Assembly: GCA_965644295.1 (NCBI GenBank)
Contig: CBFFRP010000424.1
Location: 62,001 to 126,000, forward strand
Reading direction: 5' to 3'
From: Paraphysomonas bandaiensis
Taxonomy: Eukaryota > Protista > Chrysophyceae
DNA: 64,000 bases
Part shown: one piece after another, positions 1-64,000 of the stretch
How positions within the stretch are numbered: position 1 is the first letter of the stretch
How the letters are laid out: every line of letters starts with the position of its first letter
The notes under the pieces: generated by a model
Database searches by the model: none
Seen by the model: the letters and a program-made list of their open reading frames with translations, nothing else
What the model was told of the DNA's origin: nothing
Program-made: the position numbers and the translations under genes

Positions 1-2
1 GA

Positions 3-803
3 TATCAGGCTACTATATTTCGTTGTTTTTCTTCCTGGAAACACTATAATCACCGTCAGAAGCTCCGCAGACTTGGCAAATGGCCTGAATTGTGGCGCTT
101 GTCGAAATTGTGTCCGGATGAATCAAAACGCGACTCATATACCACATCACGTGTGATGCATGCTTCTCAGGAAGCGTATGTCAGCCCAGGAAGGTCAACT
201 TCTTCTCACACCTCTAGCAGGCCCGAGCGTGATTGGTTGAACGCTAAGACGGAAAGAGACCGGGAATATGATGATGAGGACTTAGTAGAACCGAGGGCAC
301 ACGGTCCCCCTCCACCCCAACTTCATGACTCTACCCCGAATAAAATGAAGCCCCATTTACATCAATTCGAAGAGGATGAGAACCTAACTGAAGACGAATA
401 TCCACGTGCAGCTCTAGACGCAGGCTCTACTCTAACCTCTACGTACTCGGCTGGATCTCTTCTGTTTACTAACACGCTTGGGAGTCTACGGAGCGGAGTC
501 TTGTCATCTACTGGAGACTTTACCACGGCCAATCGGCTGTTTCAAAGGAACGACGTTGACGGAAGGAATCAACGACGTCACAATGGAGAGGAACTTGTAA
601 TCGTATCTGGTAGTTCTGAAGGTGACTCCAGCATGGTCCAAACATATAGTCGACAGAGACGGCACGAGAGAGGAAGCTTTTCACCTGAACCAAGTCATGG
701 TGGGACAGGAGAATACTCTTCTGCAGCATCATTGTTCTCATCTCGGACTGTAGAATCCGGCTCACCAAAGTTGTCGAAGGGGAATAATACGCAACGAAAA
801 TAG
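3..803 (+). CDS. 3' part of a gene; low-complexity, S/R/E/D-rich C-terminal tail, unknown function
   Basis: Frame is open from base 3 to the TAG at 801-803 and is followed by AT-rich sequence. No recognisable domain. Confidence 0.6.
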   Translation, partial: YQATIFRCFSSWKHYNHRQKLRRLGKWPELWRLSKLCPDESKRDSYTTSRVMHASQEAYVSPGRSTSSHTSSRPERDWLNAKTERDREYDDEDLVEPRAHGPPPPQLHDSTPNKMKPHLHQFEEDENLTEDEYPRAALDAGSTLTSTYSAGSLLFTNTLGSLRSGVLSSTGDFTTANRLFQRNDVDGRNQRRHNGEELVIVSGSSEGDSSMVQTYSRQRRHERGSFSPEPSHGGTGEYSSAASLFSSRTVESGSPKLSKGNNTQRK

Positions 804-1052
804 CATGTTTATATGTGTACTACCTCATTGATATTTGATTCATAGTTGTGTATAATATGTTTGAGCTCGAATCGTATAATGTGTGTCTTCAACTCTTGTA
901 CTATCCATACCAATGTTTGTTGGAATGTAGAAATTATACTCATAAATAAACATTTGAGCTTGCTTTAATGGTGATTTTTTCGTACTACCCGTTCACATTT
1001 GCGTAGTTAACTGTATTTCGTATATCCTTGTACCTATGGATGCATGCAGTAG

Positions 1053-2075
1053 TGAATGTCTTATTATTAGCAATAGGTGTTTAAGAATCAGAACTAATTT
1101 AACATTGCGATTTAAGTCTACCTCGTACTTAACTCTGATATTCTACTATTTAACAGAGCCGGACAATAATATATTATTGAATTGCAGTATATTGCAATTA
1201 TTTATTTTTGCTTGCTACAATATATTGATTATTATTTTAGCAAATTTGGCCTCGCAATATATACTATATTGCAGTATATTGCTTAATATACTTGTTAATC
1301 ATAAACTACTCTTCATAATCACATATAACTTATCTACTATTATAACATCGAACAATTATGATAACTACTACCTGCAACGAAGAACGGTATTCGTATTCAA
1401 TAGATTAGAATTCGTACTGTCTCTGTCACGCTATTCACCAAATAGTAAACTCCAAACTGTTTAAATTGATGCTGTCAACAATTTACATATACATATATGC
1501 TTTTATTATAATCTGAAACACAATGTCAGCCACTGAAATATTCTGCCCTCATCTGTTTCATATTTATACGTAAAATATAATGTATGTGAGCAGGCGAAGA
1601 AACCGTTTGTTATTACTATTTTGACTCTCCATGTCTGCTCATGATGTGTTTTGATCTCTTCATTCCTCTGATTTCATTGTTTCATTAATAAAACATTTGT
1701 AAAAGTGGGGAAAAACTAGGGTTGTAAAACTTTCATCATTATGTTGTAATCTCTACTAATAACTAGGTACTACCGATTGAGCTAATTTCTTATATATTAT
1801 AGCGCCAATATATACCAATATACTGCAACATATTTCATAATTATTATTGGTCTTGAAAATATTGTTATTATTAATTTTGCTGGCAATATATTGCAATATA
1901 TTGTTGACTGGCCCTGCCACTTAGCGCTACGAAAGCTGCTTGTGCATCACCGCAACTTAGTACCAACAAGGTGCAACCACTCTTGCTCTATCACTCAAAG
2001 TAAACGAAGTGAGTAAGCAGAATGCTGATATACCCCACATCTTCTGACTTAAGTCTTTAAGGTGAACAACCCGGG
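1053..2075 (-). mobile_element. Copy of the retroposon-like family R1, split by a MITE (pieces 1053-1153 and 1917-2075)
   Basis: gaatgtcttattattagcaatagg...ctactatttaa | cgctacgaaagctgcttgtgc...caaggtgcaaccac is contiguous in the copies at 6958 and 21362 and, reverse-complemented, at 33341-33815. Confidence 0.8.
1154..1916. mobile_element. hAT-type MITE (~763 bp) nested in R1
   Basis: Imperfect TIRs cagagccggacaataatatatt / aatatattgttgactggccctg. Degenerate 8-bp TSD ctatttaa (1146-1153) / ccacttag (1917-1924). Interrupts an otherwise contiguous repeat. Confidence 0.8.
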
Positions 2076-2117
2076 GGATTGGGATAGTGCAAATCCTTAC
2101 TGTAGGAGGATTTAAAT

Positions 2118-2778
2118 CAGGATTCGGTAACTATATATTATATTGTGACACTATTGTTAGATATCGTTCCATCAATACTATTAATATAGGCTTTGGAATG
2201 GGTCCAACAATACTATTGAAATATATTGTAATATGTTGTACAATACTACTGCAACATATTACTATTATTGATCAGTAAGTAAACACATCCGTAGTCATTG
2301 AAACTATTACATGATGATAACCAAACCCACTGCATAGCTAATCACAATTTTTCTTAAACTCACCCTCTGAGCCATCATTGGTGACGTCAGCATCACCATA
2401 TTTATTCAAAATTAATTGAAGTATGCATGGAACCAGCCACAATGCAGGCGTTCATGTGCTTTCAGAAAGAAGATCATATTAAGTGTAGAACAATGCAACA
2501 CTGATAAAATTGTTTTTGCTGCGCTGAGCAAGCGTTCACATATGTTTGAAGTACATTCAACATGACTCGTGCACCTGTACTTAGATATTTCAACTTTTTG
2601 TGTATTATGGTTTTTGAGTTGTTTTGAGTTGACAGAAGAAATTTTTCCGTATATCCAACATCAGCTTCATCATCTTACAGTTAAAAAGCTCTCGGTATAT
2701 CTTGTGTGATACTTTAACAGAGACAATATTGACGGAATTTTTTGGCCGCTCTACCAACAATATATTACCGAAACCCTC
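2118..2778 (-). mobile_element. Internally deleted hAT DNA transposon with a transposase C-terminal remnant
   Basis: TIR-like ends caggattcggtaactatat / atattaccgaaaccct. Minus strand 2600-2440 reads SKYRCTSHVECTSNICERLLSAAKTIL...TLNMIFFLKAH, matching the hAT C-terminal motif (TSxxxERxFS...LFLK). A related copy lies at ~49022. Confidence 0.8.
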
Positions 2779-2934
2779 CACTGGCAGCTGGATATATTAT
2801 ATGAAATGGCAGTGCATCTGCGTTTAATTTTGCTTGAGTTAGTATCTTGTATCTTACACGTAAAGCTTATTTCATTAACTTTGAATTTCCTGTATTATTG
2901 CGGTAATTACATTAATCTCATATAATATATACGT

Positions 2935-3290
2935 CTATACTCCACAAACACACACTGTATGCCTATACTCCACTATAACACACTGTATGCCTATACTCCA
3001 CTATAACACACTGCATGCCTATACTCCACTATCACATACTGCATGCCTATACTCCACTACCACACACTGCATGCCTATACTCCACTATCACACACTGCAT
3101 GCCTATACTCCACTATCACACACTGTATGCCTATACTCCACTATCACACACTGCATGCCTATACTCCACTATCACACACTGCATGCCTATACTCCACTAT
3201 CACACACTGCATGCCTATACTCCACTATCACACACTGCATGCCTATACTCCACTATCACATACTGCATGCCTATACTCCACAAACACATA
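2935..3290. repeat. 28-bp minisatellite, ~12.5 units (ctatactccactatcacacactgcatgc)
   Basis: Direct tandem repetition. It explains the spurious periodic ORFs at 2987-3553. Confidence 0.95.
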
Positions 3291-4328
3291 CTTTTAAGCT
3301 TTTCTGTATGATACGACATATGTTGACATTTGTCTCCACCACACAAAGAAATAGGTCTCCATCCACGACAACAAAAGTAGATTCCGAGATCACTCCGTAC
3401 ATAGCCATGGATGTCACCGCTGTGCACGACACACGACTCCCTCATCTACTTCAATCTACCTCTTACCCATGCTCGCTCGCTACCTCGGCTTCAATCACAA
3501 CGTCACTTTGCCTCCTGCGCACAGACAACAAGCACATACTCCATTACAGGTGAAGCTAGTTATCCAGTGGACATGTGCTGTCCACAGACACTCAAACTAT
3601 CGTTACGGTCTAGAGCCATAGCATAACTAGCTTAGCAACTGTTGACTACAGCAGCAATGCTAATTCCACTTGCATCAATTACATTTATGAAGAAGTATAT
3701 CCATTGATACCTATGTATGTATGTCCATATGTATGCCATCCATCTAGCAATCTTAACCACGTACAACGTCCGCATGTACTGCTCATGTAGTCCACCAAGT
3801 ACAGCAGCAGAAGATATCAGTACTATCAGATATCGTACTGCTGTACTGTGTACTGTAGTACACAGGAGAGGAACATCAAACCCTCCAGCACAAGAGCGAA
3901 GTGAAGTGAAGTGTCGAAGTGAGTGATGGCACTCGCACTCTTCTCTCTCTGCTCTGTATAGGTGTGGTATAGTCTATACATGTGAACATGAGTGTAGTGT
4001 ATGGGCTGTGGAGACACCAACACATTTCAACAGTGATTGATGGCAACCATGAGCTAGAGCATGAAGAGACAGAGCGAAGACGTTGGAGTTGTACCATCTG
4101 ATGGTATCTGGAGCTGAGAGATGAATCAGCTATCGTTCAGATGCATGAAGTGCTGGTGTTTTAACCCTTAATGTTGATAAGTAGAAGCAGTCCATACTAT
4201 ACCCACTGATTGACGGAGGGGCCACTATACGCTGGCTGCATTGAATAGAGCTGTGATTAGAGGACAGCAGAGACCTTCTAACTCTAATTAAGTTGTCCAA
4301 GAGAGTGTGAAGTGCCTCTAATATAATC

Positions 4329-6653
4329 ATGGGAGCCTGCAGCAGCTCTTATTCAGGAGGTGCTGAAACTTACCATCGACCAGCATTGACGTATCCTCCA
4401 GTGTTTGAAAACTTAATCATTGGAAATATGAATGATGTTAAAGAAAAAATCGAAGAAAGCCTTCTTGATCTGTGTGAGAGCCATCATGGTCAAACTCGAA
4501 TAAAAGAGAAACTGTGCTTTCGATGTGTGATTAACCCTCCTCGACATGGAAAATCTCTACTACTTGATACGTTGTTCCAATCGAACGATACTGTGCTTGT
4601 AATTCCAATTTCTTATAATGGGGACACAAGTTTTTCAACCAAAGAAATCGAGAGTCCACAAGTAGCGAAATCATACTTTTGGCTCAGAGTCCTGAAAACT
4701 CTGCTGTCCTTGCGAACGACCCTAGAAGTTCTGTATAGTAGGTACAGAGGTATCAATTTGAACTTCTCACGAATTCAAAAAATATCACGGAAAAGTTTGC
4801 TCGTGGACCCCTTTATTTGCGTTAATGGGACAAAAAAAAATGTAGTGATTTGCGTGGATGAATTTTCGTTGCTGACAGATAGTAGAAATAAGAATAAGCT
4901 ATGGAGCGCCGAGGACAAGCAGCAGTTTGTTTGTGCTCTGCAGAATGAAATGACCGCCAAACCCTTTCTTCAGTATGTATTAACTGGATTTAACACAAAC
5001 GTTACTACACTACTGGGTTATTCCGCCGCGAAGGTGGATTGTTACGTACTGAAAATGTGCAGCTTTTCGCAGTCTCGGCCACTTTTGATGCGAATAGTCG
5101 ACCACTATAGGGCGCGAAATCCACCAGTTGACGTCCCTGCCAGCTTATTTGAGGCGATCAAATGCACTCCTGGCTTGGTGGGTCTCTGGGCTGAGTGCGT
5201 TGTTCGCGATAAGAGATGTGATCGCAGTCTCGTCGAATTCCAGGACAAGGCGGCTCCGAATTGGCTGAAAAAGATTGTGAATTCTGACAATCTGATAAGA
5301 AACTGGAAAATTATTTTGCAATATTTGTTGCATTTAGAAAGATCCTACACCTCAATAGATGCGAAAGAGACTGCGGAGAACAGCATAAGCACTGATTTAA
5401 TCGACAATCAAATTGGTATTGGTGCATCGGGTTCATCAGCACCTCAAATTATCCCTTTGTGCTTCGTCTTAATCGTAAGAAGCATGATGGAGTACGCCCA
5501 GCGTTCTCCCGCCAACGTCTCTGTGGAAGATTTGGCCTTGGCGAGATTATACTCCCAAGCATTGGATGCATGCGATAAAACTTCTTTCAATGCTAACAGA
5601 AAAGGGGTGCACTTTGAGAGCTTCACACACGCAACTCTGTTGGCACGTTTACTCATTCATTCATGCTTGAGCCGAGAGATACAGGATTCAGCTCCTGGCT
5701 CATATATGGCCCACAATCAAACCCACACACAGCATTACTCAATCAGTGCTGAGAAGTTTTTCCCCGGGCCAGTTTTTAAATGTAGCAGTTTAATGGGATC
5801 GTTTTATTTCCACACTATATGTTCCAAACCAGATTTGAATACTTTCTTGCTCCCACCTTTGTATTATCTCTTCCCACTTACAATCAACTCTTTACGAACC
5901 AATAATGACAATAACATTTCCCTCACATCATCATTGCACAAATGGCTGAAGGGTATGGAAATATCGAAAAAGTTCGCACCTAGCCAGCAAGAAATTGATA
6001 CTGGCAACATATTATTTCAGAATCGGGATATTACGCAAAATACTACGGGATCTTGGTTCGATTTGGTTTTGCCAATCAAAAAAGGTTGTGCTGCCTATTT
6101 CGAGAATGAGGATCAAGTACTGAGACTTATGAATCAAATTAAACATGTTATCACGTCAGAATCACTATCCAGGGAAGGCACGATAAAATATTTAGATGAT
6201 AGGCATAAGAAAGACCAACATTCGAAAGACAAAACTATAAAACGACAGAGTGGTTTCTTATTCAAGTTGAAGGAAGGTTTGGAGTATTTGCATGACATCT
6301 GCACAAAGTGTACCCCCAACGTATATCTGACACGGGATAATGCCGAAGGAGCTGACGTCATCATGGTATGGTGCGATAATCGGAATAATGCTGATGACTT
6401 AGCATCGAGCTGTTCTAACGATGACGATAATAGCACTGGTGATGTTGTATTGCAAGAAAAGTGTACTATTCACTTGGCTGCCATAGAACTGAAAGACCAG
6501 CGCTCCACTGATCCAGCAGAGTGGACAAAAAAAATTACAGCTCTGACTTCCCCTCGATGCTTGGTTTGGTGGCTCAAAGAAGTCTTGCCAACAGAGTTTG
6601 ATTTGGAATTTCATATTGTTTTCGCTGGGAGAGAGCATTGTTCTGTAATTTAG
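4329..6653 (+). CDS. Intronless 774-aa P-loop NTPase + PD-(D/E)xK nuclease protein (Crinkler/RHS-effector-like) with an N-terminal myristoylation motif
   Basis: MGACSSS N-terminus; Walker A-like VINPPRHGKS; Walker B VVICVDEF; KGVHFE helix; C-terminal NAEGADVIMVW...AAIELKD. Confidence 0.7.
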   Translation: MGACSSSYSGGAETYHRPALTYPPVFENLIIGNMNDVKEKIEESLLDLCESHHGQTRIKEKLCFRCVINPPRHGKSLLLDTLFQSNDTVLVIPISYNGDTSFSTKEIESPQVAKSYFWLRVLKTLLSLRTTLEVLYSRYRGINLNFSRIQKISRKSLLVDPFICVNGTKKNVVICVDEFSLLTDSRNKNKLWSAEDKQQFVCALQNEMTAKPFLQYVLTGFNTNVTTLLGYSAAKVDCYVLKMCSFSQSRPLLMRIVDHYRARNPPVDVPASLFEAIKCTPGLVGLWAECVVRDKRCDRSLVEFQDKAAPNWLKKIVNSDNLIRNWKIILQYLLHLERSYTSIDAKETAENSISTDLIDNQIGIGASGSSAPQIIPLCFVLIVRSMMEYAQRSPANVSVEDLALARLYSQALDACDKTSFNANRKGVHFESFTHATLLARLLIHSCLSREIQDSAPGSYMAHNQTHTQHYSISAEKFFPGPVFKCSSLMGSFYFHTICSKPDLNTFLLPPLYYLFPLTINSLRTNNDNNISLTSSLHKWLKGMEISKKFAPSQQEIDTGNILFQNRDITQNTTGSWFDLVLPIKKGCAAYFENEDQVLRLMNQIKHVITSESLSREGTIKYLDDRHKKDQHSKDKTIKRQSGFLFKLKEGLEYLHDICTKCTPNVYLTRDNAEGADVIMVWCDNRNNADDLASSCSNDDDNSTGDVVLQEKCTIHLAAIELKDQRSTDPAEWTKKITALTSPRCLVWWLKEVLPTEFDLEFHIVFAGREHCSVI

Positions 6654-6957
6654 TGCACGCTCAACAAGTGTAGCCCGGATATTAAATGTGTAGGAGTCGA
6701 TCAAGCTCCTTACGCAGGCGAATATTTCTGGGTGTTGTTGGTATTGTATAGATAGTATCGAAATGTGTATTATTTTCTTTGGAGGCATCACAAAGTGGCA
6801 ATGTGGAATATTGTGTTGTGAACGCACACTGAATGCTTAATTACGATAGTGCAGATGTGAGCATACAAATTCAATGTGAACTGCAAAGTGTGTCTTGAAA
6901 AAGTGAAATCGAATATTATTTTATAAGAAAATTACTTGCTAAAGCGCATATATATAT

Positions 6958-7426
6958 TGAAAGTCTTATTATTAGCAATAGGCGTTAAAAACCTGCACCA
7001 ACTTAGTAGCTAGATGATTGCTAGACAAGCTAGTTAGACCTCTACCTGTAACTAATCAGTACACACTTTTTTTATCCTACTATTTAACGCTACGGAAGCT
7101 GCTTGTGCGTCGCCGCAAGCACCAAGGTGCGACCACTTCCGCTCTGAGTTCTTAAGGTGAACATCCCGGATGCTTGACTTCAGCAGGCAGCCCAATACCC
7201 CGGTTACCCTTCAGGTGGGCCCATTCCCGGATGCCTGTTTATTCGTCATGGCCCAAAGACGTCTACACAAGTGACACTTATTGGTGTCCCTTGTACCACA
7301 CAAGCATTCGGCTATGCGTGGGCAGAAGAATATATGCTGACTATGTTTGCGGCTCACGTTAGTTTCCCAGAGAGAATCTCTCCGGTACTTATCCCCCAGA
7401 ACACCACGAAAAGGTGTGAGTCCGAC
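6958..7426 (-). mobile_element. Full-length-looking R1 non-autonomous retroposon (SINE-like, ~470 bp)
   Basis: Aligns end to end with 33341-33815 on the opposite strand. Structured head at 7350-7425. Tail ends ...aataataagactttca next to (TA)n. Confidence 0.75.
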
Positions 7427-7909
7427 TTTGTTGAGAGTATATATATATTATTGGCATTGTGAGGGGCCAGTACATTGCCAATTTTATTATTTCCGGGCCA
7501 GGCACAGGTGCACCAGGGTCCAGGCACTGACTTCGATGAGGCGCATAGTTCTGAAGTGAATGAGCTCTGTCTTTCTTGGAATATTAGATTATTTGGTCTC
7601 TATCAACCGGTATATATATCGTATTGGGCGTTGCAATATTATTTATTTTTGCAATATTATCATATTATTGTTTTCGCTGGGAGAGAGCATTGTTCTGTAA
7701 TTTAGTGCACGCTCAACAAGTGTAGCCCGGATATTAAATGTGTAGGAGTCGATCAAGCTCCTTATGCAGGCAAATATTTCTGGGTGTTGTTGATATCGTA
7801 TAAAAAAAGTTTTCATTTACCGAAAGGTGTTATGTTTGCTCTGCTGGCATGACAAAAGTAGCAATGTGTTTTGAACGAATATTGCATGATTAATTACGAT
7901 AGTGCAGAT

Positions 7910-8011
7910 CAGGGCCTGGTAACCGTTAATGGTAATGGCATTAATGGCCATTAGTGTAATGCCATTATAATTGCTGGAAACTACACTACCATTAATGGTT
8001 TCCAGGCCCTG
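7910..8011. mobile_element. 102-bp hAT-type MITE
   Basis: TIRs cagggcctggtaaccgttaatgg / ccattaatggtttccaggccctg. 8-bp TSD gtgcagat / ctgcagat. An empty site is present in the paralogous segment at ~6849-6856. Confidence 0.92.
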
Positions 8012-8763
8012 CTGCAGATGTGAGCATACAATGACGATATATGAACTGGAAGTGTGTCTTCGAAAAGGTAAAAAATCGAATATCATTTTATAATAAGAAC
8101 GATACTTGCTAAAAAGCAAAGCATTGAAAAGCAAATGTCAACATGGAAGCGATTGATATGATTTCTAAAAGGGATAGAGTTGTGACGGCGACCCAATAGT
8201 CAATAAGTACGTCGCCAAATAAGTTCCCTACTCTTTCCGGGTGAGGAACAGAGGCGTCAGGGTCCAGACCAGGCACTGAATCCGAGGTAGCAATAATCAA
8301 TAAAATAGGCGCATATAGTTCTAAAGTAGATGAGCTCTGTCTCATTTGGCGTATTCGGATAATCGGCCTCAATCAACCCGTATATCCTATAGGGTATATA
8401 CCATCACAATCACTATATATACTTAACAAACATAGTATGTGAAAGCTTAAGAAATGCTAAATGTTTCATCGATAGGCCAGCGATGTATCGCATGTACATG
8501 TTCTTAGTAGTTTTCTACTACAGTAGTATAGTTGCAAAACAAGAAAATATTTTTTTTTACATATATAAATCAGCCACATCGTTCTTACTTGCTCATATAT
8601 GCCTGGTAGTTACTCTGATATGTCAACCATGTAGATTCAGGAAAGTAGAAAGACAAGACGATCGAATGTCATGATAAATATACATCTAATGTTGATATAC
8701 CTGAGATCTACACATCTACTGACTTCATGATTTTTAATTCCTTATAGTGTACAGTGAATTCTT

Positions 8764-8880
8764 CCGGATACTTGACTTCAGCAGGCAGCCCAATACCCCG
8801 GATTCCCTTAAGGTGGGCCCATTCCCAGATGCCTGTTTATTCGTCAAGACGCCCAAAGGCGTCTACACAAGTTGCACTTA
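8764..8880 (-). mobile_element. Internal fragment of R1
   Basis: ccggatacttgacttcagcaggcagcccaataccccgg...gtctacacaag matches 7165-7272. Confidence 0.85.
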
Positions 8881-9355
8881 TGTTTTGATGTTGTGAAAGC
8901 CTTTTATATTTATGGTGTGAGAGAATATCTTAAATATCAACAATGAGTGATCAATGGGTAATTGGCAAAGGGTAAAATAATATTGACAAAAAGTTGAGTC
9001 ATTTATTACTTTTACTAGATATTTATACCAAGATTAGCGTAACTAGTAGGAAATATAACCAGCTTGTCTAAGTTGAATAATGCCTTCCTAGGCAGTAGCC
9101 TTCAGTTAATTTATAATTTATATTATGCTGAACAACTACTTATACCTTATACTAATTTGCACTTAACTTGATCAAATTATACCACTCTGCAATTTTAGTA
9201 GCAAGAAAAGTGCCATATGGACATCACCAACTAAGTTGTACTTCAATAAATATGTTATTAAACGCTATATTCGGAGCACAGAATAAAAACAATAAAATTC
9301 AGACTAGAATTCGAACCCCATAAAATTCATAACAAAAGCAGGTTTTACAGGTTTA

Positions 9356-11028
9356 CTACACAGTTATGACATCATATTTCATTATAGGATAGGATACATC
9401 TTTTCTTTTCAGTCTAAAATCACCAACGCGTATAAGTTGGCTCCAAATGGCACACATGCATCCACTCATTGACTCTTTTGCCCTTTGAATTTGCATTTGC
9501 GCTGCGTTGTCTGTTGAGCCAATATGACTAAAAGCCTCTTCTAGAGTGTCGCTCCAACCACATGATGTCGTGGTGCTGTTCCATACAGGTTCATTCTGAC
9601 ATCGTTTTACTGTGTCCTCTGCCGATTTACAATGTATTTATTAGTGGCAACAAAAGAGCAGCAATCGATGAATACCTACTAACGTATCGCAGTATCGCCT
9701 CGCCGCATAGTGATGATATGCAATTGCATCGAAGCCCATTAGACTATCCATGAACATCTGTCTGAGAAGACCTTTCTCTCCTACGAAATAATTATGAGCA
9801 AGTAAGTCCTACAACACAGAGCAATATAATGTCTTACGGTCTTTTTGAAAGCGCCCCCTGTCGAGTACATCAGGAGCGGTTGCTACCTTGCCAGGCTGTC
9901 CTTTATGACCCAGATAATATAGCCCAACTTTCGGGCCATTAGCCATGGCCAACGGGCGATGGTTCACGGTTTTCGGGTATTTCTGTCTGGCGTAGTGGTA
10001 ATATAGGTCGTATTCCGACAAAGGATGCGCAGTATTTTGCTGCGCAACAATCTCAATTACAACTTCCCAGAATTGAAGTCGCTTAGAATGCTTTGCTGCC
10101 AAGAAGACACAGTAAGCACGATACATTAAAGTTCAGATACGAGCAATTAATTATTTAATCACTATTAACTATATAGCGACGTCATAACGTACCTTCATAG
10201 ATATCTTCTGCGGTGCGGTATATTTCCCGAAGGATGTGCCCAGCCATAGGCATGTGGTGGACTATCCCACTTCTATGAGTGGTTATATTAGGCTCCGGTA
10301 GTCCAATACCAACGAGCTCAGATGCAGTGTAATAATACGGAGATGTGTACTGAGCAGTCGTGGCGTAATTCATAACGGGCAAATGTATTGTAGCCCCACT
10401 CGCAGGGTCAACGACAGAAACTGGAGGTGACCTGTGATCGATAAAATACACATCTCTAAACCACACCATATCCGTGTCCAGGACGACGTAGTTCTCCAAC
10501 TTCAGCACATCTCCTGCGCACAACTGCAAACAGGCAATAAAATTGGAGTATAGGAAAAGAAGTCACACAGCCACTAACTTTTAGGAGCTGCTGCAATATC
10601 CATCCAACCATTTGAATTTTTGAGTGACTCGAAATCGATTTTATAGAAAAAGGGAAAGAAGTTTCACTGATAAACTTAACTCTGGGCTCCAGTTTCCCAT
10701 TATATTGTTCCCTATCATACTCTTTAAACGGCCACATGTAAGCAGGCAGTGTACATGTGCTCACCTCAGCTTATCTGCTTCACTTGCAATGACGTATACA
10801 TTATTCACATCACGGAGATGCTTCAGTACACTAGGAAGAGAATACTGAAATATGTGGTGGTCCTTAGAAGCGACCAAGATAACAGCATCCAGAGTCTGTC
10901 CACTTGTATCTGAGAACCAGACACATTAACACATACACACATATACAGGCCATAAGCACCCTACCGCCACTAACACAACAAAGCCATGAGAGGCAAATGA
11001 ATTGTATCAGACTGCTGGATCCTCTCAT
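9356..11028 (-). CDS. Secreted/Golgi GT-A-like glycosyltransferase (DUF6492-like), multi-exon
   Basis: Signal peptide MRGSSSLIQFICLSWLCCVSG; LDAVILVASKD; GWILQQLLKL; YVVLDTDMVWFR (DxD); SEYDLYYHY. GT-AG introns join the ORF pieces. Confidence 0.7.
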
Positions 11029-11452
11029 AGTGAGTTACTGGAAGGAATGAAGTGTTCAGAGTTTGGCCAAAACTCCCTCAGAGCTAACTGCTGTGTATGC
11101 TGTGCATGCTATGCGTATGCTGCCTGTAGGTATACATACATGCATACTGCTGTATACATCGGAGGTATAGCAGTACACTCTTCTACAGCAGCAGTGGTAT
11201 GTATCGGTACTACTGGACCGTGCATCGGTACAGGCAATATCCACATAGACAGAGTACAATACAGCAGTACTGGAGTACGGAGTATACTGCTGCTGCTGTA
11301 TGTGTGGAGTTTATCATATGAAGCTTCCGTTCATGTCCATGCATTGCACATACCATCCAGCGCTTAAGGCCACAGGACACTGATACACTTATAATGCCGC
11401 GTGGTAAGTTAGAGTAATTCAATTAATGATATAATATGAAGGGTTTGTTAGC

Positions 11453-13474
11453 ATGTTCAGGGCATTAACTGGCTTGACTGGGAAGAGTTATTCATATACT
11501 GCGCAACACACTCTATCGTCCTGTATTCGAACCGCTTGTTCAAGACTCATGACATCCTGTATACCCGATAGTGTCGATAAGGAGCAGTACAGCTCATCTA
11601 TTAACTTAATTGCATTAAAGATTCCTGCAAAGCAGTGCAAGTAAGTGTGAAACGGATGTGTAATTTGCCCTCATGTGGAAACAGCAACTACTTGAAAACA
11701 TTTAAATCCTTTTTATTCGAGCGACCGAAGGTGATATTGATATTATTATATGTTTGCATGATGTAATAGTGCTCTCAAGACAAGGAGGATATATGATGTG
11801 CCCGACGATCCTGACCACAGGCTGGTATTGCTGTCTGAAGAGGTAGTCGCATCATCGTTTCACACTACTTTGAATTAACTTATATTTGTCAGATATCCGA
11901 CCTGGAACTATCAACGCTTCCGGAGGAATTGAAAAAGTTTAACGAGGCTCAGGGTGGTACCTCTACACGTTTCACCCTGAAAGTGGGATACGATGAGCTG
12001 GCAGTTGATGAGGTAAAAATGCAGAGTGTGCTGTTGTACAGTTGACTAGATTATTCGTAGGTGCTTGCCAAGCTACTTCCGACAAATATTACCGAGCGAC
12101 CCTCTTCCTTTGAGCAAGTAAGATTGGAGACGTTATCTATTTTAGTAACCACATTTGTCTAATATAATTGGAACCTACAGGCAGGTCATTTAGCACACCT
12201 GAATTTGAGGGAGGAAGTGCTACCGTACAAGCATCTTATTGGCCAAGTCATTCTAGATAAAAATCCCCGATTGAAGACGGTAGTGAATAAAATTGGAAAT
12301 ATCGAGTCTGAATTTAGAACATTTCCTATGGAGGTAAGCGAGGCCGTAATTGGAAAGGTTCTTGAATTTTTCTCGATGTTCTGAATTATAATTGCTTGTA
12401 ATGTATTGTGCACCCGGGGTTATAGTTCCTGGTGTGGTCTTTACATCCCAGTTGTTGTGTTCTAGCTTATAAAGATGGCCACAGGTTATTGCAGGTGAAG
12501 AAGATTTTAATGTAACTGTTAAGGAGTGCGGGTCGACTTTCACTTTCAACTTCAAAGATGTCTATTGGAACAGTCGGTAATCCTTTTTTTTATCGGTACC
12601 TTCCACTTAACTCTAAACTATAGACTTTCGACAGAGCATCAACGTCTTATTGATGCAATTATTGCTAATGTCACGTCGACAGAGGTAAAGAGTGCCAAGC
12701 AGACCACGGTTGGGTCCCCTGCTTCTCCTGCAACGAAGAAAGCGCGAGTGTCATCACTCAGTGTGGTGGCTGACATGATGGGTGGCGTTGGTCCCTTCGC
12801 TGTACCATTGGGCAAGTCTCAGACATGTGAAGTTCACTGCAATGGTAAGGGCATGACTAATGTTGCAAACTGTATAGCATTTTAAAGATGCTGACGTATA
12901 AAATAATTACTCTTACAATGTAATATGTGTGGTAGATCTGAATCCGGAGTCGTACAAATATATGCTAGTCAACGCGAAGAAAAATAAATGTCTTCCATGC
13001 TACCTCTCGTGTTACAACTTGGACGGCAGAGAGTTTATTAAGCACATGGCTAGTATTAATAAACGGGTGGACCATGCTATCATGAATCTTCCTCAAAATG
13101 CAACAGATTTCTTAGATGTGTTCATCGGGTACTCTCGACGGTACGGTGATGACGGAACACAACGTGACGTATCGCACTTGCTCCCCGTAGTTCATGTATA
13201 TGCCTTCTCGACTTGTATTGAGAACAGCTCCACAGCTGTGGCAGATGTGGCTGAGCGTTGCGCTGGGATACTGAGGTGCACTGTGGAGGAACTGGGTACA
13301 CAACGACTCGTGCAACCGGAGGGATCTAAGCTTAGAGATACAACCAGTGCCGATAGGTCTTATTATGATTCTTGTTGGGGTCATGTCGTAAGAGATGTCT
13401 CACCACATAAGCGAATGATATGCCTTAGCTTTAGGATTCCAACATCTGTAGCGTTGGCGGAGCCCGTGGTTTGA
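11453..13474 (+). CDS. TRM5: tRNA (guanine37-N1)-methyltransferase, multi-exon
   Basis: [68 protein letters not shown]. Confidence 0.93.
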
Positions 13475-13809
13475 CGTGCGTACCTTAACCAAAGATGAAT
13501 GTATATTTTAGGAGTGTATTCAATGGAGCACAGCTATATATTGTGTTTTGGCAATTTAAATTTTAAGCCTCTATTGATTTTCGATTACGACTAGTATAGG
13601 TGAATTTTAGATAAGTTATTGGCTATGGTAGCAATATTACTATTATGTTAGTTATTTCGAAATCCCTTTAACTACAACAATGAGCACGTATTAATAACAG
13701 AATAGTGGTAACACTAAAGGCGCGTACTTTCACAATTACATAGAGGATGTAAACAGTTTTCACGTAAATTTGTGTGTGTATGATGCATGAATATGGCGAA
13801 TTTCCAGGC

Positions 13810-14583
13810 TTATAAATTTACGAACTGAAAATTCTGAGATTTCAAATCCAGTAACTTCTCGCTCCTACGAATATTTTCAAAGTGAACTCGTTTGGAGACT
13901 GCATTATGCAAACCGCATAGAGAATTATATTCCACTAATGAAAGAATCTGCCGTCGTGTCAGCAATACGTCTGTCTGAGATCCTGTGTCCCTATCGATTG
14001 CGCGTGCCGTCAGCACGATCGATCCACGACAGCTTTCTTTCATAAGCACCATACAACCGGCGGAGTTCTTTGCTAACTGTGTTTGGGCGCTCATATTATC
14101 GTCGAAGTAGGCGTACAAATTGCAACCGTCATAGTCACTCGAAAACCCAGGTACCACGCAGCCAGATGGGCCTGTCGGCCAATTATATCTTTCTGAGAGT
14201 ACTCGGCGAGTATTATCATCAATTCCTAGAGCGGATGGCCCATACTTCACTACTACATCATCTAACTCCTTATCAGCTTCAATCCCACGAGTTGTATTCC
14301 AAAATTCTTCCTCGCTTTGACCCTCCATACCAGGCGATAAGACGATATACTTATACGGCACATCCAGTTCCTTATCAGTGCATCTATTGTTCACACTCAT
14401 AAATTCCTCTTCATTTGGTGGCTGTGGAGTGAGAGTCTTGCATGTTTTCTTGTGACAGGCCTTCCAATGAGCTCTCTGACACTCTGTATTGCAGTAAACA
14501 CACACCTTGCATTTGGAACAGGCCAGTAGAGTCGGGAGGGATGCACTACAATGCGTGCAGCATCTGTTACGAACAGGAAACAT
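13810..14583 (-). CDS. Intronless MYND zinc-finger protein with an unknown C-terminal domain
   Basis: CTHC...CSKCKVCVYCNTECQRAHWKACHKKTC. Confidence 0.85.
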   Translation of the reverse strand: MFPVRNRCCTHCSASLPTLLACSKCKVCVYCNTECQRAHWKACHKKTCKTLTPQPPNEEEFMSVNNRCTDKELDVPYKYIVLSPGMEGQSEEEFWNTTRGIEADKELDDVVVKYGPSALGIDDNTRRVLSERYNWPTGPSGCVVPGFSSDYDGCNLYAYFDDNMSAQTQLAKNSAGCMVLMKESCRGSIVLTARAIDRDTGSQTDVLLTRRQILSLVEYNSLCGLHNAVSKRVHFENIRRSEKLLDLKSQNFQFVNL

Positions 14584-15092
14584 AATGATGTTACTACACT
14601 TCCATAAATAGAGAGCTGCTGATTGCAGACCAGCGCCATCTCATGCATATAGACATACACATATATATATATGTGCATACACTCACAGCTGGCAAGTTAC
14701 TAAAAGCCAATTAAATAATTACATCCAATTTTGATTCGCTGATAATCACTACTGTCCAAGTTGGGACAAACCGACTGCCGCTTACTTTCTTATAATCGTT
14801 TCGTCAGTGGTTGATTACATATGAAACTACACGCAGGTAGACAGACACTCCGCATACTCCATATAGAACGAAGTGAAAGTGAAAGGATTTTAATAATGAA
14901 GTGAAGTGAATGAGTGTCCCCAATAGATATTAACGTAAGGTTGAAGGGCTACTGGTGTTCTAGTAGCCTCTAGTAGTACTCCGTGTGATCCCCTCATACT
15001 GATATTACATACATAACCACACCTCTATAGCGGTCACTGTGTTGCCATTAATTAACAGTCAGCTTCATATATTTAACAGCTCTGATTGAGAT

Positions 15093-18000
15093 ATGAATCA
15101 GTACGACGGGAAATTTAATCGAACTAATCAGAGTTTCTTCATGAAATGGGACACTCATGATAGAAGGGCTCGGTTTAATAGTGATAAGACAGGTCCGTTT
15201 ACATGGAAGGAGAGGGATCGACTATCTCAGAGTATGACCACCCGACAGATACTCGACACTGTAGAATATAAGGTCGAATGAGGTGCTTGTGTTCGGGTGA
15301 GGCTCATATGATCGTTACAGGAGGATAATAATGCACGGCGTAACCGTAAATGGAAAGAAATTAGACACTTCTGGAAGGTCAGTGCCAATAGAGGAGTTCG
15401 TAGACTATGTGTTACTGTATGTGCTCTAGATGACACACGACTCTAGAGATCACCAAGGCAATGTAGAAAATGCGTTCTGGATGTACGGATTTAAGCCTAT
15501 TCCTGTGGTATGTATCCTTTACTCACTCTACAGGATGTTTTAATCGCGTGATTGTTTTGTAGACACAATTCGTGATGGCACTCTCGAACGAATTCAAATT
15601 TAAAGAAGATGTTCAGATGGAGAATCACATTAGGTCTCCTTAACGAATTTATATTTTCTGTCTTTACACTATGCTTTCAGGTGGCTGTACTATTCTCTTG
15701 AGGGAGGCAAAGAAGGATTGTAAGTTCGGTCAATTTGTCGTTTAGTATTGCAAAATTATTTACGTTGGTTAGATCGGACTGGAGGGAGCTCCTTTGCGGA
15801 TTAACGACCATTACATTCTTTCGTATGATCAAATTGCGTCCAGAGGAGCTGCTCATCCAGCTCTTCCAGATATACTCCTTTGGCGCCCATAAACACACTG
15901 ATTCAAGAGGTTGAGGAGACATATATTTCTGTCAGCTAGCTAAGTAATTTATCTTTCCCCATGCAGATGACATGTATATTACGAATAAAATCGAGATGCT
16001 GAAAATATTCTCCCTCCCCGTTATCACAGGTTTGTCTTACTTTTTCTGTCTCGGTGGTGCTAACTGCTGATGCTCAAGATTATGAAGGCAGTACTTTGTT
16101 AGACTTCTACACAGATGCGACTGCCCATTTTCCACCTGAAACGCGCATATATCGCCCCGAGTTCAGGAGGATGCTCATGAACAACAGGTGCGAATGAGAT
16201 TGTTGCAGACTTTCAAACTTTTTATCTGCTACCGACAGACCTCTGGTAAAGTACTGGTGTGATCTTCTGTGGAAGCAGATACCATCAGGTACCGAGATAT
16301 TGCCCATAGTTAGTATGTTCTGTGTGTTGCTCAATGTAGAAATATATGACATAACATTCGACTGTAGATTTGCGACTGACAGCACTGGACGAAATTGAAT
16401 ACGAGTTAATCGTCCATCGAGAAGCAAAGATAATGGAGTACTTATGGAGAAGGGTGAGTTGGGCGTGTATTTTATGTGGGTCGTACAGTATAGTTATATT
16501 TCCCACGGTGTAGTGGACTAAATTACCTTCCATGACGCTAGTATGACATCATCTTGTTGCCCATAGGCTATAGAGCACAAGGAATTTCACACTTACAGGG
16601 AGGTGTTTCGTGGTTGGAGGAGGGTCTGCGTCAGTTCTGCCCTAGTCACTCGTCAATTAAAGGTTGTGTTGTCAAGGTATATGCACATACTGAATTTCAC
16701 ATTCGGTGGTGTGTTCTTACCGAATTGATATAGGAAATCGAAGAGATTCTTCATCTTCTGGCATAAGTATTCGTGTTTTAAACATCAAAAGCGACGGAGG
16801 CGGCTGCTGGCTGAAGTGATGGGGTCCTACGCACTAAAATCTCGCGCTTTCTATCGCATTAAATTGTTCAACTACATTAATAGAAATATTCTTGTTGTCG
16901 TCGGGCACTACGAAACTAATCAGAAGGTATGCCTTAAAATAGTAATGCATATCGAGGAGATGTACAGTAAACTGTTTTCGGCAGATTGCTGCTGAGGGTT
17001 TTGCGAAACTTCGGTGGGCTAGGACAAAGCACTCTTTACGAAAGGCGCTACATAGGTATGAACGCAACGATGTGTACGCCATGTCAGAGTGTATGACACG
17101 ATGCACTATGTTTCGACTGTATTGTAGCTTTTCTGATTTACTTTAATGATACGTGTGGTACAGATGGCATGATATTGTGGGTTGGGAGCTGAATAATGAA
17201 ATGGCTGATCGTTTCTTTTTTGATAAAACAATGAGTATGTCTTGTGTTCTTCATTCGAATATCGCTTATGTCGTTACTGCAGCCAAGTGTGTGAGAGAAT
17301 GGTCAAATTTTGCCTTGGGGAAAGCTAAGGAGAAACGCGCAGAAATGATGGCACTTGAAAATCAAAATGCATTGCGGGATATGTTAATAGAAACAGAGGA
17401 AAATGCAAAGATGCTGGTTCAGCTTGAGTTAGAGAAGAAACAAAAGCAAGAGGAGGCTGCGAAGAAGGTAGATGTTTGCGTGAAGAGCTTACATGGTTGC
17501 ACTATAGATTTCCAAAGAGATGCATGACTGTGATGCATGATTCTGATTTGGAACGATTTAGGCTAAGCAAGATGCCATGGCGTATCGAAGACGAATTGCG
17601 CGACAGAGGGCACAGGTATTGGCTCACTACGTTGCATGTATTTTTCTTCCTGTTGAGACGATGCGACATGAGTACTTATTGTTGAACTCTTTGTTCTTAA
17701 GGCGGAGAGGCAGCAGGAGCAGAAAATGATTGAAATGATGCAGCGAGATCTTCGACGACGTACTGTTGAGAAGCAGATGAAAAAACTAACGAAGAAGTTT
17801 AACAAAGAGTGGAAGAAAAAGGTAATGTTCGTTTGTATTGTCACATCAATTCACTGTGGACTATATTGTAGGAAGAAACCATGATAGAAGGCGCAATTGA
17901 GCGCGCGAAGGAGTACTTCGCGAGCAAAGAAAATAAAATCGATATTAAAATTCGCTTCGACCGACTGAAGAAAGCATTTTTTGCCCCCCCTTCAGTGGAT

Positions 18001-20276
18001 AATCGGGATCGTGAGAAGATAATTACGTCTGTCAAGAATATTGTGTTTTTGTTTTTAGAGGCTAAGATGACTTCAGCTGGAATGAAATTAAAAGACCTAA
18101 TTCCACAGTTTGATTTGGACGGAAAAGGTGCATTTAAATGGAACGAGCGGGAATTTATTTGACTGTATGTTATATCTCAGGGTATTTGTCATACGATGAA
18201 TTCAGAACTGTGGTCCGATCCCTGGAATGCAATATTACTGAGAATCAAATAACGGAGGTGATTAAAGGCGTAGACACGGACAATGACCAGTATATAGAGC
18301 TCTCTAAATTAGAGGAGGTAGAGTATATCGATTGCGTATGGTGCCCTATAATCTTTTGCTTCTCCAGGCTATGGAGCCAGTCAAGCATATGGGCGTAGAG
18401 TTGTCTCCTTGGAAGTTTTATGTGGATCCTGCCCAGGTAAATAGTATAGTGTGCAGTGTAAGTTTTCTACGATAACTGTCAGCTTGTTCGCACTCTTAGG
18501 ATGTGCTTTGCTATCACAACTTCAAAACAGGAGAGAAAGTATTGGAACACAAGATGAAGGATAAGATATTAATGGATGTGGTGAAAGAGAATATCATTGC
18601 CGAGTATGTGCTGGAGTGCAAGCAGTTTGTCGCAGGTATTTAACTCCTGACAAACATTTGACAGTCGGAGCAACCGAAAAACTGAAATATAGTGTATACT
18701 TCGTTTAGGAATAGATGACAACGTTGTGATAATGAATTGGCGCATGTATATGTGGATAACTAATTTGAATATGATGTCTTCAGTTGAAAAGGAGAAGGAC
18801 TGGCAAGCACGATTGGAGCAAATAATGGCACAGAGAATTCAGAATATGGCACATCTTTGGTTCGGTCGCCGCATGAGAGAAAAGAATGCATGGAAAGCAG
18901 AACAACGAAAAGCAACTGAAAGAAGGTAGGGGGCAGTAAAGTCAAATTGTTTTCGACCTCCAATTAAAATTTGACCCAGTCATAATAAGCAAAAGGTCGT
19001 GACCTTCATAGCTCGGCGTATGCGCGGCTATAGATCTCGGTGCAGATTCGAGTACGTTAACGGCTGCCCAACTCTAGTGAGTCTCATATTTAATTTTTTT
19101 GTACTGCAAATAGACTTGAGCTTCACCGCACATGGGAAAAAGTTTACGACCTTGAAACTTCGAGACTTTTCTGGTACAATCATCAGTCGCAGGTGTGTGT
19201 CGTTTGTTACGTCGAAATCGAAAGTCATACAGAAGCTAAAAATATATCATTTCAAACTAGGAATCTACCTGGGACCGGCCGCTGTTGTTAGGCCGATATG
19301 GTGACGTTGAGAATCCTCCTCCTTGGGTGGCCACGACACCAGCTGAGGGATTACAGGTATGTAATTGGATGATAGAAGAAGATTGTACTCAGGCCTATTG
19401 TCTTGCGTTGTTGTTTACTCAACTTATGCGGTTACATATTGTACAGGGCAGTCAAACGACTGTGCACTACTGGCATGCCGTAGCCAAGCGCTCTCTCCCG
19501 GTAAAAAATATCGTATCACGCTCCCAGTTCTGTACCTAATATTGTATTCATCGCTTTCAGAAAAAACCTGATGGTTATCCATTGTGCCAGAACTGCTGCC
19601 GTAACCTAGCATCGAGGTGGAATTCAATATTGAACTTCTTTTGCAATGACTCAGCAGCAGTTAACTGATATCATCTGATTTATATGTATAGGAAATGTAT
19701 CGACTGCTCAGAGAAAAAAGTTTCACATGACGAGGAAGCAGTTATGACGCTCTTCTGTTTTACATGTCATCGGTAAGTTCCCCGCTGCGAAAAATCTAGT
19801 GTAGTCATAATATATTGCTCTGCATTTCTTCATAGTGAGACGCACGGAGCACCTCTTGGCTTTTTCCAGCGCAAGCGTCCCTCCAAATTACAATACTTTG
19901 ATCCAGGTAGTTGTCAATGGGTTGTCTATCATTTTCATATGTATGAAATTATATATCTACGCCTATTTATGTGTCACATGTTTAGACTTCATGTCGAGGA
20001 TGTCCATGTCATTCCACCGCTGGTATGTGGTTAAGCCACCAGTGTGTGAGCTTTGCAATAGCACCCGCATACACGCCGCTATATACTGCCAGGACTGCAA
20101 GAAGAACATTTGCCGACCATGCTTCAGAAAGTATGTACTATATGTGTCATGGCTGCTGTCTCTCTGTTGCACTGCATGTTTTGAAGACCTGGGTGATGTT
20201 TATCTTTTGACTTACGCTTTAATATAGGGTACATTCTACTGGCTCATACTTGCAGCATATTTCATGGGAGATTTGA
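15093..20276 (+). CDS. Large multi-exon protein with Sfi1-like W repeats, coiled coil, an EF-hand pair, WW/IQ-like motifs and C-terminal B-box-like zinc fingers
   Basis: FDLDGKGYLSYDEF and VDTDNDQYIELSKL EF-hands; PWKFYVDP...YHNFKTGE and FFWYNH...STWDRP WW-like motifs; IARRMRGYRSR IQ-like motif; CELC...AAIYCQDCKKNICRPCF...H. Many short GT-AG introns. Confidence 0.75.
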
Positions 20277-21361
20277 CCCGTTAGTGTATTAAATAGATTA
20301 TTGTGTTGTGACGTTAGCTGTGTGTTTTGTTGACCTTGTATGGAATTTCATAAATGTATGTAAATGTGCAGCTCTATGTCGTATGAACGATGAATGAAGC
20401 TTTGGTAATGTTACCTATTTATGGCTTCACTGTAGTAATTACTTCACGCAAAATACCTCAGTTTCACATTTACATATATATATATATAACGGACTATTTC
20501 AGCAGCTCTCACATTGTTCTTGAAGCATACCTCTATGTTACTTGTAGTGTCGTACGTACTCAAATAACCAATAACAGGTTATCTTGCATACATTTTGGGA
20601 TGATTGTGTGACGGCACTATACTCCGTAGCCCAATTTGAGGATAGACAATTACACATACATACACACATTATATTTTCTATCTGGCAATGTTTTGTTGAC
20701 GGACCATGCTGTTGCTTTGATCAGTGAATATGATAAAATATGTTGAGCTCTACAGTATGGTGCGATATATAATATATATTGTGCAATTGAAGTGAGTTAA
20801 TAGTGTACAATAGGTGAAATTAACTCATTGGTGTAACGGTTAAAATTCAGTTACTGATATATGCTTAGTCTGTGGCCTATTGAATTTAGTTAAATCCCAT
20901 ATTTTTGGGTGTTTTGGACATATTTGAAATTTTGTTCTGGTTATGTTAGTGATGCACACATATAATTTCCAGTTGACTTATAGAAGACAGTTCCTTTCAC
21001 TATTATTAACTTAATTATTAACTAGCATTTTCTATATATAAGATGTGGAGTTACTGATGAACTTATGGTAAGCAGATGTTTATGAGAACAGATGTTTACC
21101 AGATGATGTTACATGAATATGTTTTGAATTTTGTTCGTTGTATCCAACAAAGCAAGGTTTAGATTTACGTGCAGGGCAAGGTTAAATTTAGTGTAATGTA
21201 TAATAATGTCGTATATATACCAAGAAGATGGAGCAGACGAGCATAAAAATAGCCATACTTGTTATTTGTGAAGAATAGATGGTAGATGTGCATATAACTC
21301 AATCAATTGTTAGTCCTTCCTGAATGGTTTATATAGTATGCAGTACATTTGTATATTATAT

Positions 21362-21905
21362 TGAAAGTCTTATTATTTAGCAATAGACGTTAAAAACCTG
21401 CACCAATGTAGTGGCTAGTTGAATGCTAGACATACTATTTAGACCTCTACCCATAACTAATCAGCACAAATTCTATTATCCTACTATTTAGCGCTACAGA
21501 AGCTGCTTGTGCGTCGCCGCAAGCACCAAGGTGCGACCACTTCCGTTCTTGATGTTGATTGCGAGTTTCGCCCTGATCGTGTGTCCTAGAACTCACTGGC
21601 GCGTGTTGTCGGGGGGTCTCCCCTTGGGGTGAGATTCCACCAGGCTCTAAGGTACAGGGTTCTGTATTAAGGTCCTGAGTGTACCGAGCACTAGATGTAT
21701 GTGCTGAGAGGTGGATGGTGTGGTGGAATGTGGCGTTGTCTCAGTGCGCCGTTTGGGCGTCAGGCATAGGTGGAGTTGCCGGAAACGGCGTCGTTGTCTA
21801 GAGCCTGAAGGTTTCAAGCGAGCCGGTGATATGTTCCTGTATGTATGAGTGGTGGGGTTTGTGTGGGCGGTGGTTCAGTCTCGGGTCGTCTATGGCTATA
21901 CACAT
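21362..21905 (-). mobile_element. 5'-truncated LINE-like element sharing its 3' tail with R1
   Basis: 21362-21550 matches the R1 tail, then continues with a different GC-rich body. The first ~25 bp of that body also appear in the copy at 39828-40054. Confidence 0.6.
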
Positions 21906-22467
21906 CAGGTATTATATTTTAGAAATATATGGATCTAGTCTTGAAATAGAAATGGAATATGGAGCACTACTAATTTCAACAACTAGGGCTTTATGCAATT
22001 TTGAGTATAGCCACTTTAGAGCCCGTGCTTAAATATATCTATAATATGGAATGTATTGTAGCGTACAGGGGCAAACATAAAGTAGTACACTGTACTGTTT
22101 ACACTACTTTAGTAAGTAGTCTGGTCTATTCCGCTTAAATTACCTACTTATAGACAGTACACATGTAATAGATTCTCGTGTTATCCGAAGTGAATTGATC
22201 TAAAACAAATATCACGCACAGATCACATGTGAGTAAAGTATTGAAATAAGCATAGAAGTGATACATTTATTCGGTAGCACACCAAAAATTGTACAGTTAT
22301 GAAATGACTTCGCTTCAAATTATTCCTACATGAGCGACTTATTATTAACGCGTTTATACCAAAAACACGGAAACTAGAAGCTAAATATAATACCAAGATA
22401 CAGTGACATTCAGAGGGGAAAGCGAGCATTCAATTTACAACAACACAAACTGACGTATTCCACGCAA

Positions 22468-22682
22468 CTAGTTTCCTGTGCGACAGTTAAAGCAGACATT
22501 AATATGAGAAGAATCCACACACCTTCCATGTCATTAACTTTCTTTTGGAAGTACTCTATGGAGAACTGAACGATGTCCTGAGGGTTGGCTTTAAGGACAG
22601 CTTTGGTGTACTCCTTAAGAATGAGAGCCAGCTCCGGGTGCACCTCGATCTGATCTGCTGAAAATATTCTCTCCACGTCCAT
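22468..22682 (-). CDS. 55-aa RIIa dimerisation/docking-domain micro-protein (ropporin/RSP11-like), 2 exons
   Basis: MDVERIFSADQIEVHPELALILKEYTKAVLKANPQDIVQFSIEYF. GT-AG intron 22476-22522 gives ...MEGN*. Confidence 0.8.
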
Positions 22683-23097
22683 AGTTCGATTTATATGATG
22701 CGCAGTGGTGGTTCTGTTGCTATCTGTTGATGTCAAGTGGACGAGATGGTCAGTGTGTGTATGTGTCTCCTCAGGCTCATCTATGTATGTATGTATGTGT
22801 CTGTGTGCCTCTCTACGTGTATACATACACACACACACACATACACACAGAGTTACACTAACGATCACTGCTGTTTTTTTATATGGAGCGTTTCACCTCT
22901 GCTGGTTCATCCTCATCATCAGCAGTATCTACCCTATTCTTCCTGTACCCATAGACATATACAGCAGTACATACAGTAGGTATATAGGTACTATTGTACA
23001 CACAGCAGTATCTGTCCATACGGATGAAGATGGATACACTCATATACCCGTATGCGTGTATATACGGCACAGTAGATCACTGTCGAGTTAACTGCGT

Positions 23098-24742
23098 ATG
23101 GATGCATACACACACAGATCACTGACAACATCCGATCTATCAATGCCTCAGTTTGTTCCTGTGGTTGATGATGAGACTCCCCGTCAAGAGAGGAGGAAAG
23201 GACATGTGGATGTGAGTGTGCCGCCTGTAGATAGAGGGTGGGAGCAGGGTCAGGTGGGGTGGGGTGTGCAGGGCTCATTCGGGTCCAGAGACAAAGATAG
23301 TGTCGCTCAAGGCTGTGTTCATCGAGTGAAGACAGAGAGCAAGATGGTTAAGAATGAGAAGGGCTTATGGGTTAAAGTTAAGACCACAGGAGGGGGCAGT
23401 GGACCCATGGGGAGAGGAGGAGGGGGCAGTGGACCCATGGGGAGAGGAGGAGGGGTGCCTCTCTTCAACTCAATGCAAGAGAGTTCTCTTGATGGACCTG
23501 TGATGACGTCATACGACCCTCACGACTATGTGAGCCATTCGAAGAAACGCACAATGGTCACGGAGCCCGATCATGCCTCTACTCGCCAGGAAGAACACGG
23601 TCGGCATAGGGATACTCATAACAAAAGAAGAAATGAAGACTATGAGGGGCCGTCTCGTGGTCGCAGTCGCAGTTGCAGCAGAGAAAGAACTAGGCGTCGA
23701 GATCGATCTCAGAATAAAGGGTACAGACGACGAGATCGGTCTCATAGTGGCGAGAGGCATAGGCGACGGAATAGATCTGGTAGCAGAGAAAAGCGTAGTA
23801 GACGGGATAGATCACGTAGTAGAGACAGGCACCGACGGCAGGGCAGATCTCGCAGTAGGGAAAAACACAGGCGGCGGGATAGATCTGATAGTGGGGAGAG
23901 ACGACGATTGAAAACGACAGAGCGAACTGATAAGGTGGAGGATTATAGAAGGGTTTGCAAGTCTCCAATAGATAATGCTGGCGAAGAATATGAGGAGTCT
24001 AATAACGAGGACAGAGGAGATACGGAGGAGATTGCGTTTACTTTTACGGCTGTCCAGATTGTTAACAGGTTTTTGGAGGTATTTTTCTTGTGTTTGTTGA
24101 AATGCTACCCTTAATACAGCTGTGTGATGAACATTTAATGACACTCTACTATATGGGATTTAATCACTTAACTCTATATCTTATTCTAAATCTGGATTAT
24201 GTTACACTCATGTATCGTATAAACAGGTTTTCTCATCACCAGTATGCGACTCAAGGTCTCGCGCTATGGAAGAATTATTCTCCCAACTTGCTTGCATTGC
24301 AAGCCTCAAGAGCAACGTTGTCCATTTAGACGGTAAAGAGGCTATCTGTAAATCACTTCTAAGCGCCGCCAGATCTGATGCCATACCATCGAAGCGTGTG
24401 TTTGTGCACCCTGATGAAGAAAGTGAAGGCGATAAGACACCTCAATCTTTTTGTTTGGACTTTCATAGGGCCGGTCAATCTCCAGCTCTTGGAGATCAAT
24501 CCAAACCGACTGTGCTGCTATATCAGTGTGACAGCCGTCACATTATTCGTGTATGGGGAGCGGTTGACAAAGAGAATATATCGAATCGCTCTGGTATGAC
24601 TGCTCGTGATGTCTATGGATCACAAGCATGGGAAATGGCATGGCGACACATTTCGAACGCAGTTCCAAGCATAGATAAGGTACTTGTGGAGGAAGAATGT
24701 GCACACTTTCATGATTACGATTCTATTGACGTGTGGGGTTAG
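23098..24742 (+). CDS. RS/RD-rich protein with a C-terminal globular (possibly NTF2/SnoaL-like) domain
   Basis: Repeated RRRDRSRS units; duplicated GGGSGPMGR; intron ~24079-24227 links to the 24266-24742 frame. Confidence 0.7.
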
Positions 24743-25038
24743 ATAGACTGAGATTATTCCGTATATAAAAAGATAATATATTGCTTTTATGTGAGGCGGA
24801 ATGTGCAACCCACACCCGCCTTTAGTCCTAACCCTCTAAAAGTATGGATGTAGATTAAAAATGACCTATTGTTTAGAGCTAGTTATTGAAGTTAGATATA
24901 ACTATTAACCTTGAAAATGCATGCAAAGGGCAAAATCTCACATAATATTCATGCAGTTCTTGTGTACATCAGTACTACTTTCCTTTTGTTTGTCATATGT
25001 ACTCTAGTCAACCCAATACTAAAAAGTACTAATTATAT

Positions 25039-25138
25039 CAGGGCCTGGTAACCATTAATTGCAGTCCAGGTCCCGTCGATAATAATGGCATTATTATTAA
25101 TGAGTATTATTGCTTAACATTAGCGTTGTCAGGCCCTG
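25039..25138. mobile_element. 100-bp hAT-type MITE, same TIR family as 7910-8011
   Basis: cagggcctggtaacc ... tcaggccctg; TSD aattatat / aaatatat. Confidence 0.85.
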
Positions 25139-25194
25139 AAATATATCATATATACTCCCTTTGTAACTAAAGTCCCCTCAATAAAGTCGGGCTC

Positions 25195-25690
25195 GCCTGT
25201 GATGCAATCTTCACGGATGCAATCTTCAGGAGTTCCTTGGGCCACGCCGCCTCATGCATGTTAGTTCTCACACGCGATATCACTCCAGTGGTGCGGCGAT
25301 AGTGTGGTTTCCACAGGAGTGCGATTGGGGATGTGATATACCAGGCAATGATCCGTATGCGTATGAACTACTAGCAGTTGTCGTAGCTCTCATTATACTC
25401 TCCTCTGAGGAGTCACGAGCCGCCCACATTCCTACTAATACAGATGATAAGGCTGTATGCATGAGAATATGAGAACTAGAGAAGCCCTTTCCACACGAGG
25501 ACGTGCGCTAAGACATCGCACTTAAAGAGTTTTCCTCGAGAGCATCGCGCCTGCAAAGACGTGTACCAATAGGAACATTAATTGGGTTTGCTCACACGCA
25601 CGACTTACGAAACTGAATGGACATATGAAGACAAAAAGGAATTTACATTATCAGACACGGTCGCAGGCGGTGGCTGGTTAGAGGTTGACC
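25195..25690 (+). mobile_element. Degenerate RNase H fragment of a non-LTR retrotransposon
   Basis: Motifs in RNase H order across frameshifts and stops: IFTDA, GAAIVW, AYELLAVVVAL, TNTDDKAV, INWVCSH, LSDTVAG. Confidence 0.7.
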
Positions 25691-27386
25691 GCATACTAGG
25701 CCGTCACAATATTACACATTCTGAAAAAAAATCGATGTTGCCCGAGCATAGAGCGCATACTCACGACCGGAATATAGCACTTGCGTCTTTCCAAAACTCG
25801 CCGGCCATATATATATCACACACGTGACAGGATAATTTATAACACGTAACATAACATCAAAAAAGCCAAATCGCAAAAAGCATATTCAATATTAGCTATT
25901 ATTACCTTTACTCTCTTTCAAGAGAGTACTTCCAACTCTTTAATCCCCATTGACTGCTTAAAGTATTCACGTAGAAGCTCGTAATCCGTGTCCTTGTCCA
26001 TAAGAAAGCCTTTACAGATTCATAAAATAACATGTTATTAGATATGAACACAGGACTATTAAACCTGAATGAAAATGAAATTCAAGCATATTATAGACGG
26101 TACAAATATACCAATGAAACTATACGGTCACAATTTGACACATTGACAGCAAGTTTTAATGGACTTGACGCCCTCCAAGATATAAATTTTTAATCAATAT
26201 TCCGAATGTAAAGGAAAGTTCTGCTGTATAATATGTATATAAGCGAGCGATTCATACGCCCGAGTTACTCTTTATCCCTCTAGGTTATAAGTTGTAGCTT
26301 AATTATTTTCACGATGTTGTAAGCCTAATATTATAATATTATCTATAATGGACAGCTAGTTGTACCGTACCTCTTGCTTGCTGTTAACAAGGATATAGGT
26401 ACTCCCTGCTGATTAAAATTAGGAAAATAAAAATAAAAAACTCAAATGAAATATCAGAGTATTGCTTCAAATGAATGGGATCTATACATACATGAGATTA
26501 GCTCAAAACAATAAATCTCCAAATATTGGCGAAAACAAATAGATTCGGGTGCCAAGTGCCAAGGGAATAGTAACTACTGCGATATGATGATGAAAGTGAT
26601 AGAGTAGTCTAACGAAGCTTTTTCTTGTTATTGGTACCATCATCATATATTTATATATACATCACACTTAACCCCTGCTAGTCTGCTATAGTGCAACTGA
26701 CTGGAAAGCGGTGTGTATAGTATAAATCAAAAAATATGACAACCCAACAAGCCCTAAAATGGCTGGGTGCTGCTGCTCCAAATCACTTTCAGCATCAGGT
26801 GTGGAATTGTTTTGAAGTTTGAAGTATTGTAATATTATTATTCTTGAAGTATTGTTTTAAAGTCAAGGTTACGAAGAAGATATATCACTTTCACTTTTAT
26901 AGCTAAAGGAAGGATGGAATATAACTTGGAGTGTTTTTGATGATCTGCTTGAGAAAGTTGACTATCATTGCGGTTTCCCTAAAATAGTGAAACTAGCTTA
27001 GCAATAGCAATGTTGGTATTTGGTTCTAGCTGGTCGACCAATCAATATTTTAACAATACGATTTGTTATTCCCTAGCCCTGCTACCTGATACACTAAATA
27101 TGTAACCATAAACGACAGTATTATAGTATACTTGCGTATTATTATTGTACAGCCCTGAAAATAGGAGGCTCGCCTACCAAAAACCAAGTGAAGGATAATT
27201 ATATTAAATATGATTACGACATCACTAGCAGACAAAAATGAGCAACAATATAAAATAAACGAAGTGTGTGATTAAAGAACCATATCCACTTGAAAATTGG
27301 AATTACTGTTACTCCGGGTTACCTTTCTCAATAAGGCGGGGTCGGATAAATTACTGGCTTCAATACCTATGCTGCGTTAGACCGAA

Positions 27387-30300
27387 TTAGAAAATTACAT
27401 TCACCTTACTGTTAAGAGCCTGTTCAAACTTCTTGATGTTCAGCGGCTTAATGAGAACTCTATCTACACCGCTCTCTAAAAACATGTCAATGTCTTCCTG
27501 CAAGCCGTTCCCTGTGACTCCTAGAATAACACCCTTATAGCCCAGTTTGCGGATATTACGAGTGGCTGTCATGCCATCCTGAAGCAAGAGGTCACATTAA
27601 TATATAATTCCCACCCAGCCTTTGTGTGGGGCAGGCCCATGTAACGCATACATTTACACATGAACGCTCAAATGAATTGCATGTGATCCACTGTGCATTA
27701 TTCATGTCATAGATAATACACTTACCATGATCGGCATATTGCAATCCATGAATATCACTCCGTAAGGTTGACATGTTGATATATCTACGTCTTCTAACAC
27801 CGTTGCCTGAACCCGATCTACTGCTTCTTGACCGTTAACTGCATAGTCGAGGTCCTCAAACCTGGATCGCACAATTCGACCAAGCATTTTTCGATTTGTT
27901 GCCACGTCATCCACTATCAGACCACGTCCCCACTTTGGCTTCGGAGCGGGAGTGTCATCCTCTAACAATGAGGCGGACACAGGTATTACAGCACCAGGAT
28001 GAGACCGATGAGTATTTATTGGGCTTGGGCTTGGTGGCACATGTACAGAGAAGGACAGTTTTTGGCTATCAGAGTCTAAAGATGTCACAGATTGGTGGTC
28101 AGGATTACAATCGTGGGCCATTTCCAGGTCAATGTAGAACACGCTTCCAGTTTCTTCCGCGCTGAGAATAGCTTTGCCAACATCAGTGGGAACTTTGCTG
28201 CGTACACCGATCCGTCCTCTGTGGCTTTCCATTACTACCTTGGAAACTATAAAAAACGCCGGTCAAGGGATTAGTAAGTGCGAGCGTACTCATGAGTACG
28301 TGCTGTGTAGTTAAATTCAACACATTATATATAAGAATATAGCGAATAAATAATGATATACGTTAATACACAATTCGTATGTATCATCCATGCATATGCA
28401 AGTGGTATACATTCGACCTACCCCATAATCCTAATCCTGTACCAAGGCCGCTCTGAAAGTCCACTGGGCTGAACTGACCCGATTCTATAAACAGGTTGCA
28501 CTGTTTGTCCTATCCATACATAAATATTAGGTGCCGACGCATGCATAATTCCCATGTACATTCACACTGTACACACATACGCAAAACGCTTGACCAGCAA
28601 CTTCGAATGACAATATGTAGTACATACAAGCAGAAATTTAACCATAAAAGACATATTACAGTTCTATATGTACCTCCTTAATTCCTGGACTGGAATCGAT
28701 AAAATCAATTCGCACATATTCACGCCGACTGTTGCTACTGATATCTGGTGCAAATGCACTGGAGTTGACTTCAGCTGGGCGTAGCACATGGGCCTTCACC
28801 ACAACTGTTTTCCCCTCAGGTGTAAACTCAATGGCATTGGCGGCAAGCTTCCCTATCACATTTGTGATACGTACTTTATCTGCGAACACTACAGTATTAT
28901 CTCCTAACTCTTCGTCCATATGTTGGTCAATGTTCAGAACAACACCCTTCTCAAAAGCCTGAGCAATACACATATATATCAGGTGCTGCACATATGATAT
29001 GGGGAAGTATAGTACCGCATGATATTATACACGTATAAACAATCATAGTATGATCAACCAAACCACTACACTTTACCACATAATCGTATTGCATTTATTA
29101 TTCACACAGGAACACCCTAAACGTAGTATTTGTCATGATACGTACCACTCGCTGATAAGGCGATATTGCATTCCGAATAAGCTTCACTACCGACAGCCGA
29201 GACATTTTTAACTCCAGTGCATCATTTTCAATCTGATTGAAGGTGAGTAGATCGTCTAGTATACTCACCGCAGAATCGCACGATTTAACGACGTCGTCAA
29301 CAACGGCTCCAATTGTAGATCCCCTTACAGGAGAAAGGCTCAGCTTGCTGAACTCTTGAGAGAGAACGTATAATCCGACGCTGATAGCGTTCAGAGGTGA
29401 ACGCAATTCATGGGAAACATAACGAACAAAGTCCAATTTACGAGAGAATTGAGTCTGCCATGCACAAGTCAAAGAGAATATTTTCGTTAACATTTATATG
29501 TCACTTAATACATACGTCGGCATTATACAAATGTACACATAAATCATCGTTAAATGCACACAATATAACATTCTGTCCACAAGAAGTATGAATACATAGA
29601 AGACGTACATCGAAATGCTGCGCAAAAGACATACTGATTCTGTTGGGCACTATAACCGTAAGAACAGTGACCACAGAGGCAACATATTGCATAACAACTG
29701 CTCCAGTCACTGTTAGATCGGATGAATGGGTCTTTCCCCCGTGGGAAAAGTAGAGAATTCGAGTTAACGCGAGGTGGCTGAGGAGAGAAAGTATATATAG
29801 TACACTAAACTGGGCGTCGTGGGAAGCTTCTTTGTAGCTTTCATACAGTAATACACAACAAAAAGCAATAAGAGCCCCAGCAATGACAATACCCAGCGAT
29901 AATAGCACAGCAAAGCCAGTAGTAGACTGCCAAGATGTCCAATATAATGATATTACCGTGCAATCAGTGATGACGTGCATGCATGTGAGGGCAAACCCAA
30001 CAAGTCGATAAGGTGATGTATATTCGAAGGAAAGAATACTTTTGACGAGAGCAACCGATCGAGCAGTATATTCAGTAGCATACGCAAACACTACTAGTCT
30101 GGATATATGCTCTGATTGAATCGCATATAGTTTGAGAGCGTTCGGAATCAATAAACTAACGCATAAAATTAATTGAGATACTTTTCCAGACGGCACCGCA
30201 TAGAAGTCCATGAGAGCATCGACCATCATCGGGACGGACAGGACTAGACCCACCACCACAGACATAACGAAGTCATAAGAGTCTATTATTTCATGAAAGT

Positions 30301-30418
30301 CAGTGTTTGATATATGTGTGTCGTTAGCTGTGAAGACTATAAGAGCACAGAGCAGACACGCAGCTACTAGAAGACCGTCACAAGACCTCTTCACATCATA
30401 CGAGTGAGTCATATCCAT
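27387..30418 (-). CDS. Hybrid sensor histidine kinase (multi-TM sensor, HisKA, HATPase, receiver)
   Basis: FVRYVSHELRSPLNAI; ADKVRITNVIGKLAANAIEFTP; GTGLGL; LIVDDVATNRKML; IFMDCNMP; ILGVTGN...IKP. N-terminus has ~7-8 hydrophobic segments. Confidence 0.9.
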
Positions 30419-30631
30419 ACACTGATACAGACAGACCATCAATATGAGAGGATAGGGGGATTGGTGTCTACGGATAGAGGGGTAGGTAGTATACCGGGCA
30501 GGGCATTTGACCTGCTTGTTGCTTATATATGCTGCTCTGTATGTGTACAATGAACTGAACAGACACACCTACTCGACCTCTGTATGTATGTACGCACGTA
30601 GATAGTCTCTGGAGATGAGCCAAGCCAACTT

Positions 30632-30682
30632 CCAAAACCCTGGATTTTTAGGGTTTAGGGGTCCAGGGTTTAGGGATTTTGG
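30632..30682. repeat. Interstitial telomere-like TTTAGGG cluster with inverted ends, in a divergent promoter
   Basis: ccaaaaccctggatttttagggtttaggggtccagggtttagggattttgg contains three TTTAGGG units. Confidence 0.6.
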
Positions 30683-30965
30683 TTCTTGAACATAAGTTGT
30701 AGATAGACATACTGTACAGTACATGCGTATACCGTATATACAGAGTACGCATGGACAAATCCACTGCAAGGGACTACGGCAGTGTATTCTATATGTGACT
30801 ATATCTTGACGGGACACTTGCACTTTCTCATAATAATGTCACTTCTTGTTGATGTCCAGCTCTGTGTGTGTATGGTATATTCCTACAGTGTACATGCATG
30901 TATAGGAAGCAGCAGTGTGTGTATGTGCGCAGAGTGGTCACAAGGAACTCAACCATATCAACACA

Positions 30966-32435
30966 ATGTCATCAGACGACACCACCAGCAGGAACACAGA
31001 GTGGACCTGTGCTATCGGTCAGATCGGTCAGATAGCCAATCTAAAGGCTCGATCTGATCTGAACGGATCGCTCGCTCGAATCACAGGCTTGGACCCCTCC
31101 AAACACAGATATCATGTCGCGTGCTCTGACGGGAGTAATGTATCCATTAAGGTGGAGAATATAACAGTCTCTGAGTGTGATGTGGACGACAGCTCTCCTC
31201 ATCTATTAACTACACAGTTGAGTGCAGATGCTGCTATGAGAGATGCTCTAGTGCCCGGAGCTATAGTATCTCTCACTCAACTGTCGTTCCCTCAAATCAT
31301 AATTAATCAGCCGTGTCGTTTCGTCAATGCTAAGAATAATGATGTTGTCAATTATATTGTTGTTGTTGATTGTAAGTCTCCCCTACGTGTAGAGTTTGAA
31401 GGAATCAAATTTGTATCCTCGTTGATGAATGCGGTCATTTTATGCGGTGGAAGTACTGTAATCTTCAGACATTGCTCGTTTACATCTATTGATGCCTGCG
31501 TTGCAAGCGATGCGAACTCAACAGCGTATTTTGACTCATGTGTCTTTGAAAATTCAAAAGGATCTGGTGTTCTATGCGAGGGGGTTGTGATAATGAGAAA
31601 CTGTACGTGTCGTCAACTCGGGGGGTTTGGTGTTGAGGTACGGAATGGTGGCGTCTTGAAGGCTATGAGCAGCCAGATTCTTAACACTGGACGTTCTGGT
31701 GTGGTTGGATATAAACATGCGAATAGCATAGAGCTGGTACATTGCTCAGTCTTGAATTCTAATGATAGTGGAGTGCTTATTGCAGAGGGTTGTTCTGGAA
31801 TGATTCAAAATTGCGACATTACAAATTCGAGTATGGCTGGTGTTGCAATAGAACAAAACGGAACTGCGCAAGTTGATGGCTGCAGCATATCCTCTTGTCT
31901 CTATGGTGTGCTGGCGCAAACTGGCAGATGCAAAGTGACAGTAAAATCATGTAACATCAAAAAGAGTAGAATTTACGGTGTGTTCGTTGGTGAGGACTGT
32001 AGAGGGAGCGTCAATTTAATTGATAATAATATTACGATGAGTAAAAGAAAAGCCATCAACAACGATTCTGTGGACTCTAGTTGTAAAGTATGTGTGGACG
32101 GGGATGTGCTGACATCAAGCGAAGGATTACTAATGTCAAGACCTGAACTAAGAAATATGTCCGAAAATATACGAAAATCTTTCGAACCATATTTGCCAGC
32201 CAGTCAGACCTATGCGACCGTAAAAGCTCGAGCAAAAGTCGGTCTCACCACCGTTTCTTGCAATGGATGTGGTTCTGAGCAAGGAAAAGTGAAGTTTTTA
32301 GTCTGTGGTCGATGCTTAGGTGCGTGGTATTGTAGTAAGCAATGCCAGAAGGTGCATTGGAAAGGAGGGCACAAGAACGAATGCGTACAGAAGAACAGAT
32401 ATTCATGCTTGTTGGACCCAGATAGAGCTTTGTAG
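30966..32435 (+). CDS. Intronless right-handed beta-helix protein with a C-terminal MYND finger
   Basis: Repeated xxGV.I......I.NC.I turns; CNGC...CGRCLGAWYCSKQCQKVHWKGGHKNEC; N-terminal L..RSDLNG..ARI SH3/KOW-like segment. Confidence 0.85.
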   Translation: MSSDDTTSRNTEWTCAIGQIGQIANLKARSDLNGSLARITGLDPSKHRYHVACSDGSNVSIKVENITVSECDVDDSSPHLLTTQLSADAAMRDALVPGAIVSLTQLSFPQIIINQPCRFVNAKNNDVVNYIVVVDCKSPLRVEFEGIKFVSSLMNAVILCGGSTVIFRHCSFTSIDACVASDANSTAYFDSCVFENSKGSGVLCEGVVIMRNCTCRQLGGFGVEVRNGGVLKAMSSQILNTGRSGVVGYKHANSIELVHCSVLNSNDSGVLIAEGCSGMIQNCDITNSSMAGVAIEQNGTAQVDGCSISSCLYGVLAQTGRCKVTVKSCNIKKSRIYGVFVGEDCRGSVNLIDNNITMSKRKAINNDSVDSSCKVCVDGDVLTSSEGLLMSRPELRNMSENIRKSFEPYLPASQTYATVKARAKVGLTTVSCNGCGSEQGKVKFLVCGRCLGAWYCSKQCQKVHWKGGHKNECVQKNRYSCLLDPDRAL

Positions 32436-32867
32436 TTGTCGCATATCAAGTTACAAGTATTGGAGATATATAAATGATTGAAGTAGCCCATCATTTTAAA
32501 GTATGGAATGGAGTCATTATGAATGGTTCAAACTAGTCATTGTTATAATAGAGTTACTAATACAGTCATAAAATTTACCGCTTATACTTCGTGCGTCTGT
32601 AGTAGTTACGCATTATAGAATAATGACCTGCCTAGTGGCAGAATGTATCACTAGAAAAAAAGCACTACAATAGTACATGAAAGATGAAAGCAGACCTACC
32701 TAACAAATAATCAAATAATAATTACAATATTAGTTACACAAACATCCAATTATTGGCAATTAATAACTCAATATATTGCTTTTTCGAATACCTTTCTGAT
32801 CTACAATTTACAATCTCGTCCCAAAAAGTTGCCGATTAGCTACTGGGTTTGTACCTATGATAATTAG

Positions 32868-33222
32868 CAGGCTTGCGTAACAATTAATTGGCAATTAATT
32901 GATGACAGATGTTCAACATCCAATTATTGACAATGCATTTTCATGCAGAAAATTCAACATTTTTTTCAAGGTGTCAAGTGTGTATCTAAGAGCAGTAGCT
33001 AGATATCGTACGGGTAGTGGTCTAACTAGTATGACTAGCATTCTTCTAGCCACTAATTGATGCAAGGTCTCAACGCCTATTGCTAAATAATCAGACATTC
33101 ACTACTAGCTAGATATCGTAAGGTGCTATATATAATTTAGCCAGACAATTACTTGGCAACATTTACCAATAATAATAATTGATATTATCACTTTTAAAAC
33201 CAATTAATTGTTACGCAACCTG
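32868..33222. mobile_element. 355-bp MITE
   Basis: TIRs caggcttgcgtaacaattaattgg / ccaattaattgttacgcaacctg. TSD is not convincing. Confidence 0.8.
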
Positions 33223-33340
33223 ATGTTTATAGGTAGTAGCTATTCAGCTTAAGATGTTTTTGATATAATTAAGCTACCTACTATATCTATATAGTTAATT
33301 TGCAACATTCACCGATAATAATTTCATTTATCATTCCTTT

Positions 33341-33815
33341 TCGGACTTACACCTTTTCGTGGTGTTCTGGGGGATAAGTACCGGAGATATGTCTCCGGAA
33401 AACTAATGTGAGCCGCATAATATATAGGCAGCAGATATTTGCTGCCACTCATAGCCGAATTCTTTTACAAGAGACACTAATATTAGTGTCATTTGTGTAG
33501 ACTGTAGACGTCTTCGGGCCTTGACAAATAAACAGGCATCCGGGAATGAGCCCACCTCATGGGCATCCGGGGTATTGGGCTGCCTACAGAAGTCAAGCAT
33601 CCACAACCTGAAGGACTCAACAACCCTGAATTCAACAAATGTCACGTATATCAACATTCTGCTTGCTAACTGCGTTTGCTTTGAGTGATAGTGCGAAAGG
33701 GTTGCACCTTGGTGCTTGCGGTGACGCCACATGCAGCTTTCGTAGCGTTAAATAGTAGGGTATCAGAGTTAAGTACTGCCTCTCTTAAACGCCCATTGCT
33801 AATAATAAGACATTC
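33341..33815 (+). mobile_element. Second full-length-looking R1 copy
   Basis: Reverse complement aligns with 6958-7426 and has the same 5' start (tcggact). Confidence 0.8.
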
Positions 33816-34096
33816 TCTACTCCCTAATATATATCATGTACAATTAGTAAAGGTATTTTCATATAATGACTCACACCCCTGTGTCATATGTTCATCATTT
33901 TCAAGTGTGTTTAGTGTAGCTTGTCTCAGTTCTCAGTACTTTAGTAGTTTTCTACATATCACTTTTCGCATGCTGTGATGCCACTCTACACTGACACACT
34001 ATATTTAAATTCTCTATATTAAAATCAGATTTCATTGCAATATCAAAAGCAACAGTTTATACTTCTCTCATACAAAAGGCGTGGTAGCTAGGGCGA

Positions 34097-35453
34097 CTAC
34101 GCATTGCAGGTCGGATTACACATAAGACCACAATCATCGGATAACTTATATTCCTCCTCAGAGGTTGATTCGAAGTAAAAGTTTGAAAACGCCTGGTAAA
34201 AGTTGAGTCCATTAATGAGAGGATGTGCGTGGGTAAAATCCCCGTGGGTGTAGCACGCTGCAGCAAACACCCCGTTGCGTGGTCCATCCGTCTTTCCCAA
34301 CTTCATGAGGGGTTCCAAAGCAATTGTCATATTGCTATGCCATTCCTCCATGAATTCCTGCTCAGGCTGTTCATACATGTAGTCCTCAGGCCAGCAGTCA
34401 TGCCCTGTCAACACAACACTGGAAAATATATTGACGTTAAATCTCATTGTAAGCATATTTAGTATACACGAAAACATTGCAAGTGAGAGCATTGACAGAT
34501 TTCCAAGCAGCAATGCACTCATATAGCGCAACAAAAATATCTAATATATCACAGCCGTAGTTAGTTTCATATCTCACCTATCTGTCTGTGACTGGATGAC
34601 AAAAGCGTCGGATTGTATATAAGGGTAGCTGTTATTCGACAGCATACAGTGTCCAGGAGACAATCCATGTTCCTCATATGCCTCCTTGCAAGATTCGTCA
34701 ACATAGGCCTGATAGAGGTCATAGGTTGACGGCCACGCTTCTTCACGAAAATCTGCCATTCCTCCCGGGTCTGTGTGGTTCTCTCCAGTGTAGTAGGTGG
34801 CATAAAAATAATGTCCTGCAATGGTGGCAGCGGTAACGCGTGCATTCGGGTATCGGTTGGCAATATAGTCGACATTCATCCACACCCCAATTCCTCCTGC
34901 AGACACTCCGTGGAGTACAATGTCAGTTGCGTCGACTAGATTGTAAGGGGACTGGTCCAGCTCGTCTAGTATTGCCTCCAATACTAAGTGGCCAGAGAAA
35001 TAAAGCCCCCATGTTTCATCCGTCGCTTCGGTAACTTGCCCCGAATGCAAATCTTGTGTACAGTAGGGATCTTGGACATGATTCCAGCCGCAGAAAGAAG
35101 GGTTATAAGGACAGTAGTCAGAAGCCAAATACCAATACAGAGGATCCGACTCATTCGCCAGATATTTGCTGCTCCCTAAAGCAGATCCGGTCTGATACTG
35201 ACACGCGCTCTCTGAGTCACACTCACCCCCCCCGTTCAGATATATCACCTACATCAACAGTTAATGAGGGGCTGTACAGGCCAGTGTTACTGTTTACCCA
35301 TTTCAGCTTGTCGTCTGGGTTACTGGCTGTCTGAGCGTAATATCCCGCCTGAGAACCGTCCAAACACTTAGCCTTAGGGTCAGACAGCATCGTCAGGGGC
35401 ACATTAGTAGCCACCGCTAACCCCAGAACGTGAAGAGAAAAGAGTAACTTCAT
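34097..35453 (-). CDS. Secreted pectin acetylesterase/Notum-family hydrolase
   Basis: Signal peptide; AKCLDGSQAGYY; YLNGGGEC; PYCTQDLHSG; HGVSAGG nucleophile; QSQTD; CYTH. Confidence 0.9.
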
Positions 35454-35982
35454 CGATTGTGTATTACTATAATCCCAAGTAATGCATATCCATATAAGTA
35501 TATAGACACTGCTGTATGAGGGTGCCCGTATGTTGTATATGTATGTATATGTGCCCTATACACACCTAAATATGCCACACTTCAGTTCATACAAATACAT
35601 ACATCTTATACATACAAATACATCACTGGAATACAACACCAAAGAATTCGAGACATATCGAGAGAAAGTTTCACCATTGCAGGAAATTGTCTGTTCAAGA
35701 TTTTCTATTCAGATTTTTTAACATTTCCTAAAAAGCTGTTTTTTCTTCCAAATAGACATAAAAACTCCTGTTTTTGGATCTGAACGTTGGGTTTTGCTGG
35801 GTATGTTTGTATGTGTGGTTGCATGCGTGTATGTGTATATGGAGGTGCAGTATGTGTGTATGTGTGTATATGCAGAACAGTGTGTGTGTACGTGTATGTG
35901 TATCAGAGGACTCGATTAGGCAACAGGGGCAATCTAGAAGGCATTATCTGGACGATGCTAGGCTGACGTGATATATATTGCA

Positions 35983-38900
35983 ATGTTATCAGTCAGCGAG
36001 TTGAATACTTTCAATGAAGAGCAGGATGTGCGTGCATCTCCTCTCCTCTAATGCTCTTATCTCATGTGTGTGTGTGTGTAGTATGGGCTCAACTTAAAGG
36101 CTCTCATTAAACTGGGAGGAATACACGGAGTGGCAGAGTCCCTACACACTGATCTACAGCACGGTGTGAGTAAGGCGGAGGACAGCATTGCGTCCCGACG
36201 CGAGCAGTATGGAGCCAATCAGGTGCTCTCAATCTCTTCGAGCTCTTATGGTGTACTCAACACATGTTTCTCTATAGTTTGAATCCCCGCCCTCTGCGAC
36301 ATGGTTTGCCCTGTTTTGTGAGTCCTTTGAAGATTCAACTGTAATTGTATTGGTGGTATCTGCTGTGGTCTCTCTTGCTGTGGGTTTATACGAGAGCCTC
36401 GCCACTGGGTGGATTGAAGGCAGTGCGATTTTGGCCGCAGTTATTATCGTTGCCGTTGTGACTGCTACCAACAATTATATGAAAGAGGTGAGTGGTGTGC
36501 TTTATCAAAAACACTTTGTTAATATAAATTGTGTCGGTTTGTGTAGATCCAGTTCCGCAAGTTGAACGATGTCAAGGACGATGTGTTCATTCCAGTCATT
36601 CGTGAGAAAGAAATATGCAATCTTAGTATCAGAGAGCTGGTAAGTGCACCTACATTTCAGAACACCAATACATGTAGGAGTGGCTGAACTCGAGTTACTA
36701 TCATAACAATAGCATATTTCCATCTTACAGAGTTTAATCTGCAGGTAGTTGGAGATGTCGTACGACTCAATGCAGGAGATAAGGTCCCCGCGGATGGTGT
36801 GCTAATTGACGGTAGCGATGTGTCATGCGACGAGTCAGCGCTTACGGGAGAGAGTGATGCACGGTGTAAAGAGAGAGAGGCAGTGGGTGACCCTTTTCTT
36901 GTTTCCGGCTCCACTCTCTTGACCGGCTGTTGCACTATGCTAGTCACTGCAGTAGGGCCTAACTCAAGGTAGCATTGTGTGCTGTGTAAATTGGATGTTC
37001 ATGTACCGTAGATTTGACGTATATTCCCTCTTCATTATGGTATATTTATGTGAAACTGATGTATTGTGAAGGTGGGGCAAGATAAAGGCTGCTCTTACAA
37101 CTGAGAACGACCCTACCCCTTTGCAGGAAAAACTCACCACACTTGCTGATCAAATCGGATATGGTGGAATGGCTGCGGCTGCCGCAACATTCCTGGCGAT
37201 GATTGCAGTGTATTTTCTCTTTCCGCAATACAGAGACCCTAATCTTAACATATTTGAGGTTGTGCTGAAGGCGTTTATCATGGCTGTTACTATCGTAGTT
37301 GTTGCTGTGCCTGAAGGGCTTCCTCTGGCGGTTACTCTTTCCTTAGCATTTTCCACTCAGAAAATGATGGAAGACAACAACCTGATTCGAGTGTTGGCGG
37401 CATGTGAGACAATGGGAAATGCGACGAACATATGCTCCGATAAAACTGGAACATTAACTCAAAATAAAATGACTGTTGTGGAGGCATGGATAGACGGGTT
37501 TCACCACACCACCGTGCCCTCAATTGATGACCTTAGTGAAGCTGTTGTAGACACTCTGTCTGAGGGTATTGCGGTTAATACCACAGCCACATTGATTCCT
37601 AAGGACAATGTCGACTGGGAAGTTGTTGGAAACAAGACAGAAGGTGCGCTATTGATGTTTCTGCAACGCAATCTTGGGAAGGAGTACTTGACACTTCGTG
37701 AGTACGGCTTCAGATCAACACGAGGGGACAAGCTGATCACCTTCAACAGTCAACGGAAATGCATGAGTGTAATTCAAAATCACCAGACTGTTCACCGTGT
37801 GCTGTGCAAGGGGGCAGCCGAAGTCATAGTAGCGAAATGTAGCAAATACAGCACTTCCACGGGAGTCGCCAAGACACTGACGAAAAAGGTTTCTGCCGAT
37901 ATTGATGCCGCCATCACGAAGATGACTCAGGGGGCTCTACGAGTGGTGGCTCTGGCTCATAAAGAAGTGCCATCTAAGGGGCAGGAACCCTCTGGTGACC
38001 TTGCCGAGCAGTACGAAACTGGACTCGTATTAGATGCAATATTCGGTATCAAGGACCCTCTCCGACCTGAGGTAGTGGAAGCTGTAAGTGTGTGCCAGGA
38101 AGCAGGAATTCTGGTCCGTATGGTGACGGGAGATAACATCGAAACTGCCAAGGCAATCGCCACAGAGTGCGGTATTCTTACCCCTGGCGGTGTAGCGATG
38201 GAGGGTCCTGAGTTCCGGCGCTTGACCCCTTCGCAGCTTGATGCAGTGCTTCCCAACCTCCAGGTGCTGGCTAGATCTTCACCGAATGATAAATACGTCC
38301 TGGTTTGCCGTTTGAATGGCCACAACCTTCCACAAAATAAGGAAGAATGGTGCGAGGCCCATCCAGACCTCAGCTGGGAGGAGGATAGAAACAATGTGCT
38401 TCCTGGCTATGCAGATGAGTGGAGAGCAGCAAGAGCAGCCGATAGAGGGGTAGGAGAGGTAGTCGGAGTCACAGGAGATGGAACAAATGATGGCCCTGCG
38501 CTAAAGGCAGCGGATGTGGGGCTTAGCATGGGACTCTCTGGAACTGATGGTAATGTTCCTCTGTACACGCTTTAAATTATCGACCATAGTGAAGGGTTTC
38601 ATATCCACGTAAAATGATGTATGCATTGTATGTTCACGCTAGGCCTCATGTTTGACACGTGTATCCTCTTGTCTTTCATGTCTTATATCCAATTTGTGTG
38701 TACTAATACTTTCCTGTGCAGTGGCTAAGGATGCATCTGATATCGTGATTCTTGATGACAACTTTGCTTCTATTGTGCGCGCTGTAGTTTGGGGACGTTC
38801 CGTTTTTGATAACATCAGGAAGTTTTTACAATTCCAGTTGACGGTTAATCTAGTTGCTCTCACACTCACTTTTGTCTCCGCCGTCACTGGTTATTCGCCC

Positions 38901-39668
38901 CCTCTTAATGCAGTGATGATGCTCTGGGTGAACCTTATTATGGATACTATGGGTGCCCTTGCGCTGGGCACAGAACCCCCATCTGAATCACTCTTGAACC
39001 GATTGCCGTATAAGCGTGACGCTTCTCTGATAAGTATAGTAATGTGGAGGAACATTGTCGTACAAAGCGTGTTTCAGATATCACTGCTAGCATATCTACT
39101 CATACAAGGTGCAAACACTTTTAATACTATTGAGGGGTCGGTTGAACACTTTACAATTGTATTCAATGTCTTTGTGTTTATGCAAATTTTCAATGAATTC
39201 AATGCGCGGTCAATCACTAGTGATCCAAATATATTCAAGGGACTCTTCCGCAATTCGATGTTCATTGGTATTTTTCTGTTCACCGTTGTTGGACAGTATC
39301 TGCTGGTTGAGTACGGCGGTGATTTCGTGAAAACAACTCCTTTGAATGAAGACCAATGGGTGAAGAGCGTTTTATTGGGTGCATTGTCTATACCTGTGGG
39401 AGGGCTTATGCGAATTATTCCTGTACAAGAGAACAAGAGTGATTTCGCTAGAATGTCGACTATCATGCAGCAGCGTATTGGTGACCTAGCCAAGGCCGGC
39501 CCTCGTCGTTCAACACACTCGAACACTGACGTGCATAAGTCGACAGGTATTTCGTATGTATTCTGGTTGATAGTAGCGACTGCCATTCCTGCAGCCGTGT
39601 GCATGAAATTCGACATTTCTTCGGAGGTAATTGTACATGCTCTTGCATCGTATGGGGTTAAACTTTAG
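35983..39668 (+). CDS. P2B (PMCA-type) calcium-transporting P-type ATPase
   Basis: ESALTGES; VVAVPEGLPLAVT; CSDKTGTLT; MVTGDN; GVTGDGTNDGPALK; FLQFQLTVN; LWVNLIMDT. Confidence 0.95.
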
Positions 39669-39827
39669 AGCGGGGAAGTGAGGCTGATGCGTAGTAGAAC
39701 TACTTGATATGCGCTAAATTATGCGTAATAATATGTATCACAAGTGATAATCGCTTTTTTTTTTGCTGACCGGAATGATTGCGTTCACTTTACAGAACAC
39801 CGGAAATGGTGTAGAAAAGCCATAAAT

Positions 39828-40054
39828 TGAAAGTCTTATTATTTAGCAGTAGGCGTTACAAATCTGCACCAATGTAGTCGCTAGTTGAATGCTAGACAGA
39901 CTATTTAGAATTTAGACCTCTATCCATAAGTAATCAGCACAAACTCTATTTTCTATTATCCAACTATTTAGCGCTACAGAAGCTGCTTGTGCGTCACCGC
40001 AAGCACCAAGGCGCGACCACTTCCGCTCTTAATATTGATTAAGAGTTTCGCCAC
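39828..40054 (-). mobile_element. 3'-tail-only copy of the R1/LINE family
   Basis: Close match to 21362-21572. Confidence 0.85.
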
Positions 40055-41433
40055 ACTCCGTGATTGTGTAGTTTCAGTTGAGCTATATGTGTCCATGTAA
40101 GATACTTCTACATGATAAGATCTTCTGCAAGATTTAGTCTTTCACAATAAGTTCTATATTTTCAATACTGTGTTGCAAGTTCTTGCTTTAACTTCATTCC
40201 AATCACACTATTGGTCACTGCTTAATAATATTTTACTGATGTGTAATAATTATCAATGAAAAGTGATTTAAAGAATAAATGAAATACATCTAGTGAGATA
40301 TCTACACACCTTCTTGCTTGTAATCTATAGTGCTATATATGTACCTGAGTGTCTCACTCTGTCTGTTTACTTGTTATTTTTATTTTTGTATCTGATGTGG
40401 GTTAGTGTTCGTCTTAGTACTTGAAGCAGCACATGGGAGCCCCACCGCAGTACTCGCTCATTGCCACCTCAACAGATGCTCGTGTGCCTTACGATAGTGT
40501 CTGTCTCGCCGATCAAAGAAGTTGCTTCTAGTTGTCAATCATCAGTCTTCATTGCAATGAATGCACTGCCCTCTGTGCGGTAGATGCATACTATACACTA
40601 CAAGATACCTCCTGTACAGCAGTACAGTGCAGTACAATACAGTCTACTGTTTGAATGGTTATGTTGTATGATATGCCCCACACTTCCTTTGGAGGTCCTC
40701 ATCCATAGAGATGGCGGCGCAGTTGCGTCAATAGGAAGCTTCTCCCGTACATTTGAATGCTTCATCATTGTCATGGTTAAGTACGCTCGTGAGTACTTTA
40801 CACGTGAACAGCAAGACTCAGTCTAGCTCGTTCCATTATGCACAATTGCAGGTAGTTGATGTCCATTGAATGTCCAGTCAGTATACTATGAGTGTTCTAT
40901 TCAACAGTTCCAGTAATATGATGGATTTCTATATGTAAAAAGTGCACTTTTATACTTAAAATAAGGGTTTTAGAGTTTAAAGCTGCGTAATATTATTCTT
41001 TTTCTTACTTTTACTTCGTAGTTTCGAAAGAACTCCCTGATATTCATGTACAAGAAAAGCAGGTTTTTCGAGAGTTGTCTTGGAAAATGTGTGCGCTGTA
41101 AGGCATACCCGGATATCCTGATACAGTATCCAGATTGTGTGGGTGTCGTTTCCACATATCCATATCCAGTACACACTACGACTGCTGTATACCGTATACC
41201 GTATAGCTCTGTGTATATGTGCCTGCACAGAGACATGCATATGATACACAGCAGCTGGCAGAGAGACCAGAGCAAGTATATCCTCACCCATCGCTCACAC
41301 TCATATCAACTCAACTCAACTCAGGTGATACAATATCAACGCAAACACTGCAGCTGCCACTGATATAAAAGATATAATCTATCGATTATAACGAGAAGCT
41401 CTTCTATTGACTACTAAACATCAATCAGAGTGC

Positions 41434-44400
41434 ATGGACCAGGGAGCAAACAGAGGGACCAACAGAGAGGCTAACGGAGGGGACAATAGCGGGGTTGATG
41501 TAAGTGCACTTGTGTATACACATATCAATTTTTGTGATACGGGCGTTACATGATCATTGCATATGTCGTATATCCTTATGCATATATCGTATGCTCTTAT
41601 GCATATGTCGTATATCCTTATGCATATATCGTATGCTCTTATGCATATGTCGTATATCCTTATGCATATATCGCATGCTCTTATGCATATGTCGTATATC
41701 CTTATGCATATATCGTATGCTCTTATGCATATGTCGTATATCCTTATGCATATATCGTATGCTCTTATGCATATGTCGTATATCCTTATGCATATATCGC
41801 ATGCTCTTATGCATATGTCGTATATCCTTATGCATATATCGTATGCTCTTATGCATATGTCGTATATCCTTATGCATATATCGTATGCTCTTATGCATAT
41901 GTCGTATATCCTTATGCATATATCGCATGCTCTTATGCATATGTCGTATATCCTTATGCATATATCGTATGCTCTTATGCATATGTCGTATATCCTTATG
42001 CATATATCGTATGCTCTTATGCATATGTCGTATATCCTTATGCATATATCGCATGCTCTTATGCATATGTCGTATATCCTTATGCATATATCGTATGCTC
42101 TTATGCATATGTCGTATATCCTTATGCATATATCGTATGCTCTTATGCATATGTCGTATATCCTTATGCATATATCGCATGCTCTTATGCATATGTCGTA
42201 TATCCTTATGCATATATCGTATGCTCTTATGCATATGTCGTATATCCTTATGCATATATCGCATGCTCTTATGCATATATCGTATATCCTTATGCATATA
42301 TCGCATGCTCTTATGCATATATCGTATATCCTTATGCATATATCGTATGCTCTTATGCATATGTCGTATATCCTTATGCATATATCGTATGCTCTTATGC
42401 ATATGTCGTATATCCTTATGCATATATCGCATGCTCTTATGCATATGTCGTATATCCTTATGCATATATCGCATGCTCTTATGCATATGTCGTATATCCT
42501 TATGCATATATCGTATGCTCTTATGCATATATCGTATATCCTTATGCATATATCGTATGATCTTTTGTACATATATTTTTTTCTTGACGTGATATTACGC
42601 ATTGAAGATAATTCTTTGTGGAGCATATGTACCCGTCTTGTCATTTGCTGCTTAATTTATGTGTTTACTTGCAGGTGGATATAATTGATTTATCCTACAG
42701 TGTTTCTGTCAGTGGCCGGCAGAAACATCTTCTCAAAAATATTTATTTTCATATCGACGGTGGTGACATGGTTGCACTCATGGGCCCTTCAGGTGCAGGA
42801 AAATCTACTCTCTTGGATCTTATTGCTGGCAGAAAACGAAGTGGGCTATGGAGTGGTAGCATATTGGTCAACCAACAGCGCCGCTCTTGTTTCTTTCATA
42901 GGGACAGCGCGTACGTGCTTCAAGACGACTTGCACATTCCTACTCTCACGGTTAAAGAAACCATTGAATATGCGGCGTGGGCAAAGTTACCGGAGGGCAC
43001 TTGTGTGGAGGATAGGTGTAAAAGGGTTCAGTTTTTGCTACATATGATGGGACTGGAACATGTCCAAAACAGTATTGTAGGAGATGCTCTTAGCAAAGTT
43101 CGTATGTTGTGAATTTATGTTTTTTGTCTTACGCTGTATTGTATATTAGGGCATCAGTGGAGGTCAGCTGAAACGCCTTTCCATTGCAGTAGAGATTGTT
43201 GCACTGCCAAGTCTTATATTTTTAGACGAGCCGACTAGGTAATTATATATGCCTATAGTTATTTTATGCAATTAATAATCAATTTTAGTGGACTAGATAG
43301 TGCCATTGCGTTGGAGGTTATGGGGTCTGTTAGGGGGTTGGCGGATCAGAATAGGACATGCGTGTCCACTATTCATCAGCCTTCTCCTGAAGTGTTCGGT
43401 TTATTCGACAAAGTGGTGCTTTTATCAGAAGTGAGTGTTCTGGAGAATCATATATCCTTATATGCATAGATATCCGCGCAGTGAGACTTGCTTACCTGGG
43501 TCTACATACGATATTTGATTGTTCTGCTTATGAATTCCTTCGAAATACTCTTTTTTTTATTGTCATATTCTCAAAAGTTATCTTTTAGGGCCGTCTTGTG
43601 TATGCTGGCACTACTGAAAATGCTATTACGCATTTAACATCTCACGAAGTTGGGTACTGTTATAACCCCGATCAAAATCCCGCCGAGTTTATCATTGATG
43701 TTTGTGGGGGGTTGGTTACACCTAGTGGAAATGGCATCTCTAGAGCATACACTGCACTGGAGTTAGCCGATCTATACAAGCGCAGTCCATACGTATCACT
43801 GGTTCCTGATGCTGCAGACGCAGATAATGGCGTGACTGTCGTAGACAAATCATTTTCTTTATATGGTATTGTTGTACTTCTACTTGCACTTGTCATTATT
43901 CTCACCTCACAACCTCAGTTTATATGGAATACTTTATCTCTTTATTTTTACGAAATACCAATGCAGGAAATGACCGAACGCATGCAACTACAAAATTAAC
44001 TCAGTTTGAGATGCTTCTGCACCGCTCCTGGAAATCGCAGTGGCGGAATGTGAGTGATCTCAAGACGGCAATTACTAAAAGTGTGGCCGTAGGTGCACTG
44101 ATTGGAGTTGTATTTTACGACAAGGCAAACGTCAGTAAGCCTTACTTTACCATAGATTCTGATTCGGGCCAAGCTTTACTGACCCCTGAAGTGCAGAATC
44201 TGAATTCAAGTTTCTTTTTTGTTCTCATGTACTGCCTAATGTGCAACTTAGAACAAATTCCATCGATATGCTCCAGCAACACAATATACCGTAGAGAACT
44301 GGCATCATATACATATAGTGTGCTTCCTTACTGGCTCGCAAACTGTCTATCGCCACTTCCTCTGTTGATTTTTACCCACACGATATGGATATGCATGACG

Positions 44401-47400
44401 TACTTTTTATGTGTATTCCCGTTGAATGGAGACTATTTTCTCTATTTCTACTTCATCACTTTTCTAGCAACACTTTCGTCATTTTATTTTGCTCAGTGTC
44501 TAGCTGCAGTAACGAACAATGCGGAGGTTGCATTCGCAATATACCCTATGACATTTATATTTCTTACTCAATTCACTGGATACTCAATACCTGTGGGTAG
44601 TATTCCCGAAGGTTGGAAATGGGCGTCTTACATTAGCTTTCCCCGTTGGGTTTTTGAAGGGTTAATGGTGAACGAGTATGGCGACAGCGGAGATCAGGGA
44701 GAGTATGTATTAGAGCAATACGACTTTGATAATTACAACAAGAATCAAACTGTATGGATTATGTTACTTTGTATTGGGTTGTTTTCGATTGCGACTTATG
44801 CCTTTTTGCGTCCACCTCGGTCGAAACTGCAGTACGGTAATATGAAGTCACAAGGTATGTGCGCTGGACGTCTGGATTTTGTGAATTAATCGTATAAATT
44901 ATTGCTGTAGATACCGCTGCCACTGTGAACGCAACAGGCCTTTCGGAGAAGCTCCTGTCACAGGATTGTACGGATGCAGAGATTGGCAGCCTAATCCTGG
45001 ATACCACGGAGCAGCCTTTGCTCATGCATCAGGATAGCAATTCATCTGATGCGAACAAACCGTCGTCCACTGGCCCACTCTCAAATGGATGCCGACTGAT
45101 ATTTCGCAATGTTGTTTACAGTGTACGCCACAAACAAACCAACGAAAATATATGCGTGTTGAAGGGTGTTTCCGGATGCGCTAATCCCGGGGAGATGTGT
45201 ACGCTCATGGGAGCGTCCGGAGCAGGTGAAATTATATTGCACAAGTTAGCTATTCCCTATATGTAGCTGATACTTCTACCCACCGCTCATTGCTTTTATT
45301 GACACTATACATATGTACAGGCAAAAGTACTCTACTAGATCTCTTGGCTAACCGTAAGACAACTGGTGTAACTAGCGGTGATATTCTTTTCAATGGAATG
45401 GAAAGAAGTTCTGTAATAGATCAGTGCTCCGCGTATGTTATGCAGGTGGCATACACTTCATCTTGCTGGGTTTAGTGCTTGTGTGCGTCGTGTATATTCT
45501 TTCTCATTATCATGAAACCATATTTTTGCCTTTACAAGTTGGGAAAGACACAGATTGATCACTCTAATGTAGGACAGCGTGCACTTACCCATGCTCACGG
45601 TTCGACAAACTCTGACATACGCAGCTTTACTTCGTATGAGAGAGGGTCGCTCTGCCAAAAGGAAACGCGCAAGGGTGCAGGAAATAATGGATATGCTCGG
45701 ACTGTCGTCTCATGCTGACACTATTGTGGGAAATGCTCGAGTCCGTGGAATAAGTGGCGGGCAAGCAAAGCGCCTGTCAATAGGAGTTGAGATTATTAAC
45801 TTGCCAGATATAATATTTTTGGACGGTATGTATGCGTTAGTACTTAAGTATTCACTGTTACAACTACGTGAGATATTTAGAATATCCGAATCAGCATGTG
45901 CTTACTAAAATGTCATAGAACCAACCACTGGACTGGACAGCAGTATTGCTCTAGAAGTAATGTCGGCTGTTCGTATTTTAGCCAGTCAAAACCGCACTAT
46001 TATTGCAACAATTCACCAGCCATCGCCTCCTACATATGCACTTTTCGATAAATTACTTCTGCTCGCAGAAGGTAGAGTTATATATTACGGATCATCAAGA
46101 GATGCGGTCTCGTATTTTACATCCTGTCCGTACGAATTTCGCTATGTACGTGGCACTAATCCCGCCGATTTCATCGTTTCTGTCGCTGGATCCTTCACGA
46201 AATCTCAGGATGGCTTGGAAGTGACAGCGACCGACCTAGCGGCGTGCTATTGTCAGCACCCTTCGTATACTTCACTAATGTGTGAATTAAATACTATGAT
46301 TTCTTCTGACAGAGAAAAGGTTCTCTCCATCTCAATGTTGCTGTAACAATGTTGTATGTTGAAGAACGTATTGTTATTGCAAATTTTGACATATGTACTT
46401 TCATTTGTAGGCATTGCATGATCCAGCAGTTGTAAATTCGACAAGTTCTAGCCACTATCATACTTCGACTCTGTTCCAGATCGGTGTTTTATGCGAACGA
46501 GGTGCCCTTAATAAATGGAAAGCCCCACAGGCGACTATGGCCGACTTTATTTCGTAAGTATCACATTTCATTTTACCTTATTTTCAGTACTTGAGTAATG
46601 ACTTGTATCACAGTGTTATAATATTCTAATAGTGTGGTATTATTCTGGGTTAACATTGTTGTTTTGAGTTGAATATACGTAGCATGATATAACCAGCTTT
46701 TCATGATACAACAGGCACGCATTTATCAGCCTGTTCTACGGGAGCTTATACTACAATCTAGACAATGATCAATATCAAGAACGGTTGTCGTTGCTCTTCT
46801 TCTCGCTCATTTTTGCAATTATGGGACACCAGAAATCCATGCCCGCGATATTTGAAGAACGATTGATGTTTTATCGGGAGCGTGGAGCAGGTGCTTATGG
46901 ACCAGTAGCCTATTGGTTTTCTGCAGGCATCTTAGCCCTTCCACTGGTTACGATTAATATTTTCGTGTACTCTATTATTGTGTACAATCTTGCGGGATTT
47001 ACTGGTCCATTTAGCCATTTCATTATTTTCTTTGTAACACTGCTCCTGTCTTCGGTAGCGGGCTTGTTCTGCTGTCGAATGATTGCAGTGTTGTCTGCCA
47101 CGGAACAGTCGGCCATCAACCTTTTTCCAGTCTGTATATACTTTCTAATGGCATTTGCGGGATTTGGAATATACTTGCCTGAAATGCAGGACTGGTTGTC
47201 GGCCTGGGCTCCTTATGTATCCTTTGTACGGTGGGGGTTCCAAACTCTCACTCTCAATGAATTTAGTGGTAACTCAGATCTTGCCTTATCGGGGGTATAC
47301 ATTGACGATCTCGGCTTCGACAAGTATTCAAGAGGCACATGTTTGAGTATTTTGCCTCTATTTACAGCATTTTTTGCTGTAGCGCTGCTTGCAGCGCTAA

Positions 47401-47426
47401 AGTTTGTTAATTATGAAGAAAGATAA
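41434..47426 (+). CDS. Full-size ABCG (NBD-TMD-NBD-TMD) transporter
   Basis: [11 protein letters not shown] and [11 protein letters not shown]; two ISGGQxKRLS signatures; FLDEPT(S/T)GLD twice; TIHQPS twice; two TM domains. First intron is 41500-42674. Confidence 0.93.
41558..42558. repeat. ~1-kb intronic satellite with 21/42/126-bp hierarchy
   Basis: Alternating tgcatatgtcgtatatcctta / tgcatatatcgtatgctctta units, with a periodic cgcatg variant. Confidence 0.97.
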
Positions 47427-48630
47427 GATGTATTGCAATTGTGCAATGTGCACAAAATTGGTATCTGAATTGGCCATCTGAGTTGTTACTACGATTGGCT
47501 GTAGACGTATATTATTATGGTACTGACAGCTAGATGTACTTAGTGAGAGTGTTGGTTTTATCTTATAATGACTAGACCCATATTTCATCAAGAAGTAGCA
47601 ATGAAAACAGTGAAGTACTTTAACCGAATTACTAATCTATACTATTCGTTTATGAAATTAAACACTTTGCGAGTGCAACATCAGGAAAAAGTGAACTATT
47701 CAGCACCCTTCCCTAGCTAATAGCTAACTGTAGTAACGTCATCGCAGGAGTACTCTCAACTCTATATAAATAGATATATAATAGATAAGAATAGGATATA
47801 CATCCTAAATATTCTGTTGAATCGAAAAGATAAAAGCAATTATAGGTGATGTGGGATCATGGACTTCTGGAGGCCAGTCATTATTGTCTCTGTCAGCAAT
47901 AGAATACATGAATACATCCGCATATACAGGAGTCTCCTGTTAGTCTCTTGTATATGCGGCAGATATCATTGTGTTATTTTCTTAAATTTTGATCGTAGCT
48001 ATGAAGAAAAGAATGTTAGCAAACAATCGAAAACAAGAAAGTACTTGCCAAATATGAATACAACCCTTCCAAACAATACAACCAATTTTGTACTGAAAAC
48101 TATCAATTACTAACTTGAAGTACTAATTGCTACAGTAGTAGGTGTTGAAAAGGTGCAATGACTTCAATACAGTAGTGTGAACGGTACATAATATCACATA
48201 TAGAATGTGCTGTATACATCACATCAAATCACACTGCTGTGATGCTACGTCGCTCTACTAATGGCTGAGATGATATATACAGTTACTGACTTTAAATATC
48301 AGACCCTTATATTATATATATCATTGTTCTGTACTACTAGAACTAGTTTGTTCAGATTTTTACCAGTTTTACTATAATATATAGTAAACAAAAAAGTAAA
48401 TATCCCCCCATTCTGAGGGTGTACCCTAGAGTGTATTACATACATTATTCTTGTGTGGTTCTTACATTATGTAGCTATATATATAAGAAACCCAGCGTAG
48501 TCCTGTAAAACGGTGAACACGGGTGAGGCGGTAGAATGGCTCTCACAAATTCTGTGCGTGATCTATATATTGTCAGCCAAGTTGGTGAACGGGTGTAGTC
48601 GGGTGGGTGACTGCGTAGAATCAGCGAAAA

Positions 48631-48800
48631 GAATCGTTTAATTATTGGCAGTAGGCGTGCACGAGTCTGAGCTAATGTATTATTGCAATTTAACTACCTA
48701 CTAGTGCTTCACTCTGATAATATCCTACTATATAACGCTACGAAAGCTGCATTTGCGTCACTGCAAGCACCATAATATCAAGGTGCAACCACTTTTGCTC
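48631..48800 (-). mobile_element. Diverged R1 tail copy
   Basis: cctactatataacgctacgaaagctgc...caaggtgcaaccac. Confidence 0.7.
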
Positions 48801-49021
48801 TAAAATCGTTATTATAAGTGTTCTACCAGCAGCACGCCTACACATTTGCCACACGGTGGGAATGGAGCTATATACTAGTTCAACAAAATAATTCATCAAC
48901 ATAATAGTATTTTGCTTCCAATAGCAGACATTGACTTACTTCCTTATCCTGAGCTTCCACAAGAACTCTGTTTAACAGTTATAGTTGCTATAAACATTAC
49001 TAGAGGTATACTACTGTATAC

Positions 49022-49950
49022 CTGGGTTCGGTAAAAATATATTGATGGAGGTTTTGGAACCCGTCCAATAATACTATATATTCAATATAGAGTAGTACCA
49101 TTGAATAGTAAGTAAGCACATCCATAAATTCTATAGTCATTATAGACCACATGATGATAACCAAACCCACTTCGCTGGCTACTGCTTAGCTAATATCACA
49201 AGTTTCCTCACACTTTTCCTCTGAGCTGTCATCGATGACATCAGCATCACCATAATATATATTATTAATTAAAATATGCATCCATCTGGATGCAACTGTC
49301 GACTTGCATCAGAAACAACATCATATAATATTAAGTGTAGTAGTATGAATACGTTTGCGCATAGTATGCACACTGATTATATAAGTTTTGTAACCATTCT
49401 GAATCTTCTGTAATGCGCCCACATGCTTGTGTAGTTCACCTTCACTCGGACTCTAAAAACAGCGCTAAATAACTCTACTTAGTATTCATTCATCGTTCAG
49501 GCGTCTCATCTTATCAGTGATAATATATATAAAATATCATATTAAGAAAAGTACTGTATATGTGGTGTAGAGTACTGTTTGAGCTGACGATTCATAAAAT
49601 CTAGAAAACAAGAACAACAATAGGGCTTTTTTGTTTTCCCTGATATTTATATATATGGACTTATATTTTTCACCCTAAAGCAGTTAAATAAGAAGCTCTC
49701 GGTACAAGATGCTTTCAATTTGAAGGTAACTGAAGGACATGCATGAAGATTGTGTTGAGAAAAAGAATGATCTACAAGCGTACTTTAGCATTGGAGAGAG
49801 CAATAAAGTCCTGCCTCTGCTGCTATATATATACCGCACTTTAGCTTTGTTTTAACCTGATGTATGTTGCATTGGTTCGACTTCACCTGCTATGACCTCA
49901 TGCTTCTGTAATGCGTAGCTATATGTGAGTACAATTCATTTCAAGGTTTA
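49022..49950 (-). mobile_element. Degenerate hAT transposon remnant related to 2118-2778
   Basis: Shared gttcggtaa end, acatgatgataaccaaacccact, tcagcatcaccata and aagctctcggta. Minus strand gives an RKRIHTTTLN..MLFL-like remnant. Right boundary is uncertain. Confidence 0.65.
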
Positions 49951-50589
49951 ATACTATAATTGGCTATGTTGAGTCATTTATTGCTTTGACTAGGTTGTTA
50001 CATCGAAAATAGTATGAAAAGGAAATTCAACAAATTGTTTCACACATTGTCGATAATAGATAGTACTACAACACTGTGCTTCAATGTTCGGGCAAACACA
50101 AGACTACTACGACAATTCTTTTAATTTTCTTTATTTTTACCTTCTTCCATAAAATCTTAACCTACTACTTACTTGCAATATTATATATTGATACCTATAA
50201 TACCACAATACCATACCAATATATATGTTGTCAATATAATATACATTGTTGATGAATATTGATTTCTTGAAGGCCATGTATGTAATATATTATTAAAAAT
50301 CTGACTATATATATCAATAAGACACTACACACAATGCATTATCTGTTATATGCAATATAGCACACAAAGCAGAAACAACCTGAATAACTTCAACATTTGC
50401 TCCGTGAAATGTATCAGCGTACATATTTACTACAAAAAACTCCGCTAACAGTAACGACTAAACTAAGGCGGCATATTCCTTGCGACCCGAGCAATGAAGT
50501 CGATGACTAAATACTTCTCTTTTAGGAAAGAATAGCCCTGTATAGATCCTATTTGTTTAACATCATCAGCGCTTCTCTCTGTCGAGCTG

Positions 50590-52273
50590 CTATCTTCCTC
50601 TATATACGACGTCAGTACTTTCACTCTCCTGGCTTAGCGCCCTAATTTTCTCTGCAGCGCTTCTCTCTTTCATATAAGCATTCGCAGTAAGGCTACCAAA
50701 GACTAGAATTCCTCCGATGACATACAGCAGTGACCCTGGTTTAGGAAAGAAGATGAAGGATAGAACGATAGTAAGTGCCTTGCGAGTGTTTCCAATCACT
50801 ACTGTTGCGATACCACCGAACTCTTTTACCATCGTCATGTGGCATGTAATGGCAAGGTAAGCTACAACAGTGTAACCAGCCATAAGAGAAAGTAGCCAGG
50901 GGTTCGCTATTGCCGCCTCCACAGCACCCTGTACACAACACATTCACAGTAAGATAGCGTTGCACTATTTCACGGATATAGAACGAAACAATATAGTTCA
51001 AGAAGAAATTTCGTCAAATCGTATATACAGATAAAATCTATCCTCACCAGAAGGTCTCCGCTCGCAGTAAATATAACAGTCATTAGTACAAGGCTCAGTA
51101 CATTTGTGAAGTAGGTGACCTCTACACGTGATGATCCAATATTAAAAACTTTCTCCTGGAAGTTCGGTAAAAAGGCATCTGCAATCACGCTAGTCGTAAC
51201 CAGCAAAATGCCTGCATAAACAGTAATGAACACGGTATTATCTCAGACCGAATAAGTTTAAGAGAATGCACATATCCCATCACACAGACACTATACACAC
51301 ACTCAAAAGTTGCATAGGACATATACAGGTCAGACAATGGCATTGGTAAGAATGCGCACCCATGAAATTAGCATTAGGGTATACTTGAAAGTCTGCAATC
51401 GCAAATATCACCATGCCAGCTGATATAAGCACGCCAAATACAAGTTCATACGGTTTCACACTCTTCTTCAGCATGTACATTGCTATGAGAATAGTTGGCA
51501 CCAGCTATAATTCGACATTGTAAATGCAATAATTCCATATGCACATTATTTACTATACCTTACACGAGCGAAACACTACTTTAGTCGGGTAGTTAATGTA
51601 GTTTAGAGACATATTGCTAGCTGCTGAGCTAATAAAGAGACAGAGACACAGCGTGATGTATGCACTCCAGGGAGCCACACGAGTGGTTTCATTCTTGACA
51701 GATCTCTCAACAGCAGCCAACACCGTCACACCCAACACCTCCATATACCCTAAAATAACTCCAAACTGTTGTAATGAGATCACATGAATGGCTGTGGAGG
51801 CATGTCACGGACCTTAAAGCCTGGAACAGACATGATCAACTCCTGCAAATAGTTGTGACATGTGAAGAGCACTATAAGCAATACAGAGACAGAGAGAAAA
51901 CGAATACGACGAGACGATCGAGATAATTGAGGGCTTCCTGAGACACCCGCAGACATGATCCTGATAGCTACAGATACATATACATATACATAGAGAAGTT
52001 AAATACCACAGATATCAACATACATACATACATACATACATACATACATACATACATACATACATACATACATACATACATACATACATACATACATACA
52101 TACATACATACATACATACATACATACATACATACATACATACATACATACATACATACATACATACATACATACATACATACATACATACATACATACA
52201 TACATACATACATACATACATACATACATACATACATACATACATACATACATACATACATACATACATGCAT
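50590..52273 (-). CDS. SLC35B/UAA-family nucleotide-sugar transporter, most like PAPS transporter 2
   Basis: HNYLQELI; SNMSLNYINYPTKVVFRSCKL; ADAFLPNFQEK; VKEFGG...NTRKALTIVLSFIFFPKP. The 6-nt first exon is inferred. Confidence 0.85.
52018..52268. repeat. (CATA)n / (TATG)n microsatellite, ~62 units
   Basis: Perfect tetranucleotide array. Confidence 0.98.
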
Positions 52274-52405
52274 ATAGAGGGTAGTGTTATAGTATTATAG
52301 TATTGTGGGGGTGTATGGTATGGTTCACTCAGTCTGGTTGGTAGTTATATCTTGGGTGCTGTATCAAATATGGTTGTAGGTGTTCAGTAGGAGTGTGTGA
52401 GTGGT

Positions 52406-54726
<2,321 letters not shown>

Positions 54727-55573
54727 CGCTTATCTCACATGTAGATTCCTTCTGATGTATCCTGGATTTCCTCACAGTACATTGTAGTATTTTGTATAAT
54801 ACTTTATAACGTAACTTTTCCATTGTTTACGTATGATCGTCCACACTGGTATCTCATCTCTCATTGAGAGCTGTCATGGCGCAATAGATAAAAAGTTATC
54901 CGCAGTAGAAAATTTAGAAACGCGAATCGAAGGGGCGTATTCATAGGAATTTCTAAACGTACTTTATGGAGTGTTGCGATTTTGGGCTATTAAATTTTTA
55001 AAGGTTTTTGAACAACAGCCGTTCCTTGAATAGCGCAGTAGTCAGAGACAGTATTATAAGAAATTTAGTGATAGGCTGCTATGAAAAAATTTGATTGAAA
55101 TATATTGACTCTAGAAGATCGTGTCTATATTCTATATAAGATCTGATAATATTGATTGGTAGTAACGCATACATTACTAATTATTATTACTTAATAATAC
55201 ATACCGCATATGCCACGGAAACAGTATTGCCATTGTTGCTTTTGATGACCCATTAACATTCTTTTTTCTTAATTTGATTTGATTTCGACTTTGCTATGCT
55301 TCCTTAGTGACCGACATTGCTATACTCTTCTAAATTTCGACATAATATTGTTAAAAGTCAGGAAGTGAAGCCAATTTAGAACTTGGCTTTGAGATATACT
55401 TCATTCCACAACGTGTCAACTAGTGCTCCTTTACTCAATATTATTAACAGTATTTAACAAGTGTAGATAAATTATTGAGGACAAAAGTAAAATAATCGAA
55501 CCGGCAAAGCAGCTAGCTAGGAATTATAATTCACATTTATCCCATCGCGCTAACGACTGGTACTGTACAACCT

Positions 55574-58500
55574 TTACGACTGTGATTTAAAATCAGCAAG
55601 CTCCTTTGCAATAATACCTCTAATATCCCCAATCGTAAAATCATTCTCGTGCTCACGTACGTTCAAGCGGCGTACATTCACTCCATGTGCCTCGCCTAAG
55701 TACACATCCCGGATAGAATCCAATGCACTTTTCCTGGCATACAAATGTTCCGGGCAGATTTCAATATTCAATACTTTGTCATCGTCACATTGTATCACTA
55801 TGTCCGCCATAAAACCATGCAGATCCACTCCACCAGAGACCTTTGCACCCCGCATATGTGTCTGTGCGTAATCTTTAATTTCCTTGAGAAACATAATTTT
55901 AATCTTTGATCGGCGTACGGTTCTTGTTGGCATACGAGCAGTAACAAGATGATGCAGCTGCTGTTTTGTATCTTCTAATCTGTACTTAATATCAGTAGGA
56001 AGATCTCCTACTACGTGATTGAAAAGCACAATCGAACGTAATAGATGCATGGCCTCGTCATGCCAATTATATGTTTTCCGTTTACTGTCAGTAGTAGTAT
56101 ACCGCTCCATACAAAAAGGAATAACATCCAGAAAAGTGAGGAGGATCCGGCGGACTGATGGGCAATCAACGGCCATATTCCGGATGCCCAATAATGCATT
56201 TCCAATATTCTGACCATCCGCGAGTGACTTGGAAGCCACCACTTTATCGGTCAGGGCAGACAATAGCTCACGAACCTCAACACAATCTGTAGACATACCT
56301 TGGAGGCCATACAAGGCATTTCCAATTTGTTCACTACTCAAAGAGGTATCAGATGATACAATCTTTGTAGTCAGGGCAGATAACATCTTGCGGACCTCAA
56401 TAGAATCATTAGACATACCCTGGAGACCATACAACGAATTTCCTATTTCTTCTCCACTTAGAGATGCATTCAAACTTAACACCTTAGCAGTTAAGGCAGA
56501 TAACAGTTCCCGAACCTCAACACAGTCACTGGACATGCATTGAAGGCCATATAATGCGTGTCGTATATTCAAACCATTCATCCTTGATTTAGAGTCGACC
56601 ACCTTGGCGGTTAGAGCAGATAGTAGCTCACGAACCTCTACGCAGTCACTAGACATTCGCTGAAGGCCGAATAAGGCATTTCCAATATCCCGCCCATTCA
56701 AACGTGACTTCGAAGCCACCACTTTATCGGTCAGGGCAGATAACATCTTGCGGACCTCAATAGAATCATTAGACATACCCTGGAGACCATACAACGAATT
56801 TCCTATTCCTTCTCCACTTAGAGATGCATTCAAACTTAACACCTTAGCAGTTAAGGCAGATAACAGTTCCCGAACCTCAACACAGTCACTGGACATGCGT
56901 TGAAGGCCATATAATGCGTGTCGTATATTCAAACCATTCATCCTTGATTTAGAGTCGACCACCTTGGCGGTTAGAGCAGATAGTAGCCTCCGAACCACTT
57001 TAGAGTCGCTAGACATTCGCTGAAGGCCGAATAAGGCAGTTCCAATGTGGTCGTGAGACAAAAAAGCTTTAGAAGCCACCACTTTATCGGTCAGGGCAGG
57101 CAATAGCTTGCGGACCTCAACACAATCACTAGACATTTTCTGAAGGCCGAATAAGGCATTTCCAATTTGTTCACCACTCAGAGATGCATCAGAAGATACA
57201 ATCTTTGTAGTCAGGGCAGATAACATCTTGCGGACCTCCACACAATCACTAGACATACCCTGGAGGCCATACATAGCGTTTCGAACGCTCTGACTATTCA
57301 TCAACGCATTGGTCGCAACCACCTTTGTAGACAGGACAGATAATAGCTCGCGGACCTCAGCACTGTCACTAGACATACCCTGGAGACCACACAATGCATT
57401 ACCGATATTCTGTCCAGTCAGTAATGTCTTGGAGGCGGCGACCTTCGCAGTCAATACAGACAATAGTTCGAGGACCACAGGATATTTACTAGACATAGCC
57501 TTAAGTCCATACAATGCATGGTCAACATCGGCACCTCCCATTGGTATGACAGACAGTCTAGCTTTAGTAGATATGACTGACAATATCTCTCGGACCTCGA
57601 CGCAATCGCTAGACATGTTCTGGAGGCCATATAATGCACTCCCGATCCCATGACCACTAGGGGTGAAATTTGAACTCATAATCTTCGGAGTGAGAGCAGA
57701 GATAATTTCGCGGACCTCCGGATACTTGCATGACATACCCCGAAGGCCATATAAACTCATTGCAAACCCTTGGCCACTAAAAAACGCATTACTGGACAAC
57801 ACTTTAGCTGTCAGAGCAGATAACATCTTGCGGACCTCTTCACAGTCACTTGACATTCGCTGAAGGCCGAATAATGCATTTCCAATATTCTGACCATTCA
57901 TGAGTGACTTGGAAGCCACCACTTTATCGGTCATGGCAGACAATAGCTCACGAACCTCAACATAATCACTTGACATACCTTGGAGGCCATACAAGGCATT
58001 TCCAATGTTCTGGCCAGTCAAAAAAGAACGGGAAGCTAATATCTTTGCTGTCAGGGCAGATAACAACTGTCGGACCTCCACACAATCACCAGACATACTT
58101 TGGAGACCATATAACGAATTTCCTATTCCTTGTCCATTCATATATGGATCGGACACGATCACCCTGGCAGTCAGGGCAGATAGCAGCTCCCGGACCTCAA
58201 CACAATCACTTGACATACCACGGAGGCCATACAACGCACTTCCAATCTCCTGGAAAGTCAGTGATACACCCGACGCCGCTATCTTCTTAGCCAAGGTAGA
58301 TAGAATCTTGCGAACCTGTACATAATCACTGGACATACCCTGAAGACCATAGAGTGCGTTTCCGATTCCCTGTCCAGTCAAAGGTGATTCACAAGAGGCC
58401 ACTTTCGATGTGAGGGTGTCTAAGAGGCGCTGAACTTCTATATGATCACAGGACATGTTTTGTAGGCCGTATAAAGAATTGGCAACTGACTGAGCAGTAA

Positions 58501-58975
58501 AAGTGTCTTTACTGCATTCTATCTTTGCCGTCATGACTTCAACAACCTCTCTGACATTCTCGTGCGCAGAAGACATCCCTTTCAGTGAATATATAATAGA
58601 AGCAATCTGTTTTTCACCGAATCGGCATGAATCATTCTGAATTTGTTTGCATAAAGCCTGCAGCAGTAAAACTGCACCTGTGCTGCGACTGGACAGACGT
58701 CTCAGTGCAAAGAATGCTAAATAAGCATCTCGCGGATACATCTGCGTGCCCTCTGACACCGCACTGGCCAGACTGCTGAGGACATTCTCCGAGAAGATGA
58801 CACCGCTCTTCTCACACTGATAGAGTGTAATGGCAAGAGAAGATGTGTCACACTTACCTGCAAGATGATTGAGAAGATCGTCTTTGTTGGAGGAGGAGCC
58901 CAGAGACCTCGACAATGAGAGGGAGAGGGAGGGGGAAGACACCCGGTGAAGGCGTAGGAGGGAGCGCCGTAACAT
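55574..58975 (-). CDS. Intronless 1133-aa protein: organellar presequence, 21 x 40-aa helical (OPR/FASTK-like) repeats and a C-terminal RAP-like domain
   Basis: MLRRSLLRLHRVSS presequence; repeat consensus xGQxIGNALYGLQGMSSDCVEVRELLSALTAKVxxSxxxL; C-terminal LHGFMADIVI...NIEICPEHLY...RDVYL...GVNVRRL. Confidence 0.88.
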   Translation of the reverse strand: MLRRSLLRLHRVSSPSLSLSLSRSLGSSSNKDDLLNHLAGKCDTSSLAITLYQCEKSGVIFSENVLSSLASAVSEGTQMYPRDAYLAFFALRRLSSRSTGAVLLLQALCKQIQNDSCRFGEKQIASIIYSLKGMSSAHENVREVVEVMTAKIECSKDTFTAQSVANSLYGLQNMSCDHIEVQRLLDTLTSKVASCESPLTGQGIGNALYGLQGMSSDYVQVRKILSTLAKKIAASGVSLTFQEIGSALYGLRGMSSDCVEVRELLSALTARVIVSDPYMNGQGIGNSLYGLQSMSGDCVEVRQLLSALTAKILASRSFLTGQNIGNALYGLQGMSSDYVEVRELLSAMTDKVVASKSLMNGQNIGNALFGLQRMSSDCEEVRKMLSALTAKVLSSNAFFSGQGFAMSLYGLRGMSCKYPEVREIISALTPKIMSSNFTPSGHGIGSALYGLQNMSSDCVEVREILSVISTKARLSVIPMGGADVDHALYGLKAMSSKYPVVLELLSVLTAKVAASKTLLTGQNIGNALCGLQGMSSDSAEVRELLSVLSTKVVATNALMNSQSVRNAMYGLQGMSSDCVEVRKMLSALTTKIVSSDASLSGEQIGNALFGLQKMSSDCVEVRKLLPALTDKVVASKAFLSHDHIGTALFGLQRMSSDSKVVRRLLSALTAKVVDSKSRMNGLNIRHALYGLQRMSSDCVEVRELLSALTAKVLSLNASLSGEGIGNSLYGLQGMSNDSIEVRKMLSALTDKVVASKSRLNGRDIGNALFGLQRMSSDCVEVRELLSALTAKVVDSKSRMNGLNIRHALYGLQCMSSDCVEVRELLSALTAKVLSLNASLSGEEIGNSLYGLQGMSNDSIEVRKMLSALTTKIVSSDTSLSSEQIGNALYGLQGMSTDCVEVRELLSALTDKVVASKSLADGQNIGNALLGIRNMAVDCPSVRRILLTFLDVIPFCMERYTTTDSKRKTYNWHDEAMHLLRSIVLFNHVVGDLPTDIKYRLEDTKQQLHHLVTARMPTRTVRRSKIKIMFLKEIKDYAQTHMRGAKVSGGVDLHGFMADIVIQCDDDKVLNIEICPEHLYARKSALDSIRDVYLGEAHGVNVRRLNVREHENDFTIGDIRGIIAKELADFKSQS

Positions 58976-59187
58976 GGCAGGGGTAGAGGTGTGGATGGGT
59001 TAAAGTGACGATGGAATCATTCCATATATATGTACGTATGTATGTATATTCCACAAAGCGACCACCTCTCATGCTGCATGTACTTCTGCACTGCTATATA
59101 CACATACATTCTACTACAGTATGTACCTATGCACTGCTCTATATGTACAATCCATAAACCATACAAGCAACAATGAGGAGGCCATGT

Positions 59188-59207
59188 ACTGCTGTATACC
59201 GTATACC
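59188..59207. promoter_or_regulatory. Candidate promoter element actgctgtataccgtatacc
   Basis: The exact 20-mer also occurs at 41181-41200 upstream of the ABCG gene. The core ACTGCTGTA(T) recurs in other promoters. Confidence 0.45.
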
Positions 59208-59398
59208 TCTGCCGGTACACAGTATACCATACGTAATACCTATGCATGTACACGGTATCGAGGTGTGTACATACTGCTGCTGTGTGTGTCGGTGAGTGTT
59301 TGTCAAACCACAGCACATCAACTCGCTCACTCTATACATACATACATACATACACAGAGCTTATCATCCTATAGACCGCCATTATATCTGAGCACAGC

Positions 59399-62300
59399 AT
59401 GTATCAGTCCATCCGATCCACCCCTCAGAATAAGCGTAAGCGAGACACTATGGAGGCCTCAGGCTCAGATGTGAGTGTGTGTGTGGCTCTATTAAAACCA
59501 GTGGGTCGATTGACCTCTCCATCCCTCTCTTCTATCTCCTCATGCTCAGGAACTCTCTTTCCATCAGGAGATATTCTCATCTCTCATCAGGGAAGACAAT
59601 TATCGCTATTCAAAGAGGCGGTGTTCTGTGCTCGGCCTGTTGTCAGTGAGTTTGAAGTGCACACTGCACGGTTCACATCTCTATCCACACAAACTGTCTT
59701 CTATACAGATGATAGAGGGAACAGACACTTCATTGGGTGCACGGAGAGCGGGGCCGTTGTTTTTGTGTTAAGTGGGGAGGATGACAGGGTATCAGTTATT
59801 GAATATCAGTTGGCTTTGAGTGATAGCGACGAGAAAATTACAAGCATGACATGTATAGGTATGTGCAGACCAACTTATTGACGAAATAGTTGATAAATTT
59901 GACGCAGGATCTGTTTGTGTGCTCGGGTCATCACGAAGTGAGTTATATGTTGTCGGGCGTGACATTAGTAGTACTAGTGTGACGGCTGACGGAGGTGTTA
60001 CTACCCGAGTGTTCTCATATGTTCTGCGCCGCCCACGCAGCCTAATCTACGGTCTTGTGGAGTCTGGTGCACGTATGTTTGGTCTTGACTGGGGTGAAAG
60101 TGCTCCAGTTTCTATGGCGGGAGTAGTGCGTGTTCTACCCCTGTCTTTGCAGTCGGGAGGTGTCGGATATCTGGTGGCTGCAGGTGAGCGGGCCATGTGT
60201 TTGTGGAAGCTAGGGGAGGGTGTTTCAGGGGGTCTTGAAGAAGAAGGGGGTCATGAATTGCTGTGGGAGGTTGATTTACGTTCTGCCCTGGATGATGACA
60301 TGAGACGACAACTAGGTAACACTATCAGTAGCTTTACTGGGGCGGACAAGCGCGTACGCAGGCAGTTCACCCTTGTTGATGTGGCAGTGGTTTCTCCCGT
60401 TTCCCCCTGCCCCTCTTCATCAGATGACTCAGGCCGTGCAGGCTTAATACTTCTTTCTGTATCTGAAGGCGGCTCAGGCTCAGAAATGTGGATACACGGC
60501 GTTGACCTCATAGTTCCCACGGTTCCCCCAGATACCCCCCCCAGACCTGCAGAAGTGTGCAATATAAGATTACGCCGACGTGTGGCTGTGGGGCTTGACA
60601 CCACACATCGCCCCTCTCTGATACGTTGTGGGCATGATGGTGCATCAATGTACGTGACATGGATGGCGTCAACGTCATCGGGGTCTACTGTGCATGTCAT
60701 CGAAGTGTCAGATCTGCAACACTATTTGTCTGCACAGTCAGTTGGTGGCGACATGGAATCCCCTCGACAAGCGCAGCGCTCGCACCCCTCAACATCTATA
60801 GCTCTCTCTACCTCTAATACTGGGTCGGACGATTCGGCAGCATATTCACATTACTTGCTTTTACATGATACTGCTGCACCATCTACATCCTCTCAATTGA
60901 GTACCAGCAGCATGAGCGAAGGCGTAGGGAGCAATACAGGTATCCAGGCATCGTCTCTACTTTCAATATCTTCTGTCACTGCCAGCCGTGGAGCTTCCAG
61001 AGATATTACTCTCGTTTTGCGCGGTAATTTGCCCTTGTTATATTGATCAGTAATACTCATTTCTTTTGCTATAGATGGGTCTCTGATATCCTGTAAACCA
61101 CCAGTGGTCAGCGCGCACCACCTCTTTACCACATTGCCACAGGCTGTATCGCAGGCACCCCTAGATCCTGTGCAGATACTTCTAAGAGGCGCGGCTGGCA
61201 AGGTTAGTGCAAGTGATGATGTTAAGTTTACGCGTTGTAATATCATTGATTATAACGGGGATTCAGGCCACTGTTAAGGAATCATACTCCGCCTTGCTAG
61301 CTTCCAAGACTGGAGGTGGGAGTGGGCAATGCCATGGGGCTTTTTCGGACAATGATATGACTGTACTATCGTCATCTGCCTGCACAGCCAGTAGGCTCAT
61401 AGTGGACTCAGATGATTCTCATTCAGTCTCTTCGGCCCCCGCAAAATCCAGAGCTAGGCAGGACTCTAGTGTATTGGATCGGACTGCTGTCCTCCCCTCT
61501 GGGAGGAGTTTGCACGAGAGACTGGAACGCCACACGCGTTTACTTGAAATCATGCAACAGATACTACTCTCTGCCCCAGGAGAGGAAGGCAACGAGGCCA
61601 GTGGAGGAGACAGAATTATGCCTGCAGGGGTAGTCGAGAATCACAACTTACTGCTGGGAGCCGTGGTACTCTGTTCCCAGCTTCAGGAAATGCAGAGACA
61701 GGGTTCAAGTGATGTATCAGCCGACGGGACAAGTGATGTGGCCAGGCAGAATCTAATGAAAGCGGGAGAAACGGTCCTACTTGATGCTGTGCGGGAGGGA
61801 ATGCGGGCGGAGGTAGAGGAGCGAGTACGTAGTGGCCAGCGTGATCTTTTAAAGGAGGGATGGTCTTTAGGGGATGTATTTTTCACCCAGGTACTATTTT
61901 TGAACGGTTATATTGTCACCAATAGACTGTAACTCGTGTAACAGCCGTCTCGATTGTGCCAAGGCCTGTGCTCAATAGCGAAAGCTTTGCACGGGAAGTT
62001 TAAAGCCTTTTCACTCAGCACTGGAAGGCGGCCCCACAATACTCGAGGCATCGTCTCAGGACCAGCAGCACATGGGACTGGAGCGTCATCTTCACTCTCC
62101 TCATCCCAGCTCCTAACAGCGGCATACTGTCTTTGCTCTCTTCTCATGGGTGTAGTGCGCGCCCCTGTAGAGGCAGAAGGAGGTGAAGATGTGGAGGGGG
62201 ATATGGAGGACGATTGGAATGACGCCAGGCTTCTCTCTCTGGCACGTAGTTCTCATGTAAGTTCATACTGTTGCCTGTCATTGCCACAGATTACTTACAG

Positions 62301-63856
62301 CCTGTGCAGACGCGCCGTGCAGTTCTTTTGGTGTTGGAAGTACTGCGATACTCTTGTGAGGATTGTCGTGAGCGCGGTACTGTGGAGGTCGGCGATATTA
62401 TTAGGAGGAAGTGGGAGGGAAAGCGCGTATACGATCTGTGTTATGCGCTTTTAATGGTGCGTGACATTTGGCTCTTCATGTTGTTGTCATAACTAAAGCT
62501 TTTGTCCGTACTATGTAGAGCCATGAGTTAAGTATTGCAGTCGGATCTGTACAGAGTATAAGCAAAAGCGAATTGAATTCTCTCGAGGACTTTCATTTGG
62601 CCAAGGTGCGTGGTACATGATTCATATTGAGTGGTTGACCTATGTGCCAGAATCGGGCTGGAGGTACTCTGGTTGCGTTCGGTCATGCAGAGGCCGTATT
62701 TTCACTGTCCGTGCGCTTCCAGTGGTTTGAGGGCATTGTTAAGTCTTCCCTAGACATGGACCCCATGTCGTTACGCCCTAAACTACAGCGTCTTCTCACT
62801 GAGATGGCCGATACAAGTGGAACTGTTGATCCTTTTCCCACTACCCTAGAGCTGGGCGAGTTCTGCTTAAATTGGCTTGAAGAACAGGGCAGGCTAGTAG
62901 AGTTGCTACGGGTAGGAAAGTACGCCCCAGTTCATATGGATAAATTTCTCAAGGTTAGTGTTTTGTTACTTCGCGTGATACGTCGTGTAAAGCTCGTTTA
63001 TGTAGACGAGACCTTACATCGGATGGCTTCGGGCTCTTGAGGAGAAGAAGTATGCTTTGGGTGCTGAAGCCACACTCGAACATTGCGCTGCTCCACAACC
63101 TGAAAAGCTAACTACTCCCTCTCTATCCACAAAAAAAACTCTGTTGAGTATAGGGAAGCTGTGTGCTTGGGCTGGTGTCATGGAGGCAAGTGACCAAATC
63201 ACTTGTGGAGAAAATGGGGGCCTCGAGACAATTGAGCGACTTGACACTGCACTTCTGCTTGTAAGGGCGGCTGAGTGTCTACGGAAAAGACTGGGTAGCA
63301 ATGACAGGTATGTACTAGGTATGCTACTTTTTGTACATTGACGTTATATATGAACAGGGTTGACAAGGGTTTTTCGGAGCCCAAATCTGCCGTATCATCA
63401 TTACTAGATGCAGTCGATACATCGGATGATGATTCGGTGGAGAATCTGGCTGACAGTGCCCTACCTATTGCCCTTAGACTTCTGTTAATATCCTTCTCAT
63501 CAGACAACGACCCGTCGCTGTCAAAACTCCTCCGGAGAATATGGCGGGCAGCGGTCTCTGCTGAAATGTCATTGTGGATAAGCGTTGCTGCAACCTCTAT
63601 CGAAAGTCGCCAGGAACTGCAAATGAGAAAAACTCTCGTCTACAGATTGCTTAGAGAGACTATCGCATATAGTGCGGAGACGGCGAAAATTGATACAGGT
63701 GGTTTGGAAGTTGAGAATCTGCCTGCAGTTGCGTGGTGCCTAAATAGCATACATGGTGACGAAGACATCGTTCCAGCTGATAAATTCGACGACACATTAA
63801 CAAGGAAGCAGATGATGGTAACGATTAGGAAGTGCGCAGGCATAGCTTGTCATTAG
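59399..63856 (+). CDS. NUP133: Nucleoporin Nup133-like protein, multi-exon
   Basis: Beta-propeller-like N-half (LRRPRSLIYGLVESGARMFG); helical C-half with FL...YIGWLRAL and SLSTKKTLLSIGKL, resembling the Nup133 C-terminal motif. Confidence 0.65.
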
Positions 63857-64000
63857 ATTTCCAGGTAACTTTGAGTTGGAAATAGAGTAGGATAATATGT
63901 CCACGAGTATGTGGCTAGTGCTGACACGAATTGCTGTCGGCACGACAATAATATTAAAACATCCCGGGATAGTAGCGTTGCGTTATCATGCTTGAATAAG

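Follow-up and report, generated by a model that had tools for sequence, protein, structure and literature searches.

The 64,000-nucleotide stretch of DNA analysed here (the window) carries, on its minus strand, an open reading frame from the ORF list that encodes a repeat protein of 1133 amino acids, whose features are collected in Table 1. Contigs from probable RNA runs (X8, X10) have their ends at 55461/55469 and 58993/59017, just beyond the limits of the reading frame, and one polyA metatranscriptome contig covers 55448-55934. Contigs of two marine organisms, assembled from DNA runs and from probable RNA runs, reproduce the sequence of the reading frame with neither insertions nor deletions. 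The gene is probably transcribed. A six-frame HMM scan of the window found no further copies of it.

Table 1. Features of the repeat gene and its product, in window coordinates
Feature	Position	Strand	Evidence
Coding sequence, complete and intronless, 1133 aa plus stop	55574..58975	-	ORF list and transcript contigs
Predicted mitochondrial presequence, about aa 1-30	58886..58975	-	Residue composition
Degenerate N-terminal helix pairs capping the solenoid, aa 16-119	58619..58930	-	AlphaFold model
21 gap-free 40-aa repeats, aa 120-959	56099..58618	-	Register, column statistics, DSSP of the model, Tandem Repeats Finder
Block of three repeats (360 bp) recently duplicated in register: repeats 14-16 (aa 640-759), repeats 17-19 (aa 760-879)	56339..57058	-	Nucleotide identity
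Helical linker module, aa 960-1040	55856..56098	-	Aligns with the pre-RAP helical part of FASTKD4 and T. gondii mitoribosomal proteins
Vsr/DUF559/RAP-like PD-(D/E)XK nuclease fold, aa 1041-1133	55577..55855	-	Structure and profile matches
Active-site strand NIEICPEH, aa 1070-1077	55745..55768	-	Family alignments

The first-pass annotation of this DNA had described 21 exact repeats of 40 residues, and the register does run from aa 120 through aa 959 without insertion or deletion. In the AlphaFold model each unit consists of helix A (positions 2-10), a loop (11-19), helix B (20-35) and a linker (36-40) as assigned by DSSP, with pLDDT mostly above 90, and the two helices, of 9 and 16 residues, are regular in every unit. 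Any two repeats are on average 52 % identical in amino acids and 60 % in nucleotides; M15 and V22 are invariant across all 21, and repeats 1 and 21 are degenerate. Tandem Repeats Finder independently returned periods of 120 bp and 360 bp, the latter with 86 % matches. From repeat 1 to repeat 21 the residue at position 4 reads QSGEGNNGGDNSQHNGDNEQN, exactly the string reported before, and the pairs GN, GS, AM, DH, RN, GT and RH are present at positions 6-7 as described, these two positions showing moderate variability only. The claim that the start of helix 1 varies is right for position 4 and too narrow for the repeat as a whole, since variation is also found in helix B and the linker (within the protein, positions 38, 39, 37, 34, 35, 14, 31 and 20 are as variable as 3-4). 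The charge of the repeat region is near neutral, with 81 K/R against 75 D/E.

Part of the array is the product of a recent duplication. The blocks of repeats 14-16 and 17-19 share 89 % nucleotide identity, and repeats 15 and 18 differ by a single base that replaces R with C at position 14. The NG86 dN/dS of the closest repeat pairs ranges from 0.28 to 1.03 and is never clearly above 1, so we make no claim of positive selection on the repeats; 15/18 is the only one of these pairs whose differences are all non-synonymous.

The protein belongs to a family of 1,860 representative clusters. The 40-residue period noted in the single protein also prevails across the family, with 1015 of about 1270 spacings at exactly that length, and 121 proteins yielded more than 1,300 alignable repeats (1298 of them unique). 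Its members come from protists and from at least one bacterium; a search of bacterial genomes with the homologue P0001 returned only its own contig, from a Limnobacter MAG. None of the closest homologues exceeds about 50 % identity. Pfam has no model for the 40-residue repeat, so that members are now annotated as hypothetical proteins. Searches of the whole protein and of its ends against Pfam and NCBIfam gave only scattered matches within the repeats, and phmmer against PDB sequences gave no useful match. One of the scattered matches, to PqqF_C_3 (aa 215-314, 30.1 bits against a cut-off of 27.9), is in our judgement spurious, a mere likeness between helices: it extends over 2.5 repeats, and the other parts of PqqF are absent.

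The first 35 residues contain 6 R/K, 11 S/T and 10 L, with D32 as the first acidic residue and no long hydrophobic core, and the AlphaFold model has a pLDDT below 50 over aa 1-18. This presequence-like composition suggests that the protein is targeted to mitochondria and lends support to the mitochondrial link proposed earlier. Upstream of the array the model has helices at residues 16-27, 31-41, 44-56, 63-74, 81-93 and 99-114, corresponding to about three extra degenerate helix pairs (aa 16-114) N-terminal to the 21 repeats.

The whole protein is predicted to form a two-helix solenoid (pLDDT 87). A structure search with the whole model returned Polytomella ASA2 (6rd4_2, Z 11.5) as the best match, followed by proteins of the T. 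gondii (9g6k_Li, Z 11.3) and Chlamydomonas (7pkt_M, Z 11.3, 326 residues aligned) mitoribosomes, human FASTKD4 (9gek_A, Z 11.2, 269 aligned), trypanosome RESC6 (8fn4_6, Z 10.2, 442 aligned) and a protein of the Polytomella mitoribosome (8a22_Xd, Z 9.8), scores of 9-11.5 that are to be read against the Z of about 13 at which matches between helical repeats are safe from chance. The best Foldseek match of the model is RESC4. The sequence profile of the family matches Tetrahymena mL104, RESC4, RESC8 and RESC6 weakly, and some homologues carry a precomputed assignment to PF26188, the RESC6 family. For the homologue P0025, all ten of the nearest language-model clusters have RAP, FAST_1, RESC6 or DUF1601 (scores 0.93-0.95). 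Whole-model structure matches and P0025 neighbours are almost all OPR/ASA2, HPR, FASTK, RESC6 or RAP proteins.

ASA2 is an ATP-synthase subunit and the fold alone therefore gives no guarantee of RNA binding. It is conceivable that the solenoid serves mainly as a scaffold, structural or for binding proteins, and belongs as an accessory subunit to the mitoribosome or another mitochondrial complex, as ASA2 does to the chlorophycean ATP synthase, with no sequence-specific reading of RNA. That the best match of the whole model is this very subunit in Polytomella, that several of the others are stoichiometric mitoribosomal proteins, that the net charge of the repeat region is near neutral and that the nuclease motif described below is degenerate would all agree with such a role. 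Structural subunits are, however, usually single-copy and conserved, while here homologues reach at most about 50 % identity and a block of repeats has recently been duplicated, a combination of divergence and block duplication typical of gene-specific organellar factors. The conserved stripe of Q, N and Y on the repeats, moreover, fits contacts with nucleic acid. We consider a mainly scaffolding role improbable.

The last 174 residues form a helical module followed by a Vsr/DUF559/RAP-like nuclease fold (C-terminal model, pLDDT 85.6). In alignments of this model made with VIA-align, FASTKD4 (9gek_A) scores Z 10.4 with 146 residues aligned over positions 8-174 of the model, and 9g6k_Ld scores Z 10.9 with 145 aligned. 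The nuclease fold also matches I-Bth0305I (Z 11.4), the DUF559 structure 3hrl (Z 10.7) and Vsr (1cw0, Z 10.0), and the likeness of the C-terminal core to DNA endonucleases is no less than that to RAP. In the Atlas the module falls with a RAP cluster (TM 0.66 over 158 of 174 residues), beside DUF559 clusters, and the family profile matches 3hrl_A with E 0.017-0.032. A PD-(D/E)XK fold and a preceding helical module placed after helical repeats is the architecture of RAP proteins, which is accordingly present at the level of structure.

The Pfam models draw a different line. The isolated C-terminus does not match RAP (PF08373) even at E 10, and RAP matches none of 22 family C-termini at E 0.05, of which 10 match DUF559 and 11 match MTES_1575. 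On the repeat protein itself Pfam finds neither FAST_1 nor FAST_2, even at E 10, and no DUF559. The earlier description of an OPR-like family holds for the helical repeats, and the C-terminus has a RAP-like fold; at the level of Pfam, DUF559 and MTES_1575 are matched in the family instead of RAP.

The DUF559/Vsr-like motif D ... E-x-D-G-x-x-H ... R-D is complete in the family consensus (NIE-x-D-G-x-x-H at the active-site strand) and incomplete in the repeat protein, in which a Cys stands in place of Asp-Gly and one residue is deleted; D1058, E1072, H1077 and R1089-D1090 are retained. This bears on the idea of a DNA-targeting protein, a natural enzyme of TALEN-like or homing type, whose array would recognise DNA of the organelle or of another source and whose Vsr/homing-endonuclease-like domain would nick or cut it. 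The best matches of the C-terminal core are indeed DNA enzymes (I-Bth0305I and Vsr with the scores above, DUF559, and the restriction-type MTES_1575), and there is at least one bacterial homologue. However, this copy has lost the conserved Asp-Gly, RAP/FASTKD4-type proteins cover the C-terminal module better (145-158 residues against about 95) and every match of the solenoid is RNA-associated. DNA targeting is in our view highly improbable.

We then consider how the array might meet its ligand. On a helical wheel of the family repeats the free face of helix A is conserved (entropy of 2.1-2.2 bits at positions 3 and 7), while that of helix B is nearly unconstrained (3.5-3.9 bits), and most of the variation falls on the helix B free face and within the linker. 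The otherwise conserved helix A face (Q3, N7, Y10) has a single variable residue, at position 4. The first-pass annotation had placed base reading at positions 3-4 and 6-7; the per-position entropy would suit this at position 4 and not at the others: Q and N are conserved at positions 3 and 7 (the same Q3/N7 in 52 % of repeats) and position 6 is mostly Gly, on the flank of the wheel and off the exposed face. Judging by these patterns, the candidates for a role in specificity are positions 4 and 1 alone. Among the 1298 unique family repeats the strongest corrected covariation is between positions 1 and 4, followed by 3 and 7, with 4 and 7 within the top ten. There are 126 kinds of 1/4 residue pair, the top eight making up 44 % of this phylogenetically non-independent sample, and the pairs DA, KE, DG and EN are over-represented 2-7 fold.

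A base-reading code in the repeats is plausible, given a variable position 4 on the conserved helix A face and covariation among positions 1, 3, 4 and 7. In its full form this would make the array a programmable reader in which each 40-mer recognises one base of an RNA of about 20 nt, conjecturally a mitochondrial one, through a small code similar to that of PPR proteins, written where helix A begins (at positions 1 and 4, together with 3 and 7). The high entropy of position 4 alone on the exposed face, the pair enrichment and covariation just described, and the restricted polar alphabets of position 1 (S/D/N/T) and position 4 (A/E/N/G/H/D/Q) would agree with such a reader. Amino-acid changes in the closest repeat pairs are also concentrated at positions 1-4, where dS is 0.68 compared to 0.18-0.20 elsewhere, as if the scaffold were homogenised and the heads kept distinct. 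On the other hand, dN/dS lies at 0.4-1.0 and never clearly above 1, the covariation may stem from shared ancestry because many of the matches are orthologues with identical repeat order, and the 1/4 pairs are spread much more diffusely than the residue combinations of the PPR or TALE codes. The uniformity of Q3 and N7 likewise speaks against it, and an OPR code is not established in the literature (PMC8635915, PMC12691811). We regard this one-repeat, one-nucleotide reader as unlikely. The broader proposal, that the family is a consensus-like 40-residue scaffold for reading RNA or nucleic acid with a per-repeat code (positions 1 and 4, with 3 and 7), many of whose members, bacterial ones included, are fused to an intact Vsr-type nuclease, we hold to be decidedly unlikely.

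Taken together, these results make it probable that the gene lies in the nuclear genome and encodes a member of the OPR/HPR/FASTK-RAP superfamily that binds RNA and is probably targeted to mitochondria, a solenoid that would hold organellar RNA and that is likely to be without nuclease activity. What the analysis shows is how the repeats are built, which fold is predicted, how the family is related and that the gene is probably transcribed; localisation, RNA as the ligand, the binding face and catalytic inactivity are inferred. About 24 stacked helix-turn-helix units, 21 of them exact 40-mers, would build an alpha-solenoid in which the short helix A presents a free face of conserved Gln3, Asn7 and Tyr10 with the variable positions 1 and 4 alongside. 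This face may line the groove and there hold a single-stranded part of a transcript of the organelle or of an rRNA fragment, in the manner of the OPR proteins of the Chlamydomonas mitoribosome; ASA2-like/OPR proteins enclose single-stranded rRNA 3' ends (PMC8660880). The C-terminal helical module and the Vsr-like (RAP-type) fold would serve in positioning the RNA or in cutting it. Because the Asp-Gly conserved in the family is absent here, a role as binder, stabiliser or processing adaptor, like that of FASTKD4, is likelier than one as an active nuclease; FASTKD4 is Vsr-like and catalytically inactive (PMC11879112).

The repeat protein represents a branch of its own, as yet without a name, within the known OPR/FASTK/RAP family, whose members bind RNA in organelles. 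The suggestion of a new kind of reader is not upheld, as the OPR repeat has already been defined as 38-40 residues (PMC8635915) and OPR plus RAP architectures, bacterial ones included, have already been described (PMC7729196). The OPR proteins of Chlamydomonas and its relatives, among them the ASA2-like/OPR mitoribosomal proteins mL113 and mL115-118, share with it tandem two-helix repeats of 38-40 residues forming a solenoid, organelle targeting (here predicted), often a C-terminal RAP-type domain, and the structure matches 7pkt_M and 6rd4_2. By eye, published OPR logos seem to resemble helix A of the family (Q..(a)N.lW/Y-A/G-l, then a short loop). OPR repeats are, however, degenerate and carry a PPPEW signature, whereas the repeats here are strictly 40 residues long, about 52 % identical to one another, and have a loop, MSSD..EV, with neither Pro nor Trp. 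The consensus of the 1298 family repeats contains no PPPEW-like signature, the equivalent stretch being S-S-D-x-x-E-V; roughly one in four OPR motifs itself lacks the signature (PMC12691811).

Other systems share parts of this organisation. The FASTK proteins (human FASTKD1-5, with FAST_1 and FAST_2 as well as RAP; structure 9gek) are mitochondrial RNA regulators that likewise combine a helical N-terminal region, a helical module and a Vsr-like RAP fold (9gek_A, Z 10.4-11.2 over both searches), but they lack a long regular repeat array. The apicomplexan HPR/RAP and kinetoplastid RESC6-type proteins (DUF1601, RESC6; structures 9g6k, 9i05 and 8fn4_6) are helical-repeat proteins of organelles that bind RNA and terminate in a RAP domain, whereas HPR repeats are 37 residues long and very degenerate, and the sequence similarity of these proteins to the family is marginal (E 0.005-0.4). 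DUF559, Vsr and MTES_1575 share the motif D...NIE.DG..H...RD.YL with the family, about half of whose C-termini pass or approach the Pfam models, but they are bacterial DNA enzymes, stand-alone or fused to helicases. PPR proteins provide the precedent for a modular RNA code at the helix A head plus an inter-repeat position, and bacterial OPR-like effectors (SKWP/RipS with 42-residue repeats; RAP proteins of Orientia and Rickettsiella; PMC7729196, PMC13667924) parallel the bacterial homologue found here; PPR (35 residues) and SKWP/RipS both differ from the family in period and consensus.

In algae, parasites and humans, OPR, HPR and FASTK proteins govern how organelle genes are expressed, and their rules of RNA recognition have been elusive, in part owing to the strong degeneracy of the repeats (PMC8635915, PMC12691811). 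With its strict period, strong consensus, more than 1,300 repeats and a single variable position on a conserved face, the present family should be much easier to decode, by statistics or by experiment, than classical OPR proteins. If a per-repeat code were true, the family would be an OPR-class counterpart of the designer PPR and TALE systems and a route to the OPR code. Alternatively, if the protein is an ordinary gene-specific stabiliser of mitochondrial RNA, it would still provide a useful annotation for an expanded family in a marine protist.

The 21 repeats of the array can be laid out in a 40-residue register without a single insertion or deletion, so that the gap-free array described in the first-pass annotation is borne out by both the reading frame and the register print-out; the residue strings it gave for position 4 and positions 6-7 of the repeat match our column statistics exactly. 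On average, two repeats are 52 % identical at the protein level and 60 % at the DNA level. Across the 21 repeats M15 and V22 never vary, G11, L12 and S16 each have one deviating repeat, and repeats 1 and 21 are the degenerate members. Periods of 120 and 360 bp were found independently by Tandem Repeats Finder. Repeats 15 and 18 differ by a single base, which is a non-synonymous change; among similar repeats in general, differences are not restricted to non-synonymous ones. Mosaic similarity between other repeats (such as that of repeat 6 to 20 and of 12 to 19) indicates in-register recombination. A contig from the polyA marine metatranscriptome run X15 connects position 57046 back to 56224, with 17 extra letters at the junction (window 56224-57046). 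This join could reflect a different order or number of repeats in wild relatives, or else a chimera formed across repeats during assembly.

Coordinates of the repeat gene, its modules and the locus of its best match
Feature	Position	Strand	Description
40-aa repeat gene	55574-58975	minus	single uninterrupted ORF, 1133 aa
Degenerate helix pairs	aa 16-114		about 3, ahead of array (AlphaFold2 model)
Repeat array	aa 120-959, nt 56099-58618	minus	21 repeats, 40-residue register from aa 120
Duplicated block	repeats 14-16 vs repeats 17-19	minus	360 bp, 89 % identical
C-terminal module	after array		174 aa, pLDDT 85.6 modelled alone
Helix A	positions 2-10 of each 40-mer		9 residues (AlphaFold2 model)
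Loop G-L-Q-x-M-S-S-D-x	positions 11-19 of each 40-mer		9 residues (AlphaFold2 model)
Helix B	positions 20-35 of each 40-mer		16 residues (AlphaFold2 model)
Short linker	after helix B		closes each 40-mer (AlphaFold2 model)
P0001 locus	L002:8001-13616 and L003:1-2577		bacterial contig

The gene sequence was recovered in contigs from public runs of two marine organisms, which differ from it by isolated base substitutions but by no indels. Where a run was guessed to be RNA, the contigs end at 55461/55469 and 58993/59017, just beyond the ORF, and the 3' end is also represented in a polyA metatranscriptome contig. These contigs show that the gene is real and probably intronless and transcribed, the expression evidence consisting of assembled contigs and thus being indicative only. 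Two ATGs at 58996-59024 (minus strand) start a very short upstream frame with a TAA stop just 5' of the start codon; as the probable transcript contigs end at 58993-59017, this frame may or may not be part of the mRNA. The genome does have introns, although the repeat gene appears to have none, since a P-type Ca2+-ATPase at 37121-39668 is divided between two neighbouring ORFs; its closest database relatives are metagenome proteins of at most 76 % identity. Elsewhere in the window, at 41421-42684, five of the six frames contain long ORFs (330-407 aa) that overlap one another across both strands, a sign of low-complexity or repetitive sequence and not of a gene. Two MYND zinc-finger proteins are found at 13810-14583 and 30915-32435, one of them with a right-handed beta-helix region and a C-terminal MYND finger.

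To model the protein we used AlphaFold2 on an alignment of 37 family members, which gave a mean pLDDT of 87 with values above 90 over most of the array. Searching exhaustively with VIA-align, we matched the whole model to Polytomella ASA2 (6rd4_2, Z 11.5), mitoribosomal proteins of T. gondii (9g6k_Li, Z 11.3) and Chlamydomonas (7pkt_M, Z 11.3), human FASTKD4 (9gek_A, Z 11.2), trypanosome RESC6 (8fn4_6, Z 10.2, 442 residues aligned), a Polytomella mitoribosomal protein (8a22_Xd, Z 9.8) and, below these, further RESC subunits; such Z scores are moderate for helical repeats and the tool cautions on values below about 13. The match list consists almost purely of organellar RNA-associated proteins of the OPR/HPR/FASTK type. 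The best Foldseek match is RESC4, and at the sequence level the family profile weakly matches Tetrahymena mL104, RESC4, RESC8 and RESC6. For the homologue P0025, all ten nearest language-model clusters carry RAP, FAST_1, RESC6 or DUF1601. Pfam and NCBIfam gave no match of the repeat protein to RAP, FAST_1, FAST_2 or DUF559; matches within the repeats were scattered, sub-threshold or spurious, and the sequence libraries yielded no family name. Chlamydomonas proteins termed "ASA2-like/OPR" enclose single-stranded rRNA 3' ends (Waltz et al., PMC8660880). A period of 40 residues is within the OPR range, since the repeat length is already given as 38-40 aa (PMC8635915). The proposal of a new modular nucleic-acid reader is thus only partly supported: the protein fits a regular 40-mer OPR-like branch, but given this repeat length and the OPR/HPR/FASTK structure matches it is not a categorically new reader.

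Arg, Ser and Leu are abundant in the first ~30 residues, the first acidic residue is D32 and there is no hydrophobic signal-peptide core, from which we infer a mitochondrial presequence. At the other end, the model of the C-terminal module has three long helices and, after them, a beta-beta-beta-alpha-beta-alpha core. Structure searches with this core, which resembles a nuclease, returned the I-Bth0305I homing endonuclease (Z 11.4), the DUF559 protein 3hrl (Z 10.7) and Vsr (Z 10.0). With its helices included, the whole module aligns over 145-146 residues both with a T. gondii mitoribosomal protein and with FASTKD4 in its FAST1-FAST2-RAP crystal structure. The ESM Atlas match of best coverage is a RAP cluster (TM 0.66, 158 of 174 residues), beside which stand DUF559 and MTES_1575 clusters. 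Pfam assigns DUF559 to 10 and MTES_1575 to 11 of 22 family C-termini, and RAP to none of the 22. The family motif reads F..D ... N-I-E-x-D-G-x-x-H ... R-D-x-Y-L ... G..V.R; in the family alignment our protein retains D1058, E1072, H1077 and R1089-D1090, but its NIEICPEH segment lacks the Asp-Gly and is one residue shorter. Because of this loss, and because FASTKD4, which has the same Vsr-like fold, is catalytically inactive (PMC11879112), a role as binder or adaptor is more likely for this copy than nuclease activity.

The first-pass annotation had also placed a variable recognition code at positions 3-4 and 6-7. We computed variability and covariation on 1,298 unique family repeats. Variability is highest at positions 19, 20, 24, 27, 31, 34, 35 and 37-39 (3.5-3.9 bits), on the free face of helix B and in the linker. 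Helix A has a constrained free face: Q3 occurs in 66 % and N7 in 65 % of repeats, and Y10, on the flank beside it, in 69 %. Position 4 departs from this pattern (3.0 bits, mostly A/E/N/G/H/D/Q) and, of the positions proposed for the code, is the only one that looks like a specificity position; positions 3 and 7 are largely conserved, and position 6 is Gly in 60 % of repeats and lies on the flank rather than the exposed face. Position 1, immediately ahead of helix A, is S/D/N/T. In corrected covariation the pair 1-4 is strongest, followed by 3-7, with 4-7 within the top ten, and residue pairs such as DA, KE, DG and EN are 2-7 fold over-represented. Among the most similar repeats of the gene, amino acid differences concentrate at positions 1-4 plus 17, 19, 20 and 39, and synonymous divergence is 0.68 in the head (positions 1-7) versus about 0.2 elsewhere, suggesting that the scaffold is homogenised and the heads are kept distinct. 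These patterns are compatible with a per-repeat base code but do not demonstrate it. Several observations speak against a simple code: dN/dS in the most similar pairs is 0.28-1.03 and never clearly above 1, the eight commonest of 126 distinct 1/4 pairs account for only 44 %, Q3/N7 are identical in half of all repeats, and many sampled proteins are orthologues, which makes the covariation phylogenetically non-independent.

Of the 229 relatives found in a word-indexed search, the closest has 40 % identity; the named members come from chrysophyte transcriptomes (Chromulina, Ochromonas and Ochromonadaceae sp.). Exhaustive HMMER against 1.84 billion representatives found 1,860 at E <= 0.001, 1,100 at <= 1e-10 and 459 at <= 1e-30, none above about 50 % identity. 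One homologue is encoded on a contig that also carries XRN and RasGEF genes and is clearly eukaryotic. The best match, P0001 (1871 aa, 22 repeats of 40 aa, without the nuclease motif), neighbours LptF/LptG, porin and heptosyltransferase (glycosyltransferase-9) genes, and a Limnobacter sp. MAG holds a piece identical to it. These findings suggest that the repeat module has moved between protists and bacteria or is put to effector-like use; bacterial OPR/RAP-like proteins are already on record (PMC7729196, PMC13667924). With an HMM of the repeats of our protein, 121 proteins yielded 1,361 ungapped repeats, the register-corrected spacing being exactly 40 in 1015 of ~1270 cases. The nuclease motif is intact in ~43 of the 121. 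A further 46 lack it and carry long C-terminal tails; in some of these the N-terminus is Gln-rich and of non-organellar appearance. One subgroup (P0002, P0003, P0013 and P0021, ~1300-1550 aa) combines 13-14 repeats with Gln/Asn-rich, non-presequence-like N-termini and long motif-free tails, so the module is probably also used outside organelles.

Taken together, the protein is best assigned to the OPR/FASTK/RAP superfamily, within which it represents a separate branch with highly regular 40-residue repeats. It probably acts as a mitochondrial RNA-binding factor, and its terminal Vsr-like domain is degenerate. The interest of the family lies in its regularity and size, which could make the unsolved recognition rules of OPR proteins tractable.
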